Assembly: GCA_001661245.1 (NCBI GenBank)
Contig: KV454011.1
Coordinates: 1,652,041 to 1,716,040, forward strand
Origin: Pachysolen tannophilus NRRL Y-2460
Taxonomy: Eukaryota
Direction: 5' to 3'
Length of the DNA stretch: 64,000 nucleotides
This document shows positions 1-64,000 of the stretch, piece by piece. A model generated the notes under the pieces. It saw nothing but the letters and a program-made list of their open reading frames with translations, searched no databases and was not told the DNA's origin. Within the stretch, counting starts at the first letter, position 1. Each line of letters opens with the position of its first letter. The translations under genes were made by a program, and so were the position numbers.

Positions 1-183
1 AAAAAAAAAAAAAAAAAGATCATTATACCCGTTCAATATATATATATATAAACTTGATTTCATTTTTGGATTTTTTTTTTGGGTTTTGTTTTTTCTTTTT
101 CCTTTTCTAAATATATATGAAGGACGAATATTGGATTTTGGATTTTAAATGTTTTCATTGGATTGTTAAAAAGTAGACAAGCA

Positions 184-843
184 TTAATCTTTTGAGATAT
201 CACTACTAGTGATATCTTTTAAATATTTCCTAGCTTTGGCAACAGAATTGATCAATTCTTGATTAGCATCATTAGCTGTTTTTTCAAATTCTGCTTTGAA
301 TTGATCAATATTTTGATTTGCCTGTTTATGAGTTTCATAAACTTCTGGGAAATTTTTCTCATATTCAGAAAGTAAATTTTTGGTATTGTTGTAAGACGCT
401 GGCATTGAAAATTTGTATGCAACAGTACCAAATATAACTGGAGTTATAAACCTTACTGGTAAAGAACGTCTATTGACCAATATTGATCCTGTCAATGCAC
501 TGGTTATTATATAAATTATATTTGGTAATGTTGGCTCAACAACAACTTCTCGAAAACTTGTTTCAATTTGCCTGATTTCATTTTGCAAAGCAGATTTCGA
601 AGTCTGATATTCCAACTCCAGAGATGATAACTTCTCATGTAAAAATTGTCTTGCTGAAGTAACATAGTGTTGTAAAAAAAGAGGTGATCTAATTGTCATA
701 CCTTCAAAAATTGAAATCTCGGAATTGGCCAAATGTGGTGATTCTTTTTCTTCTAAATCCTTTGGAATCTCCTGCTCAACAAAGCCAGGAATCGATGTTG
801 TAAGTTCATCATCAGAATAAAACGATCTCTTCGATACCGCCAT
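184..843 (-). CDS. MICOS subunit of the apolipoprotein-O family (Mic26/Mic27); Mic27 favoured by gene neighbourhood
   Basis: ORF with N-terminal FY-DD motif and LTGSILVNRR...RFITP...MP hairpin typical of Mic26/27. First ATG is at 843 (the track start at 879 is TTG). Lies next to AVT4 and near OCA1, as MIC27 does in S. cerevisiae. Confidence 0.8.
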   Translation of the reverse strand: MAVSKRSFYSDDELTTSIPGFVEQEIPKDLEEKESPHLANSEISIFEGMTIRSPLFLQHYVTSARQFLHEKLSSLELEYQTSKSALQNEIRQIETSFREVVVEPTLPNIIYIITSALTGSILVNRRSLPVRFITPVIFGTVAYKFSMPASYNNTKNLLSEYEKNFPEVYETHKQANQNIDQFKAEFEKTANDANQELINSVAKARKYLKDITSSDISKD

Positions 844-1218
844 TATAAAATAAAATATTTGATCACTAAATACTATCAATTATATAAAAGGCATTGATGA
901 ATAAACATAACCAGTAGCAGTTCGTATATTAAATATTTAAAGAAAAAAATAAAAAAATAAAAAAAAAAAAAAAATTACAAAAGTGCACATTAACCACGAA
1001 ATATAAGAAGATTACAATCAATACTTGTTCAAATGGTAGAAAGATAGTTTACAACTACGAGTCTTTACTTCTTTATTATGAAATGCAGATGATTTATTAA
1101 AGTTTCGTTCTTGATTATTTTGTTATATGTTTTCCGTAAATAACATACCTTTTTTTTTTTTTATATATAAGTTTTTGACTTTAAATGAATAAATAAAAAT
1201 GCTTTCTCTTTTTTTTTT

Positions 1219-3423
1219 TCATTCGAAAATGATTTGATAACTTGTATAAGCCATTGCTACAGCTCCTAGAACAACCAAGAAGATATCAAAACATTTCATG
1301 TTGAAAGTGTTTGAGACCGACTTGTAATGTAACAAAGGAGGGTACATATATACCAATGGGATACAGGCAAAACATCCGACAAATGAAACAAACTTGTCCA
1401 AGTTATCAGCTCCAAAGTATGCGATGAATCCAGTAAAGACAACAAACAGAGTTCTAAATAAATTTTTCAACCATTTTATTTTCATATCGTACTTACCTGT
1501 TAAATTTTTCGCAAAAATCCTATTTTCAATAATCTTAATTGCTGGGAAAATTTGTAAAGGCAGAGATAATAATATGGCTAATGCATAAAATAATTGGATC
1601 AAGTTAACCACTATTGAATCCTGTGGTAAATTGAAAATAATAACAGTTTGAACTTGATCACCAAATGTCAGGTAACAAAGAGCTCCAACTAAAGAGAATA
1701 GTACCGAACAACATAAAATTACCAAGAGTAAAACTAAGGGAAATTTTTCTGGATTTCGCATTGATTCTTGAACTGGTAAAATTAAACCAATTCCTTCAAA
1801 TGCAAAAATTGCAACACCAATAAATAATGAGAATGATGATTTGTTAAAATACTTTATATTTGGCCCAATACCATTTGCTAAAAGTGATTTGAATGTAAAA
1901 TAAAGTATTGAAACAAGACCAAAAAGTATAAAAATATTTGCTAATAAAGCTGCTAATGATAATTTTGTAATATTTCTAAACATTGAAAGTGGAATAAATA
2001 TTAATACTTGAAGTAAAACTAATAACTTGATAGAAACATCCCAATTAAAAATATTGACTAAAAATGCTCTAATGTTTTCAGAGGTGAAAACTATATATGC
2101 ACCAACAAATCCAATCTGAGATAAGACAATGCTAAATAATATTAAAACTTTCAGGGATTTTCCATAAAGTTTTAATCCAATATCTCCAAATGAAATTACT
2201 CCTGTAGCTAACTTTGATTGAACTAAAATTAAATAACACCAGAATGATAACAGTCCAAAAAATAATAATGCCAGTATTGAAAAAAATAAACCACCATTTA
2301 AAAATGCTTTTGGTAAAAATAAAATACCAGTTCCAACAAAACCTTTTAATAAGATTAAAAAACTTTTAACAACCGATGCTGTCCCATTTTTTGAAGAAGA
2401 AGGGGAAATTGGTGATGTAGGTGTAACTTCATGAGATAATAATGGGGATTCTTCGTCAACAAAACCTTTATGATCCGGATTAATGACATCGCATGCAACA
2501 TAATCTTCATCTTCTAAATCCTCTCCAGCAAAATGACCATAAACACTTAGAAATTCAATAAAATTCTTGGTTAAAAAAGTAGGATGTGTAAGTTGATGTC
2601 CATTTTTAATATTTTGTGCATTTGTTTGACGAACAATAAATTCTCTTCTAAAACCGCCTGGAACATTTATGCTACTAGCTTGAGAATATTTCCTTAAATT
2701 ATTTATATCTGTACTTGATATACTTTTAGATCTTTTCATTTTCCCAGATTGTCCTACAGCATTATTATTTTCATCAAATTTATATAAATCTCTAGCAACA
2801 TCACCACCTTGTAAACTCAATGGCTCTTTACTGTTAGGTAAATGTTTATTAACTGCTTTGATCAAAGTGGGATCTTTACCATCTATCCCAAAGGACAAAG
2901 ATGACGATCTATCTGATTCGAACGTTGAGCTATTATCAAACATCTGATGACCATTAATATTATTATTAATACTGTTATTGATATTGTTACTATTGTTATT
3001 ATTGTTATTGTTATTGTTTGGAGTAAACGAATTCTCTCTTGAATGACGCACAAAGGAAAGTCTTAATGATTTTCTCCCTCTTCCAGCAGCATCAACACTA
3101 TTACTGAAAAAATTACTATTATTAGCCGATGAAGATAATGCATCTGCAGTACCCATTGAAACGGATATTGCACCAGAGAGGGGCGATCCACTTGCTAACT
3201 TAGCAATCGATGCCCTTCGATATGAAGATCCAGGTCCATTGTACATTGATGAAGCAGAACTATGAGGAGAAACAGCACTACTACCTTCTCCACCACCTCC
3301 TCCACCTATGCCACCACCAGTGCCACCACCACCATTTAGATATGTTGATATTGGTGATTCAGTATTACTCTTGTTTTGTTTCTTCGGTATCGATATAGTG
3401 GTCCCCGTATTTGAAAATGACAT
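1219..3423 (-). CDS. AVT4: Vacuolar amino-acid transporter (Avt3/Avt4 family)
   Basis: 734 aa. Long low-complexity N-terminus, PGGFRREFI and FIEFLSVYGHFAGEDL motifs, then an Aa_trans multi-TM domain (LLKGFVGTGILFLPKAF, FAFEGIGLILP). Confidence 0.88.
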   Translation of the reverse strand: MSFSNTGTTISIPKKQNKSNTESPISTYLNGGGGTGGGIGGGGGGEGSSAVSPHSSASSMYNGPGSSYRRASIAKLASGSPLSGAISVSMGTADALSSSANNSNFFSNSVDAAGRGRKSLRLSFVRHSRENSFTPNNNNNNNNNSNNINNSINNNINGHQMFDNSSTFESDRSSSLSFGIDGKDPTLIKAVNKHLPNSKEPLSLQGGDVARDLYKFDENNNAVGQSGKMKRSKSISSTDINNLRKYSQASSINVPGGFRREFIVRQTNAQNIKNGHQLTHPTFLTKNFIEFLSVYGHFAGEDLEDEDYVACDVINPDHKGFVDEESPLLSHEVTPTSPISPSSSKNGTASVVKSFLILLKGFVGTGILFLPKAFLNGGLFFSILALLFFGLLSFWCYLILVQSKLATGVISFGDIGLKLYGKSLKVLILFSIVLSQIGFVGAYIVFTSENIRAFLVNIFNWDVSIKLLVLLQVLIFIPLSMFRNITKLSLAALLANIFILFGLVSILYFTFKSLLANGIGPNIKYFNKSSFSLFIGVAIFAFEGIGLILPVQESMRNPEKFPLVLLLVILCCSVLFSLVGALCYLTFGDQVQTVIIFNLPQDSIVVNLIQLFYALAILLSLPLQIFPAIKIIENRIFAKNLTGKYDMKIKWLKNLFRTLFVVFTGFIAYFGADNLDKFVSFVGCFACIPLVYMYPPLLHYKSVSNTFNMKCFDIFLVVLGAVAMAYTSYQIIFE

Positions 3424-3480
3424 CTTCAGATATCTCTATGAATCTCTAAGTCTATAAGTCTATGAATCTAAAGTTATCTA

Positions 3481-3516
<36 letters not shown>

Positions 3517-3879
3517 CTCTGTTTAGTAGACTGATCTTCCTTTTCTTGTTCTATTATGCGCAAGGCTCCACTTTTAACAGCCCTCAATTCTTTAAAATCA
3601 CCACCCCTAAATTAACATTTTAAAAGAGAAAATATAAGCATAAAAAAGGGGCGGTGGAGGGTGTTTTTAACAGAAAAAAAAAACCAAATCTGCCAAAAAA
3701 AAAACATAAACAAGTTGCCCGTAAAATTTGTGTTCCGCACTCATCTTTAATCGTATCGAAAGAAGAAGTACTTAAAATTGAAAAACCTGGGCAAATATAT
3801 ATATATTTCTATATATTTATATATATATATATACATATAAAGTGTTTCTGGAAAAAGTTTACAGAGTAGTACTTAAGAG

Positions 3880-4401
3880 ATGGGGTTGAGTTGGCCATTT
3901 GGCAGCAAAAATGGTGATCAGGCCAAGGAACAAGCGGTTAAGGAAAATACTGTTGTGGGAGGGATTCCTCAAGAAGAGCTGAAATCACATCAATTTTTAG
4001 AAGATTTACCGCCCAAGTTCAACGATACAGATACAAAACCTGGTCCACAAGAAGAACATAAACAAAAGCTTGGTCAAGTTGTTAAAAATTTAAAGATTGA
4101 GGATTTTTATATTTCAAATTTGATCCTGATTCCATGTTTTAGAGAAGCTGGAATGGCAGGTTTTGCTGCCCTGGCAGCTTTTGGTTCAATAATTTTTCTA
4201 TATCATAAAAATGTGAATAAAGCAATAAATTGGGGGTATGGAGGGTTTTTCGTTGGAAGTATATTTGGCTGGGAACAGTGTAATGGAGCTAGAGAGAAAT
4301 CTCAAATGAGTGTTACATTGGCTAAACAAGCTTATGAGACAAGACAGAAAAGAAAAATTTTAGAAAAAATTAAAGAAGAAAGGGAAAAACAAGAAAAATA
4401 A
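3880..4401 (+). CDS. COX20: Cytochrome c oxidase assembly protein Cox20
   Basis: IPCFREAG...YHK...A.NW...GWEQC pattern of yeast Cox20, two TM segments. Confidence 0.9.
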   Translation: MGLSWPFGSKNGDQAKEQAVKENTVVGGIPQEELKSHQFLEDLPPKFNDTDTKPGPQEEHKQKLGQVVKNLKIEDFYISNLILIPCFREAGMAGFAALAAFGSIIFLYHKNVNKAINWGYGGFFVGSIFGWEQCNGAREKSQMSVTLAKQAYETRQKRKILEKIKEEREKQEK

Positions 4402-4468
4402 TATAATATATATATATTTTTTTTTCGCAATTTGTACATAAAACCATAATATACCAATATCATTTTCA

Positions 4469-5128
4469 TCATGATAATAGCCAATCAGGTGCTAATTCGC
4501 GATTGATCTTTATACTATTAACATCAAAAGCTTCAATTAATAATTCAACTAAGATTCTTCCACCTCTATTACCTGTAAACCTTCTATATTCTTCACTCAC
4601 ACTTGCTAAATTCCAACCTTGTAATTTCCTCAAACACCCAATAATAGTACCTGTTCTATGCCTACCCATACCACAACATACTAGCAACGGATAATTCCTC
4701 TTATCAATCATTATTTCTAAAGCTTGCTTTATTGAATTTTCAGAAAGTCCATCCCAAGAATTACTATCTATATTATTGAAACCTAAATTATAGAAAAAAT
4801 TGATATTATTCTCATCAATAAATTTTAAAAAATTATCCTGTGGATCTTCAATAGCCAACCATATAATTGATTTTAAATTTAATTCTTTTAAAAAACTATG
4901 GTTTATTGTCGAAGGTTGCCCCGATCTGTATAAATATCTCTCCACTGGATTGAAATTCAATGGAGGAACTATTCTTAAAGAAGGAGGTGCCGTTATAGAT
5001 CTTGTATTATCATTATTTTGCTTCGAATGGTATTGTACTTGATCTATAGTTATCACTTCATTTTTATGATTATCTTTGATATCCTCTTCAACTGAATTAT
5101 CTTTGGAATGGGCTAAAAGATCAGACAT
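4469..5128 (-). CDS. OCA1: Putative tyrosine/dual-specificity phosphatase Oca1
   Basis: [19 protein letters not shown] and [11 protein letters not shown]...[16 protein letters not shown] closely match recalled S. cerevisiae Oca1. Confidence 0.93.
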
Positions 5129-5154
5129 ATTAAAACCACAAAAAAAAAAAAAAA

Positions 5155-6842
5155 AAAAAAATTCTCCCTTAAAATAATAAACCCACTATCAGTAAAATTA
5201 TTCTATTAGATTAGCTTGAATCCATCCATCTAAGATAATCCTATATTATTATAGTATATAATTTTATATTCTCTTAACTTTACTTAAATTCATCATCATC
5301 TTCTTATAAATTTAGTGTAAAATAAACGACCACAATTTTTCAATCATTTTTCTTAACACGTTTAAATTTTCTTTTCAAAAATAAAGAAAATTCAATACTG
5401 AATAATTGAATAATTAAAATAGAGAACAATTAAAAAAAGAAAATAATTGATCCATTGAAGATATATTATAATAAGTTATGCCTAAGAAAAGTACAGCCAA
5501 GATACCACCTAGTGCATCTGTTCCAACAACTGCGTCGGTTACAAAACTGCAGACAGTGTCGTTATACCAAGAAGTAACAGAAGCAATTCAAGTATCGTAT
5601 AAATCATATTTAAAAGATATATCAACAAATAAAAAATTGAAAACACTTGATTTGTTTTTGGTTTTTTTAGTGCTGCTAGGGATAGTACAATTTGTATTTT
5701 GTCTATTGATTGGAACTTTCCCCTTCAATGCATTTTTGGGTGGGTTTATTAGTACTGTAGGACAGTTCGTCCTCACAGTTTCATTGAGATTACAGTCTAC
5801 CGACGAGGAAAATAAAATCTTTAAAGATATCAGCCCGGAAAAGGCATTTGGAGATTACGTTATTGCCAGTTTAATATTGCATTTTGTCGTTATCATTTCA
5901 TCNNNNNNNNNNNNNNNNNNNNNNNNNNNNNNNNNNNNNNNNNNNNNNNNNNNNNNNNNNNNNNNNNNNNNNNNNNNNNNNNNNNNNNNNNNNNNNNNNN
6001 NNNNNNNNNNNNNNNNNNNNNNNNNNNNNNNNNNNNNNNNNNNNNNNNNNNNNNNNNNNNNNNNNNNNNNNNNNNNNNNNNNNNNNNNNNNNNNAAAAAA
6101 ATTCTCCCTTAAAATAATAAACCCACTATCAGTAAAATTATTCTATTAGATTAGCTTGAATCCATCCATCTAAGATAATCCTATATTATTATAGTATATA
6201 ATTTTATATTCTCTTAACTTTACTTAAATTCATCATCATCTTCTTATAAATTTAGTGTAAAATAAACGACCACAATTTTTCAATCATTTTCTTAACACGT
6301 TTAAATTTTCTTTTCAAAAATAAAGAAAATTCAATACTGAATAATTGAATAATTAAAATAGAGAACAATTAAAAAAAGAAAATAATTGATCCATTGAAGA
6401 TATATTATAATAAGTTATGCCTAAGAAAAGTACAGCCAAGATACCACCTAGTGCATCTGTTCCAACAACTGCGTCGGTTACAAAACTGCAGACAGTGTCG
6501 TTATACCAAGAAGTAACAGAAGCAATTCAAGTATCGTATAAATCATATTTAAAAGATATATCAACAAATAAAAAATTGAAAACACTTGATTTGTTTTTGG
6601 TTTTTTTAGTGCTGCTAGGGATAGTACAATTTGTATTTTGTCTATTGATTGGAACTTTCCCCTTCAATGCATTTTTGGGTGGGTTTATTAGTACTGTAGG
6701 ACAGTTCGTCCTCACAGTTTCATTGAGATTACAGTCTACCGACGAGGAAAATAAAATCTTTAAAGATATCAGCCCGGAAAAGGCATTTGGAGATTACGTT
6801 ATTGCCAGTTTAATATTGCATTTTGTCGTTTATCATTTCATC
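5155..6842. repeat. Near-identical ~750-bp direct duplication (5155-5902 and 6095-6842) on either side of an N gap (5903-6094)
   Basis: The only differences I found between the copies are homopolymer lengths. The first copy contains an OST2 ORF (from 5478) that runs into the gap. Probably overlapping contig ends. Confidence 0.9.
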
Positions 6843-6848
6843 AATTAA
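6417..6848 (+). CDS. OST2: Oligosaccharyltransferase subunit Ost2 (DAD1 family)
   Basis: GTFPFNAFLGGFISTVGQFVL..SLRLQ and C-terminal LHFVVYHFIN. Confidence 0.95.
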   Translation: MPKKSTAKIPPSASVPTTASVTKLQTVSLYQEVTEAIQVSYKSYLKDISTNKKLKTLDLFLVFLVLLGIVQFVFCLLIGTFPFNAFLGGFISTVGQFVLTVSLRLQSTDEENKIFKDISPEKAFGDYVIASLILHFVVYHFIN

Positions 6849-7428
6849 GAAAATCAAGAAGAGACAAAAAAATTATGTTTTGAATTGTTTTAAATTGTGT
6901 ATAATTTTTTTTTTCTTTTTTTTTTTTTAATTAATCTTTCTTTATTTTAAGTATTTACTTTTATTTACTTTTTCATTTGTTGATAAAATTTTGATTAATT
7001 AATTAGAATCAAGAGAAATCCATTTCATAAGAGTTTGTTTTTAAGATTAATTTCTTCACCTTCTTCACCTTAGTATTTATGTCTTCTTTTTTATTTTTTT
7101 TTTAACCGGAAACTAGAATACTGAATATTAAAAAAAGACAGATTGGGGCGGTTTTATTTTTTTGTTTGGGAATCGCGTTTTTTTAAGCGAGATGCAAGTC
7201 TATGCAGGTATTTTTGTTTTTAAGAATGTTTTTATCGTACTCTCTTGTATTGAATTGTATTAATTTCTAAAATTATATTGACTAGTTTGAAACCCAAATT
7301 CTAGAGTGGTATTCTTGTTTTGATCATAATATTTTTCGAAAAAAAAAAGATTACTTAGATTTCAAAAATCTTTTTCATAAAATTCTAGCTGTAAGTTTTT
7401 ATCAAATATATTGAAATCAATAGGGGAA

Positions 7429-9894
7429 ATGACTGCATTGGCAGCTAACGCAGCTAGTAATAAAGTCGTTCAAGATTCATTTCATCATCAAATGAAGAAG
7501 AGGCAAGGGGATTTAACAATTGCATTTTCAATAAGATCACATTTCTTGAAAGATTTGGACGATACAGAATGGAAGTATAGACAAAAACTAAACAGTCTCT
7601 TGAACTCTTTATCTCCATTTTCCAACATAGTGGAAGATACCAAGAGTTTGATAGTAGCACATATTGATTTATCAAATTCAATGAATGGTATTTCAAATGA
7701 TGGTGAAAATGAGCAGGCAGCAAGATTTGAAATATTGGTTGATTGGACATTCAAAATTATACCATTATATGCTCGCTATATCAAATTATTTCAACATAAA
7801 TTTGTTATAAGTGCTTTAGAAAAATTACCATTTGCAAGAATAGCTTATTTTGCTAAATTTTTTGAAAAAATGTTTGAATTGTACAAAACTTATCCTAATA
7901 TAACACAAGATCATTTTTTAGTTCTGAAATTATTGAATTGTAATACAAAAATATCGGAAATTTTCTCATTTTCAAAAGATATTTTACAAGAAATTGATTA
8001 TAATTTAGATGAAAGTAATAACGATGTTTGTTTTAATAATGTTAAATCATTAGATAACTTGCAATTAATAGCATCAAATTTTACAGACACCAATATTCTT
8101 GATATCGGTAAAATTTTAGCCAAGTTTTCATTATACCATAGATTGAAAACTATAAACAACATTGATGTTGAAATCTTAGCTCTTGGGAAAGACAATGATG
8201 ATAATACTGATGATACACATATTTTTAATAAAATCTCGAGTTTAGCTATTTGCAAATTAGGAGAAAATAATAAAAAATCATTAATGTTCCCACCTTTTAG
8301 ATTTAATGAATTAGTGATCTTAAATAACGATCTTTTATTTGATTTCATGTCACCAAGTAAAAAGACGAATTTTTTGCAAAATGCTAATGATAAAGATATA
8401 ATATTGACAACAACACAAACCACAGATTTCGAACAAATTGAAATCATGTTGAAATTCACAATTTTACAAGATGATAGCAGACTCGGGTTTAAAATTTTTG
8501 AAAATATGTTCTCTAAGATGAGTTCAAATGTAAAGAACCCTAATAAAGATTTTTTCAAGAAATTAGAAAACCTAAATGGGTTGAAAAACGGTAAAACAGG
8601 TTTAGATATCAGATTGGATTCTCCAATAATGCCGAGTTCCGCTACAAGAGCTACAAGACATTTTGGCGAAATGAATGATAATGATTCCTCTTCTCAACTG
8701 CAATTACAAAACTCCCCCGTGGTAGAAGCATCTCAACAAAAGAAACTGACGAATTCCACCATGGAAATACCAAGAACTCAATCTAGTTTCTCTTTGTTAA
8801 ATAAAAATAAACTCGGTGCTAACCTCTCTGATTCTTCAGTAAAACCACGACAACTATTTTCAAGGACAAAAAATACATTCAAGGAATTCATCACAACAAC
8901 CAGCAATGAAGAATACATCAATGATGCATCCAAAGATGATGAGCCTCGATTGTCGATGACATCCCCAATGAGTTCTTTTAGTGATATAACCGACTCGTCG
9001 ATTTGCTCTCTGAAGCAACAAAAGCAGAAACATATTTATAGAAATATGCTTAAAGTTGTCAAATTGGAATCTACTACATCAGCAAAAATATTCAATAAAA
9101 ATACCTCTACAAAAAGGGAAGATGCTTCCAAAATTTCATTAATGGAACTGAAACCTATAAAGGAAACCATAGTAACTACAGTTAAAAACAAAGTTACAAT
9201 TGGTTACTCTACTAATGAGGACGAAGGCGATACCAAAAGTATCAATGAACTTAGGAAATCTACTCTTGGTACGGAAAATCCAGTTATAAACTCGAGGAAT
9301 GCGAATGAAATTTTAAACACCATTGTCAACAGTAAAAAGTGCACCACAGAGAAAGAGTTGTCAGAATTATACCACCGTAATGGATCTGATAAGCGAGATC
9401 AGAGAAAGTCATCTGTACTAACACTTCATTCTAGAAAGAAAAAATTCACAAGCTTGGATAATTCCGATAATGAAAGTGACCATGCAGAAGATGACGAAAT
9501 AATTTCAAATCAGATACTTGTTAGCTCTTCTGAACAAGAACAAAAAGAAAATAAATCACAAAATATTAGACGAAATAGAAGGAAATCATTCATGGACATT
9601 TTAGGATTAAAGAAAAAACCTGCAAAGTTAAGTTTTAACGAGTCTGAGGTTATTGATAGCACAGTTTCATCTTCAATACACGCAATGAGTGAAGATGAGT
9701 CAAAGCAAACAATAGTATCCAGATCATTTCTATTCGACGTAAAATACAATCCTAAAAATACAAAGAATTTAAGTATTGAACCCCAGGAAAATACGACCAA
9801 CATAAATTCTTCATCAGCCATTAAAATATCCACGTTACCTTCACCATTTGATGTTTCATCAGATATGGTCAGCCAGATATGTTTGTCGGGCTAA
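7429..9894 (+). CDS. Uncharacterised protein, possibly a fungal DH/PH-like family member truncated at the C-terminus
   Basis: Open frame of about 820 codons, first ATG at 7429. Helical N-terminal half (KLPFARIAYFAKFF), S/K-rich C-terminal half. Family assignment is weak recall only. Confidence 0.6.
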   Translation: MTALAANAASNKVVQDSFHHQMKKRQGDLTIAFSIRSHFLKDLDDTEWKYRQKLNSLLNSLSPFSNIVEDTKSLIVAHIDLSNSMNGISNDGENEQAARFEILVDWTFKIIPLYARYIKLFQHKFVISALEKLPFARIAYFAKFFEKMFELYKTYPNITQDHFLVLKLLNCNTKISEIFSFSKDILQEIDYNLDESNNDVCFNNVKSLDNLQLIASNFTDTNILDIGKILAKFSLYHRLKTINNIDVEILALGKDNDDNTDDTHIFNKISSLAICKLGENNKKSLMFPPFRFNELVILNNDLLFDFMSPSKKTNFLQNANDKDIILTTTQTTDFEQIEIMLKFTILQDDSRLGFKIFENMFSKMSSNVKNPNKDFFKKLENLNGLKNGKTGLDIRLDSPIMPSSATRATRHFGEMNDNDSSSQLQLQNSPVVEASQQKKLTNSTMEIPRTQSSFSLLNKNKLGANLSDSSVKPRQLFSRTKNTFKEFITTTSNEEYINDASKDDEPRLSMTSPMSSFSDITDSSICSLKQQKQKHIYRNMLKVVKLESTTSAKIFNKNTSTKREDASKISLMELKPIKETIVTTVKNKVTIGYSTNEDEGDTKSINELRKSTLGTENPVINSRNANEILNTIVNSKKCTTEKELSELYHRNGSDKRDQRKSSVLTLHSRKKKFTSLDNSDNESDHAEDDEIISNQILVSSSEQEQKENKSQNIRRNRRKSFMDILGLKKKPAKLSFNESEVIDSTVSSSIHAMSEDESKQTIVSRSFLFDVKYNPKNTKNLSIEPQENTTNINSSSAIKISTLPSPFDVSSDMVSQICLSG

Positions 9895-10617
9895 AAAATT
9901 AATATAAAAAAAAATATCTTTCTTCATTGTAAGATCAATTGCAGAATGTCGAAATGGAAAAACAATATACGTGACATTATATGATTCGATGAGCATCTTG
10001 TTCAATCGTTATCAACCAATTGTGAAAATGCAAACTATATGATCGCTTTTCATGAAGACGAATACTAGGATGGAAACATGCTAATCTTTCTCTGCGCATG
10101 AAGCGTGAATTAAATGGGTCTCGAATTATTGAAACTTCAACGGTATTCTTTATTCAACTTCAAAGAAAGGTTTGACTACAAAATGTTATGTTTGGGATAG
10201 TACGGGATTGCACACGAAATTGTCATTAAAACCTTGAGATGTTACCGGAAAAGTCTATATTTTTATTAATGGTACCAAGTTCTTTTCATAGAACTTCCAG
10301 AAGTGTTATTCCAATCGTCCCCATCATACTTAACATTATCATGTTCACAATTTTTTTTTTTTTGAAACAACAGCAATAGGAATTACTATAAAGATTGTTT
10401 GCAGTGAGTTGTAACTTGATGAAAAACAAATCAAGAATGGGAAGGGGAAACTGAGGTTAAATGTTTAATTTAAATATGTATGGTTTGAGAATCAAAAATA
10501 CGAAGTACAAAGAAAGAGCTAATTAGATAAATGGAATTGATATCATTGGGAGAAATTAAAAAATTGGAATATGTGCTTGAATTCAAATAAAAAGTAGAAA
10601 TATGGTTATTTTCCTAG
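9895..10617 (+). pseudogene. Decayed coding-like continuation of the 7429-9894 gene
   Basis: Protein-like stretches past the TAA (CRMSKWKNN, ELNGSRIIETSTVFFIQL, LEYVLEFK*KVEIWLFS) broken by stops and frameshifts. Fewer homopolymer tracts than the true intergenic DNA here. Confidence 0.45.
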
Positions 10618-10778
10618 ATTTTCTTTTACTATGAAACGTGATTTCTGCTCATGTGTTTTCAAAACTCTTTTTAGAATGACATTTCTTATTAATCTATTTT
10701 TAAATAATGTCAATATATAAAATATATATACAAAAACGAATAAACAAAACAAAGGGATATACTTTTAATGATTAGCCT

Positions 10779-11843
10779 TCAACTTTCGTAAGCGATTAAA
10801 GAAGCACTAGCCAAATTTCTTCTGACATCGACCTTGTCAACATCATGTGTATCTTCGACTTCACCCCATCTCTTAGTCTGGTAAATGGTTTCCAAAGTTG
10901 CAGCTTGAGCAATTTCCTCTATTGTCAAAATACCTTCTTCTTCTTCAGCTAGAGCCTTTTCGTTTGCTCTAATGATAGCGGCTCCGGCCAAGAAAGATTT
11001 AGCAATTAATGTTGCTTTCTCTAAAGCTACCATTTGCCACATATTCAAACCAGACATCCAAAGTCTAATTACTTCTTTCGTTTCTTCCGTTTGAACATTA
11101 CCAACTAGTCCGTCTTTATCCGAGTCTAAATAGGAGAGTCTTACGTTGTCTTTACCAGTTGATTTGGCAAAATAATCTTCCATCGACTTAATGATAGGTC
11201 TATACAACTTTTCTTGAGCTGGTCTCAAATCCCCATCACAGTCTAATGCCGGAGAAAAAACCAATAAAGTATCGGTGTCTAAATATCTCAACAAATCTTC
11301 TTTGATATCATCAATTCTCCCTACTTTGACAATGAGATCTGGATCATTCAAATCATGGGATTTAGTCAAATCAATAGCTCTCGAAGCAGTAGAAGTCAAT
11401 GGTAATGAAAAAGATCTTGCGGATAAATTTGGTAAGTGCTTCCATTCAACTGCAATCAAATGAGCCAATGTCTTCTTGGACTTTGGTAAGACTAAAGGAT
11501 TACCCAATGGAGTCTTGATTGTCTTGTTATCTAATTGAACCTCAAAACCATGGTCTGTTTCTTCAACACCAACTTTTTCCCAAAACTTTGAAAGATTCTT
11601 CTCCAAACGCTTAGTTTCAGGTGAAACATTTCTCTCAATTTTTTCCTGTGTTAACTTTTCCTTCGGAGGAAACGGAGGAGCATCATTATTTGGTTCCTTG
11701 GCATAGTATCTTTTCAAAGTTTGAAAAGTCAAGGGTAAACTAGCACTAACAGCACATGGAAAATTTGTACTTGGCCCTTTACTAACAGCTCCAACTCTAA
11801 AGCTTTTAAATGTCACTAAGCCTGAGCTTCTTCTTGAAATCAT
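10779..11843 (-). CDS. ATP12: Mitochondrial F1-ATPase assembly chaperone Atp12
   Basis: KFWEKV, LD.KTIKTPLGN.L, LLRYLDTDTLL, QTKRWGEVEDTHDVD; R/S-rich presequence. Confidence 0.95.
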   Translation of the reverse strand: MISRRSSGLVTFKSFRVGAVSKGPSTNFPCAVSASLPLTFQTLKRYYAKEPNNDAPPFPPKEKLTQEKIERNVSPETKRLEKNLSKFWEKVGVEETDHGFEVQLDNKTIKTPLGNPLVLPKSKKTLAHLIAVEWKHLPNLSARSFSLPLTSTASRAIDLTKSHDLNDPDLIVKVGRIDDIKEDLLRYLDTDTLLVFSPALDCDGDLRPAQEKLYRPIIKSMEDYFAKSTGKDNVRLSYLDSDKDGLVGNVQTEETKEVIRLWMSGLNMWQMVALEKATLIAKSFLAGAAIIRANEKALAEEEEGILTIEEIAQAATLETIYQTKRWGEVEDTHDVDKVDVRRNLASASLIAYES

Positions 11844-12151
11844 GATTAACGCTATTTCAGCTCGAACTGCGTGTCGGTGTCAATAAAGAGAGAAATATAA
11901 ATGATTATCTAAAACTATTCATTCAACTTTTCAGCAACAATTTTTTTTTTTAACTGCGAAAAACAGCGGTAGTAAACATCTTACACAAATGTCCTAAAAA
12001 GGAAATACAACAAAACTGTTTGATATATTCCTTTTAGGCATCAAGCATTGAAGCATCTTTTAATTGTATATTTTATACTTTGTATACAATAATTTTGAAT
12101 GATAATGAAGGTTTGTTATTTCGATCTAAGTGTATAATATGGTAATGAATA

Positions 12152-14590
12152 ATGACATTGCCCAATGAGTTAGTGCAACTCTATGGCTGGGATTTTGAAG
12201 CTCAAGTGCCCGAATTTGAAGTTGGTTTTGAGTTCGAGCTGTTAACAAACGAAAGATGGAAGTTAGAACCTACGGCGGCTAATTTTTTACATGGAATTGT
12301 GTCATTTCGCAGTAAACTTTGTGGTGGATTTGATGGAAATACACTAAAAGTATGTCATTTAAAGTCGTTAGATAATTTTTTATTGGATGTTTCGGAGTTG
12401 TATTTAAATGAAGATGATCATCTTGGTGATTTTACCGATTATTGCCTAAAGTCATCGATTTTTGAAATTGAATATTCTACTGAGAACAATGATTACGAAG
12501 TTTCTAATAGACTATCTGAAGAGGTTTTGAAAGAAGCTATAAAGTTGGATGATGACACAAGAATGTTTATGAGCCGCTGTTTGAAACCCGTCAAAAGAAA
12601 GCATGATTTAAAGTGTATATTTCCTGAAAAGGACGAGTTACTCAATTGTGATGAATTGATATTTTCCGGAACAGAGTATGATGGTGATTTATTTGATCAA
12701 TTAAAGCTTGATCTTAAAAGCCGCAAATTTGACATGAAGGTGCAAGATATAGATGAAACTTACAAATTTGATTCTTTTATTCCTTATGGTGAAAACTTTC
12801 TAGACGATATCAAAGGATACACAATACCGTCATTATCGTTAGAGCCAATCATTTTCAAAGATTTCAAACTTGATGCATTTATAGTTGACACTACCATTGA
12901 TGGTGTTGGGGCCGATTTTCCCCAATCTATCGTGCCGCTGTTAATTGAAAATGTTTGGAGAATAGAAAGTTCTTGTGAAAGTAATATTTCACACAGTGGA
13001 GATTTTCTTGAGGAAGAATTGAATGAAATTGCAATTAGTTATAAATTAAATCTCCCAAAGATGAAACAAAATGAACCCAACAATTCAGTTGCTGAAAGTT
13101 GTATAGACGGATTCCCAATTTGGATTATGCCCCAATTAACATTACTAAATATGGATTGGGTTTTCTTTAATAATGTTAATCCAGACAGCCTTTTGAATGA
13201 AATACTTGATAGTGATTTTTCAAAACATATAACCTTAATTGGTAACTTAGAATCAGATCATCATTGTCTGAGTAAAAATAAAGTAAAATTGTTCAAAATC
13301 AAACAAAAGCTATTAGAACAAGATGATGTTGGATATTTTGAAAGTGTAAACTCAATCAAACATGTTTCACGGAATGATTCGATACACAATAGAGATACTT
13401 TTATGCTACTGTCAAAAGAATTATTACAATATGAGCCTGAATCAAGCGAAAGGCTTTCTGAAAAGCCGCTGACGTTATCTTTTTCAACTGAAATTGTGTC
13501 AACTCCGGGATCTATGGTTGTTGAAAACTCTACAATAGCTCTTGAGCTACTGACCTCGCCAGAGCTTCCTGATACTACGTTTTTAAGACCAAATAAAAAA
13601 AGAAAGAAAAATAAGAGAAAACTGCTGCATACCAACAACTCCATTATTGAAATTGATGACTTGATTAAACAAAAATCTATGAAAAAAATTGATAGAATGG
13701 AATTTGCCAACGGAACAAACGTGACAAATTTTCCAATGAAAGATATCTTGACATTTTCAAGTAATGCATTAGACATTGACATTACCAGACATGAAATTCC
13801 ACCTGACTTTGACTTCGATACCTTACCCACTGTTGACGATGAACCTGAAAATAGTAGGAAGTCTAAGCTACTAAATTATCAATTTGAATCTCAGCGGCTA
13901 ATAATTTTGAACTTGTCGTTGCGAAACAAAGATAAACTGCTATTTTCATTATTATCGGAACTCGGCCAGTTACTGAACTCTAACTTACTAGTTTATGAGC
14001 AAGAGTTCAGTGAAGATCATAATGATTTTGACATATATCTTTCTTCTAATTTAGGTCTTATGATAATTAAAGACATAGAATTAACTCAATATAATGTATA
14101 TACAGGAAACTTACTTGTCGTGGAAGAATTAATGCAAACAGCAATGCAATCTAAGAATATTATCATATTGATCCAAATTAACTCAAAGCACGGATCTGTT
14201 GATTTTGAAGTGATAAGCAAATTCCAGAAAATATTGTCACTATTAAACATTGACTCAATAATATCTGAAGATGATGCTATCATTGAAGTAATATTCAATT
14301 TTATCAAGGAATATGGTTATCAAAGTAATTTCAGAGATATTAATTTTGAAGGGAAAAAAATCCTTCAATTGGACCTTGCCCATGCTAAGGATATAATGTT
14401 CCTCAAAGAATGTAAAATAAATAATCCAATCTTAATAATAGATATCTTGAAAAAAATAAATTATGATTTAAAGGATTTTATAACAATGGATTTCGGAAAG
14501 AGAGAGGCAACATTTAGTGATATCATGAGTCATGACCTATTAATATGGGTGGATAAAATATTTAACACAACATGGTCATTTGAAGAATAA
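12152..14590 (+). CDS. ZIP2: Probable meiotic ZMM protein Zip2 (SHOC1-like, C-terminal XPF/ERCC4-like domain)
   Basis: C-terminal IILN...VYEQEF...DFDIYLSSNLGLMII...LTQY...GNLL...KNIIILIQ resembles the recalled Zip2 XPF-like domain. URS1 element inside the 5' coding region. Confidence 0.55.
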   Translation: MTLPNELVQLYGWDFEAQVPEFEVGFEFELLTNERWKLEPTAANFLHGIVSFRSKLCGGFDGNTLKVCHLKSLDNFLLDVSELYLNEDDHLGDFTDYCLKSSIFEIEYSTENNDYEVSNRLSEEVLKEAIKLDDDTRMFMSRCLKPVKRKHDLKCIFPEKDELLNCDELIFSGTEYDGDLFDQLKLDLKSRKFDMKVQDIDETYKFDSFIPYGENFLDDIKGYTIPSLSLEPIIFKDFKLDAFIVDTTIDGVGADFPQSIVPLLIENVWRIESSCESNISHSGDFLEEELNEIAISYKLNLPKMKQNEPNNSVAESCIDGFPIWIMPQLTLLNMDWVFFNNVNPDSLLNEILDSDFSKHITLIGNLESDHHCLSKNKVKLFKIKQKLLEQDDVGYFESVNSIKHVSRNDSIHNRDTFMLLSKELLQYEPESSERLSEKPLTLSFSTEIVSTPGSMVVENSTIALELLTSPELPDTTFLRPNKKRKKNKRKLLHTNNSIIEIDDLIKQKSMKKIDRMEFANGTNVTNFPMKDILTFSSNALDIDITRHEIPPDFDFDTLPTVDDEPENSRKSKLLNYQFESQRLIILNLSLRNKDKLLFSLLSELGQLLNSNLLVYEQEFSEDHNDFDIYLSSNLGLMIIKDIELTQYNVYTGNLLVVEELMQTAMQSKNIIILIQINSKHGSVDFEVISKFQKILSLLNIDSIISEDDAIIEVIFNFIKEYGYQSNFRDINFEGKKILQLDLAHAKDIMFLKECKINNPILIIDILKKINYDLKDFITMDFGKREATFSDIMSHDLLIWVDKIFNTTWSFEE
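12273..12282 (+). promoter_or_regulatory. URS1 (Ume6) element CGGCGGCTAA inside the ZIP2-like ORF
   Basis: Match to the GGCGGCTA core about 120 bp after the ATG, encoded by ACG GCG GCT in an AT-rich gene. Confidence 0.6.
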
Positions 14591-14881
14591 AATCCATTTG
14601 GCAAATATTTGAAGTTTTCATACTGCTATTATTATAGAATATATAGAATAATGTGATGTTCTTTCCCTTAAAAGTTTACAAAAGGAATTTTGAAGTATAT
14701 AGCAAGCTCTTATATTACAAAATTAGTTTTAAATTGAATACATACCTAAATCACATAAAATAATGTACATTTTCCGCTTTTTTAAAATTCAAATAATAAG
14801 TTGACAAATTAAAAATAAAAATGAAACTCAAATACGCCTTAAAGCAGAAAAGATAATCATAAAGTTAAGCTAAAATAAATC

Positions 14882-16540
14882 TTAATATTCCCGTCCATTT
14901 ATTTGCCCATTTTTAATTTTCGCTTTATCGTTACGATCGTCATCCCTATCTTCTTCGTTATCCTCCTCCTGCTCCTCCTCCTCCACCACCACATCATCAT
15001 CATCACCATCTTCTTCTTCTTCATCATCTTCTTCACCATCGTCTTCTTCTTCTCCGCCATCTTCTTCGTCATCGTCATCCTCTTCCTCATCCTCTTCCTC
15101 ATCATCTTCATCATCTTCATCCTCTTCTTCATCAACCTTATCTTCATCGTCTATATCGTCTTCATCTTCGTCTGCAGTGTCATAATATACTTTTATTAGT
15201 CTAGGAACATTTCCTTCACTCTTTGCCAATTCATTGATTTTAGCGTAAATTCTTTCAGAATTGAAAGACGGTCCTAGTTCAACAGCTAACCTTTTAAATC
15301 TATTTTCGTAATCCTCAGATATTTTATCTAACAATCTCTGCTCATCGAAATCAGACCATTCATTGTTTCGCTGCTTATGACATCTCAAATATCTCATTTG
15401 AATAGCTTGCCAAGAGTGTTTACGATCGAGTAATAATTCAATATCTTTCCATGATTTCTTCAATGCTTCTTTTTGAAAAATGATTAAATCATCTTCTTCT
15501 TTAGTCCACCTTTTAATCTTTTTATCCTTTTTAGGTGTTTCTTTCCTTAGTTTTTTATTCTGAACACTTTGAAAAGTATGAGTACCTACAATTTTCACTT
15601 TACTCTTTGATTTAACTTCTGGTAATGGATCTTCTCCTCTCCGCGATCTACCTGATCTTCTTGGAATTTTTTGAATAATACTAACTTTTGAATGATCTAA
15701 ATAATCATCTCCTTCTTCTAGTCTCTGTATTCTATGATTTGTCGTTGCCGGACTCTCTAACCTGGATTTTTTATATTTAACATCATAACCGACTGGAGAA
15801 GTAACATCTAACCTGCTACTACTTTGTCTCAGATGAATACTTGTACCACACTCAATAGGATCTGAAACATCCATTTTCGAGCCTAAATTTGGAGTAGGTC
15901 CAAATGAGGATGTTCCTGGATAAAACGGATCAAATCTGGTATTGTTATTAAACGGTGGTTGATACTTCGGCAGTGAAGTGGGCCATGTTGATGTTTCATT
16001 TATTAGAGTTGAAATTGAGGGTAATTTTACTGAACCATTTGTATTCGTGCCAGTGACATTATTATGATCGTTAACGTTACTATGATTGTTGGTGGCTGCA
16101 TTGACGGTCCCTGCTGCTATATTATTTACTTTGTCCTTATTATTACGATTATCATTGTTGTTATTATTATTATTATTACTATTATTGTCGCTTGTATTAG
16201 AATCATTTAAATCATGACGTCTACCAACACTGGAAGGTGTTCCTGTAGTAACAGGTGATGGGTTTGGAACATCTTGTGGAGGAGGAGATGATGACGTAAG
16301 CGTGGTTGAATTGTTTAATTGTGAAGAATTATTTGTAATTTTACCTCTGCTAAATTGACTGGATCGTAATTTAGAAACAGGAGTTAAAAATAATTCATTT
16401 TTTATAGGATGTTGTACATTGTTCTCGGGTGTTTCTGGTCTCACAAACTCTTTAACATCCTCTTGTTGTTGTCTTCTTGGCCGTGTTGTTATCACCGGTA
16501 AACTTGCATTTGTAGCAGAATATTTTGATTTTGTTCTCAT
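14882..16540 (-). CDS. Myb/SANT-domain protein with N-rich region and long acidic C-terminal tail
   Basis: Two Myb-like repeats: RWTKEEDDLI...KSWKDI...SWQAIQMRY and EWSDFDEQRLL...RFKRLAVELG; D/E tract at the end. Confidence 0.75.
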   Translation of the reverse strand: MRTKSKYSATNASLPVITTRPRRQQQEDVKEFVRPETPENNVQHPIKNELFLTPVSKLRSSQFSRGKITNNSSQLNNSTTLTSSSPPPQDVPNPSPVTTGTPSSVGRRHDLNDSNTSDNNSNNNNNNNNDNRNNKDKVNNIAAGTVNAATNNHSNVNDHNNVTGTNTNGSVKLPSISTLINETSTWPTSLPKYQPPFNNNTRFDPFYPGTSSFGPTPNLGSKMDVSDPIECGTSIHLRQSSSRLDVTSPVGYDVKYKKSRLESPATTNHRIQRLEEGDDYLDHSKVSIIQKIPRRSGRSRRGEDPLPEVKSKSKVKIVGTHTFQSVQNKKLRKETPKKDKKIKRWTKEEDDLIIFQKEALKKSWKDIELLLDRKHSWQAIQMRYLRCHKQRNNEWSDFDEQRLLDKISEDYENRFKRLAVELGPSFNSERIYAKINELAKSEGNVPRLIKVYYDTADEDEDDIDDEDKVDEEEDEDDEDDEEEDEEEDDDDEEDGGEEEDDGEEDDEEEEDGDDDDVVVEEEEQEEDNEEDRDDDRNDKAKIKNGQINGREY

Positions 16541-17036
16541 TATTTTTCTTAACTTTTTCTGTTAACGTAACGTTCAATCCAAAATCAAAAATAAAAATAT
16601 AAAAAAAAAATAAAAAAAATACAAGCAAAAACAAAAGCAAAATCAAGCAAAAGAAAAAAAAAAAAAATTCTATTAATACTCCTTGGCCTTTAATTATAGA
16701 CTACAACGAATGATACCAATTATGATGGTGATTTTTTAAAAATTAAATTTAAATTTAAAATGGCTAAAAAAAAAAAAATAGATAAATATACAAGGAACTA
16801 GCAATTAATTAACGACATTCACAATGTTGTATTTTCCTAAATTTCGCGGTACAACTTCTGCTTTGTTGTAGTACAACAACATTGAAATAGGAAACTACTA
16901 GATTCAGACAATTGTGTTTCAGGTGCACTACCCGGGTAAGATAAACAATGCAATTGCCGATGCCGATGTTCTTGAAGCTATATTGCTAATGCTATTTTGC
17001 TAATGCTATTTTTTTTTTTTCTATTCTCCATTATAT

Positions 17037-18053
17037 TCAGTTTCTTCTCCAGGTGGACTTCATTGACAACTTGGAGCCGCCGCCATTATCTTCATCACTT
17101 GCACTACTATTAAAGCTTTTACTACGGTTAGTTGAAAATTTAGTTCTGAAAGAATCATCGCCACTAGTAACTGAATTATAAGTTGCTGATCGATTAATAT
17201 TTTGCCTTGCCTTTAACCTATTTGTGGAAGATGTGGAAGTAGGTGTAGATGTGGGCAAGGACGTAACAGGAGGAGGACGGCCACCTGATTTCAAAGTACT
17301 TTCTGATCGTGAATTAAATCCATTAAATCCACTTCCATTATTGTTATATGTATTCGTTCTTGCAGACAGCATTTGAGCATTTGGATGAGTCAGTATCACT
17401 GGCTGCGATTGAGCCTGAAATTGAGTGTGTTGTGATTGGCTCTGATGATTCCCTGATTTCATTTGTGAACTAGTTTTCGTAGTTCCATTTCCTGTTGAAC
17501 CTTTATAAATATCGTTTAAAGAATATTTGCTATTTATTAATCTAGAACGAGGTGCATCCTGCTGTGGGTACCGCTGCAGTTCTGCTTGCGCTTGAGCAGG
17601 CATCTGCTGCCTTTGCTGTGTCTGTGCATACCGATGTGATGGAGCTTGTGAAAAGTCTTCCGCCTGCTGCTGTTGCTGTTGCTGCTGCTGTTGTTGCTGT
17701 TGTTGGTTTAAACCACGTGTCAGACTTCTTGGATGATATGTCTGTGATTGTGAAGATGGAGGTGGCATCAGGTTACCACTATTATAATAATTCTGTCTAC
17801 TCCCATATCCATTATCCATACTCATGTTCCTACCATCTCGCTGTATACCTAACCAATCTGGAAATTCTAAATTATTTGATTCATAATAATTCACTAATGC
17901 CTTATGAACAATAGTATCTGTTTCTGTATTCCCATCACTTTCGCTATGTAAGGATAATCCACTAAATGAATTTGAAAACCCTTTTGAGCTCTGCTTAACT
18001 TTAGACCAAAATGTCTTTGCCTCTTTTCCAGAGGTTACTTTTGGTATATTCAT
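17037..18053 (-). CDS. MSO1: Sec1-binding protein Mso1
   Basis: N-terminal ESDGNTETDTIVHKALVNYY...FPDWLG Sec1-binding motif followed by a Q/S-rich disordered region. Confidence 0.8.
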   Translation of the reverse strand: MNIPKVTSGKEAKTFWSKVKQSSKGFSNSFSGLSLHSESDGNTETDTIVHKALVNYYESNNLEFPDWLGIQRDGRNMSMDNGYGSRQNYYNSGNLMPPPSSQSQTYHPRSLTRGLNQQQQQQQQQQQQQQAEDFSQAPSHRYAQTQQRQQMPAQAQAELQRYPQQDAPRSRLINSKYSLNDIYKGSTGNGTTKTSSQMKSGNHQSQSQHTQFQAQSQPVILTHPNAQMLSARTNTYNNNGSGFNGFNSRSESTLKSGGRPPPVTSLPTSTPTSTSSTNRLKARQNINRSATYNSVTSGDDSFRTKFSTNRSKSFNSSASDEDNGGGSKLSMKSTWRRN

Positions 18054-19282
18054 TAACGTTTTAAAATTACTTTAATATATTCAATTGGCGTTTTAATTAT
18101 TTAAATATATTTAAAAAAAGATATATTTAAATTCGCAATTAAAACAGATTTGCTCCGCACACGACTGTAGCAAATTTGCGCAACATGCGTAAGCTTTTGT
18201 GAAACCAAAACGCGTACGCAGGCTGGGGTGTATTTGCGTATATTTGCTGTGCGCTTTTAAGACGCTGAAAAAAATATTGAAAAAAAAAAAAAAAAATTTT
18301 TTTTTAGTTTTTTTGTTCTTTCGGTACAATTGATCACTTTTATTATTACTTTATTTAATCTCTTTTTCTTTGGCTTTTTTTATTATTTTCACAATAATAA
18401 TCTAGACCAAATGTCGAATAGATTATAAATATAGAGTATAGATATATAGCTATATAGCTATAATGAATGATGATATTATTTATTAAAAAAAAAAAGTTGT
18501 ATTTTCTGTTTTTGGCTTATTGTAAAAGTTTTAATTTTTTTTTTTTTTTCGATTTTCGATTAAAACACATACTGGGACTTTATCACCATGATTATGCCAT
18601 TTTAAATAGATAATTGTGGTAAACGAATCCCATAAATTGAATCCAATTAAGCGGGTGCTTTTTAATTAAAGATCAGCTTAATTTTTTGCATATCTGCAGA
18701 AGATTTGATAAGTCTCCTTTAACTAGGAGAATAGGTGTATTACTATCTTTTGATGATATGGAACATTTGTATTTCAAAAAAAAAAAAATCAGAACTTGAT
18801 TTCAATGTTTAAAAACAGAGCTTAAGTCATTTTAAATTTCTTATCGTCTTTTGGATTTGTAAAGTTCCATCAAGCTTTTAGGCGTTCGTTATATTAGGTT
18901 GTCAGTCTCGAGGAACAAATCTACGATATTACTGAATCGGGCAGGAGGAGTAAAGTTAATGAGAAACTGATAAGAATAGATAAACTTTCAAAATAAACCT
19001 GTATCTATTCTATTAGAAAACTGTAGTGAGATTATTTCTTTGGGTTTCAATGCTATTCTGCTTCTTTAAGATATTTCTGAATATTAAACTTTCGAAAATA
19101 TAAAACAGAAATGATTCTATTACTTATTTCAATATGTGATAATATATAGCTAGTAAAAATTTTTGATAACCCCGAATCAAAGTATTAAATCTTCTAAAAA
19201 AAAAAAATTTTGACAACAAAAATAGGGGAAATGATATTAACCTACCTGTAAGCTATAACTGGTATTTGAAATATTTTCCGGA

Positions 19283-21793
19283 TTATAAACCTAACCAGAA
19301 TTGTGTTTTTTCGATTGTGAATTTTTCGGATAAGAGAATATTATCAGAACTATTACCAACAAGAATTTCATACTCCCCCTTTTCTGCACACCATTCATTT
19401 TGATATTCGTCAAAATAAGAAATTGCATATTTTAAACTTGTATTGATTTCAACTGTTTTCATTTCAGTTTTTTGCAAAAAAACTTTAGTGAAATCTTTCA
19501 ATTCTTTGACTGGTCTAGTTATTGAAGGCGATTTAGGAGCAATGTAAACTTGAATAACTTCAGCTCCATCAAAACCCCCAGTGTTTTTAACATTCAAATG
19601 AACTTTGATCTCCTCATTTTGAATCCAAACTTTTAAATTAGATAAGTCAAATGTTGTATATGATAAACCATATCCAAATGGGAATAAAACTGGTCTATCA
19701 ATCTTTTCATAAAATCTATAATCAACATAGACATCTTCACCATAGAGTACTTGTCCATTATTTGATTTAAAATTGAAGTAAGCTGGATTGTCTTGGTTTC
19801 TAATTGGGAAGGTAAGAGACAATTTAGCTGATGGGTTAACATCTCCAAATAAAACATCGGCAATGGCATTACCAGTTTCAATACCGGTAAACCAAGCTTG
19901 TAGTAAACAAGGAACATCATCAATCCATGGGAAAGAAACAGGCGTACCTGATTGGTTGACAACAATGACATTGGGATTTGCTCTGACCACTGCTTCAACC
20001 AATTCATTTTGTAATCCTGGAAGTTCCATGTCAGGTCTATCAAAACCTTCACTCTCGTACTCTAATGAAGTACCAATACATAAAACGACTTTATCATGGT
20101 TCTTAGCTAATTCAACAGCTTTAGTAATTTCCTCGTATTGGTCAATAATTTTATTGATACCAAATGTGAGAGAACCACCTCCATTTGAAGCTACTGCATC
20201 GTTTGTTTCAAGGGTATAAGTTGGAGAACTACCAAACTCAACCGTAATTTTGTATTTTTCTCCTTTGTTAAGTTTGATGGAATTCTTAACTTCAATAGTA
20301 CCACAACCCAATGCAGCAGAACCTGCAATTTGATGCGTCTTGTTATCAATAAATAATTTATCATTAATAAACAATTGCGCAGTACCCAAGCAAGCTAAAC
20401 CAAATTCATAATCACCATCTTCATCTGGAACGTAGTAACCTTCGAAATCCATATAAAACAATTTTCCATTAATAAATTTGTCATTCTTATAATCAAATAA
20501 AGTTAAAGCAGAATTTTGCAAATTAAATGATTCAACAAAACGACGATTTGCAGTTCCTGGAGGATCAAGATAAGTTTTGCATGAGAACAGTTTTTCATTA
20601 TCTTTTGTATAAAGAAATTGACCTAACTCTGGTAAATTTTTATGAATTGTTGTACCAATCGAATAACCTGGCTTTGTTACTAGTTTTGAAGAAATCCCTG
20701 TAAATGGGTCAACAACATAATACGTTAATAACGAAGCTGAACCACCGCCACAATACCTAGCTGTCTTGGCATTTGGTCCAATAATAGCAACACTATCATC
20801 CTTGGATAAAGGTAACAAATTTTCATTATTTTTCAACAAGACAATCGAGTCAGCAGCAATTTTTTTTAATTTTCGAGAAGTTTCAGGGGTATTGTTACTG
20901 TCAGATTCAGGAGCAGATTCTGCAATACCAGAATTTTCAATGGAATATTTAACCAATTTTAAAACATTTCTAACTCTTTCATCCAATGTCTTTAAATGGA
21001 TTTCTTTTGAAGTGACAGCATGAGCAACAGAATCACTTTTTCTCATAATTGGGGGACCTGGCATTTCAATATCCAATCCACTATCAATTGATTCTTTTAA
21101 AGAATAAACACCAAACCAATCTGACATTATTGTTCCATCCCAACCCCATTCTTGTCTCAAAATTTGATTCAACAAATAATTTGACTGAGAAGTATGTTCG
21201 CCATTAACCTTATTATAGGAGCTCATAATAGCCCTTGGATTAGAATCTCTTATTGCTAACTGGAAAGGAAGCAAATAAATTTCACGAAGCGCTCTTTGTG
21301 TTACAACAGAGTTTACAGAATTTCTCTCATCGTCCAAATCGTTACAAACATAATGTTTCAAAGTTGCCACGATACCTTGATCTTGCATCCCTTTAATAAC
21401 CCTAGCTGATGATAATCCAGCCAATACAGGATCCGGAGAATATGATTCAAACCCTCTACCTCCCAATGGTCCTCTCTGAATATTACAAGTCGGACCTAAT
21501 ATTACATGGGCCCCTTTAGATTTTGCCTCTATAGCCATCAATTGACCTGCTTCTTCAAGTAATTCCTTATCAAAACTTGATGCAAGAGCAGTTCCATTGG
21601 GAAAACAAGCTGATGGAACACCTCTAAAGAACTTGGTGCCTCTAACACCATTTGGACCATCCGAGAACCTTAACGAAGGAATGTTTAACCTTTCTATCTT
21701 GGCCGTATGCCAAAAATCTATTCCCGAGATCAATTGGATTTTTTCATCCAAATTTAAAGCCTGAACGAGTGACTCAATATCTAAATGTGACAT
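19283..21793 (-). CDS. Intracellular GH3 beta-glucosidase with PA14 and FnIII-like domains
   Basis: SDGPNGVRG, KHYVCND, nucleophile motif IMSDW, ESEGFDR; PA14 insert; no signal peptide. Confidence 0.93.
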   Translation of the reverse strand: MSHLDIESLVQALNLDEKIQLISGIDFWHTAKIERLNIPSLRFSDGPNGVRGTKFFRGVPSACFPNGTALASSFDKELLEEAGQLMAIEAKSKGAHVILGPTCNIQRGPLGGRGFESYSPDPVLAGLSSARVIKGMQDQGIVATLKHYVCNDLDDERNSVNSVVTQRALREIYLLPFQLAIRDSNPRAIMSSYNKVNGEHTSQSNYLLNQILRQEWGWDGTIMSDWFGVYSLKESIDSGLDIEMPGPPIMRKSDSVAHAVTSKEIHLKTLDERVRNVLKLVKYSIENSGIAESAPESDSNNTPETSRKLKKIAADSIVLLKNNENLLPLSKDDSVAIIGPNAKTARYCGGGSASLLTYYVVDPFTGISSKLVTKPGYSIGTTIHKNLPELGQFLYTKDNEKLFSCKTYLDPPGTANRRFVESFNLQNSALTLFDYKNDKFINGKLFYMDFEGYYVPDEDGDYEFGLACLGTAQLFINDKLFIDNKTHQIAGSAALGCGTIEVKNSIKLNKGEKYKITVEFGSSPTYTLETNDAVASNGGGSLTFGINKIIDQYEEITKAVELAKNHDKVVLCIGTSLEYESEGFDRPDMELPGLQNELVEAVVRANPNVIVVNQSGTPVSFPWIDDVPCLLQAWFTGIETGNAIADVLFGDVNPSAKLSLTFPIRNQDNPAYFNFKSNNGQVLYGEDVYVDYRFYEKIDRPVLFPFGYGLSYTTFDLSNLKVWIQNEEIKVHLNVKNTGGFDGAEVIQVYIAPKSPSITRPVKELKDFTKVFLQKTEMKTVEINTSLKYAISYFDEYQNEWCAEKGEYEILVGNSSDNILLSEKFTIEKTQFWLGL

Positions 21794-21850
21794 TTCTGAA
21801 CAATCAGAAGATTAACAGCTTTAATACTTAAAAAGAACGAATGATATTTC

Positions 21851-21887
<37 letters not shown>

Positions 21888-21939
21888 ATAATTATATCTA
21901 TATATTTTTGTGAAAGACAAATACACGGCTAGGAAAATG

Positions 21940-21950
21940 AAAATCTGGGG
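21940..21950 (+). promoter_or_regulatory. Mig1/CreA-type glucose-repression site (AAAATCTGGGG) upstream of the beta-glucosidase
   Basis: AT box plus SYGGGG about 150 bp upstream of the ATG, upstream of a (TA)n TATA-like tract. Confidence 0.5.
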
Positions 21951-22038
21951 GAAATTCAGTGACCGCTGCAACCTTACATACATATACACGCATATTAGTT
22001 TAATTTTATATGATTTCGTAATAACTATCTAATTAAGT

Positions 22039-23118
22039 TCAATGTCCAATGATATTAGTGCCGGAGTTGTTCAGGAGATGTTCTTCATCGATTCTTTGGA
22101 TCCAGTCAACTACAACTTCAACAAACAGTTTTGGATTCTCGCTTATCAACCAATGAGCTGCTTTAACATCTCTAGTTTCAAATCTTGGGAAAAATCTACC
22201 CACTTTATCCAAGACATCATCAGCTACATATGGAGAGTACTCACCTCTTATGAATAAAGCTGGGCCTGACCACCGTACAACTTCACTATCAAATGGGAAG
22301 TCACTGATGTTGTCCAAGTTTCTACCAATTATATCCAATGGGACTTTGGAATAGAAAATTGGTTCTCCTTCTTTTGGAGATGATACTCTTTTCAAATTGC
22401 TCAGTAAAAACTGCCTGACTGGAAGCTTGTCTTCAACGGTACTCAATATTTGATCTACATCTTTTAAATTTTTCACAACCGGGTTTGTTTGTTTAGTAAT
22501 CTTCATGAGTTCTCTGACGTAAAATCCAAATTTACTAAACCCAGTAGATCCACCAGTGTTATCGATCGGTGCATTGTCAACAGAGATAAGCAGACTAAAA
22601 GCTTTTGGTCTTCTCAATACACAAGCCATTGCAGTCTTTGCACCCATTGAATGTCCAATCAATATTGGCTTTTCAAGCTTTTTCGTTATGCAAAATTGTT
22701 CAACATCAGCTGCTAACGCTGGATAATCATGTCTATTTATATGCGGTGAATCACCATGATTTCTCAAGTCTAAACAATAAACATCACGATTCAACAATCT
22801 TGCCAATTGTTTCGAAACAGCTCTATTATTCAATTTATTTCCAAAAAGTCCATGTAAAAAAACAATTGGCTGATTCTTAGGTTTGGGATGAAATTTATCT
22901 TCAGGAGGTGAATGTTTATCAAACTCTAGAGGCACAGTATCAATATCCAATGATAACGAATCTCCGAGGTTTCTCTTGGAATGGCTTGCTAATGAAGTTG
23001 GTGTACCATCATAGGTTATATGTCTTACTGCTGAACTTGCTAAGAAAAATCTTGAGTTGGGTGAAGAAACAACAAATCTCGGGAATGATAATCTCAATGA
23101 CGATATCATCATCATCAT
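22039..23118 (-). CDS. IMO32: Mitochondrial alpha/beta hydrolase (Imo32/Eat1, ABHD11 family)
   Basis: LHGLFGNKLNNR, DLRNHG.SPH, GHSMG nucleophile, AAHW; presequence-like N-terminus beginning with four tandem ATGs. Confidence 0.82.
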   Translation of the reverse strand: MMMMISSLRLSFPRFVVSSPNSRFFLASSAVRHITYDGTPTSLASHSKRNLGDSLSLDIDTVPLEFDKHSPPEDKFHPKPKNQPIVFLHGLFGNKLNNRAVSKQLARLLNRDVYCLDLRNHGDSPHINRHDYPALAADVEQFCITKKLEKPILIGHSMGAKTAMACVLRRPKAFSLLISVDNAPIDNTGGSTGFSKFGFYVRELMKITKQTNPVVKNLKDVDQILSTVEDKLPVRQFLLSNLKRVSSPKEGEPIFYSKVPLDIIGRNLDNISDFPFDSEVVRWSGPALFIRGEYSPYVADDVLDKVGRFFPRFETRDVKAAHWLISENPKLFVEVVVDWIQRIDEEHLLNNSGTNIIGH

Positions 23119-23728
23119 CACAATCCAATCTATTTATCTTCTCAAATATTAATTGAAAACCAAACAAACTAAATCAATTAAATCAACTAAATGGAATTCT
23201 TCTATATACGATGTTCACCTCAATAACACTGCGGGAATTCGATTTTTTGATTTTTTTTTTTTTTTTTTTTTTTGTAAAATATCAAGAAAAATCAGCAAAT
23301 TGAATAGATTCTTGCCGCCCCTTTTTCCGGGGTCGCAGCTTAAACATCCGCCCAAATTCTGGGCGGTTGGGTTGATTCTGGCGGCTCAAAGAAGTTTTAA
23401 AATGACAATTCTATCTAAGTTAATTTACAAACCAGTTCAAGGCTATCATTAAATAGTAAAGTTATGAATAGATTGATTTTGAGATTTAAATTTGATATAT
23501 GAGAAAAAAAAAAATAGAGAAACAAATTAAATATCAAAAATCAAAAGAAAACAAGTAAAACAAGTACAGCAAGATCGAAAACACTAGTTAATGAAATAGA
23601 ATCAATGACAAACAGAACAAGGAATTAAAAGTAAAATAAAAATAAAAAAAGATTAAGCTAAAGACTAGAGTGTTAGTCAGAAACTTCCATTTTTTAAACA
23701 TTTAGATATATATATATGAATGTATAGT

Positions 23729-25510
23729 TCAATGATGGAAAAGACGAACAGGATTTTCAACATAAACAATGTCGTATGAATCTGCAGCAGCAACAACGGC
23801 CTCATCCATAACAGATCCCGATGCCGCAGCAATGAATTTAACACCCGATCTTGCTGCTCTGTAAACATTATCTGGGAATGGAAAGAAAGCGTCTGAGGAT
23901 AGAGCGACATTGGTCAATTTAGATAACCATTCTTTTCTTTCTTGGGAAGTTAAAGGTACTGGTAATTCAGCAAACTTAGACTCGTATTCTGATTTTTCTG
24001 GTTCTTCAGTTGGAACTTGACCAGTGACATACAAGTCAATTGCATTTGACTTATCTGGTCTCTTAACACCTTTAGCCCATTTGAAACCCAAGACTCTTGG
24101 ATGTTGACGTAACCACCAATTGTCTGCCTTATCACCTGCCAATCTAGTACAATGGATACGTGATTGTTGGCCAGCACCTAAACCAATTACCATACCATTC
24201 TTAGCGTAACATACCGAATTCGATTGTGTATATTTCAATGCAATTGTAGCAACAGTTAAATCAATTACAGCTTGTTCTGTCAAGTTTTTATTCTTAGAAA
24301 CAATTTCTTTAAAAGTAGATGCATTTATAATAGCATCATTCACCTTTTGTTGTAAAGTTATTCCATAAACTTCTCTTGATTCAACAGGGCCAGGAGTATA
24401 GTTTGGATCAATTTGTAAAATACAATATTTACCATTTTTTTTCTTTTTCAAAATTTCTAAAGCTTCAGGAGCAAAACCTGGTGCAATTACACCATCGGAA
24501 ACTTCTTTTGAAATGATTTTAGCAGTTGGTAAATCAACTATATTTGAAAGAGCTATCCAGTCACCAAAAGATGACATTCTGTCAGCACCTCTTGCTCTTG
24601 CATAAGCATTGGCTAATGGTGATAAATTTTCAATATCTTCAACAAAATAAATTTTTTTTTCAATATCTGATAATGGCAAACCAACAGCTGCACCGGCTGG
24701 TGAAACATGTTTAAACGAGGCAGCTGCTGGAAGGTTCAAAGAAGCAGATAATTGTTTTACCAATGGCCAAGAATTTAAAGCATCTAATAAGTTGATATAA
24801 CCAGGCGCTCCAGACAAGACTTTGAATGGTAATTCACCTTGTGAAACAAAAGCCTGTGCTGGTTTCTGATGAGGATTAGCACCATATCTCAAAGTCATTT
24901 GAGAAATACCTTCACTATATTGCTTTCTGAAAAAATCAGAAATTGTGGCATCATAATCTGCAGTATGTTCAAAAGCTTTTAAGGCAAATCTATTTCTTAC
25001 TTCTGAAGAAATTTCACCAGAGGCCAATTCTTCTAAAAATTTTGGATAATCTTTTGGATCTGATAAGATAGTAACTCTTGCATGATTCTTAGCAGCGGCT
25101 CTTAATAAAGTAACACCACCAATATCAATTTCTTCAACAGCTTCATCAACGGTAACATTAATTTTTGAAATTGTTTCCTTAAATGGATACAAGTTACAAA
25201 CAACAAAATCAACTTTTTCAATATGTTGATCAGCCAAATCTTTTTCATCACTTTCCAAATTTCTTGCCAAGATACCAGCATGAACAGCTGGATGTAAAGT
25301 TTTAACTCTACCGCCCAACATTTCAGGAGCATGAGTTATAGAAGAAACATCTTCAACTGGGAAACCAGCTTCTCTAACTAATTTTGCAGTACCTCCAGAA
25401 GCCAATAACCTGACATGGTTGGAAACTAAACCTTTAGCAAGATCCAATAATCCAGTTTTATCATAAACCGAAAGAATCGCAGTTTTATTATATGAAGTAG
25501 TGGTAGACAT
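23729..25510 (-). CDS. ADE17: Bifunctional AICAR transformylase/IMP cyclohydrolase (Ade16/Ade17)
   Basis: [48 protein letters not shown]. Confidence 0.97.
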
Positions 25511-26354
25511 TTAAAACAAAATTAAACAAAACCAAGCGAAAAACAACCAAATAAAAAAAAAATTATTTGACTTAATTAATTCAATTTTTCTTTCTTCAAT
25601 TCCAAAAACGAAATCAAACCAAGTTCAGGTGAAAAACAATTATATAATTATAATTAGAAATAAAAAAAAAGGTAAAAGAGTTTTAAAAAACTATGATTTA
25701 TGAGTTAAAGTAGTTGTAACTTTCTCATTTACAAAGAGACGCATTAATATATTATAAAAATTATAATTTTACACTACTGAAAATCCGAAGTCAAAAATTT
25801 TTCAAATCAGAATGAATACAAGAATTAGAACAAGACAAGTTGAAGTCTAAGGAATTGATGCGGATCTTTTAGCAAGCAGCATGAACGGGTTTAGATTTTT
25901 GCATTGCATGTCTTTGATTAAAAATTTTTGGTTATGGTTTAAAAAGTGTTTAGTAGAATATGAATATTATTTTGAGCACCCGCTCTTCCGTAAAGACTGG
26001 AGTCAGAATTTTAAATTCTAAATAAATTTTTTTTTTTTTTTTTTTTTTTTGCAGAACATCAGTCTATTTCATAGGTAAAGGATATCAATAATCTTCATTG
26101 ATATTATTAGCATTCAGTCTACAGTTGTTAATTCAAGTTCAAATCAAAAATGTAAAAAAATGACATTTAGTAGAAAAGAAAGAAAAAAGGAAAAAAAAAA
26201 AAAAAGAAAAAAAAAGTATTAGAAAATTATACAGGATTGAAAAAAAACACTTTAAATTCCTATTAGATAATTGTTATTATCAATAGCACCACCTCACAAT
26301 ATAATTTTTTTCACTAGTTTGAGAAAATACTTTTTAAATACACATGACTCAAAC

Positions 26355-26969
26355 TTATGAACGGTAACGCCATAAGGATAAAGTGTTGTGTTTCTTCCAG
26401 GTATGACGACGACCAGCCTTTGTGTTGTTGAACAAATGACCCTTGTTGATACCTCTTGATTTCTTACCAGTAGCAGTCAAACCTCTAGCTTCACGATGTT
26501 TGTGGACTGGGTTAGCAATCCAGTTGTATCTAGCATCTCTTCTAATAGCCTTATGTTGTGGGTCAACCAAGATAACTTCAAAGTATTTGTAGGTGGAATC
26601 TTGGTTAATCCAGTAGGAGTTCAAGACTCTCAAGTTGGCAGCTCTTCTACCAACACGCTCTTCAGCAGTAGATCTTAATGATCTTTGATATTTCAATTGG
26701 TTAACACCTTGGTTTGTTGGCTTACCGTAAGTAGCACCCTTTGGTACTGGTCTCTTTCTACCACCTCTTCTAACACGGACTCTGTAGATAACGAAACCTT
26801 GCTTGGCCTTGTAACCTAATCTTCTGGCCTTATCTGGTCTTGATGGTCTTGGTGCACGGTGAATAACATTCTTTTGTCTGTATTCCCAACATCTGACACG
26901 ATACAAGAATCTCATAACATCAGATTGCTTCTTTCTTTGCAACTCTTCTAAATATTTGTAGGCACCCAT
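26355..26969 (-). CDS. RPL15: 60S ribosomal protein L15 (eL15)
   Basis: [18 protein letters not shown]...LSLWRYRS, 204 aa, intronless. Confidence 0.99.
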
Positions 26970-27094
26970 TTTCTCTTAATTTGATTTAATTTCTATTAAT
27001 TTTAAATTGTTTAAATTATAAAATATTTTAAATAATAAATAGAATATATATTAAATTAACTTTTTTGGTGAGAAAGTGAAAAAAGTGAAAAAAG

Positions 27095-27159
27095 TGAAAA
27101 ATTTTTTCTTGGTTCAGGCGAAAAACATAAAAAAAAAGTGGGTTTCTAGTGACACGTGA
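27095..27159. promoter_or_regulatory. RRPE (TGAAAAATTTT, 27095-27105) and Cbf1-type E-box (CACGTGA, 27153-27159) in the RPL15 promoter
   Basis: Exact motif matches 125-190 bp upstream of the RPL15 ATG. Both motifs are known in yeast ribosome-related promoters. Confidence 0.5.
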
Positions 27160-27772
27160 ACTCTAATTTTTTTTTTATTTTTTGTATTTTTTGTATGGGA
27201 AAGGTAAATAATTTAAGGAATCTGCCAAAATAGAGGGTAAATCAATATTACCTCAAATTAACATTTTTGTGACTTTTATTTCTGGTCGATATTGTTGTAT
27301 CCTTTTTGGGAGTTTGTGGTATTATGCACACTACTATAATATAGGCAAAAACAAAATCTGTTTTGTCTGCTTTTATGTGCATAAAGTTGCATGCGTTCCC
27401 TGTTATTCTTTTTTTTTTTTTTGACCATTTCATTACACAAATGAAAAAGACCCCCAATCCTAAAAGATCTGTATCCACAAAAATCATCCCCCTTAAGTGT
27501 GTTTAGAGTTACTCAGAGTATTCAGATACCAATTCTCTCTAGTGTTCATGTTTTGGGTTTGAGTTGATGGATGTATAGTTTGAAATCTTTTTTTTTCTTT
27601 TTTTTCGTTTCTTATATCATATCTATATATCTATATATCTATATATATATATTTGTTCTTCAAAGGGGGAAAAAATAGCACTTTTTAAAGTGTTATAAAA
27701 ATTAACTGCTATAGCTTAGCTTAATCTTCAATTCTTTTTTTTTTTTCTTTTTAATTTTGCTGATATTTGCAT

Positions 27773-29224
27773 ATGACAATTGACTCTAATTCTTCTATTC
27801 AGAAAAATGAAAAAAAGATCAGAGGGGTTGATAAGATTATTGAGAAGCAAGTAGCGACAGGTGAAACTTTCAAAGTAACAGACAATAAGCTTAAACTTGA
27901 TCCTAGTTTAATTCCTCAGCTTCGTTCTGGTACTTATTCTGGGTATCATCATGTAACTTGGTATGTTTCCAATGCTAAGCAAGCTGCTTATTATTTTATG
28001 AGTATTTTTGGATTCAAGCCTTATGCTTATAGAGGGTTAGAGACTGGTTCAAGAGCTGTTGTTTGTTATGTTGTGAAGAATGGGGATGCGATTTTTGAAT
28101 TTGCAAGTCCGTTGAAATCAGATTTTACCGAGACCGATAATGGAACAACAATTTCTCCTGAAGGTAATGGTAATTCTAATGCCAATGCCAAAGGTAATTC
28201 GTTATCATCAATGTCTAAGGTTAGTATGCATACTCAGAAGGAAATGAACAATTTGGTTATGGAAATGAATAATTTTATCCATAAACATGGTGACGGTGTG
28301 AAAGATGTTGCCTTTGCTGTTCAGAATGCAGAAGAAGTTTATAGGATATCTATTAAAGGTGGAGCAAAATCAATAATGAGACCAACTTTATATAAAGATT
28401 ATGATTTAAGATCATATGTAAAGATGGCAAAAGTTTCAGTATTTGGTGATACGGTCCATACTTTGGTTGAAAAAGGTGATAATTATAGTAGATTTTTACC
28501 AGAATATGAAATGGTTAATAATATCAATTTAAATGATAAAGAAAGTTTTAAAATAAGATTCCCAATTGTTGCTATTGAAAATTTTTTAAAACTTCCACCA
28601 GTTCATTTTTTAAAAATTGATCATTGTGTTCAAAATCAAGGTTGGAATGAAATGATTCCATCATGTGAATCATATGCTAAAACTTTTGGTTTCCATCAAT
28701 TTTGGTCTGTTGATGAAAAAGAAGTTTCAACAGAATTTTCAGCATTAAGATCAATTGTAATGTCATCACCAGATGATCAAATTAAAATGCCTATTAATGA
28801 ACCTGCTAAGGGACGTTGTAAATCTCAAATTGAAGAATTTTTAGATTATTATGAAGGTCCTGGTGTTCAACATATTGCAATTTTAACAGATAATATTATT
28901 GAAACAGTTTCTGCAATGAGACAAAGAGGTGCAGAATTTATTGATGTTCCTGAAAAATATTATACAAATTTATTACCTAGAATAATGGCTTCACCTGTAG
29001 AAATAAAAGAAGATTTGGGAATTGTTAAAAAATTAGGAATCTTGGTAGATTTTGATGATAAAGGTTATTTATTACAATTATTTACTAAACCTTTAGGTGT
29101 AAGACCGACAATTTTCATTGAAGTTATTCAAAGAAGAAATCATAATGGTTTTGGTGCTGGTAATTTTAAAGCACTTTTTGAAACTTTAGAAGGATTACAA
29201 AATGAAAGAGGTAACTTACATTGA
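27773..29224 (+). CDS. HPD: 4-hydroxyphenylpyruvate dioxygenase
   Basis: HGDGVKDVAF, IDHCVQN, SQIEEFLDYYEGPGVQHIA, YLLQLFTKP, FIEVIQR...GFGAGNFKALFE; first ATG at 27773. Confidence 0.95.
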   Translation: MTIDSNSSIQKNEKKIRGVDKIIEKQVATGETFKVTDNKLKLDPSLIPQLRSGTYSGYHHVTWYVSNAKQAAYYFMSIFGFKPYAYRGLETGSRAVVCYVVKNGDAIFEFASPLKSDFTETDNGTTISPEGNGNSNANAKGNSLSSMSKVSMHTQKEMNNLVMEMNNFIHKHGDGVKDVAFAVQNAEEVYRISIKGGAKSIMRPTLYKDYDLRSYVKMAKVSVFGDTVHTLVEKGDNYSRFLPEYEMVNNINLNDKESFKIRFPIVAIENFLKLPPVHFLKIDHCVQNQGWNEMIPSCESYAKTFGFHQFWSVDEKEVSTEFSALRSIVMSSPDDQIKMPINEPAKGRCKSQIEEFLDYYEGPGVQHIAILTDNIIETVSAMRQRGAEFIDVPEKYYTNLLPRIMASPVEIKEDLGIVKKLGILVDFDDKGYLLQLFTKPLGVRPTIFIEVIQRRNHNGFGAGNFKALFETLEGLQNERGNLH

Positions 29225-29247
29225 AAAAAAAAAAAAAAAAACAAAAA

Positions 29248-29649
29248 NNNNNNNNNNNNNNNNNNNNNNNNNNNNNNNNNNNNNNNNNNNNNNNNNNNNN
29301 NNNNNNNNNNNNNNNNNNNNNNNNNNNNNNNNNNNNNNNNNNNNNNNNNNNNNNNNNNNNNNNNNNNNNNNNNNNNNNNNNNNNNNNNNNNNNNNNNNNN
29401 NNNNNNNNNNNNNNNNNNNNNNNNNNNNNNNNNNNNNNNNNNNNNNNNNNNNNNNNNNNNNNNNNNNNNNNNNNNNNNNNNNNNNNNNNNNNNNNNNNNN
29501 NNNNNNNNNNNNNNNNNNNNNNNNNNNNNNNNNNNNNNNNNNNNNNNNNNNNNNNNNNNNNNNNNNNNNNNNNNNNNNNNNNNNNNNNNNNNNNNNNNNN
29601 NNNNNNNNNNNNNNNNNNNNNNNNNNNNNNNNNNNNNNNNNNNNNNNNN

Positions 29650-29734
<85 letters not shown>

Positions 29735-29758
29735 TATATNTNTTNTNTNTNTNTNTTN

Positions 29759-29799
<41 letters not shown>
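29248..29799. repeat. Assembly gap (29248-29649) followed by (TA)n, (TAA)n and poly(T) microsatellites
   Basis: Directly visible. Confidence 0.95.
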
Positions 29800-29803
<4 letters not shown>

Positions 29804-31460
29804 AATCTTCTTATATTCAGTTAGTTTTTTTTTCTCCCCCTTCCCTTATGGCTTTAATAATATTAATATACATATATATATTTCTTTTTTATATCAAATA
29901 ATTAAACAAATAAATAAAATTAGTCGGGATGACTTTATATAAAAGTTAATCATGGATGAAAAGCCTATACCTTAATTTTGAATTAAGGTAATCATTACTC
30001 TTTCCCCTTATTTTATATAATGTAGATATATGTAAATATATATATATATACGTCATAAAGGACCAATTTAGTGAGAATAAGATAAATTCAGGTACAAGGA
30101 AAGGAACATTTGAAAGGATTATGTTCAACTTTAGCCCCGCCTTCAAGAGATTTTATATACATTTTTGACGAGTAAAAAAATTTTCTTCTTATTGTTTCAA
30201 AATTGAATATTAAAAAATAATAATAATAATAATAAAAAAAACGAATTATTACCGGGAATTTAAAAGCTTAAAAAGCAAACTCGCATAATTTTTAATAAAT
30301 TGTCTGAGAGAAGGAGAAGAAAAAAAAAATAATTAAATAAGTGAATAACATTTGATCTTGATAGTTTTATTTTTTTTTGTTCATTTTGTAATTAGTTTAA
30401 AATCTTCAATAAAAGCAATACAAATTTTATATTTACACTAGTTTGATCAAGGTCATCAAACTTTTAAAATTAAAGACCGATCGCGAATCACATCTTGATT
30501 TACATCATTGTTTACTTTTTTCCCTACTAAACTTTGTATCACAGCCCTATTTCAACGATAACCCACCCAGTATTTTTAATAAATCTTTTCCATCACCAAC
30601 AATTTTTTGAATCCAGGAAACAAAAGAGAGTTAGTTATCCACATTTTTTATAAGATACTATGTGTCTGCCGAAAAAAATAAAAAAAAAACCCTACTAAAT
30701 TAGCTAATAGGTAATTGTAAATGATGCAATATTTCTTTAAGTGTTTTAGTTATTAAATAATAAATAGTGAGATTGTCTAAAATTTGAAATTTTTTATTTA
30801 TGTTTCTCGGGCTTTATGATGACGAAACTGTACAATGGTGCATAAGTTCCATATTAAGCTTTGAATTCCCGCGAATACCTGCATCAACATAAATCAACTT
30901 TGTTTACCAACAACATATATACATACAAGGAACCTCCTACTATGTTAATAATTAATAAACAAAGTTATCGAGAAGATACTAAATAAATAAGTACTTCGTT
31001 CAAAAATAATTAGTTTAAACAGATTACATTATAATATTCAAAGGTAATTATTTAGTATTTCTTAAAGAAACAGCGAATCTTTTTTTATTTTTTTTTAAAA
31101 AAAAGTAAAAGCTTAACCATAGAAGTTGCATCCTTTTGCATGCGATAGGGTTATGAAACAAATCTGGATAAAAATTCAGGCACGTCGTAACAAATACTAT
31201 ATTTTTTTTTTTTTTTTTTGAATACGTAATTGTTGGAATGCATTCCAATATAAAAAAATAAAAAAACCTTGATTGTATCCTTTAATCTTGTAGAATATAT
31301 ATACTTAAAGGTAAACTTTTACTTATTTGAAAAAAGACATAAAGAACAAGACAAGTTTAACAATCACTTTATTCATATACAACAAAGAATTTTAAAAAAA
31401 TCAAAGTGAAAAAAGAAAAAAAATTTTTTTTTTTTTTTTTATTTTAAAAAGTTTAACGAT

Positions 31461-31922
31461 ATGTCTTCAATAGCTATAGACACAGAAGCACTTGAAGCTT
31501 CTTCAAGTACTACCTCTACTAATGTTTATTATACTGGATTACAAAGAGGAACGTCTGTTGAGGATATTTCAAGCACAGAAGATGCAACAAGCATTGCTAC
31601 TCCAACATCCGATGTTATTTATATCTATTCTTCATTAGAAGAAGATACAACAGCATTAACTACAGACATACAAAGCACAAGTGCAGTGGAGTCATCGGAT
31701 TTGTCATCAATAACATCAGATACTTCTTCAATAGCAGATGCAAGTGCAAGCGAGAAAACTTCAGATTCGTCTTCTGCTCAAGCTGGTTCCAGCACTATAG
31801 ATTCATCATCAAGTTCTGGATCGGGAAGAAATTATAATATTCCTTCAGAAAACGGATGTAGAAAATTCAAATTGTTACTTTCAGGAATAGTTGGGTTAAG
31901 TATAGTCTTAGTTGGACTATAA
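31461..31922 (+). CDS. Small S/T/D-rich protein with C-terminal hydrophobic (GPI-signal-like or tail-anchor) segment
   Basis: 153 aa, Ser/Thr-rich, ends in SENG + basic spacer + LLLSGIVGLSIVLVGL; no N-terminal signal peptide. Confidence 0.65.
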   Translation: MSSIAIDTEALEASSSTTSTNVYYTGLQRGTSVEDISSTEDATSIATPTSDVIYIYSSLEEDTTALTTDIQSTSAVESSDLSSITSDTSSIADASASEKTSDSSSAQAGSSTIDSSSSSGSGRNYNIPSENGCRKFKLLLSGIVGLSIVLVGL

Positions 31923-32312
31923 TAATGACCCACTACTTTTCCTTCTTACTCCACTGAGTTTTATCAGTTTATACCCTATTGCATTTCATATAACGTATAT
32001 TCGCTATGTCATCTCATTTTCTTTTTCTTTTTAATTTTTTTTTTTAGCTATCCTGTGTTGTTCTTTTGTTGTTTCATAGAAAAAACGAGGTTTCCTGTTA
32101 GTATAGCACCGTCTATGTACGATTACTTTTATTTTTTTGTTGGTTTGCTTTCGGTTGTCTTTTAGTTTGTTAGATATTCAAATATAATGCTTTCTTCTTT
32201 TAATTAATTGGTCTCACTTGTTTCACTACTTTTATTCCAATTATCCTGAAATTTTGATATAAAATAATAATGGGTACTAATTATATTTTTAACTAAACTG
32301 CTCACTGTACTG

Positions 32313-32368
32313 AATACTAAATACTGAATACTGAATATTGAATATTGAATATTGAATACTAAATACTG
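32313..32368. repeat. 7-bp tandem repeat AATAYTR x8
   Basis: AATACTA AATACTG AATACTG AATATTG AATATTG AATATTG AATACTA AATACTG upstream of RPL22. Confidence 0.9.
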
Positions 32369-32718
32369 AACCTGGGGTAAACTTTATCTCAATACAGGTA
32401 CTAAATTGCAAGGATATTTTAGCCCTTAACTGCAACAATTTACCCTGCTTTGGTGTAATTTCCAGAACTACGGCGTATTTTGTAACACAATAATTTTTTT
32501 TTTGTTTTTTCCAAAATTTTTCAAAATTTTTCAGATTTTTCAAATTTTTCACATTGCAAGAAAAAAAAAAAAAATTTTTTTTTTGCTCGTCTTAGCAGTG
32601 TGTTAGCAGTGAAAATTTCTCTTAATTATTTATTCTTCTTTTATTTCTCTTTTACTTCTTTTTTTTTTTTTTCTTTTTATCATTCAAGACCAGATAAGTA
32701 AAGATCAAAGAATAAAAA

Positions 32719-33413
32719 ATGGCTCCAATCGTAGGTATATTCCAGACATAACGATTATGTTCAATATGATAAAAATGTTATAGTGATTCCTTCTTCTAGA
32801 ATGGGTCATATTTAACTATATTGAACACTAAATACTATTTTCATAAAATTCGTTTTAGAAATTTTGTTTAGTGAATGATGGATATGTTTTGAAAAAAAAA
32901 AACCAAAAACATACACATATTTTCAATGAAAGTTAAAGAGAACCCATTTCTTTTGAATAAAGGCTTTGCTGTTATTTTTATATGATTTAACATTTTTGTA
33001 TAAAAATTCAATTTGCAGTAGGCTAACAAAAATTTTTTTTTTTCTTTCTTTTTAATATATAGACCAAGAAATCCCAAAAAGTTGCAAAGAAGTTTGTTGT
33101 TGACTGTTCAGCTCCAACTGAAAATGGTGTTTTTGACCCATCTTCTTATGCTAAATACTTGATTGACCACATCAAGATTGATGGCCGTGTTGGAAACTTG
33201 GGTAATGACATCTCCGTTACTGAAGAAGGTTCCAAGATTGTTGTTGTATCCACTGCCAAGTTCTCTGGTAAGTACTTGAAATACTTATCCAAGAGATACT
33301 TGAAGAAAAACCAAATCAGAGACTGGATCAGATTTGTCTCTGTTAAGAAAAACACTTACCAATTGACTTTTTACTCAGTTGCTGGTGATGAAGAAGAAGA
33401 AGACGAAGAGTAA
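32719..33413 (+). CDS. RPL22: 60S ribosomal protein L22 (eL22); exon 1 32719-32730, intron 32731-33062, exon 2 33063-33413; 120 aa
   Basis: ATG GCT CCA ATC | GTAGGT...GGCTAAC (33021-33027)...TAG | ACC AAG AAA gives [30 protein letters not shown]. The ORF track shows only part of exon 2. Confidence 0.95.
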
Positions 33414-34120
33414 ACTAATTTAATCAATTAGTTTGTTTTTCGTGGTTTTCATATATATATATATACGTATAGTTGGGTTCTCTTTGTTTAAATCTTTTTT
33501 TTTCATTTGGTTTTATGTGTATTGATTGAATTTTATATTCGTAGAAGGTTTTTTTAAAAAAAAAAGAAAAGAAAAGAGCTTATCGAAAGTATATGTATAT
33601 TAATCTTGATTTTGTAGAATATTAACTTGTCTCTGATTGTTTCAAACCCTCTTTATCATTGTACAAAGACGATCGATGGTAAAGATGGTGATTACGATAA
33701 TAACATGATAACACCAGTGGTAATATTGATGGTGATGGCTCTTAAAAGGGTAGTGTGAAATCTAACAAATCAATCTTAGATGAGATTATTTACGCTTAGT
33801 TAGATTTAAACTAAATCTTCACAAGGTTTTAACAATATATAGAGATTTTTATTAAAAAGAGTAGATATATATATAGATATATATAATTAGAATATCGCAG
33901 CGCTGTTGTGAACTGGAGTCGCCATTTAGTATTTATTCTAGAAGGTTTAGAGACAGAAACTAGAGTTTTTTTTATATTGGGGTTTTGTTATTTGATTGCT
34001 AGTTTCACTAGGTCAATTTAAACAAGAATACACGCGTGCGTAAACTTGAAATCTGAAACTTGACCTACTCGTCAAGTAGGGGTTGATTTCACATTAGTTT
34101 GCAGTTAATTTGAGGCAAAA

Positions 34121-37100
34121 ATGAGTAAGAAAAGGTCAACATCACGAAATTCTAGGAAATCATCAAGTGCATCAAATTCCAAATTATCCATTTTATCGCC
34201 AAATCTCAGTAATAATAATCATAGTAACAATAATCATAATAATAATAATAATAATAACAATAATATTAATGATAATAATGATAATAGCAGCAGCAACAAT
34301 AACACCATTAAATCCCCGTTTACTGATATTCTACCACCGCCGTCATCAAGAAGGTCAACAATACATTCTTCAAGGCTGTCTCTCGGTTCACTGTCCTCTT
34401 TGAGTATGGGAGGAGCTTTGGTATCTCCAATATCACCAGAATTTAAACGGTCAAATCTATCTTTGGATAATGTTTCGCTCATCAATATTAATAATAACAA
34501 CTTACATTCCGATCATGAATTAAGTGATCTGGAACTTTCTCCTGAAATTGAAGCACCAGAAGAAGAAGAAGAAGAAGAAGAAGAAAATTATAGTTATGAA
34601 GATTTTCCAGAGTTCAATTTAGGGGGAACAACAGATCAAACTGGTATTGTTTCTAGCAAAAGTCGTAATGATTCTAAAGCAAAAATAATAAAATATGGGA
34701 AAGGAAATCGATCGGGAAGTGCGCTTGACTTAAATCGGTCCACTACACATGGTTCTTCAGGATATAAATCAAACATAAGTGTGAACGCTGTACCATCATT
34801 GGAATCGTCAGCTGGAATTGGAGAGGTGATAACTTCTCCAACAGGAGGAAAAAACTCCCTTACCAATGACACAGGAAATAAAGAACTAGAAGAAAATATA
34901 ACACAAAAATTAGATGGAGATACTACATTAAAACTTTCTAGTAGTGAGAAATACCACAAGGATGATGCTGATGATGATGATGATGATGATGATGACAGTT
35001 CTAATGATGGAGATTGGAAGCAAATGGCCACAGAATTAGAGTATGACATGTATAACGAAAAAGGTGAATTAATGAATCGTCAACATAATCCATTTGATGA
35101 CATTTTACAAAATCAACATCATGATAGTGCAAGCTTGGGGTATACGAGAATTGCAGCTGAAGAACAAGCAACAAAGTTTAAAAATATTGATAAAGGGTTT
35201 GAGTTTTTGCTCAATAAAGAAAATTCAAATTTAAAAAAATTACATAAACAAGACCAGATCTCTGCTAACAACAGTAAAACTGATTTATCTTTGAATGTTG
35301 ATAAAGAAGAAAAAAAGAAATCAGCCGATGTTTACAATGAAAAAGTTTATTTTCAAATGAATGACAATCATACACATACAGATGATATGGAGAGTTCTGA
35401 TGAGGATGAAACCATTTCGGCCACAAATCAATTGCTGACTACTAAATCAATGTTGGCAGATTATCAGAAAATTGCATATGTTGGCTTGGTTAAGCTTGTG
35501 ATAGTAGAAATGGCTACAGATTTGGCTCTAATTGAAGGTTCAAGCTCAGTTAAAATGCAAAAAAAATTAAGTGCGGCACATGGGAATTTTCAAAACTGGT
35601 CAATAAAAATGATGGAGAGATTGTACGAACATATGGAATTAAGCCTTGAGGAACGTAAAATGATTGAAAATTTGTCTTCTCATGGTGTCAAGGCCGAAGA
35701 CTTAAGCTCAAGTCTAGCTGAAACAGCAAACGTTTCAAATCCTATATATCAGACAGAAGATAATGAAAAATACATAAGTAAAGTGGTTCCAGATGCTTCA
35801 GGAAATACAGCACCGGAAGAAATAAGGGATAAAAAAACACTTGATATTGATATCAAATGGACAATAGTTTGTGATTTGTTTTTAATCTTGTTGTTTGATG
35901 CTGTATATGATTCAAGATCGAGAAATCTTCTATTAAGATTTGGAGAAAAATTGGGCATAACTCATCTTGAAGTATTCCAATTTGAAAGAAGAATTACTGA
36001 TGCATTAGAAATCGAAGAGGCGAGCGAACAAACTTGGAATGAGAAAGAGATCTTGGAAACCAGAAAGAAACTATTCAAAAAGAAAAAATTGTTATACGTT
36101 GGTTTAGCAACCTTGGGTGGTGGATTAGTTATTGGTTTATCTGTTGGTTTATTAGCTCCTGTGATAGGTGCTGGGATTGCTGCTGGTTTATCTACCATAG
36201 GTATAACTGGTACATCCGGGTTTTTGGCAGGTGTTGGGGGAACAGCAATTGTTACAACTACAGGTGTTGTTACAGGTGCTCGAATCGGATCGAAAGGTAT
36301 GATGAAAAGAGTGGGTTCTGTCAAAACATTTGAATTCAGACCGTTGCACAATAACAGAAGAGTCAATTTAATTCTCACAGTTAGTGGTTGGATGAATGGC
36401 TCAGAAGATGATGTTAGATTACCATTTTCAACAGTAGATCCAGTTATGGGCGATTTGTATTCTGTATTGTGGGAACCTGATATGTTGAAAAGTACTGGTC
36501 AAACTATTAATATCTTAGCGACTGAAGTTTTAACACAGTCTATCCAGCAAGTCCTTGGTTCTACTATTTTAATTGCATTTATGTCTTCAATACAATGGCC
36601 AATGGCGCTTTCGAAGTTAGGGTATATATTAGACAACCCATGGAATGTTTCGCTAGATAGAGCTTGGGCAGCAGGTTTGGTGTTGGCTGATACTTTAATT
36701 CAAAGAAATTTGGGTGTACGACCTGTGACATTGGTGGGATTTTCATTAGGTGCACGGTTGATTTACTCCTGTTTACTAGAGTTATCGAAAAGAGGGGCAT
36801 ATGGATTAGTGGAAAATGTTATATTATTTGGTTCTCCTTTTGTCCAAAAGTCTGATCAGCTAGCCTTAGCAAGAACTGTCGTTAGTGGTCAATTCGTTAA
36901 TGGATATTCTAAGAAAGACTGGATTTTGGGGTATTTGTTTAGAGCCACTAGTGGTGGATTAAGAACTGTTGCAGGATTATCTCCCATTACCAGTGTCAAG
37001 GGAATTGAGAATTTTGATTGCACAGAGTATGTGTCTGGACATATGGAGTATCGTCGTGCAATGCCTAAGTTGTTGTCGAAGCTCAATTGGGAAGTTTTGA

Positions 37101-38191
37101 ATGAAGAGTTTGTAGAGATCGATGAGCCTGACACAACTGAGACTGAAAGACAACGTAAATTGATTCATGAGTTCGAAGAGGCAAGAGACCTGATGCTAAG
37201 CGAGTCAAATAAGGCAAAAAACAAAAAAGGAATATTTGGCTGGTTTGGTCCCAAGAAGAAAGAGTGGTGGGAGGTATATGAAGAAGGAAGAAAGGAAATT
37301 GAACAGAGTAAACAGAAACAGATTCTCAATGATGAGATCAACAAAGCTGAGGGTAAGCTGAAGGAGGGAGATGAATCAGAAGAAGGTACAGAAGATCCGT
37401 TTTCAGACGAGGCCATTTTTGACGTTGACGCAATTGTGAAAGAAATTGTAGAGCTAAAAGAAAATGGTGAATTATCAGCTGAAAATCTAAGACCGAGATC
37501 TCAATCGGCGATTGCCAGAGAATCAGGTGCACTTCCACCAATACATAAATTACAGCTTGATGAAGAGGAAGAGGAAATGGCAGACGAAGATCAAGATTCT
37601 ACTAGTGATGATTCTACTAATCAAAAATCCATGCCTAAAAAGGAATCGTTCATGTCGAGCATCTTTAAAAGTACCTCGGTAACATCTACGGCTAAACCAC
37701 TGCAGTGCGATATTACAGATGATGCTAGACAGCCATCAGTATCAAAGAGGAATTCGGTGGGCGGTCAAAACTCTTTTGTTCCAAAACCCTTCAAAAGCCC
37801 CCAGTTGCATAATAACAATAAAGTTGTTCCTAATCATAATAAAAGTACTAGTATTTCAACCCCGCCATTATCAAACGAAGAGTTTACACCAAGACCTTTT
37901 AAAAGTCCAAGCGTGCATAAGCCTGATGCTTCCCCTAGTAGTAACAGTGAAAGAAGTATGAGGAAATCTTCGGTCTTGCAGTCCGTCGTTTTATTTGAAG
38001 GTGCTGAAGAGAACTCTGCTGCGGAGCCAAGTTCGCCTAAGAAGGTTTCTACTGAGAAATCATCCCCAAATCAGGAAGTGCCAGCTACTGTAGAAAAAGA
38101 AGAATCTCCACAAAAGCAAATTAGTGCTTACTATGATGATGATGATGAGTTTGCTACTAACGGCGAAAATATCAAGATGTCATTTTCCTAG
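34121..38191 (+). CDS. MIL1: Mil1 (DUF726/TMCO4 lipase-like, AP-1R adaptor interactor)
   Basis: DIKWTIVCDLF...YDSRSR, Gly-rich TM region, RPVTLVGFSLGAR, DWILGYLFRA; N-terminal WKQM motif. Confidence 0.9.
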   Translation: MSKKRSTSRNSRKSSSASNSKLSILSPNLSNNNHSNNNHNNNNNNNNNINDNNDNSSSNNNTIKSPFTDILPPPSSRRSTIHSSRLSLGSLSSLSMGGALVSPISPEFKRSNLSLDNVSLININNNNLHSDHELSDLELSPEIEAPEEEEEEEEENYSYEDFPEFNLGGTTDQTGIVSSKSRNDSKAKIIKYGKGNRSGSALDLNRSTTHGSSGYKSNISVNAVPSLESSAGIGEVITSPTGGKNSLTNDTGNKELEENITQKLDGDTTLKLSSSEKYHKDDADDDDDDDDDSSNDGDWKQMATELEYDMYNEKGELMNRQHNPFDDILQNQHHDSASLGYTRIAAEEQATKFKNIDKGFEFLLNKENSNLKKLHKQDQISANNSKTDLSLNVDKEEKKKSADVYNEKVYFQMNDNHTHTDDMESSDEDETISATNQLLTTKSMLADYQKIAYVGLVKLVIVEMATDLALIEGSSSVKMQKKLSAAHGNFQNWSIKMMERLYEHMELSLEERKMIENLSSHGVKAEDLSSSLAETANVSNPIYQTEDNEKYISKVVPDASGNTAPEEIRDKKTLDIDIKWTIVCDLFLILLFDAVYDSRSRNLLLRFGEKLGITHLEVFQFERRITDALEIEEASEQTWNEKEILETRKKLFKKKKLLYVGLATLGGGLVIGLSVGLLAPVIGAGIAAGLSTIGITGTSGFLAGVGGTAIVTTTGVVTGARIGSKGMMKRVGSVKTFEFRPLHNNRRVNLILTVSGWMNGSEDDVRLPFSTVDPVMGDLYSVLWEPDMLKSTGQTINILATEVLTQSIQQVLGSTILIAFMSSIQWPMALSKLGYILDNPWNVSLDRAWAAGLVLADTLIQRNLGVRPVTLVGFSLGARLIYSCLLELSKRGAYGLVENVILFGSPFVQKSDQLALARTVVSGQFVNGYSKKDWILGYLFRATSGGLRTVAGLSPITSVKGIENFDCTEYVSGHMEYRRAMPKLLSKLNWEVLNEEFVEIDEPDTTETERQRKLIHEFEEARDLMLSESNKAKNKKGIFGWFGPKKKEWWEVYEEGRKEIEQSKQKQILNDEINKAEGKLKEGDESEEGTEDPFSDEAIFDVDAIVKEIVELKENGELSAENLRPRSQSAIARESGALPPIHKLQLDEEEEEMADEDQDSTSDDSTNQKSMPKKESFMSSIFKSTSVTSTAKPLQCDITDDARQPSVSKRNSVGGQNSFVPKPFKSPQLHNNNKVVPNHNKSTSISTPPLSNEEFTPRPFKSPSVHKPDASPSSNSERSMRKSSVLQSVVLFEGAEENSAAEPSSPKKVSTEKSSPNQEVPATVEKEESPQKQISAYYDDDDEFATNGENIKMSFS

Positions 38192-38453
38192 GAATTTGCA
38201 TGAGGTTTTTTTACTATTTATTTCATTTATCTTTTATTAATTTATTAGCATTTTTCGCATTTACTATTAAAAATGGATTATCCATTATGTATATTTTTTT
38301 CAAGTAGGGAATAAAATAACAGAGAATAAAGAACAATAAATCAAGGCTATTAAAAACACTAATAAAAAAAGGAAGTTTAATCTTATGACTTAATACAAGG
38401 GAATTACCAAAATGAAGGAAGGGCTTTCGTTAAATTTATTATTCCAACTTTAC

Positions 38454-40226
38454 TTACAAAAAAACCTCTGCATTGATTTCAACCGATGAGCAGGCATAAG
38501 GTATATCAAAAAAACCTAAAGTTTCTGGGTGTAAAACACCAATAGCTCCAATATGCTGAGCTTCTCCGTCTTTTTTAGCTCTGAAGAAAATTTTAGCTCC
38601 TCTGCCAGGGAAGAAAGTCTGATTAGAAGAATCTTCTGTAATCCAATATCCTCTTTCACCAGAGCTTGGATCAATTAACCATGGAGATCTCATAGTCTGC
38701 ATTATTTTACCTAATAAACCTTGAATATATTCGAAACCTGAAGTTTTTCCAGCGTAAATGGCAGCCCAATTTCTTTGGTTAAATGCTCCTCTCTCCAATT
38801 CCGGATTTTTAAGAACAATATCACCACTTTCAAAAACTTTGATTGGCAATGAATGTTTTCTATTTTCCTTAATGGTTTTCAATATACCTGGCAACAACGT
38901 TGTTCTAACAACTTGGTATTCAAAAGTTTTTGGATTTGCTAATTTAACTGCCTGTGTATTATCGTCAACCTGTCTCAAAAATTTGAAATTTTCATCATGT
39001 GAACATAATGTTAATGGCATAACTTCCAACCATCCACTTTGAGCGGTAGCTAACCTCAAGACATCAGCAACTTTATTAATAGCTAAAGGAGTAGCAATTA
39101 ATGATGTTCCAGCATTAGCAGTTTTCTTTAAGTTGTTGTAACCATAGGCAATAGCGGCATCTTCCATAATATCACATTGATGTAAGATATCAGGTCTAGT
39201 AATTGGAATTTGAACATCTAATATATTATTATCTTTAGAAGAAGGTTTGGCATGCAATGACATTCTCAAAAGCAATTTAGATATTTCTTCACCAGAAAGT
39301 TGCAAGCCAAGACAAGAGTTAATATATGAAATTTCAGCTTGCATTGTTCTTGGTTCAATATTAGGGAAGACACGAGTTTCACCATTGTGTTCTGATATAA
39401 TCTTAACAGGTTCAACTGTAAATGGATCATCACAGTATACGGAAAACATAGCAACTAATTGATTAACAACAATTTCTGCTTTTGTTCTATCAGTAGCAGT
39501 GATATCAAGAAAAACGTTCCTTGTGTTCAAAGTGATCTTTGAATGATTAGAGTTAATAATTGGAGGTAATGAGCAAACAGTTTTATTTGAATCTAAGATA
39601 ACTGGATAAACATCAGAATCTTTAATGATGTGCAAGTATTTACCCAAATTTTTATCATTTTCATAAAATTCCATCAACTGAGTACCATTCATCTCCTTGG
39701 TTTGATTTAAAGGGACAAATTTGATTTCTGATGGTGGTAATGCTTCATAAGTGAAAGGTGGTTTTAAAGTATCTAAATCATGAGTACCCATAGCGACCAA
39801 AGTTCTATTACGACACAAATTAGTATGTAATTTGTCCTGTAAAGCAATAAATGATTCGTAACTTCTTTGAGTGAATTTAATATTCCTCAAGATAGCCGCT
39901 GCTGCGTATGGACGAATTTTTGAAGTTGATTCTTTAATAGTCATTGTAATTTCTGGTATTGGAGGAGACAATTTAAATTGTGCTGGAGGTTTATTACCTA
40001 AAAATTCATTAAGAGCCTGTGCAATACCTTCAATACACAACATATCATATCTATTAGCTGGAATTTCAATCTTCAACTGCGGCCTTTCTCCAGCAGAACA
40101 TTCATCAGTGGTATCTTCATCCAATTCTATACCAAATTCAAAACATAAATTATCAAAATCTTCAGTACTATACGTCTTACCTAGTAAGTTGTATAAATCT
40201 TCCTTATCAACGGCGATGGTAGGCAT
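38454..40226 (-). CDS. FRS1: Cytoplasmic phenylalanyl-tRNA synthetase beta subunit
   Basis: [54 protein letters not shown]. Confidence 0.97.
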
Positions 40227-40527
40227 CTTCTAAATACAAACACTCAATCTATAATAGCTAACAGTTCTATATAAACGTCGTTATAAATTACTACTAACTA
40301 TTTAACTTTATATAAATTATTTTAAACCATTGGTAAAGCTATTTTCTTCATTCATTGAAGCTATGACGAATCGACGGAAAATTTTTGGTTAATATTTTAA
40401 TTTGTATTTTGATACACGACACAATATAAAACTACAGTTACAAATTATGCTACAAGTTTGAGTTGAAGATGGAGTTTGAGTTGGAGTTGGACATCAAGTA
40501 GACTGGGGAGAATATATTGCGTTAGTA

Positions 40528-42486
40528 TCAAGCTCTACTGTCCGAGCTAGTTAAATGACGTCGTATGTGAGCAATTCTTAGTTTTGAAAGTTGCCGCTGG
40601 GTTTCGATCTCGTCATCAGGGTAATGTCCAAAACTACCATTATCACCTTCTGTTACATCACCACCGTATTCTGATAAACACAACAACAACAATTTCAAGT
40701 TGCCCAATAAGTTCCTGGGATCCAGAATACCTCTTACTCCGACCACTTCTAATAATTGTTCTATGTTTTTCCCCAATAAAATCAAGCCATACTCGAATCT
40801 ATGTATACTGTTGATATTGTCTTTGCACCATAAGGGAAACAATTTCGAGTTTTTCAATTGAGAAATTGGATCACATATATAGGAATTTGAGCCAAAAGGT
40901 TCTATTGGGTATCTTAAAGGTATGGCCAAATAATGCGATAATAGGAAAACTAATTGCGTAATGAAATTCAATACGGCACCTATTTGTAAGTCCATTGTCT
41001 TTGTCATCCATTGTGGATTAATTTTTGATGGTAATCTATAATTTAAAATCATAAATTCATGAGGCATACTTTTAACTGGTTCAATTGGAAAAATTTCCAA
41101 TAATTTTGAAGAAACTTTTGATCTTTCTTTTAATAACTCATTGTTTATATCATCCAATTTATTTGCTTTCAGACCAAATTCATCTCTTAATGTATATAAA
41201 TGTTCTTTTTCAATTGATAACTCAACTAATGTATCTTTAACTTGTTGTTTTCTAGATGTTATCGATGACAGTTTTTTCAAATATTCTAGGTTTAATTTTC
41301 TAACTTTTTTCGATTTAGATTCTATCTCTACTTCAATTAATTTGATTTTAACAGTAATATCCGTTTTATTCATTGATGTAAATTCTTTTTCCCGAAGAAT
41401 TTCCATATTTTTCTCTATATCCCGAGATATTGTAATTTTACTCTTTTCTGAATCTCGTATAAATGATTGTAAATTGTTCAACTTTAAAATATGATCAAAT
41501 GATGCTGATAAAATGGGCCTTATTGATGATGCTGCTGAATTTGTTCTATTACTCTTTCTATGTTTACGAGAACCATCATCTCTTTTCTCCTGATAACCAA
41601 TTCCTAAAAAGAAATTTTCAATTGGAATTAAATAATAACCATCGGTCAAGACAACTAACACCATATTTTCATCTTGTAATTCTGATTCAATTAATTCTTC
41701 TCCTAAATATCTTAACATTGACAATATTAAATCTATCCTTAATAATAAAATCCATCCATTATCTTTACTATGTTCTTTGCACCATATCTTTATTCTTAAT
41801 GTTTCAAATTCGCTGTATTTTAAACTGGAAAAATCAAACTCCATAAAATTAGGATTCATATTTTGTTCCACCACTTCGCTAACATAAATAGGTTGTTCAC
41901 TATTAACTAAATGTATTGAGAAAAAAGTATCAACTAATCTTGACTTATTCAAATTTTGTAATCGTATTTGCTTTTCAACTGGATCATTTGATCCTATTAA
42001 TTTAGCAGATTTTTCTAATTCTTTCAGTAACATTGAATCACTATCACTATTTTTATCATGAACGAATGAATCTTTATATGAACTTTGTAAATGCATCGTA
42101 CTTCTTGTTAAATTTCTTTGTTTCAAAGATTTCAAACTCTTTGAGTGAGTATTTGTGACATTTTTCTTCTCATTAATCACATTTATATTGATATTACGTA
42201 AAAGTATACTCCTTAGCTGCTTTAATTTCTTCTTTAAAATCAAAAACACACACAAAAAAAAAGAACATAAATTAAAAATAATAAAAGTTAGTTATTAATG
42301 ATTCAATTTTTTTCTATTGAATTCATATTAAACTTGAAATAAACTTACTGGCCGTGGTCGTATAAGCCGATGATTTAAATTATTTGTTATCGATTCACTA
42401 TTTGAAAACGAGTTATTAAACGGAAATGACGACTGATTAACTACTGGCGAGGATGGTGTAGATTTTGACATTCTCTTGTTTTCCAT
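40528..42486 (-). CDS. VPS38: Vps38/UVRAG subunit of PI3K complex II; exon 1 42486 (or 42471)-42349, intron 42348-42232, exon 2 42231-40528
   Basis: KKLKQLRSILLRN, FFSIH...YVSEVVEQNMNPNF, coiled coil, PLRYP, FPLW, FEYG..LL.KNIEQL. Intron GTAAGT...AACTAAC...AAG joins the two exons in phase 0. Confidence 0.85.
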
Positions 42487-42815
42487 CCATTGATCACTCA
42501 ATCGACCTCCGTTTACGTGGTCCGTCCTTTTTACAAAAGGAAATACTGCTTTTTTTCTTTGTTTTTTTTTTGTTTGATCAACTTCTATTACAATTCAATT
42601 TTTTATAAATTTTATTATTTTTATTAATTTTTATTTTTTTTTAACCAAATTTTCTGTTATTTAACAAAAAAAAACTAAAATCTTAATTGTAAATAATAAT
42701 AGAGATAGATAACAAACTATTAGAAAAGATAACGACAGGAAAACTTCAAGTGAAAAGCCAAATAATCAAGGAAATATATTTATGTATATATATTTATAAC
42801 AATGGTTGTTAGATT

Positions 42816-43514
42816 ATGGGGAATTTTATGATTTGTTTGTCTCACTTTTGTGAAATACATGGGCCCTCTATAGTGATGTGTACCCAATCATTTAAACTGG
42901 ATAATATCAATAAATTAGATAACAATGCTTTTTTATCTTCTTCAGCACCATCATCAGCAACTTGTTTGTCATGCCAACTTATATTACCGACATCATCGCC
43001 TTCAAACCTGATAAGAACTATTGATGAAGAATCTCATTTAATTTTCATATCAACACAATATCCATCTTCACAATCAAGATATCGTGCTTTAAGACAAATA
43101 GTCATGAAAGCGCTTTCCGTCGAGACAACTCATGATGGATTGAACCCTATAATGTTTGGTGATTCAACTCTGGGATATTCAATAACAATGGTTTTCAAGA
43201 TCAAAGACTCAACTGCAAGAGGTTCAGAGAGAAAATATGCATTGATAATAACTGCAGAAGACGAAAGTGAATTGGTTCATTCATGGAGTTTAGTAGTAGA
43301 AAATTTAAGAGAATTTATTAAATTAATTAAGGACAGAATAACCGAATTAGAATTAAGTAAAACAATGAATAATACAGAACTAATGGATAATAATGAAAGA
43401 TTTTATAGAAGAAGTTTACCAAAATCAAAGAATTTAACAGAGTTATTGGAAGATAAAAAATTATTCATAAAGATACACCTTTGGGCATCAAATTTATTGT
43501 GCAATTTAAATTAA
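42816..43514 (+). CDS. LST7: Folliculin homologue Lst7
   Basis: LSHFCEIHGP...CTQ, C.SC, FISTQYP, FGD, D.TARG.ERKYAL. Confidence 0.92.
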   Translation: MGNFMICLSHFCEIHGPSIVMCTQSFKLDNINKLDNNAFLSSSAPSSATCLSCQLILPTSSPSNLIRTIDEESHLIFISTQYPSSQSRYRALRQIVMKALSVETTHDGLNPIMFGDSTLGYSITMVFKIKDSTARGSERKYALIITAEDESELVHSWSLVVENLREFIKLIKDRITELELSKTMNNTELMDNNERFYRRSLPKSKNLTELLEDKKLFIKIHLWASNLLCNLN

Positions 43515-43790
43515 TTTTTTTCATAATTTTTGAAGTTCAAGGTATATATATATAAATATATAGAAAGAGAGAGAGAGGAAGAGAGGGAAAATTAATAAAA
43601 TAAAAGTATTTAGCTTCTTAATAATATTAATCAGTATATTCGTAATAACTAGAAGTTAATTGTTAGAGAGAAACTTTTACGTTAACTTTCCGGGCAATTA
43701 ACAAACTATTCTTTCAGAAGCAACCAAATATCACATAAAAAGCAGAACGTGAAAAAAAAAAATTAAAAAAATTAAAAATTAAACAGTTTT

Positions 43791-43872
43791 TGAATGAGAC
43801 GAGATTCGAACTCGCGCCTCTTGCGAGATCTGAACTTGAGTCAGACGCCTTAGACCCCTCGGCCACTCATCC
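43791..43872 (-). tRNA. tRNA-Leu, anticodon CAA, intronless, 82 nt
   Basis: Minus strand: acceptor GGATGAG/CTCATTC-A, anticodon arm TCTGA-CTCAAGT-TCAGA, long variable arm CTC-GCAA-GAG, T loop GTTCGAATC; oligo-T Pol III terminators follow. Confidence 0.96.
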
Positions 43873-44364
43873 TTTGACTGTGAAAAGGCATAACTTTTTG
43901 CAAACTACGATTAGTAGTATCTTTTTTTTTTGTACCCAATGGAAAGAAATAAATAAATAAATACATACATACATGGTGAATAAGTTTACAGAGTTTTTCA
44001 TAGCTATAAATTATGAAATATTTACGGTATACAATTTGTGATGTAACATAAACTATATTCATTGCATATACACATATTTATATACATATATATATATATA
44101 TATATAATTTTTATTAAAATTTTTCACCTCTTGCTATTAATAAAATTATTAAACAAACAAAAATAGAAAGCAAAATATAAAAGTGAGGGCCAAAAAAAAA
44201 AAAAAAAAAAAAACATAAAAAATTTAGGTGCTGATAAAACTAAACATTAGAATGATCATTAACCAAAACTTTGAAAAAAATATAAGACAAAAGAAAGAAA
44301 AAAGTGCTTCTCATCTAATTTAAAATTTTTAAAAATGTAAAATAAAATGGAAAACGGTATTTCG

Positions 44365-46338
44365 TCATCTCTTCCATGACCCCAAAAAATGACTGGCTAA
44401 ATCTTTTGCTGAAAATCTTTTAGGATTAGAGCTAGAATTATTATTACTCAAGTCGTCGTCGCTGGAATTAAGTTTGAAATCAGTATTACCATTTCTGACG
44501 CTATTATCATTATTGGTAAACTTACTGCCATTGGAACTAGTTATCATGGATCCTCCACTTCCACTTATTGACCTTTGTAAACTTTCACCTAAAATATTTT
44601 GATGATGGTGTTGGTGCTGATGTTGCGATTGAGGCTGTTGAGCACCATCGAGATTACTATTCTCATTGTTTTTAATGATTTTCTGATCATCGCATGTTTC
44701 TTTATTGTTGGTAGCATCTTCATCTTCGTCTTCACTATCAAACAAAAAAGAAGTTTTAATTTGGCCAGAAACAGAGGTATTAGATTGATATGGGGGTAAT
44801 GGTTGTTGTGGATTAGTTATATTGATCCCACTTACTTTCCCACTCGGTGAACTATGGATTGTGTCTGCATTAGCGTTAGAGATGAATGATGATGATACAG
44901 CCGAATTGGTCCCCGTGTCAACTGATTGATCACTGATGGTTGTGGTACTACCGTTCTTACTATCATTTGCATTCGGAGTGGTAACATAATTATCAGCAGC
45001 CCTTAATGTAGCGTTTGAAGCCGAAGGGGTGATAGATAATGGTGATGGTACTATATCGATTGGTTTACTCACTGCTTTTGTTGATGTCACTGGGCTATGA
45101 ACATCTTCAATATGAATTAATGAGCCCAAATCTAAATTATCTGGCAAGTCATACACTTCTAAATCGTTATTTTGTGTAACTATATCGTTTGCTGAGGTAT
45201 CATTTGTATAGATTGAGTTATAATTATAATTGTAATGATAATCATAATTTCTATTTGTATTAACATTGTGAGAAATTCTGTTTGGATATGGGTTTTCATA
45301 ATATGAGGAATAATAAGTAGGTTCTTCAACTTTATTATCTATATCTTCATCTTCATCATCAGTAGAATTATACTTCAATTTGGCATTCGGTAATAGTTCA
45401 ATAATGTTGTAAAAGGGCTTACTGATTTTGTGAGAAGCAGAAGAAATTAATGTATTTTCATCACTACTGCTATCATTATGTGTTGTAGTAGTACTATCAT
45501 TACTATTTGCCTTTGCTAATTTTTGTTGTTGCAAATGTTTCATATTGGCCATAGAGTTTGATTTAACATTTAAGAAAAATCCGCCATCCTCATCATCCTC
45601 ATCATCTTCTTCTTCATCAACATTTTCAGAATCATTATAAAGTCCACCTTCATCATCAGTGTTGTAACCACCTTGGTAAACCACTTTTCTACCTCCTTGA
45701 TCATCTTCGTAATCAAAATCTTCTTCATCGGATGAGGGAATATCAACAGCAATGCATTGCTCCACTTTTTCATTAAAACGAATGTGACGATCTTTTTTCG
45801 GCTGGGAATTACTTGGCGTTGAAAAAGATGACTTTTTAGTTATTGCACCAATGGAATCTGAACTTTCTAAATTCATATTTGAAATTGTTGGTGAACTCAA
45901 CAGGTTTTCGTCATCAGTTCTATTGGCACTGTTATTAAGATACGGGCTATTACCATTGCTATTATTATTATTATTATTATTTTGATTGTTAGTGTAGTTA
46001 TTGGATTTATTATTTTCCTTAACAACTGGTGGCGATTGGCGGTGTGTGCGTTGGTGGTAATGGCTTGGAGTAGTAGCCTCCAAGATGGGGCTTCCAGTTT
46101 TGTGATGGCTATTATGATGATGAGCTTGAATTATTGATAACTTCATGAATTCTGCTTGTGATAACATCATCTCAGCAGCAGTTCTCTTTTTCAATATTGG
46201 CTTAGGTCCTTTTTTATTATTAGGTGTCTTGCACTTATTTTTACTTGTGCCATACTTATCATTAACAACGCTGTTCTCATTGTTGTTGTTATCATCATTA
46301 ATATCATTGTCATCATCATTATAATCATTATCATCATC

Positions 46339-46373
<35 letters not shown>

Positions 46374-47130
46374 TATTATTATTATGGTTATTATTTTTAT
46401 TATTGTTATTATTATTATTATTTTTACCACCGCTAAGCAGCGGTGATGCCGAACTTGCTTTAATATTTTTCAAATCTTTCTTTGGAGATAATTCATCAGT
46501 TAAAAAATCCGAAGCACCAGGCTCTTTATATAACGGACCATACAACCAAGTGACTTCACTATCTTTTAACCAGTTAACAGATTCTGGAGACACGGTTTTT
46601 AATTTATACTTTGCCTGTGCCCAAGTTCTCCATGAAGCATTTTCCAATCTTGCACTATTTGCAACATCTTTTCTTTTCATAACAATATACTTCCAAGATT
46701 TCGAGATATCAGATTCTTTCCAATCATGAGATAAATAATCAACATGGGATTGTGGTTCATAAATCAAATCGTTATCATCATGAGGAAGTAATTCTGGTGA
46801 AACCAATACCGAAGATGAAGAACTTGAAGACGTTGCCACCGAAACTGGAGACTGCACATTATCCTCCCGATCACCCACCAGCACTTGAGATTGCTGTTGA
46901 CGTCCTTGACTGCTCTGTGACTGGTAATCACCTTCATCATCATCTTCATCACTACTATCTGAATTATACAAAATCGACCGACTCCTAAATTGCAGCGGTC
47001 TATTATTTCTTTGGTTAAAATTTTTACTATTGTTATTACTACTGTTTGATGTATCAATCTTGGGCAACCGATGTTTCAACTCTGATGAAGATGGATTATA
47101 ATAATTTTGGTTTTTTAATCCATTTTTCAT
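44365..47130 (-). CDS. REG1: Reg1, Glc7/PP1 regulatory subunit, lacking its conserved N-terminal ~100 aa
   Basis: HVDYLSHDWKESDISKSWKY...RLENASWRTWA...VTWLYGP domain, KPILKKRT, PP1-docking RHIRF. The KRTRS(M/L)GLL block is missing from this ORF. Confidence 0.92.
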
Positions 47131-47618
47131 TTAATTTTTGTTTTTTTTTTTATTTTTTTTGACTGGTTTCTTTTCTTTTACTTTTTGCTTGTTAACTTTT
47201 TTTTTTCTTTTTTAAATTTTTTTTGTATTTGTTCTCTCTTTAAAAAGAAAAGACAGTTTGATTATATTATTATTATCGAATTCATCATCAACTGTCAAAA
47301 CATATATCTAAATGCCGTCGTCGTATAAGAATCTAGCAGAGGTATTTCAAGGAGGTGCTACTACTTCGCAACACGTTGAAGCTAAAGATGATGATCATTT
47401 TGAGAATACTACTTTTAGATTGAAAAGAACTAGATCCTTGGGTTTGTTGGATGATTTCATTGCACCTACCCAAAAATTGATTGATGAAGATTTTGTTTCT
47501 GATGAGACTGTGAAGAAGATAAATAAATCTGTTTCTGATCTGAATTTAACCGCCCTGCAACCCAATGATGGGAATAATGATAATGTTAATAATTATACTC
47601 CAATTTTGATCAATGAAA
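47124..47618. other. Inverted 495-bp segment carrying the REG1 5' leader and first 102 codons
   Basis: Re-inverting it fuses the two REG1 parts in frame and regenerates a 9-bp inverted repeat ATTTTCATT/AATGAAAAT at the ends. Confidence 0.85.
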
Positions 47619-47629
47619 TAAAACGATGA
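47312..47629 (+). CDS. REG1: Detached N-terminal fragment of Reg1 (105-aa ORF, opposite strand)
   Basis: VEAKDDDHFENTTFRLKRTRSLGLLDDFIAPTQKLI matches the recalled S. cerevisiae Reg1 N-terminal block VQAKNDDDFHKSTFNLKRTRSMGLLDEYIDPTKKLL. Confidence 0.85.
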   Translation: MPSSYKNLAEVFQGGATTSQHVEAKDDDHFENTTFRLKRTRSLGLLDDFIAPTQKLIDEDFVSDETVKKINKSVSDLNLTALQPNDGNNDNVNNYTPILINEIKR

Positions 47630-48349
47630 TAAATATAAAAATGGTATAACTAATTAACAAATAAAAATAAAAATAAAAACAACTTTATATTTAATTATAA
47701 TAACTTACTTTACTCTTTAACTCACTCACTTATTTTATTTTTTTCTTGATAAATGTTATTATTACTTTATTCTGCCTTTTAGTTTAGGTTAAAAGATAAT
47801 TTAATGGACTTTGGTCGTGGTGTACACGACCCGTTTTATGTATGTAATTTTTGTTGAAGTTTCTCCGCCTTACGCCTTACCAGCCTCCAGAAAATTATTA
47901 TTATTGCTCGATACGGATACACACAGAGAAAGAAAGAGAGAGAGAGAGTAGAAAGAGAGAAAGAAAGAAATATTAGATATCAGATTTTCGAATTAAATTT
48001 ACGACTAACTCAAAGATTTGTTAATGAATTTTTTTCTTATTTTTATTTATTGAAGGAAAACCCCATGTAGGGAAACAAAACAACAAGAATTAATATTATT
48101 TTACCGTTACGTTTAGCAGAAACAGTAGCACATGTGGTTTAGGTTCTTGTTACTTTTATTTATTATTTGTTCCATTCTATATATAGAGAAAAGTAAAATA
48201 GTTTTTCCGGAGTTAAATTCTCTTCGCGCGCGCGCGGATTTACTTTAAAATTTCTTTTTCAATTTTTTTCATTTTAGTTTATTTTATTTTTTTTGTCCAA
48301 GTATACTATACTATACTTACTTACTTGGAAGTGAAAAAAAATATCTGGT

Positions 48350-50557
48350 TTATTCTTCTGCGGATCCATCTGATTCTTCTTCTGCTTCTGCTAACCATTC
48401 TATCCATTTGCTTGCGACTTTTCTTGTATTTTCGTCCTTGCCGGCGTAGCCCTCTTGATTCCACCATTTTAAGATATTGACTTCATCTAGGATGTCATTA
48501 TCGTATAAATCATTTAAAGCTAATGTAAATATGGTGGGTCCATTATTATTTGGTAATTTGGAACATAATGATTCCAAAATATTTAACAAGTCGACTTGTT
48601 CTTCATCTTCAAATACTTGTCTTTTAAATAATTGCCCCCATTTACCAAAAATCTTGTGTACCGAATCCTTTACACCTAAAGTTTGAGTATTAATAAAATG
48701 TTCAATCCTTTGTAATAATGCAGTGCAAGTAGCAAGTCTGACATCATGATAAGTTACATTCATTGACATTCTTAAAGTATTTAATTCTAGTAAAGCGGTA
48801 TCCAAATCATGGTTATTTTCCATTGCTCTTTCCACTGTGGCAATTGCTTCCTTATTGAAGTCTTCCTCATCATCTTCTTCACCATCTGTATTATTATTAT
48901 AATCATGTTCTGCATCAGTTGCTGTAGCATGACTTGCAGAAGAATATGTTCTTCTCTTTTTGCGGCGATTAGGCATCGATGAAACAATTGAAGTATCTGA
49001 AAGATATAATTCATCCAATTTATAAACAAGACCATGATAATGCTTAGAAGAAGAAGAAACCTCATCATCATCGTAATCTCCATATTCGGATTCAGAATCA
49101 TACAGAAACCCAATACCATTTTCACCAACAATAGCAGGATCATTAACTGCACCTTCATCAACTTCAACAATATTTTCTTTTTCTTCTGCAGCTCTTTTTG
49201 CTTGAATATCCTGATAAAATTCATCATCACTAGATAATGAATCTCCAATATAAGATGAATCTGAAAGGTGTTTTACAGGTCTTTCAACAATTCTTGTATT
49301 TTCCAGAACAATCACATTATCACCTATTACAACATTGAAACCAATTACAGACCCAGAATTTAATTTTACATTTTGATTTATAACCGAATTAGATGCAACT
49401 ATAGAATGCTCAATCTGACAATTGTCCTTAATAATTGAATTATCCCAAATATATGAATTTTTAATAATAACATTAGTTCCAATTTGACAATTTCTTCCAA
49501 TAACCGAGTTTTCAACTTGACTCAGATCACCAATAAATGAATTGGATCCAATAACAACACATGACCCAATTTTACAAGACTGTGAAAGTCTAATATCCTT
49601 TTCTTTATAAATATGTTTCGATTCATATGTATACGATTGATCTTCTAAAAGATTTGAATCGGGTGCAATTGGATAACACCATCTTTCTAAAATATCCTGA
49701 GAAATTGCATCATATGTTTGCCAACTTTCAACTCTTGCTGCATAGTCTTCATTTGTAATATAAGCATATATTGTTTTTTTTAAAAGGTCAGAAGATAATG
49801 TACCACGTACAAAATCTCTTCTTAAATATTGATAATCAAAATTCTCCTGAAAAATCACAGGAACTAATGGAGAACAAATATCAACATGACAATCAATTAA
49901 ATCGTTTCTAATAACAAATTCATCAACATCTTCCAATAAGTCAGGATCCACTGAAATCGAAGCTTTTAAACCATTAATCGATGGAATATCTTGATAGTAG
50001 AGACATCTATCTGTTTTCTTATCTAATATAAAAGTTGAAGGTACCGATTGAGACCTTGTTCTATGTAAAGGAGATGCCTGGGTTAAAACCATTGTAACTA
50101 TATGGTCCTTATCAATTAAACGCCTTTGTCTATGTGCACTTAAGACTTCATCAAATTGTATATTGGTAACAACATCCCCTGAAACCAATAAGAAGTCTCC
50201 AGTTATTAACCCTCTATTATCTAAATCTCTCATTGCATCTCCAACAGACCTAGATTCTAATGACATTATAGTATTTATTTTAAAAGGTGAGCCGGCTTGA
50301 TTCCATTTTGAACCATCAATATACGTTTGAACCTTATCTGCATGAGAACAACACATCAAATAAACCTCATCAACACCAGCTTTAGCTAAAAACTCCAACG
50401 TATACTCAATCAATGGGACATTACACAAGGGAAGAAGACATCTTGGCTCAACTGAAGTTAAAGGCATAAACTTTGTCTCGTACGAATCAGTTAGCACAAT
50501 AGCCTGAAGTCTCTCATCTTGTACAATCTCTTTCTGCTTCTTGTTTTTGGGCAGCAT
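48350..50557 (-). CDS. GCD6: eIF2B epsilon subunit
   Basis: LQAIVLTDSYETKFMPLT...PRCLLPL, left-handed beta-helix repeats, LELNTLRMSMNV, W2 domain WIEWLAEAEEES. Confidence 0.96.
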   Translation of the reverse strand: MLPKNKKQKEIVQDERLQAIVLTDSYETKFMPLTSVEPRCLLPLCNVPLIEYTLEFLAKAGVDEVYLMCCSHADKVQTYIDGSKWNQAGSPFKINTIMSLESRSVGDAMRDLDNRGLITGDFLLVSGDVVTNIQFDEVLSAHRQRRLIDKDHIVTMVLTQASPLHRTRSQSVPSTFILDKKTDRCLYYQDIPSINGLKASISVDPDLLEDVDEFVIRNDLIDCHVDICSPLVPVIFQENFDYQYLRRDFVRGTLSSDLLKKTIYAYITNEDYAARVESWQTYDAISQDILERWCYPIAPDSNLLEDQSYTYESKHIYKEKDIRLSQSCKIGSCVVIGSNSFIGDLSQVENSVIGRNCQIGTNVIIKNSYIWDNSIIKDNCQIEHSIVASNSVINQNVKLNSGSVIGFNVVIGDNVIVLENTRIVERPVKHLSDSSYIGDSLSSDDEFYQDIQAKRAAEEKENIVEVDEGAVNDPAIVGENGIGFLYDSESEYGDYDDDEVSSSSKHYHGLVYKLDELYLSDTSIVSSMPNRRKKRRTYSSASHATATDAEHDYNNNTDGEEDDEEDFNKEAIATVERAMENNHDLDTALLELNTLRMSMNVTYHDVRLATCTALLQRIEHFINTQTLGVKDSVHKIFGKWGQLFKRQVFEDEEQVDLLNILESLCSKLPNNNGPTIFTLALNDLYDNDILDEVNILKWWNQEGYAGKDENTRKVASKWIEWLAEAEEESDGSAEE

Positions 50558-50820
50558 TACTTATAGAAAATCAATCAAGATCGATTTATGTCTCAGAGGT
50601 ATTTCCTCACTTGAAAGTTTAGTTCAAAAGTATCGTTATCCAATTGATGACGATTTATGTCGTTGTATTTTTTACTTATTTAGTTAGTTTTGGCTCTTAT
50701 AAAAAAGAAGAAAAAAAAATTTTTTTTTCTTTATTTCTTTCACCGCGCTGAAAATGCGCTACAAAATTTATACGCAAATACTACCGCAATTTACATGTTA
50801 TTTCTCTATCTATATAGTTA

Positions 50821-52440
50821 TTAACAATATGTTTCGAATTCTTTAATTGACTTATCCAAGTCAAGTTCAAAATCAAGAAGATCCTCATTGTAGAATTTTG
50901 CCCAGTCATTATCATATAGTTTGTTTAAGTTTGCCATGCATTCATTTTCTCTTGTAAGCATTAACTGATAGTAATCATTCAAGTCTTTAGTTAAGCTATT
51001 ATGCAGGTTTAAATTTTTATTTAATTCAAGTTTTAATTGGAAAAATTTTTCATCTTTCCTATCATCATTGAACTTGATCAAGTTTGTCAACTTGTTTAAG
51101 TTTGTCTGACTGATGCTGTTATTATTCAAATCAGAGAGTTGACTTTTTAAATCGTTTATGATATCATACAAGTTTTCACGTTCTTCACTATCTTCAAATT
51201 CTTGTAAATGTCTTGATTTCCTAATTTCTGTATTATTCAATTTTGCAACATTTGTAATTCTCTTGGTTAAAGTTGCATAACGTAAGCTGCTATAAGTTTC
51301 TTCATAATCTGTAGGAGAAATACAACATATCATACAACTTTTCGAATTTCCTCCAATAGATTCTTTTAGCAACCAAGTTAAAGTGGATTCCCTATAAGGA
51401 ACCATTTGCTTTTTCTGAGAAGTGGCATTTTCTGATAATATAGTCAATATTCTACCTAATGAAGTTAAAGATTTGTTGATATTAGAACCTTCTTTAAGTC
51501 TTAACCCAACATTACCTGTATTACTTGTCCTTTCAGATCCTGCCAAATCGACTAATCGTAAATGTGAAATTTTTTCTTTAATTATTTCATTTATCAAATA
51601 TTCTTTTTGATGTATTTTAATACTGAAAACTGCATGAGATCTTGAAGATCTCGAATTTGATTTCGTGGATGCTGTTTTCCTTTTTGAATTCCCTCTATTT
51701 AAATATTTAAAAATTTCTTTTGTTGAATTAATTTCAATCTCATTTAAATTTTCAACAAATGGTAATCCTTGAAGATTTTCTCTAATTCTTTTCTTTGTTG
51801 TAGTTGAATTATCTAGTAAATCAAATACATCTTCATTATAAATTTCAAAAAAACTGATTGTTATTTTGATAGAAATATTTTGCTCCTGAAGAATCCCAAT
51901 CTCTTTAAATAGGTCACTAGTTATCTTTGGTATTAACCCATCATTATCTCCAAACATTGTATAAGATTTACCTGAACCCGTTTGACCATACGCAAAGATA
52001 CAAGTATTATATCCTTCTAGCGTATGGTTTAAAAACTCCTTCCCACAACAATTGTAAACCGAATCCTGATCAGCATACTCGTTATACCCATTTTCATTAA
52101 ATGACCATAAACAATTATCAAAATAAAATTTCTTAAAATCATTACTACTGATAGGATCCAGGTTCTCATAAGAACTCGGATTTTCATAATAATCTCTGGG
52201 CAAAAGTATAGTGGTACTGTTTTCCATCTTAATAAAGCAGTTCTCATTATTAGTGTTGGTTGACTGTCTAGCTATGAGCGGTCTCACTCTGACAATTACT
52301 CTTATACTATTGTTTGATTTATTATTAACACAGCTATTTCGTATCTTACCAAGTTTCAATGGTGGGACTGAACTACCTGAGTCCAAATTTCCCTCAGATT
52401 TTTCTACCTGAAAACTCATAGAGTCACGAGCCTCCGCCAT
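50821..52440 (-). CDS. Short kinesin-3 family motor (Nkin3/UncB type)
   Basis: FDNCLWSF, GYNTCIFAYGQTGSGKSYTM, SSRSHAVF, LVDLAGSER, YRESTLTWLLKESIGGNSK; short coiled-coil tail, no FHA or PH seen. Confidence 0.8.
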   Translation of the reverse strand: MAEARDSMSFQVEKSEGNLDSGSSVPPLKLGKIRNSCVNNKSNNSIRVIVRVRPLIARQSTNTNNENCFIKMENSTTILLPRDYYENPSSYENLDPISSNDFKKFYFDNCLWSFNENGYNEYADQDSVYNCCGKEFLNHTLEGYNTCIFAYGQTGSGKSYTMFGDNDGLIPKITSDLFKEIGILQEQNISIKITISFFEIYNEDVFDLLDNSTTTKKRIRENLQGLPFVENLNEIEINSTKEIFKYLNRGNSKRKTASTKSNSRSSRSHAVFSIKIHQKEYLINEIIKEKISHLRLVDLAGSERTSNTGNVGLRLKEGSNINKSLTSLGRILTILSENATSQKKQMVPYRESTLTWLLKESIGGNSKSCMICCISPTDYEETYSSLRYATLTKRITNVAKLNNTEIRKSRHLQEFEDSEERENLYDIINDLKSQLSDLNNNSISQTNLNKLTNLIKFNDDRKDEKFFQLKLELNKNLNLHNSLTKDLNDYYQLMLTRENECMANLNKLYDNDWAKFYNEDLLDFELDLDKSIKEFETYC

Positions 52441-52768
52441 ATTGACTCAAGCTGAACAAATTGACCTTTTAATATATTTTGATCTAGGAATCAATATAAT
52501 AATGAATCAATAAAATATAATGTATCTGTCCTTGTTTACCTTTTCGTTTCGTTTCGTTTCTTTTGGATAAGAGAAGAAAAAAATACAGGTCGTGTTTCTA
52601 AATATCAAACACACGAAAACAGAATTTTTGAGCTGGTTTCAACGACCCATCAGGTTTAAGATATGTAAGGAGATGGATTTCGACTATAATAGAAATTCTA
52701 TACGTAATCATCTAAGTTTATAATTGTTAGTCTGATATTAATCATTAATATCAAGTTAATTAGGAATA

Positions 52769-54649
52769 ATGTCTGAAAATTTCCAGGAACAAGAAGAGAA
52801 ATTGAATACTTTTAAGGAAATCACTTCTTATGCGGAAGAGGATCATTCCAAGATATTAAAATTATTAAACGATACAAACTGGAATTTGGAAATTGCAATC
52901 CCACGATATTTTGATGGTAATTTTGAAGAAGAACCGATTGAAATTCCATCATCTAGTGGTAGTGTGAATGGAAGTACGAATGGAAGTGCAAGAAATAGTA
53001 TTAATGGTGGTGGGATAGCGACGGGTGTGGAGATGAATGATACTAATGGGATTTCTGGTTTACGGCAAACTTCTCATAGTTATAGTAATTTAAGTAATAG
53101 TTTTATAGATGATCCATTCAATGATGTATTGCCCAAGTTACCAAAGGCCATTTTAATTCCAAATAATTGGAAATTTAAAGTGGGTTTAGATCGTCATGGG
53201 CAGCAGCTGCAACAACAACACCAACAATATCAAAATCAAGATCAAAAATTCACCATTTTTTCTCCCTTGGTTTTCATCTTGTTATTTATTCCAAGAACTT
53301 TATTATTTTTAACTACAGGAATTGGGCGTTTATTAGATTATGTATTTCCTGGTTTGTTAAATATTTTCAGATTTGAGAAAGGACCAGATGATTTCCCATC
53401 TGAACCATTATATAATGGGAATCAATCATCTTTCCAAGATTTCTATGATGAGATAATAGATTTTAATAAGGAAATGATTGGAGAAAATAAAGAAGAAGAA
53501 CAAGATGAACAGAATCAAGATGCAGGCTCTGATAGTACCAATGGTAGATTAGAGTTTTTCGATGGAGAATTTAATGAAGCATATAATTTTGCAAAAAATA
53601 ATTTTAAATGGTTATTAATAATTTTATGCAATGAATCTTATAAATCACAAAATATGATTAAAAAATATTTAAATAATGAATCGTTTAAGAAATTTATTTC
53701 TGAAAATAATATTATTATATGGGGTGGTGATGTTAGTTATCTGGAACCTTTTGAAGTTGGATCTGTATACAAAGTTAAAAAATTACCTTATATGGGACTT
53801 ATTGCCAATGTTTCAACATATGGAAGAACAATGCCATTAATGTCTATAGTTACCAAGATTACATTTGCTGAAGGTATTGTTGATCTTTCATCAAAGAAAT
53901 TAATTAAGAAATTACAAAAATATATTGATCATTATGAGCCACAATTAATAACTCTTCGTTATGATAAACAAGAACAAGAATTTTCGAGATTAATTAGACA
54001 AGAACAAGATAGTGCTTATCAAAGATCATTGATGAATGATAAATATAAAGAACAAGAGAAACTGAAGAAAAAAGAACAAGAATTATTGAAACAAAAAGAG
54101 GAAGAATTGCAAAAAATAGAAAAATTAAAACAGGATAAGATAAGAGAAATATTTTTAATGGAAAATTGTATTAAATTATTTGGAAATAATAATGAAAATA
54201 ACAATAAGGATTTTTTCCAAAAGGGAAATCATACAACAATTCAATTTAGATTAAATACTGGTGAAAGAATAATATCGAAATTTTCCAAAGATAAAACTTT
54301 GTTTGATGTATATTTATTTGCAGAGTGTAAACTTTTTTTAACCCATAAAAGGCAAAAACTTTCAAGAGATAACGAAGAAGAAGAAGAAGAAGAAGAAAAT
54401 TTTAATTTCATTTTAGATTTTTTCAAAAAATCCATTGAATCCCATAAAAAAGAGATTAACGATATCAATGGTATTAATAATTATAAACATTTTTTCAAAT
54501 TTCAATTGATTCAACCAATGCCCCGCTATCTTTTAGAACCGAACAACAATATTAAAGTTGCCGATGTAAAAGAAATCTGGCCAAATGGAAATCTTTTAAT
54601 TGAGTACGACGTTGAGGACGATGCAGAAGAAGAAGAAGAAGAAGAATAA
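52769..54649 (+). CDS. UBX2: Ubx2 (FAF2-like) Cdc48 adaptor
   Basis: N-terminal UBA-like EKLNTFKEIT...WNLEIAIPRYFDG, hydrophobic hairpin, UAS domain, EQDSAYQRSL coiled coil, C-terminal UBX (IQFRL..G.R, WPNGNLLIE). Confidence 0.87.
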   Translation: MSENFQEQEEKLNTFKEITSYAEEDHSKILKLLNDTNWNLEIAIPRYFDGNFEEEPIEIPSSSGSVNGSTNGSARNSINGGGIATGVEMNDTNGISGLRQTSHSYSNLSNSFIDDPFNDVLPKLPKAILIPNNWKFKVGLDRHGQQLQQQHQQYQNQDQKFTIFSPLVFILLFIPRTLLFLTTGIGRLLDYVFPGLLNIFRFEKGPDDFPSEPLYNGNQSSFQDFYDEIIDFNKEMIGENKEEEQDEQNQDAGSDSTNGRLEFFDGEFNEAYNFAKNNFKWLLIILCNESYKSQNMIKKYLNNESFKKFISENNIIIWGGDVSYLEPFEVGSVYKVKKLPYMGLIANVSTYGRTMPLMSIVTKITFAEGIVDLSSKKLIKKLQKYIDHYEPQLITLRYDKQEQEFSRLIRQEQDSAYQRSLMNDKYKEQEKLKKKEQELLKQKEEELQKIEKLKQDKIREIFLMENCIKLFGNNNENNNKDFFQKGNHTTIQFRLNTGERIISKFSKDKTLFDVYLFAECKLFLTHKRQKLSRDNEEEEEEEENFNFILDFFKKSIESHKKEINDINGINNYKHFFKFQLIQPMPRYLLEPNNNIKVADVKEIWPNGNLLIEYDVEDDAEEEEEEE

Positions 54650-55019
54650 ACGGGAAATTCAGATGAGTTGCAGTTAGTAGTATTGTTGTATATAAGACTA
54701 AATAAAGTTCAAGCATAATTTTAATTTTAATTTTTACTTTCACTTTCACTTTCACTTTTAATTTTTTGCAACAATCCAGATAATGTAAGAATAAAAAAAA
54801 ACATAATAAACCGTTTATCTGAACTGATAAAATTCCCCTCTTCTCCTCTTTTTTAATTTTTATTTTTTATTTTTTATTTTTTAATTTTAATTAACGGACC
54901 TCAATCGGCCCAATCTAATTAAATACCTACAGCCAGCCAGTCTATTTAACTAAAAAAAATACGTTAAGCCTCTGCAGCCTTAAGAAAGAAAGAAACAAAG
55001 AAAAAAAAATAAAGGGCCG

Positions 55020-55106
55020 GGACCAATACAATATAGGACCAATACCATTTAGAACCCATACTATATAGGACCTCCACTAATAAAGACCTAATAAGGACCT
55101 AATTAA
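55020..55106. repeat. Degenerate 16-bp tandem repeat (GGACCAATACWATATA-like) plus shorter units
   Basis: Units start at 55020, 55036, 55052, 55068, 55084 (exact 16-bp period) and 55095. Confidence 0.8.
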
Positions 55107-55670
55107 AACTTCAGCGAAGCCGCAATGAGGTCATATTGGGGCTCTTAGACAAACATTATATACGTTTAATTTTTTTCTAACGCTAAATAAAATTAAAATT
55201 AATTGTTAGTCATAATAATCACCCGTAAAATTTTTTTTTTTGTCCCTTTTGTCATTTTGTCTTCTAGGTTAGGAACGTGGACCATCGGATTATTGCAGAG
55301 GGGCTCGACGGAGGTGCGGAGAAACCTTTTTTAATACAACAGCACGCGCCTTACGTGAACGGGAATACTTTACTATTGTTACAATATATATATTTTGATC
55401 CCCACGTCCGTCCCACACTGGTCTTTAGTTATAAAACCGGGATTTCTGTTTCCGTCCAGTTATTCAAGCTCATGCACGATACAAAACCTTAATGAAAAAG
55501 ATTAGAAAAAAAAAATTTTTTTTTTTCACTGTGGTAGTAATAGCCTGTAATAGCAGTGGAAGAAAAGAAAATTTGTAATTATTGATTTTTCTATTAAAGA
55601 GATGTGTGATACAAAAAAATCATCAAGTGCTTAAGCGCAGAAGTTGACTCAGACTAAGTTTATTTATTTA

Positions 55671-55702
<32 letters not shown>

Positions 55703-55829
55703 TTATATATTTAATTTTTTCTTTTTTTTTTTTTTTTGTTGCACTTTTTGTTGTTGCATTTTTTTTTTTTTTTTTTTGCTGTTGTTAATAGTTGCTGGTT
55801 GATTATAAGAAATAGTATAAATTATTATA

Positions 55830-57971
55830 ATGACGAGTATAAGGAGACAGCCGTCTTCTCGGTTTGAGTTTGTACTTTCAAATGATTCTTCGTCGGCGGT
55901 TTCTCCTGCGATTAGTTATTCTACAAGTCCTCGGAATAGTGGTTCATTGTTGAATTCGTATAATAATAGTTTTAATAATTTATCAACGTTAGCAACAAGT
56001 ACTATAAGTATTCCTGGACAAACTTCATCATCGATTGAGCCATCTGGGTTTATAGGATCAGAATTAAATAATAAATTAATAATTGTTATGGTTGGTTTAC
56101 CTGCTAGAGGTAAATCATATATTACTAAAAAACTTCAAAGATATTTAAATTGGTTACAATATGATACAAAAATTTTTAATGTTGGTAATGTAAGAAGATT
56201 GAAAAATGGGAAACCAAGTAATGTACCAATTCAAGGTCCAGTACCACATCATGAAAAACATGATTCAACTTTTTTCGATCCTGCGAATTCTAATGGATTT
56301 CAAAAAAGAGAAAAATGGGCAATGGAAACTTTAGATCAATTGTTGGATTATTTATTAAATACAAATGGTTCAGTTGGTATATTTGATGCAACAAATACAA
56401 CAAGATTAAGAAGAAAATGGATAATAGAAAGAATTAATGAAAGAACTCAAGGTTCAATTAATGTTTTATTTTTAGAAAGTATATGTACAAATACAGAAAT
56501 TATTGAAAAAAATATAAGATTAAAACTTTCAGGACCTGATTATAAAGATATGAATCCACAAGAAGCATTAAATGATTTCCGTAAAAGATTGGAAAATTAT
56601 GAAAAAGCATATGAAACTATTGGAGATGAAGAAGAAGAAGAAAATGAAAAACTTGATATACAATTTTGTAAAATTATTAATGCTGGGAAAAAAATTTCTT
56701 CTTATAATATTAGTGGATTTTTATCATCACAAACAGTTTTTTTTTTATTAAATTTTAATCTTGCTGAAAGACAAATTTTTTTAACAACTAATGGTGAAAG
56801 CGAATATAATGTAAGAAAAAGAATTGGTGGAGATTCTAGTTTATCTGAAAAGGGTATTAATTTTGCAAAAGCATTACCTAAATTTGTTTCTCAAAAAAGA
56901 CAAGAATTTAAATTAAATCAATTAAATAAACAATTTATTAATAAAAATGATCATCTTCATCTTGATCCTAATAATTTATCAACAAATTCTCAAAAAAATC
57001 ATACAGTTAGTGATACTTTTAATATATGGACTTCAATGTTAACAAGATCAATAGAAACTGCACAATTTTTCTCTGATGAACAATATCAGAAAAAATCATT
57101 AAGAATGTTAAATGATTTAAGTCGTGGTAGTCTTGATGGTATTAAAAGTGAAGAATTTAAATCACATTTCCCACTGTATTTCGAAAGTAGACAACGAGAA
57201 AAAATTAGTTATCGTTATCCAGGATTAGGAGGAGAGTCTATATTAGACGTTATTAACAGGTTAAGACCAATCATCATTGAATTGGAAAGATTAAAAGATA
57301 ACTGCTTGATCATATCACATCGTGTTATAACAAGAGTATTACTTGCATATTTTATGAATTTATCTAAAGAAATGCTTACAGATTTAGAAGTTAAACATGG
57401 TGTTGTTTATTGTATTGAGCCTAAAGCTTATGGTTTGGATTTGACAATTTGGGAATACGATGAAACACTGGATGATTTTTATGAAGTTGATCAAATAGAA
57501 TTTATGAAAAAGAGAAGAGATAGTATTAGTAATTATTTATCTTCAGATTTAATAGTTAATGCAAGATTTAATGGTTTGGAGAATTTAGGATTATCAAATG
57601 AGGAAAAAACTGCGGTAAATACCAACATCAATGGTAATAATGATGAAAAACTTGGTTTTATTTATGATAATATCAACAATGATAAGAAATCTACCTTGTG
57701 TGATGAAGTTGATAGTGATGCGTGTGTTTCTGAGGATGATGATGATGATGATGCAACAAATAGTACCGATGAATCATCAGGAGAAGACTACGATTCACAT
57801 GGTCATAATACCATTCAATCAATTAGTAAACTTAATTCTAATTTTAAGGAATTTATTTTAAACAACGGATGTGGTGATGAAAAGGAGAAAAAAGGAAATG
57901 GAAATGGAAATGGAAATGCTACAGTCAACACTGAACATTTGATTAAAAGTTTGAGTAGATTGGGTTGTTAA
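55830..57971 (+). CDS. PFK26: 6-phosphofructo-2-kinase, Pfk26-like, with degenerate bisphosphatase domain
   Basis: MVGLPARGKS P-loop, FNVGNVRR, FDATNTT, FLESIC, RYPGLGGES; RHG motif replaced by TNG. Confidence 0.8.
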   Translation: MTSIRRQPSSRFEFVLSNDSSSAVSPAISYSTSPRNSGSLLNSYNNSFNNLSTLATSTISIPGQTSSSIEPSGFIGSELNNKLIIVMVGLPARGKSYITKKLQRYLNWLQYDTKIFNVGNVRRLKNGKPSNVPIQGPVPHHEKHDSTFFDPANSNGFQKREKWAMETLDQLLDYLLNTNGSVGIFDATNTTRLRRKWIIERINERTQGSINVLFLESICTNTEIIEKNIRLKLSGPDYKDMNPQEALNDFRKRLENYEKAYETIGDEEEEENEKLDIQFCKIINAGKKISSYNISGFLSSQTVFFLLNFNLAERQIFLTTNGESEYNVRKRIGGDSSLSEKGINFAKALPKFVSQKRQEFKLNQLNKQFINKNDHLHLDPNNLSTNSQKNHTVSDTFNIWTSMLTRSIETAQFFSDEQYQKKSLRMLNDLSRGSLDGIKSEEFKSHFPLYFESRQREKISYRYPGLGGESILDVINRLRPIIIELERLKDNCLIISHRVITRVLLAYFMNLSKEMLTDLEVKHGVVYCIEPKAYGLDLTIWEYDETLDDFYEVDQIEFMKKRRDSISNYLSSDLIVNARFNGLENLGLSNEEKTAVNTNINGNNDEKLGFIYDNINNDKKSTLCDEVDSDACVSEDDDDDDATNSTDESSGEDYDSHGHNTIQSISKLNSNFKEFILNNGCGDEKEKKGNGNGNGNATVNTEHLIKSLSRLGC

Positions 57972-58555
57972 AAATTAGTTTTAGGGTTTTATTATTTTTT
58001 AGGTTTTTCGATTTTATATATTAATTTATTAGGTATACCATTAATACCATTGAATCATATATATATATATATATATATATATAAATTTCTTGTAGATAGA
58101 TAAATATCTGAGTAAAAAAATATCATATGCTAATAGCCAAAGAGAAAAACAAAAAAAAAAAAAAAAACTCAACAAACTTTCGGTATTAACGCTCTTTATA
58201 ATAACTAGTAGTAAGATGATACCTTGAATTATGAAACATTTTTTATTTCAGATCATCCATTAGTCATTCATCTATCAAAATATATTAATTTGCTTTTTTC
58301 ATTGTTTTTATTAGCAACTAAAGAAAAAAAACCAAAAAAAAAAAAAAAAAATCTAGAAAATAAGAAAAACGGTATTTTTTTTGGCGATGGCAATTTAAAG
58401 AAATTTTGGCCTTTAATAATAAATAAAATATACAGACATAAATAGATATTACAGTAAATATACAGTCAAATAATATTTATATAAAGCGATTGGACGATTT
58501 AGGACAATTGATATTTAATCATATTCGATTTTATAATTTGATTGGGGAAATTTAA

Positions 58556-59452
58556 ATGTCTGTTCGCCAAGTAAGATCGAGACTGAATAAAACTGGAGAG
58601 GAATCTTATAGAGCTGTTTCAGCAAACGAAAAAATTTCCATGTCAGCTAAAATGTCATCATCTTCTGCAGTTGAATCAGATAGTGAATCTATCAGTCATA
58701 ATTCGATCAATCTGGGTGGTGAAGGTATTAAACCTCCAATTAGAAGAAGATCTTCGTTGTTTTCATTATCTTCACAGGAACCTCTTCCTGTCCCAGACGA
58801 GAAAGATTACTTGGCGTTTAGAAAAGATGAAAGACATTTTTCTCTTATAAGGAACTTACATATGGCAGATTTTATTACATTACTCAATGGTTTTAGTGGA
58901 TTTTATTCCATAGTGTCATGTTTGAGATTTACTTTAACTTCAAGTCCTCATTACGTTCAAAGAGCTCTTTTTTTCATTGCTTTAGGTATGCTTTTTGATT
59001 TTTTTGATGGAAAAGTGGCTAGATTAAGGAATAAAGCTTCATTAATTGGTCAGGAATTGGATTCATTAGCTGATTTAATATCATTTGGAGTTGCTCCTGC
59101 TTCCATTGCATTCGCAATTGGCCTTCAAACTACATTAGATGTATTAATATTGAGTTATATGGTGTTGTGCGGTTTAACAAGACTTGCAAGATTTAATGTT
59201 ACCGTTGCATCGTTGCCAAAGGATGAGAAGGGAAAATCTAAATTTTTTGAAGGATTACCAATTCCAACAACTTTATGGTTAGTTTGTCTTATGGCATTTT
59301 GGGTTACCAAAGGTTGGTATGCCGCAGAATTGGGAGTTGTGGGCGGTATTTGGTGGGAAAATACTTTCTTTGAATTTCATCCAATATCAACAATTTTTTT
59401 CGTGCAAGGATGCGGTATGATTAGTAAGAGTTTACATGTTCCAAAACCATAA
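58556..59452 (+). CDS. CHO1: Phosphatidylserine synthase
   Basis: HFSLIRNLHMADFITLLNG, CDP-alcohol phosphotransferase motif DGKVARLRN..S..GQELDSLAD, FEGLPIPT. Confidence 0.96.
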   Translation: MSVRQVRSRLNKTGEESYRAVSANEKISMSAKMSSSSAVESDSESISHNSINLGGEGIKPPIRRRSSLFSLSSQEPLPVPDEKDYLAFRKDERHFSLIRNLHMADFITLLNGFSGFYSIVSCLRFTLTSSPHYVQRALFFIALGMLFDFFDGKVARLRNKASLIGQELDSLADLISFGVAPASIAFAIGLQTTLDVLILSYMVLCGLTRLARFNVTVASLPKDEKGKSKFFEGLPIPTTLWLVCLMAFWVTKGWYAAELGVVGGIWWENTFFEFHPISTIFFVQGCGMISKSLHVPKP

Positions 59453-61199
59453 TTATTGTACAATTGACTAGGTCTATGGATAGGATTTTTTTTTTTTTTT
59501 GCAGAATCCATTACTTTTTTTCTTGCCCAAACTTTCTTGTTTCAAAAATATAGAAAAAAGCTATTTATTATTGATGTGTTTATCATTTGATGAATACTAC
59601 ATTTCTAGCAACTGCTATTTTTTATATTATAGTATATACTGATTGTTTTCAAAGAAGAAAAAAAAAAAAAAAAAAAAAAAAAAAGCGAGAGAGCTTTCAA
59701 ATTTTACCCTAAAAACTATTTCTTATACTGGAATGTTTATGATGTTTATTTTCAAATTAAAATAAAACAACTTTTTATGTAAATAGTATTGTATTTGTTT
59801 CTTTTCACTGAAAAACGAGAACTATAGTTCTTTGTAGAAATCGTAATTGTGGTTTTCATTTATTTCATTTTAGCATTACTAGCAAAAGATCTTGAAAATC
59901 AACATGACCACAATAAGATTCTACAAAAACCTAAACTTCCTCAAAGTATTCTAAAAAAAAGATTTCTTCCTGTTTCAAAAACCGCTTGTAGAAAAAAACA
60001 AAGAACCTATGGTTTTATAAGAATCTTCCTTGAAGAAACAGCGCTAGGAGCACTATAACATGAAAAAAGCCCAAAAATCAATCTCTTTTTCCTAAATCAA
60101 CATACATAGCACTGGATTCCTCTGTTAAAATGGTGAAAACGATTACTGAAACTTTTGAGTTCTCAAAATTATAATGTATGTATCTTTTTCAAACTACTCG
60201 GTGAATCATGCTCTCTCAGTTAAATATCTGATTTTGAAGAGCTAGAACTAACATTAAAAGTAATGAAATTGATCTATTGAATGGAAAAAACATAATTCTG
60301 TTGCTTACTATTACTAAGTCCAAATCAATATTGCTTGGATCAAATTTTTCAGATAATGCTTCACAGCTAAACAATCGTAAAATATTTTACAAACTACCAT
60401 TTCAAAAAGGAAAAATAGATCTTGTTACTGATTCCATTTTACATGGAAATTTTATTCCCCCTTTCTCTATTAAAATAAGGTTTCAAATCATTCAGGACTT
60501 GATTGCAGTTCTTTTTTTTTTTTTTCTTCGATATCAGATTCTTTGCAATATTATTAGATTAATCTCTAAAAGTCATGCAGAGTTAATCATAGGAAACGTT
60601 GGAAGAGCCTCTCCTGTAGTCTGCTTTATCAAAAACAGCTTACATTTTACCAACTTTTTAGAGGGAGTTTATTAAATACAATTTTTCAAAAAAAATTTTC
60701 TCTTGTTTTCAAAATCAAATCAGAAAGACAATTACTACTATATAATTCACTTTACCATTACAAATGAAGATTTTAGTCCACAAAATTTTCAGGAAATTTA
60801 CGTTCGAATACTAAAAAAAAATAGCTCGCTAATCTAATTTAAATCGTGGTAAAACTATTATAATAGAAATATATTTTAAGATCTTGAATCTAAGTCTAAA
60901 CTAAGCATCATTATCCGTGCAGAGACAATTTTAGTTAGTTCGTTATTGTTAGATTATTTTTAATTTTGAATCAAGATAGGAAAGTGTTATTTGTCTTATA
61001 AACTATAGGTAAGTTGTAATATTAGAAAGCAATACTTTTGGAAAAACGTGCAAAATTCCAAGCAAATACAGGCTTGTAATTTTTCTTTGAGCCCAACAAT
61101 ATAATTTTAGAAAATACGATCTGATCTCTTAAATATTATATTGGGAAGCATCAAATAAATTGATACCAAATCTTTTTGGGAACTCATCAGAAAGTGTCT

Positions 61200-61519
61200 T
61201 GCTGGTTTTCTGAATCAGTATTTATGCACAACTTGCATGCGGCTCCAAAATAATTTCCTTTTATGGAAAAGATCAGCCTCTAAATGCATGAGCACAAAGA
61301 GTACCATGATAGCTTGTAAGCGTTTTTTGCATATAAAAAACTTAAAAATTAGCCGAGGCTGGTTTAACAGTACCGAATACAAATGGAATGCTATCAATAA
61401 AGTACAATGATTTGATACTTTGAATCAGATCAAAAGCCAGCACTGAATTATAGTTTTTTCAGCTGTTGAGAATCAATTCTTGAAAGCGATTTTTCAAAAT
61501 ATTAGATCAAGATCCAGCA
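61200..61519. promoter_or_regulatory. Cluster of four Ace2/Swi5-type CCAGC sites upstream of the chitinase
   Basis: GCTGGT at 61201 and 61358, GCCAGC at 61436, TCCAGC at 61513. CTS1 is an established Ace2 target in S. cerevisiae. Confidence 0.6.
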
Positions 61520-61766
61520 AAGCACTAAGATCTAAGGTTTGATCTAATAGTATAAATAAGTCAAAATTTCCACTTATTAATTTTTGATCTAACGTTTAGT
61601 TTAAAAACTTTAGCAATTTCGATGTGTTAAGAATCCAGGACAACAACAAGCTTAGTGCACATCACTAAACAAAGTTCTGACATTCGTTTTAAATCGATCA
61701 CATATATATATATTTTTTTGTTAAACTAGGGGAGATTACTTATTGTTTTTTTTAAATATAATAAAA

Positions 61767-63560
61767 ATGTATTCAAAATTAATAAAACTCATAGCAGGTG
61801 CCTTATTCACATCAAAAATTGCAGGAGCTTTCAATGCTACATCAAATGAAAATGTTGTTTTATATTGGGGTCAAAATTCAGCTGGGTCGCAACAAGATTT
61901 AGCTTATTATTGTGAAAGTGATTCAGTAGATATCGTGGTTTTAGCTTTCATGACAGAGTTCCCAGGTACTGACGATGTACCAACCTTGAATTTTGCTTCT
62001 GCTTGCTCAGATACTTTCAGTGATGGTCTATTGGATTGTACCCAAATTGCTTCTGATATCGAGACATGCCAATCTCTTGGAAAAAAAGTCTTATTATCTT
62101 TGGGTGGTGAAGCTGGGTCATACGGTTTTAGCTCAGACTCTGAAGCTGAAACATTTGCTGATACCTTATGGAACATGTTTGGGGAAGGATCAGCAGATGA
62201 AAGACCATTTGGAACTTCAGTTGTCGATGGTTTTGATTTTGATATTGAAAACAATAACCAAACAGGTTACGTTGCTTTGGCCAATAAATTGAGAACTTAT
62301 TATTCTACTGGATCAAAAGACTATTACATTTCTGCTGCTCCACAATGTGTTTATCCAGACGCCAGTGTTGGTGACCTTCTTAGTGGAGCTGATGTCGATT
62401 TTGCTTTCATTCAATTCTACAATAATGACTGTGATTTAGATAAGGCTGATTACAACTGGGACACTTGGGCCAACTATGCTTCCACTGTTTCACCAAATTC
62501 AGATATAAAGCTTTTCGTTGGTTTACCAGCTTCTTCAAGTGCAGCAACAACTGGTTATATCTCAGATCTTGACACTATAAAAGAAAAGATTGAGGCTATT
62601 GGCTCAAATTCAAACTTTGGTGGTATTATGCTTTGGGATGCGTCTCAAGGTTTTGCAAATGAAATTTCAAGTGGAGAAAACTATGTTGAAGCTATGAAAT
62701 CAATTTTAACGGACGTTTATGGAGCAAGCAGTACTGCTTCATCTACAAGTTCTTCATCAACAGCTTCATCTACCAGTTCTTCATCATCAGCTTCATCATC
62801 GGCTTCATCAACATCGACTACTCTTCAAGCAGCTGTTACCACACAAAGTTCATCTTCATCTTCCTCTTCTTCCTCAGCATTAAATACATTCTCATCATCT
62901 AGCGAGGAAAGTACCTTTGTTCCAACAACTTTTTCAACTTTGACCTCAAGTGCTGAAAGTACACAAAGCCCTTCGACATTGACAACTCAAAGTCCAAATG
63001 CCCCATTTGCCCAAACTTCAACTGAATCCAGTATTATTTCAAACAGCACAGCAAGCTTTAGCTTTCCTAATCTTCCTAATACTGTCCCAACTTTCAACCC
63101 AAACGCAGATAAATCAGAAACCGCTCCTGGGCCAAATTTCACAGATGCCCCATCTTCATCATCCACTACAGAAGCTAATACAGCACCTAATACAGTAGCT
63201 ACTACATTGGCTACTACATTAGCCACTACATTGGCAACAACTTCAACATCTTCGGCTACCTCTTCTGCTAGTTCTTCAACTGCCTCTGGATACACCGACT
63301 GCTCATCACTTTCTGGTGCGAAAGAAGCTAAATGTATGAATAGCAATTTCAAAAAAGGCTTATTCTTAGGATCAGCAGACTCATGTGAAGAAGGACAATA
63401 TGCTTGTTCAGCTAGTGGACAAATTGCTCAATGTAACTGGGGAAAATGGGCGTTAACTACATGTGCTTCTGGAACTACTTGTTATGCATTTTCTTCTTCT
63501 GAACTAGTTGTCATTGGATGCAATTATTCATATGAAGAGAGTCAATATGAAAAGAAATGA
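61767..63560 (+). CDS. CTS1: Secreted GH18 class III endochitinase with S/T-rich linker and Cys-rich chitin-binding (CBM19-like) tail
   Basis: Signal peptide from ATG 61767, YWGQNS, LLSLGG, catalytic DGFDFDIE, SAAPQC.YPD, FIQFYNN, GIMLWD; C-terminal C.EGQYACS...C.WGKW...C..GTTC. Confidence 0.93.
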   Translation: MYSKLIKLIAGALFTSKIAGAFNATSNENVVLYWGQNSAGSQQDLAYYCESDSVDIVVLAFMTEFPGTDDVPTLNFASACSDTFSDGLLDCTQIASDIETCQSLGKKVLLSLGGEAGSYGFSSDSEAETFADTLWNMFGEGSADERPFGTSVVDGFDFDIENNNQTGYVALANKLRTYYSTGSKDYYISAAPQCVYPDASVGDLLSGADVDFAFIQFYNNDCDLDKADYNWDTWANYASTVSPNSDIKLFVGLPASSSAATTGYISDLDTIKEKIEAIGSNSNFGGIMLWDASQGFANEISSGENYVEAMKSILTDVYGASSTASSTSSSSTASSTSSSSSASSSASSTSTTLQAAVTTQSSSSSSSSSSALNTFSSSSEESTFVPTTFSTLTSSAESTQSPSTLTTQSPNAPFAQTSTESSIISNSTASFSFPNLPNTVPTFNPNADKSETAPGPNFTDAPSSSSTTEANTAPNTVATTLATTLATTLATTSTSSATSSASSSTASGYTDCSSLSGAKEAKCMNSNFKKGLFLGSADSCEEGQYACSASGQIAQCNWGKWALTTCASGTTCYAFSSSELVVIGCNYSYEESQYEKK

Positions 63561-64000
63561 ACTGTTATTGGGAGACCGTTTAGTTCAAATTAGTTGGTAT
63601 TTTTGGTGTTTGTACTTTTATTTCTATTATTATGTTAATTCGGTTTTTGTCTTATATTATTATTATATTATGTTTATGTTTATGTTTGTTTAATTAATTA
63701 TTGTTACAATAAAAATTGTTTTTAATTTTCCTTTTGTAAAATGTAATTAATTCTATTGTATAAATATGGGTGTACGTATATAGAATACTATATATGAGCA
63801 TTCCAATCAGGATACAAGAAATATGAATAAATTCTTGATCTAATCTCAATTGTTTCACTTTCTTCTTCAAAAATAGGTTTCCAACGAACCAAATCATTTT
63901 TTTCTACTCTAAATCCAAACTCTTTAGCCTTTTCGAAAAAATCCAAATCTGCGTGAATCAATTTTGGTCTGTGTGGTGAAAAGACAACAAAACAACAACC

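What the first reader, a model, noticed from the sequence alone, without database searches (positions are those of the whole stretch)
47100..47640. REG1 is split by a clean ~495-bp inversion bounded by a 9-bp inverted repeat
Seen: the Reg1 body is on the minus strand (47130-44365), while the conserved Reg1 N-terminus is a plus-strand ORF (47312-47629) pointing away from it. Reverse-complementing 47124-47618 in place, with no base added or lost, joins ...ATC AAT GAA A|AT GGA TTA AAA AAC... into one ORF of 102+919 = 1021 aa, about the size of S. cerevisiae Reg1. The rebuilt allele has a perfect 9-bp inverted repeat (ATTTTCATT ... AATGAAAAT) at the breakpoints, and its upstream junction is continuous T-rich leader. 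Known: Reg1-Glc7 dephosphorylates Snf1 and is central to glucose repression. Inference: this is either a recent microhomology-mediated inversion, a reversible flip between a full-length and a truncated allele, or a local misassembly. There is no N gap nearby.
Basis: partly seen in the sequence, partly recalled or inferred. Interest (0 to 1): 0.9.

Follow-up and report, generated by a model that had tools for sequence, protein, structure and literature searches.

The report
REG1 gene split by 495-bp inversion
In this yeast assembly the glucose-repression regulator gene REG1 is cut in two by a flipped 495-base block, and the tools here could not tell a real one-off mutation from an assembly error.

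Summary
A 921-aa Reg1 body lies on the minus strand (44365-47130). A 105-aa ORF lies on the plus strand (47312-47629). This ORF matches the N-termini of 80 Reg1 homologues, 79 of which carry PF08550. Reverse-complementing 47124-47618 in a script gives one 1021-aa ORF, collinear across the junction with the closest relative, P0002.

The restored allele has a perfect 9-bp inverted repeat at the breakpoints. That is rarer than chance: 0.13% of all positions, 0.8-0.9% of AT-matched ones. The repeat axis sits 1 nt off the inversion axis.

Public annotation already lists both pieces as separate proteins on one 2.5-Mb scaffold. The organism reads CUG as Ala.

I could not settle real versus artefact. 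Read laying failed, no whole genome is held, and the protein collection holds no second copy of this genome.

Odds:
- Real, unprogrammed inversion: about 0.5.
- Assembly error: about 0.4.
- Reversible switch: about 0.03. Nothing supports it: the repeat is tiny, shrinks to 7 bp in the present allele, and no recombinase gene lies nearby.

The parts
44365..47130 (-). Reg1 body ORF, 921 aa: M-K plus 919 residues of the ancestral protein. It is publicly annotated as its own protein (P0081).
46615..46698 (-). PF08550 (GATA_AreA / DUF1752) domain, body residues 145-172. The next in-frame Met after the junction ATG is residue 151, inside this domain.
   Evidence: E 1.7e-11
45775..45789 (-). RHIRF, the RVxF-type PP1 (Glc7) docking motif, body residues 448-452. 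The S. cerevisiae counterpart is RHIHF.
   Evidence: for position; passages of PMC12520357 for RHIHF
47124..47618 (.). Inverted block of 495 bp: 188 bp of 5' leader plus the first 102 codons and one extra base (307 bp). The breakpoints can slide inward by up to 3 nt.
47122..47132 (.). Left junction, ATTTTTCATTT. It carries the ATG (47130-47128, minus strand) that now opens the body ORF. The restored allele reads ATTTTCATT here.
47610..47619 (.). Right junction, TCAATGAAAT. The restored allele reads AATGAAAAT at 47611-47619.
47131..47311 (.). 181-bp spacer between the two divergent start codons, 58% T on the + strand. It is the native proximal leader or core promoter, carried along with the block.
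47312..47629 (+). Reg1 N-terminal ORF, 105 aa: 102 native residues, then I-K-R and a stop read from beyond the junction. It is publicly annotated as its own protein (P0260).
47348..47461 (+). Conserved N-terminal block QGGATTSQHV..FRLKRTRSLGLLDDFI, residues 13-50.
47619..48349 (-). Native upstream region of REG1, running up to the 3' end of the eIF2B-epsilon gene. It is now separated from the body by the flipped block.
   Evidence: no tRNA or Rfam match here

Best explanation
The DNA that was sequenced really carries a one-off, unprogrammed two-break inversion of 495 bp at the 5' end of REG1.

Inferred steps:
- The exchange took place at a 3-nt TTT/AAA microhomology inside a 9-bp inverted repeat, with the two arms paired 1 nt out of register.
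- A single reciprocal exchange in that register loses and gains no base, and turns 4T/4A into the observed 5T/3A.

Shown in the sequence:
- The first 102 codons and 188 bp of leader now point away from the rest of the gene.
- The rest of the gene keeps the PF08550 domain and the RHIRF phosphatase-docking motif.
- It opens with an ATG supplied by the flipped repeat arm.

Expected consequence, not shown: a Reg1 lacking its conserved N-terminal block, or no Reg1 if the body is not transcribed. That would mean weakened Glc7-Reg1 action on Snf1 and partial relief of glucose repression.
For: 1. The plus-strand ORF matches residues 1-70 of Reg1 homologues. There were 80 hits, 79 with PF08550. All 25 subjects printed were collinear.
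2. The flip restores a 1021-aa ORF. Blocks on both sides of the junction (..ETVKKINKS.. and ..LKHRLPKI....SILYNSDSS..) align in order to the closest relative, P0002.
3. A 9-bp perfect inverted repeat at the breakpoints is uncommon: 77 of 61,429 positions, and 29 of 3,481 and 286 of 32,567 AT-matched positions. Assemblers have no known reason to break at a 9-bp repeat (my inference).
4. No N lies within 17 kb. Where this assembly is unsure it writes N, as at 29248-29758.
5. The window is otherwise sound: 22 of 24 other ORFs of 150 aa or more gave Pfam matches, and none is split.
6. REG1 is a frequent target of spontaneous loss-of-function mutations in S. cerevisiae screens, including promoter and start-codon mutants (passages of PMC12520357).
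Against: - No read or second assembly was seen, so both junctions rest on one assembly.
- Both pieces are perfectly intact, and the flip restores the gene to the base. A flipped block in an assembly would look exactly the same.
- The public assembly of the species I infer this to be is scaffold-level, with contig N50 in the 10^4-bp class and about 2% N (passages of PMC13232491).
- The repeat is 1 nt out of register, so it is not a textbook repeat-mediated exchange.
- At 0.8-0.9%, the AT-matched repeat probability is suggestive, not overwhelming.
- Known yeast template-switch inversions have spacers of 2-5 bp, against about 480 bp here (passages of PMC8604942).
Confidence: 0.5

Rival explanations
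1. Assembly or finishing artefact. The living strain has an intact 1021-aa REG1, and a roughly 495-bp piece was placed in the wrong orientation during scaffolding or gap closure.
For: - The flip is exact to the base and both ORF pieces are undamaged, as expected from a flipped block.
- The assembly is a draft with gaps and ambiguous bases elsewhere in the window. The public assembly of the inferred species is scaffold-level.
- Loss of the conserved N-terminus of a central regulator in a type strain is unlikely a priori.
- The finding was picked from a very large scan for oddness, which enriches for artefacts.
Against: - No gap or N lies beside the block.
- A wrongly oriented piece should not end at a 9-bp inverted repeat more often than chance, which is 0.13-0.9%.
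- Neighbouring genes are intact.
- Consensus across both junctions normally needs reads that span them (my inference).
Confidence: 0.4
2. Old, fixed inversion. The species lives with a split Reg1, and both the 105-aa N-terminal peptide and the 921-aa body are expressed from the shared 181-bp spacer and kept by selection.
For: - Both ORFs are intact, and each is bounded by stops directly before its ATG.
- The junction supplies an in-frame ATG, without which the next Met would fall inside PF08550.
- Both are annotated as genes.
Against: - In 79 of 80 homologues the N-terminal block and PF08550 sit in one polypeptide, including the closest relative, P0002.
- Base-perfect restorability argues for a recent event.
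- The in-frame ATG has a 1-in-3 chance.
- No expression data could be obtained (one search listed no RNA holder).
Confidence: 0.07
3. Reversible switch. Cells flip the block back and forth between a full-length and a truncated REG1.
For: Only by analogy. The inferred species does have an inducible flip/flop inversion at its mating-type locus (passages of PMC6692504). Short repeat-spacer inversions in yeast can recur and revert (passages of PMC8604942).
Against: - The mating-type flip uses 2-kb repeats. Here the repeat is 9 bp, 1 nt out of register, and 7 bp in the present allele.
- Such repeats are everywhere: 51 pairs in 1 kb.
- None of the 24 other long ORFs scanned in the window, nor the adjacent eIF2B-epsilon gene, is a recombinase.
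- Only one orientation is on record.
Confidence: 0.03

Closest known systems
Reg1/Hex2, the Glc7 (PP1) regulatory subunit of S. cerevisiae and its fungal orthologues
   Same: - PF08550/DUF1752 domain.
- RVxF-type motif: RHIRF here, RHIHF in S. cerevisiae (passages of PMC12520357).
- Conserved N-terminal block.
- Conserved C-terminal tail shared with P0002.
   Different: The gene is in two pieces on opposite strands. In 79 of 80 homologues found, the N-terminal block and PF08550 are in one protein.
Template-switch inversion of inverted-repeat spacers in S. cerevisiae coding genes (Abraham & Hazkani-Covo 2021, PMC8604942; passages read)
   Same: A short perfect inverted repeat of 9 bp or more flanks a segment that is inverted in place inside a yeast gene.
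   Different: Here the spacer is about 480 bp, the arms end up 1 nt out of register, and the gene is broken rather than changed by a few residues.
Flip/flop mating-type inversion of Pachysolen tannophilus (Krassowski et al. 2019, PMC6692504; passages read)
   Same: An in-place chromosomal inversion in a CUG-Ala clade yeast, probably the same species.
   Different: That one inverts 8 kb between 2-kb repeats, is inducible by nitrogen depletion, and is reversible by homologous recombination. None of these features is present or shown here.
Misoriented small contig in a scaffolded draft assembly
   Same: A block reversed exactly in place with intact content.
   Different: Such errors usually sit beside gaps and have no reason to end at an inverted repeat. 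Here there is no N within 17 kb and a 9-bp repeat lies at the ends.

Membership tests
Reg1/Hex2 PP1 regulatory subunit | PF08550 (DUF1752 / GATA_AreA) domain | tested here: met
   E 1.7e-11, 44.2 bits against a cut-off of 20.9, body residues 145-172
Reg1/Hex2 PP1 regulatory subunit | RVxF-type Glc7 docking motif | tested here: met
   RHIRF at body residues 448-452. The S. cerevisiae motif is RHIHF (passages of PMC12520357). Binding was not tested.
Reg1/Hex2 PP1 regulatory subunit | Conserved N-terminal block in the same polypeptide | tested here: not met
   The block is present but on the opposite strand as a separate 105-aa ORF. It joins the body only after the in-silico flip.
Programmed invertible switch (flip/flop type) | Long, identical inverted repeats that survive the inversion | tested here: not met
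   9 bp in the restored allele, 7 bp perfect in the present one, axis offset 1 nt. The mating-type system uses 2 kb.
Programmed invertible switch (flip/flop type) | Both orientations found in one population | not testable with these tools
   Read laying failed. Only one assembly was reachable.
Template-switch repeat-spacer inversion | Perfect arms of 9 bp or more at the ends of the inverted segment | tested here: met
   Chance is 0.13% overall and 0.8-0.9% AT-matched.
Template-switch repeat-spacer inversion | Short spacer and arms kept in register | tested here: not met
   Spacer 47131-47610 is 480 bp, with a 1-nt register shift. Reported cases are 2-5 bp.
Assembly misorientation | Reads or a second assembly show the other orientation | not testable with these tools
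   Searches failed. No whole genome is held. The papers on the two assemblies are not held.
Assembly misorientation | Gaps or ambiguous bases beside the block | tested here: not met
   The nearest N is at 29758.

The most novel reading that the evidence does not exclude
Both orientations coexist in cultures of this yeast. The 495-bp block would then act as a low-frequency, repeat-guided toggle between full-length and N-terminally truncated Reg1, giving a heritable, stochastic way to loosen glucose repression in a species already known to invert its mating-type locus on a nutritional cue.
Probability: 0.03. Interest if true: 0.8.

Novelty: new member of a known kind. Interest (0 to 1): 0.3.

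Why it matters
If the inversion is real, the reference strain of a xylose- and glycerol-fermenting yeast carries a damaged allele of the main brake on Snf1/AMPK. That would colour every physiological study of carbon-source control done with the strain. It would also be an unusually long example of a short-repeat-associated inversion in a yeast gene.

If it is an artefact, two public gene models (105 aa and 921 aa) are wrong and should be merged into one 1021-aa REG1. Either way the fix is cheap: one read mapping or one PCR.

Tried and rejected
- **Read evidence.** One search listed 7 runs, of which 5 hold 0.92 of the sampled words (four from one sample, one from another study). No RNA holder was listed.
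- **Whole genome.** None is held.
- **Independent copy among proteins.**
  - Table-11 exact look-ups found nothing, because the record reads CUG as Ala.
  - Table-26 look-ups found both pieces and 3 of the 4 control genes asked, each with 1 member on 1 contig.
  - The fourth control, 61767-63557, was not in the collection.
  - The longer, near and shorter searches gave no other protein above 88% identity to either piece.
  - So no second assembly is represented.
- **Metagenome scan.** An exact 40-nt piece of the block gave 0 matches.
- **Earlier scan notes.** There were none on this genome or sequence.
- **Literature.**
  - No paper holds both the species name and REG1.
  - A search for long-read assemblies of the species listed nothing useful.
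  - The supplement of PMC4937558, which might list a junction-spanning peptide, is not readable here.
  - The two assembly papers are not held.
  - PMC4937304 had nothing on the Reg1 N-terminus.
- **Other explanations rejected.**
  - A duplicated block elsewhere in the window: only low-complexity T-run matches were found.
  - A tRNA or known RNA gene at the breakpoints: none.
  - In-register flips about the repeat's own axis, 47123-47618 or 47124-47619, both run into a stop (worked out by hand).

Full report
**What is in the sequence**

One search lists a 921-aa ORF on the minus strand (44365..47130) and a 105-aa ORF on the plus strand (47312..47629). The two point away from each other across a 181-bp T-rich spacer. 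In one search, each ATG is directly preceded by an in-frame TAA, so both ORFs are maximal.

Pfam places PF08550 (GATA_AreA, formerly DUF1752) at residues 145-172 of the long ORF (E 1.7e-11). It finds nothing in the short one. The long ORF also carries RHIRF at residues 448-452. This is the counterpart of the RHIHF Glc7-docking motif of S. cerevisiae Reg1 (passages of PMC12520357).

Neighbours:
- A folliculin/Lst7-like ORF (42816-43514).
- tRNA-Leu(CAA) at 43791-43872.
- An eIF2B-epsilon gene at 48350-50557.

**Is the short ORF a Reg1 N-terminus?**

Yes. A search among longer proteins returned 80 hits at E <= 0.001 out of 213 candidates. Of these, 79 carry PF08550; the exception, P0029, is a 202-aa truncated form.

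In a BLASTP of both pieces against those 80, all 25 top subjects that I printed aligned the short ORF to their first residues and the long ORF downstream, in order. In the alignment, the block QGGATTSQHV..FRLKRTRSLGLLDDFI (residues 13-50) is shared by 10 of the 12 homologues aligned. P0141 lacks it, and P0084 starts inside it.

**The flip**

Reverse-complementing 47124-47618 in a script, with no base added or lost, gives a single 1021-aa ORF that reads ..PILINE|NGLKNQ.. across the junction.

The closest relative, P0002 (736 aa), has conserved blocks on both sides of the junction in the same order..ETVNKINQS.. and then ..LKHRLPKI....SILYKSDSS... The junction falls in a variable linker between them. 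The intact arrangement is therefore ancestral.

**Fine structure of the breakpoints**

- The restored allele has a perfect 9-bp inverted repeat, ATTTTCATT at 47122-47130 and AATGAAAAT at 47611-47619.
- Its axis is 1 nt off the axis of the inversion. The present allele therefore reads 5 T at the left junction and 3 A at the right, and keeps only a 7-bp perfect repeat.
- Working from the printed sequences, the breakpoints can slide by 3 nt (TTT/AAA).
- One reciprocal exchange between arms paired 1 nt out of register explains the exact conservation of length.
- The same shift puts the ATG of the flipped arm (47130-47128) in frame with the body. Without it, the next in-frame Met is residue 151, inside PF08550. 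That has a 1-in-3 chance, and I give it little weight.

**Is the repeat more than chance?**

I scanned every position of the window at the same span and allowed axis offsets of up to 3 nt.
- A repeat of 9 bp or more touching both breakpoints occurs at 77 of 61,429 positions, or 0.13%.
- Restricted to positions as AT-rich as the real ones, it occurs at 29 of 3,481 (0.8%).
- Pooled over spans of 300-700 bp, it occurs at 286 of 32,567 (0.9%).

The association is real but not overwhelming. Repeats of this size are common in this AT-rich DNA: 51 pairs in 1 kb, in a window of 30.9% G+C.

**Organism and annotation**

The collection's copy of the long ORF (P0081) differs from my table-11 translation only at the four CTG codons, which it reads as Ala. 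That is NCBI table 26, the CUG-Ala clade code. The clade comprises Pachysolen, Peterozyma and Nakazawaea according to passages of PMC6692504.

Both pieces are public, annotated proteins (P0260, 105 aa; P0081, 921 aa) on one 2,514,465-bp scaffold. A paper's table gives 2.51 Mb as the longest scaffold of the public Pachysolen tannophilus assembly, with contig N50 in the 10^4-bp class and about 2% N (passages of PMC13232491). I take that species as the likely source.

The split is therefore already in public data, filed as two genes. I found no paper that mentions it: one search for the species name with REG1 gave 0 papers.

**Real or artefact?**

This is the crux, and I could not settle it.
- No whole genome is held.
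- The protein collection holds each piece, and three control genes, only once on one contig.
- No other near-identical protein turned up at any length.
- An exact metagenome scan found nothing.

For a real event:
- The repeat sits at the breakpoints.
- No N lies within 17 kb, in an assembly that does write N where it is unsure.
- The other genes are intact: 22 of 24 ORFs have Pfam matches and none is split.
- REG1 is easily lost under selection in S. cerevisiae.

For an artefact:
- The flip restores the gene to the base.
- Both pieces are undamaged.
- The assembly is a scaffold-level draft.
- A type strain lacking the conserved N-terminus of a central regulator is unlikely a priori.

I put a real, unprogrammed inversion at about 0.5. 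A further 0.07 goes to an older, fixed split gene, and about 0.4 to an artefact.

**The switch idea**

Nothing supports it.
- The known inducible inversion of this species uses 2-kb repeats around an 8-kb mating-type region.
- Known yeast repeat-spacer inversions by template switching have arms of 9 bp or more but spacers of only 2-5 bp. Here the spacer is about 480 bp and the arms are left shorter after the event.
- No recombinase gene lies among the ORFs scanned in the window.

I give it 0.03.

**Consequence if real (inferred)**

The body keeps PF08550 and the phosphatase-docking motif but loses residues 1-102. It also sits 495 bp further from its upstream region, behind an antisense mini-gene. 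In S. cerevisiae, start-codon mutants of REG1 behave as nulls.

A hypomorph or null is therefore the likely outcome, with raised Snf1 activity on glucose.

Noticed in passing
window 44368-47130 and 47312-47626: The public protein copies read all CTG codons as Ala: 4 in the body and 2 in the N-terminal ORF. The genome therefore uses NCBI table 26 (CUG-Ala clade).
   Followed up: yes
window 29224-29800: A 402-N gap is flanked by a poly-A run, (TA)n, (ATA)n and a T run of about 50. Nine single Ns are sprinkled through the TA/T transition, showing how this assembly marks uncertain low-complexity sequence.
   Followed up: partly
window 43791-43872 (-): A tRNA-Leu(CAA) gene lies about 500 bp downstream of the REG1 stop.
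   Followed up: no
window 12152-14590 (+) and 31461-31922 (+): ORFs of 812 aa and 153 aa with no Pfam family at E <= 1e-5.
   Followed up: no
P0029 (202 aa, from a 2.2-Mb contig of another genome): A Reg1 homologue whose sequence leaves the family consensus inside the PF08550 region and ends soon after. It looks like a frameshift or truncated gene model in that genome.
   Followed up: no
window 47131-47311: On the minus strand, the 181-bp spacer holds three upstream ATGs near its far end (offsets 8, 23, 26). On the plus strand it holds none. This matters for whether the body ORF could be translated from a divergent transcript.
   Followed up: no

Follow-up and report, generated by a model that had tools for sequence, protein, structure and literature searches.

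The REG1 locus and its neighbours

The window analysed here is the whole 64,000-nucleotide stretch of contig KV454011.1 from the yeast Pachysolen tannophilus NRRL Y-2460, which has a G + C content of 30.6%. A gene of the REG1 type is present within it in two pieces that lie on opposite strands. These pieces, the DNA around them, and the neighbouring genes, which were named from Pfam matches, are as follows.

38454-40226, minus strand: PheRS beta
40528-42096, minus strand: Vps38/Atg14-like gene
42816-43514, plus strand: folliculin/Lst7-like gene
44365..47130, minus strand: REG1 body open reading frame (ORF), 921 codons and a stop, N terminus MKNGLKNQNYY, with PF08550 and RHIRF inside; identical to P0003
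47131..47311, plus strand: REG1 5′ flank carried along with the N-terminal block, 181 bases, 58% T, with T runs of 8-11
47312..47629, plus strand (opposite to the body): REG1 N-terminal block, 105 codons and TGA, MPSSYKNLAEVFQGGATTSQHV...RTRSLGLLDDFI...TPILINEIKR; annotated as P0123
47630..48349, no strand assigned: remainder of the old REG1 upstream region, ending at the 3′ end of the eIF2B-epsilon-like gene
48350-50557, minus strand: eIF2B epsilon
50821-52440, minus strand: kinesin
52769-54649, plus strand: UBA-UBX protein

The neighbours between 38454 and 54649 look intact by Pfam, and no other split gene was seen among them. The window contains 603 N, in gaps that are far from REG1. These gaps lie at 5903-6094 (192 bases) and 29248-29649 (402 bases), and the second is followed at 29740-29758 by nine single Ns alternating with bases, as at the low-quality gap edge of scaffold-level sequence.

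The 921-codon ORF is assigned, from its domain, its motif and its homology, to the family of Reg1/Hex2 regulatory subunits of protein phosphatase 1 (PP1; Glc7). PF08550 (DUF1752, GATA_AreA-like) is matched at residues ~144-172 with an E value of 1.7e-11 and 44.2 bits against a cut-off of 20.9. The product has 1360 matches at E<=0.001 in the protein collection, many of them named REG1 or resistance to glucose repression protein 1. At residue 448 (45789-45775, KKDRHIRFNEKVEQC) the body contains RHIRF, a predicted RVxF-type PP1-binding motif. The RHIHF/RHIRF motif and DUF1752 are both described as functional landmarks of REG1 in a study of Saccharomyces cerevisiae (PMC12520357). The second in-frame Met of the body is residue 151, within WKYIVM (residues 146-151). 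A further feature of the family, the conserved N-terminal block (GGATTSQH...KRTRSLGLLD), is not at the start of the body polypeptide and is found on the opposite strand.

This block is the 105-codon ORF, the product of which corresponds to the first ~100 residues of Reg1 homologues. Among the homologues listed, 115 of 119 carry it at their own N terminus (E<1e-5, with the match beginning no later than residue 90 of the subject); the four listed without an N-terminal match to it are P0023, P0108, P0097 and P0122. The segments GGATTSQH, DDxHF, and KRTRSLGLLD are conserved in all aligned homologues and are all kept in the block, where there is no frameshift or stop. Residues ~34-47 include F-R-L-K-R-T-R-S-L-G-L-L, which is invariant or nearly so in 14 aligned homologues. 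Around its Ser there is a hydrophobic residue at -5, a basic residue at -3/-4, and a hydrophobic residue at +4, a pattern that we take to fit the AMPK/Snf1 site consensus and to resemble a 14-3-3 site.

Alignment with the 14 homologues places the N-terminal block and the body against each other, with no large part missing: the block runs out in a variable linker and the body begins just ahead of ELKHRLPKI. The closest relative in the collection, P0004, is one fused protein in which ELKHRLPKI comes right after its own N-terminal block. REG1 is split in the assembly, with ~0.49 kb (~490 bases) of DNA, comprising 181 bases of 5′ flank and ~102 codons, flipped with respect to the remainder of the gene. 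That this DNA is inverted in the assembly, how the two pieces relate to their homologues, and which frames they use are all direct results. Public sources list the two pieces as separate proteins, P0003 (921 aa) and P0123 (105 aa). A reading in which an intron or trans-splicing connects the pieces is excluded, since they are on opposite strands.

The two joints and the reading frame

Each edge of the flipped segment falls in a short zone that contains a run of A, and the features of these zones are listed below.

47120..47131, minus strand: left joint zone, AATGAAAAATGG, with a five-A run and AATGAAA, the first copy of the 7-nt inverted repeat
47128..47130, minus strand: left-joint ATG, first codon of the shortened frame, context AAATTAAATGAAA
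47133-47131, minus strand: in-frame TAA immediately 5′ of the 47130 ATG
47612..47619, plus strand: right joint zone, AATGAAAT, with a three-A run and the second copy of the 7-nt inverted repeat

The minus strand from 47130 to 47120 is ATGAAAAATGG, in which the length of the A run, read directly from the letters, is five. Near the 3′ end of the 105-codon ORF, the plus strand from 47613 to 47619 is ATGAAAT, with a run of three. Because TAA at 47131..47133 closes the body frame, the left break must lie at or below 47132, and stop codons from 47627 onwards similarly place the right break at or below 47628.

A preliminary description of this DNA had reported that REG1 is split by an inversion, with runs of A5 and A3 at the joints and an ATG at 47130 that is in frame with the body and opens 921 codons. 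It had also placed the next in-frame Met inside WKYIVM, and noted that the body keeps RHIRF and has lost the N-terminal block. All of this agrees with the letters, as does its statement that a version with four A would read ATG AAA ATG GAT TAA. The same description went on to propose that the two runs arose from A4 + A4 by a crossover that slipped by one base, and that the resulting register was selected.

Possible ancestral arrangements were examined by scanning conservative flips of segments [L+1..R], with L from 47075 to 47135 and R from 47540 to 47631, for a single ORF extending from the native ATG to the REG1 stop. Within these allowed zones, an ORF of at least 900 codons was restored by 1672 of the 5612 flips. 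Flipping 47125..47617 gives a single ORF of 1021 codons that reads ...TPILINENGLKNQNYY..., so that TPILINE is followed directly by NGLKNQNYY. This is the A4 + A4 ancestor, and the same sequence results from any of four breakpoint pairs, (47123, 47618) to (47126, 47615). No base is gained or lost, and there are 3 nt (AAA) of microhomology, or ambiguity, at the junction. Since the eight A are conserved in total and are split differently by two staggered cuts, the A5 + A3 arrangement needs no slippage. The A4 + A4 ancestor of the preliminary description is therefore a valid reconstruction, whereas the slip is made unnecessary by the conservative flip and the ancestor is not unique among the 1672 flips that restore the ORF. 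The slipped crossover is one possible history among many equally valid reconstructions.

As an example of another reconstruction, a flip of 47131..47626 is also in frame, joining INEIKR to MKNGLK, and the ATG would then be an old internal Met. The one flip that exploits all 7 nt of AATGAAA in register can be drawn with 8 equivalent breakpoint pairs, and it is out of frame. The A4 + A4 class is one of 75 classes of size four (3 nt of microhomology), and a further 43 exceed it in size. Because the linker lacks conservation, comparison with homologues gives no means of deciding between these breakpoint models. The likeliest coordinates for the flip are ~47125-47617, with an exact base that cannot be placed. 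Compensating homopolymer errors, +1 at one joint and -1 at the other, were also considered and were judged unlikely, although this is an estimate only.

The repeat at the joints and the frame of the ATG were each compared with chance. Inverted matches between the break zones reach 7 nt at most (AATGAAA). Shuffling both zones gave a match at least this long in 726 of 1000 trials, as did 37 of 86 control pairs drawn from other parts of the window with size and spacing kept equal. A 7-nt inverted repeat at these joints is within chance expectation. In simulated inversions of the A4 + A4 ancestor, one break was drawn from the linker (codons 72-116) and its partner from the upstream 919 bases; of 122227 such inversions, 18545 (15%) gave the body an in-frame ATG located before ELKHRLPKI. 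With the repeat and the frame at chance level and T at -3 of the ATG, selection of the register, as proposed in the preliminary description, is unsupported: random inversions give an in-frame ATG in 15% of cases, and 1672 of 5612 flips restore the ORF. For the same 15%, the match in frame does not discriminate between a real event and a misjoin, and the earlier argument that it favours the former fails.

The flanks of the segment were also examined for long inverted repeats or a recombinase site, and what lies there is the 7-nt exact match and imperfect pairs only. The imperfect inverted pairs at the joints are 23-34 nt long and A/T-rich, and none of them is placed at both joints. For example, 47135-47160 and 47656-47682 form pairs of 23-24 nt that are 88-91% complementary, probably as an effect of composition; the arm at 47135-47160 is just inside the inverted segment, and the arm at 47656-47682 is ~30-55 bases outside the right break zone. 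With 7 nt as the longest exact inverted repeat, a programmed invertible switch is very unlikely.

Start codon, expression and function

The new ATG has the context TAAATG, with T at -3 and not the preferred A; among 24 long ORFs of the window, 15 have A at this position, 5 have G, 3 have T and 1 has C. TAAATG is also the context of the native REG1 start. Within the 510 bases upstream of 47130, the only minus-strand ATGs are at 47285, 47288, 47303, 47398, and 47460. As there is none between 47284 and 47131, a transcript starting in that interval would meet 47130 as its first AUG. On the minus strand, 47131-47284 is the A-rich complement of T tracts in the old REG1 flank, and tracts of T11, T8, T10, and T8 are found at 47141-47224, inside this former 5′ flank. 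Divergent transcription from a poly(dA:dT) region is plausible for yeast promoters. Production of the body would require transcription to begin within the ~150 A-rich bases upstream of it, for example divergently, and the 105-codon piece would keep its own flank, which is predicted to be core-promoter-like.

In the arrangement of the assembly, full-length Reg1 would no longer be encoded, and a Reg1 product without the conserved N-terminal block would probably behave as a weak or null allele. In S. cerevisiae, the REG1 start-codon mutants M1R and M1I act like nonsense or null alleles according to the 2-deoxyglucose study, so that a downstream start gave no functional rescue in that species (PMC12520357). 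The same study describes 72 spontaneous mutants in the REG1 complementation group, with promoter, start-codon, frameshift, and internal-duplication alleles, which points to REG1 as an easy target of disabling mutation (PMC12520357). Selection and use of the start at 47130 are hypothetical. A search of sequencing runs with words sampled from 46200-48400 found no RNA run among those listed.

Origin of the split arrangement

Further evidence on the locus comes from other copies of the sequence. The 86-aa partial protein P0124 is encoded on a contig of 385 bases whose source is given as Pachysolen tannophilus NRRL Y-2460. Its identity to N-terminal block residues 1-66 (window 47312-47509) is 100%, and it then continues with 20 diverging residues, a tail that matched nothing in any frame of the window; P0124 was rejected as a spliced model of the same DNA on these grounds. 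Its divergence at 47509/47510 is at neither joint, and it shows neither arrangement. Either P0124 is a chimeric leftover from assembly or it marks a third junction at the REG1 locus; it points to conflicting sequence there, which an assembly problem or a mixed culture could have produced. Apart from P0124, the protein collection contained no second REG1 copy from the same species at 506-1612 aa, below 506 aa or at 57-184 aa, and a 41-nt stretch of the block gave 0 matches in a metagenome scan. Five sequencing runs from two studies contained 0.91-0.92 of the 226 words sampled from 46200-48400, shares that cannot resolve the joints since only ~3 words touch each of them. A literature search returned no paper joining Pachysolen and REG1.

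The reading that we favour, which seems about equally likely to hold or to fail, is a real and recent inversion of ~0.49 kb with two breaks, in which the ATG came into frame by chance. We infer its mechanism, recency, and consequences for expression from the features above. The event would be recent since the N-terminal block keeps all of its conserved residues with no frameshift or stop. Two breaks would have allowed the REG1 5′ flank (181 bases) and the first ~102 codons to turn with respect to the rest of the gene, and the ends were probably sealed through end joining or template switching, with 0-3 nt of microhomology, rather than through homologous crossover. Homologous recombination needs more than an 8-nt repeat. 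The 47130 ATG would derive from the antisense strand of the old 5′ flank in the A4 + A4 model, or from an old internal Met in the other in-frame models, and we propose that it is in frame by chance under either origin. A real inversion is consistent with joints at which no inverted repeat is long enough to confuse an assembler (7 nt exact; best imperfect pairs 23-24 nt and A/T-rich), with the lack of N near 47100-47650, and with the separate annotation of both pieces in public sources. It also agrees with a block that matches homologue N termini (115 of 119 listed), abuts the body in alignment and gives 1021 codons when flipped, and with the frequency of spontaneous disabling REG1 mutation in S. 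cerevisiae (PMC12520357). However, a perfectly conservative flip is also expected from a misoriented piece of sequence, and the window is a scaffold with N gaps, to which scaffolding steps were therefore applied. Against a real inversion stand also the repeat of residues 1-66 in P0124, followed by its divergence, and the lack in the protein collection of an independent second copy of REG1 from the species. An artefact of assembly is accordingly a substantial possibility, if on balance a somewhat doubtful one: a piece of ~0.49 kb would have been misoriented and merged without Ns, REG1 in the living strain would be intact at ~1021 codons, and the ATG at 47130 would be meaningless. It would explain why flipping the segment back, with no base gained or lost, yields a flawless full-length ORF in which every conserved residue is present and the block is undecayed, and it fits joints that abut low-complexity A/T runs (the T tracts at 47141-47224 and an A-rich run at 47656-47682), the gapped scaffold, the presence of REG1 as one polypeptide in 115 of the 119 listed homologues, and a 385-base leftover contig that duplicates part of the segment and then diverges. 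Nevertheless, the joints offer no repeat that would mislead an assembler (7 nt exact, 23-24 nt imperfect) and no N that marks a contig join near 47100-47650, and the leftover contig diverges at 47509/47510, at neither joint, with the un-inverted order not shown.

Selection has a place in two further explanations. In that of the preliminary description, two 8-nt copies (ATGAAAAT) underwent an exchange offset by one base, and selection kept this register for the start codon that it gives a working, N-terminally truncated Reg1, a reading that we consider quite improbable. Its ancestor, A4 + A4, has the neatest repeat and is in frame; PF08550 and RHIRF are kept in the body; 47130 is the first ATG for transcripts starting at 47131-47284; and the TAA at -3 to -1 equals the native REG1 start context. 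These points are set against a repeat no better than chance (7 nt reached in 726 of the 1000 shuffles and in 37 of the 86 genomic control pairs), a total of 1672 in 5612 flips that are equally in frame, 75 classes of the same size as A4 + A4 with 43 larger, and an in-frame ATG in 15% of random inversions. The null-like start-codon mutants of S. cerevisiae REG1 also speak against it (PMC12520357). Moreover, a selected one-base slip would add little, as with one sequence it is indistinguishable from chance. It is hardly credible that this is instead a maintained split gene, with both pieces expressed divergently from a shared poly(dA:dT) region, both acting in trans or separately, and the N-terminal block under selection. 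The block ORF is indeed intact and fully conserved, its flank is T-rich and then A-rich in the manner of a core promoter (as predicted), and both pieces are annotated as genes, but an intact ORF is expected equally from a very recent event or an artefact, P0004 and 115 of 119 listed homologues are one fused protein, and the split is seen in no second genome. A related proposal, highly improbable in our view, is that of a real inversion in the type-strain lineage of this classic xylose-fermenting yeast that left two divergent units driven from one poly(dA:dT) region: a 105-residue peptide that carries a perfect AMPK/Snf1-type site, L-K-R-T-R-S-L-G-L-L, and a body without the site. If it were true, a PP1 subunit would be uncoupled from Snf1 feedback, shaping glucose/xylose handling. 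What remains is something more complex, for example the third junction hinted at by P0124.

Several known systems resemble the recent inversion that we favour in part. In the mating-type flip-flop inversion of methylotrophic and related yeasts, an inverted chromosomal segment alters which genes are expressed. Flip-flop systems of this type are programmed and reversible, and use long inverted repeats, whereas the longest exact inverted repeat here is 7 nt. Closer in gene content are the loss-of-function reg1 alleles from 2-deoxyglucose screens in S. cerevisiae, which lie in a gene of the same family and strike the corresponding region of it (PMC12520357). In contrast to these, the change here inverts 0.49 kb at the 5′ end, in another yeast and in a reference-type assembly. 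In Candida albicans, a rearrangement at 8-bp repeats in SNF1, which is part of the same Snf1/Reg1 pathway, is reported to have given an altered but working protein, an outcome of the kind proposed in the preliminary description (PMC6584375). That case, as described there, involved direct repeats and a deletion of 6 residues, with a phenotype that was selected and tested (PMC6584375); the present one has inverted repeats at chance level and a loss of ~100 residues. Set against these cases, the locus adds another REG1 allele that is disabled or truncated by a structural change of an ordinary type.

The two leading explanations have different consequences. If the inversion is real, the reference sequence holds a broken or shortened master regulator of glucose repression, which bears on work on sugar co-utilisation, and the locus is a natural allele for probing the role of the conserved N-terminal block of Reg1. 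If it is an artefact, the public gene models of 105 aa and 921 aa are to be merged into one REG1 of ~1021 codons. As a minor observation on the models themselves, both CTG codons of the 105-aa ORF are translated as Ala in the public record; a code in which CTG is Ser was rejected on this basis, and the translation fits table 26.
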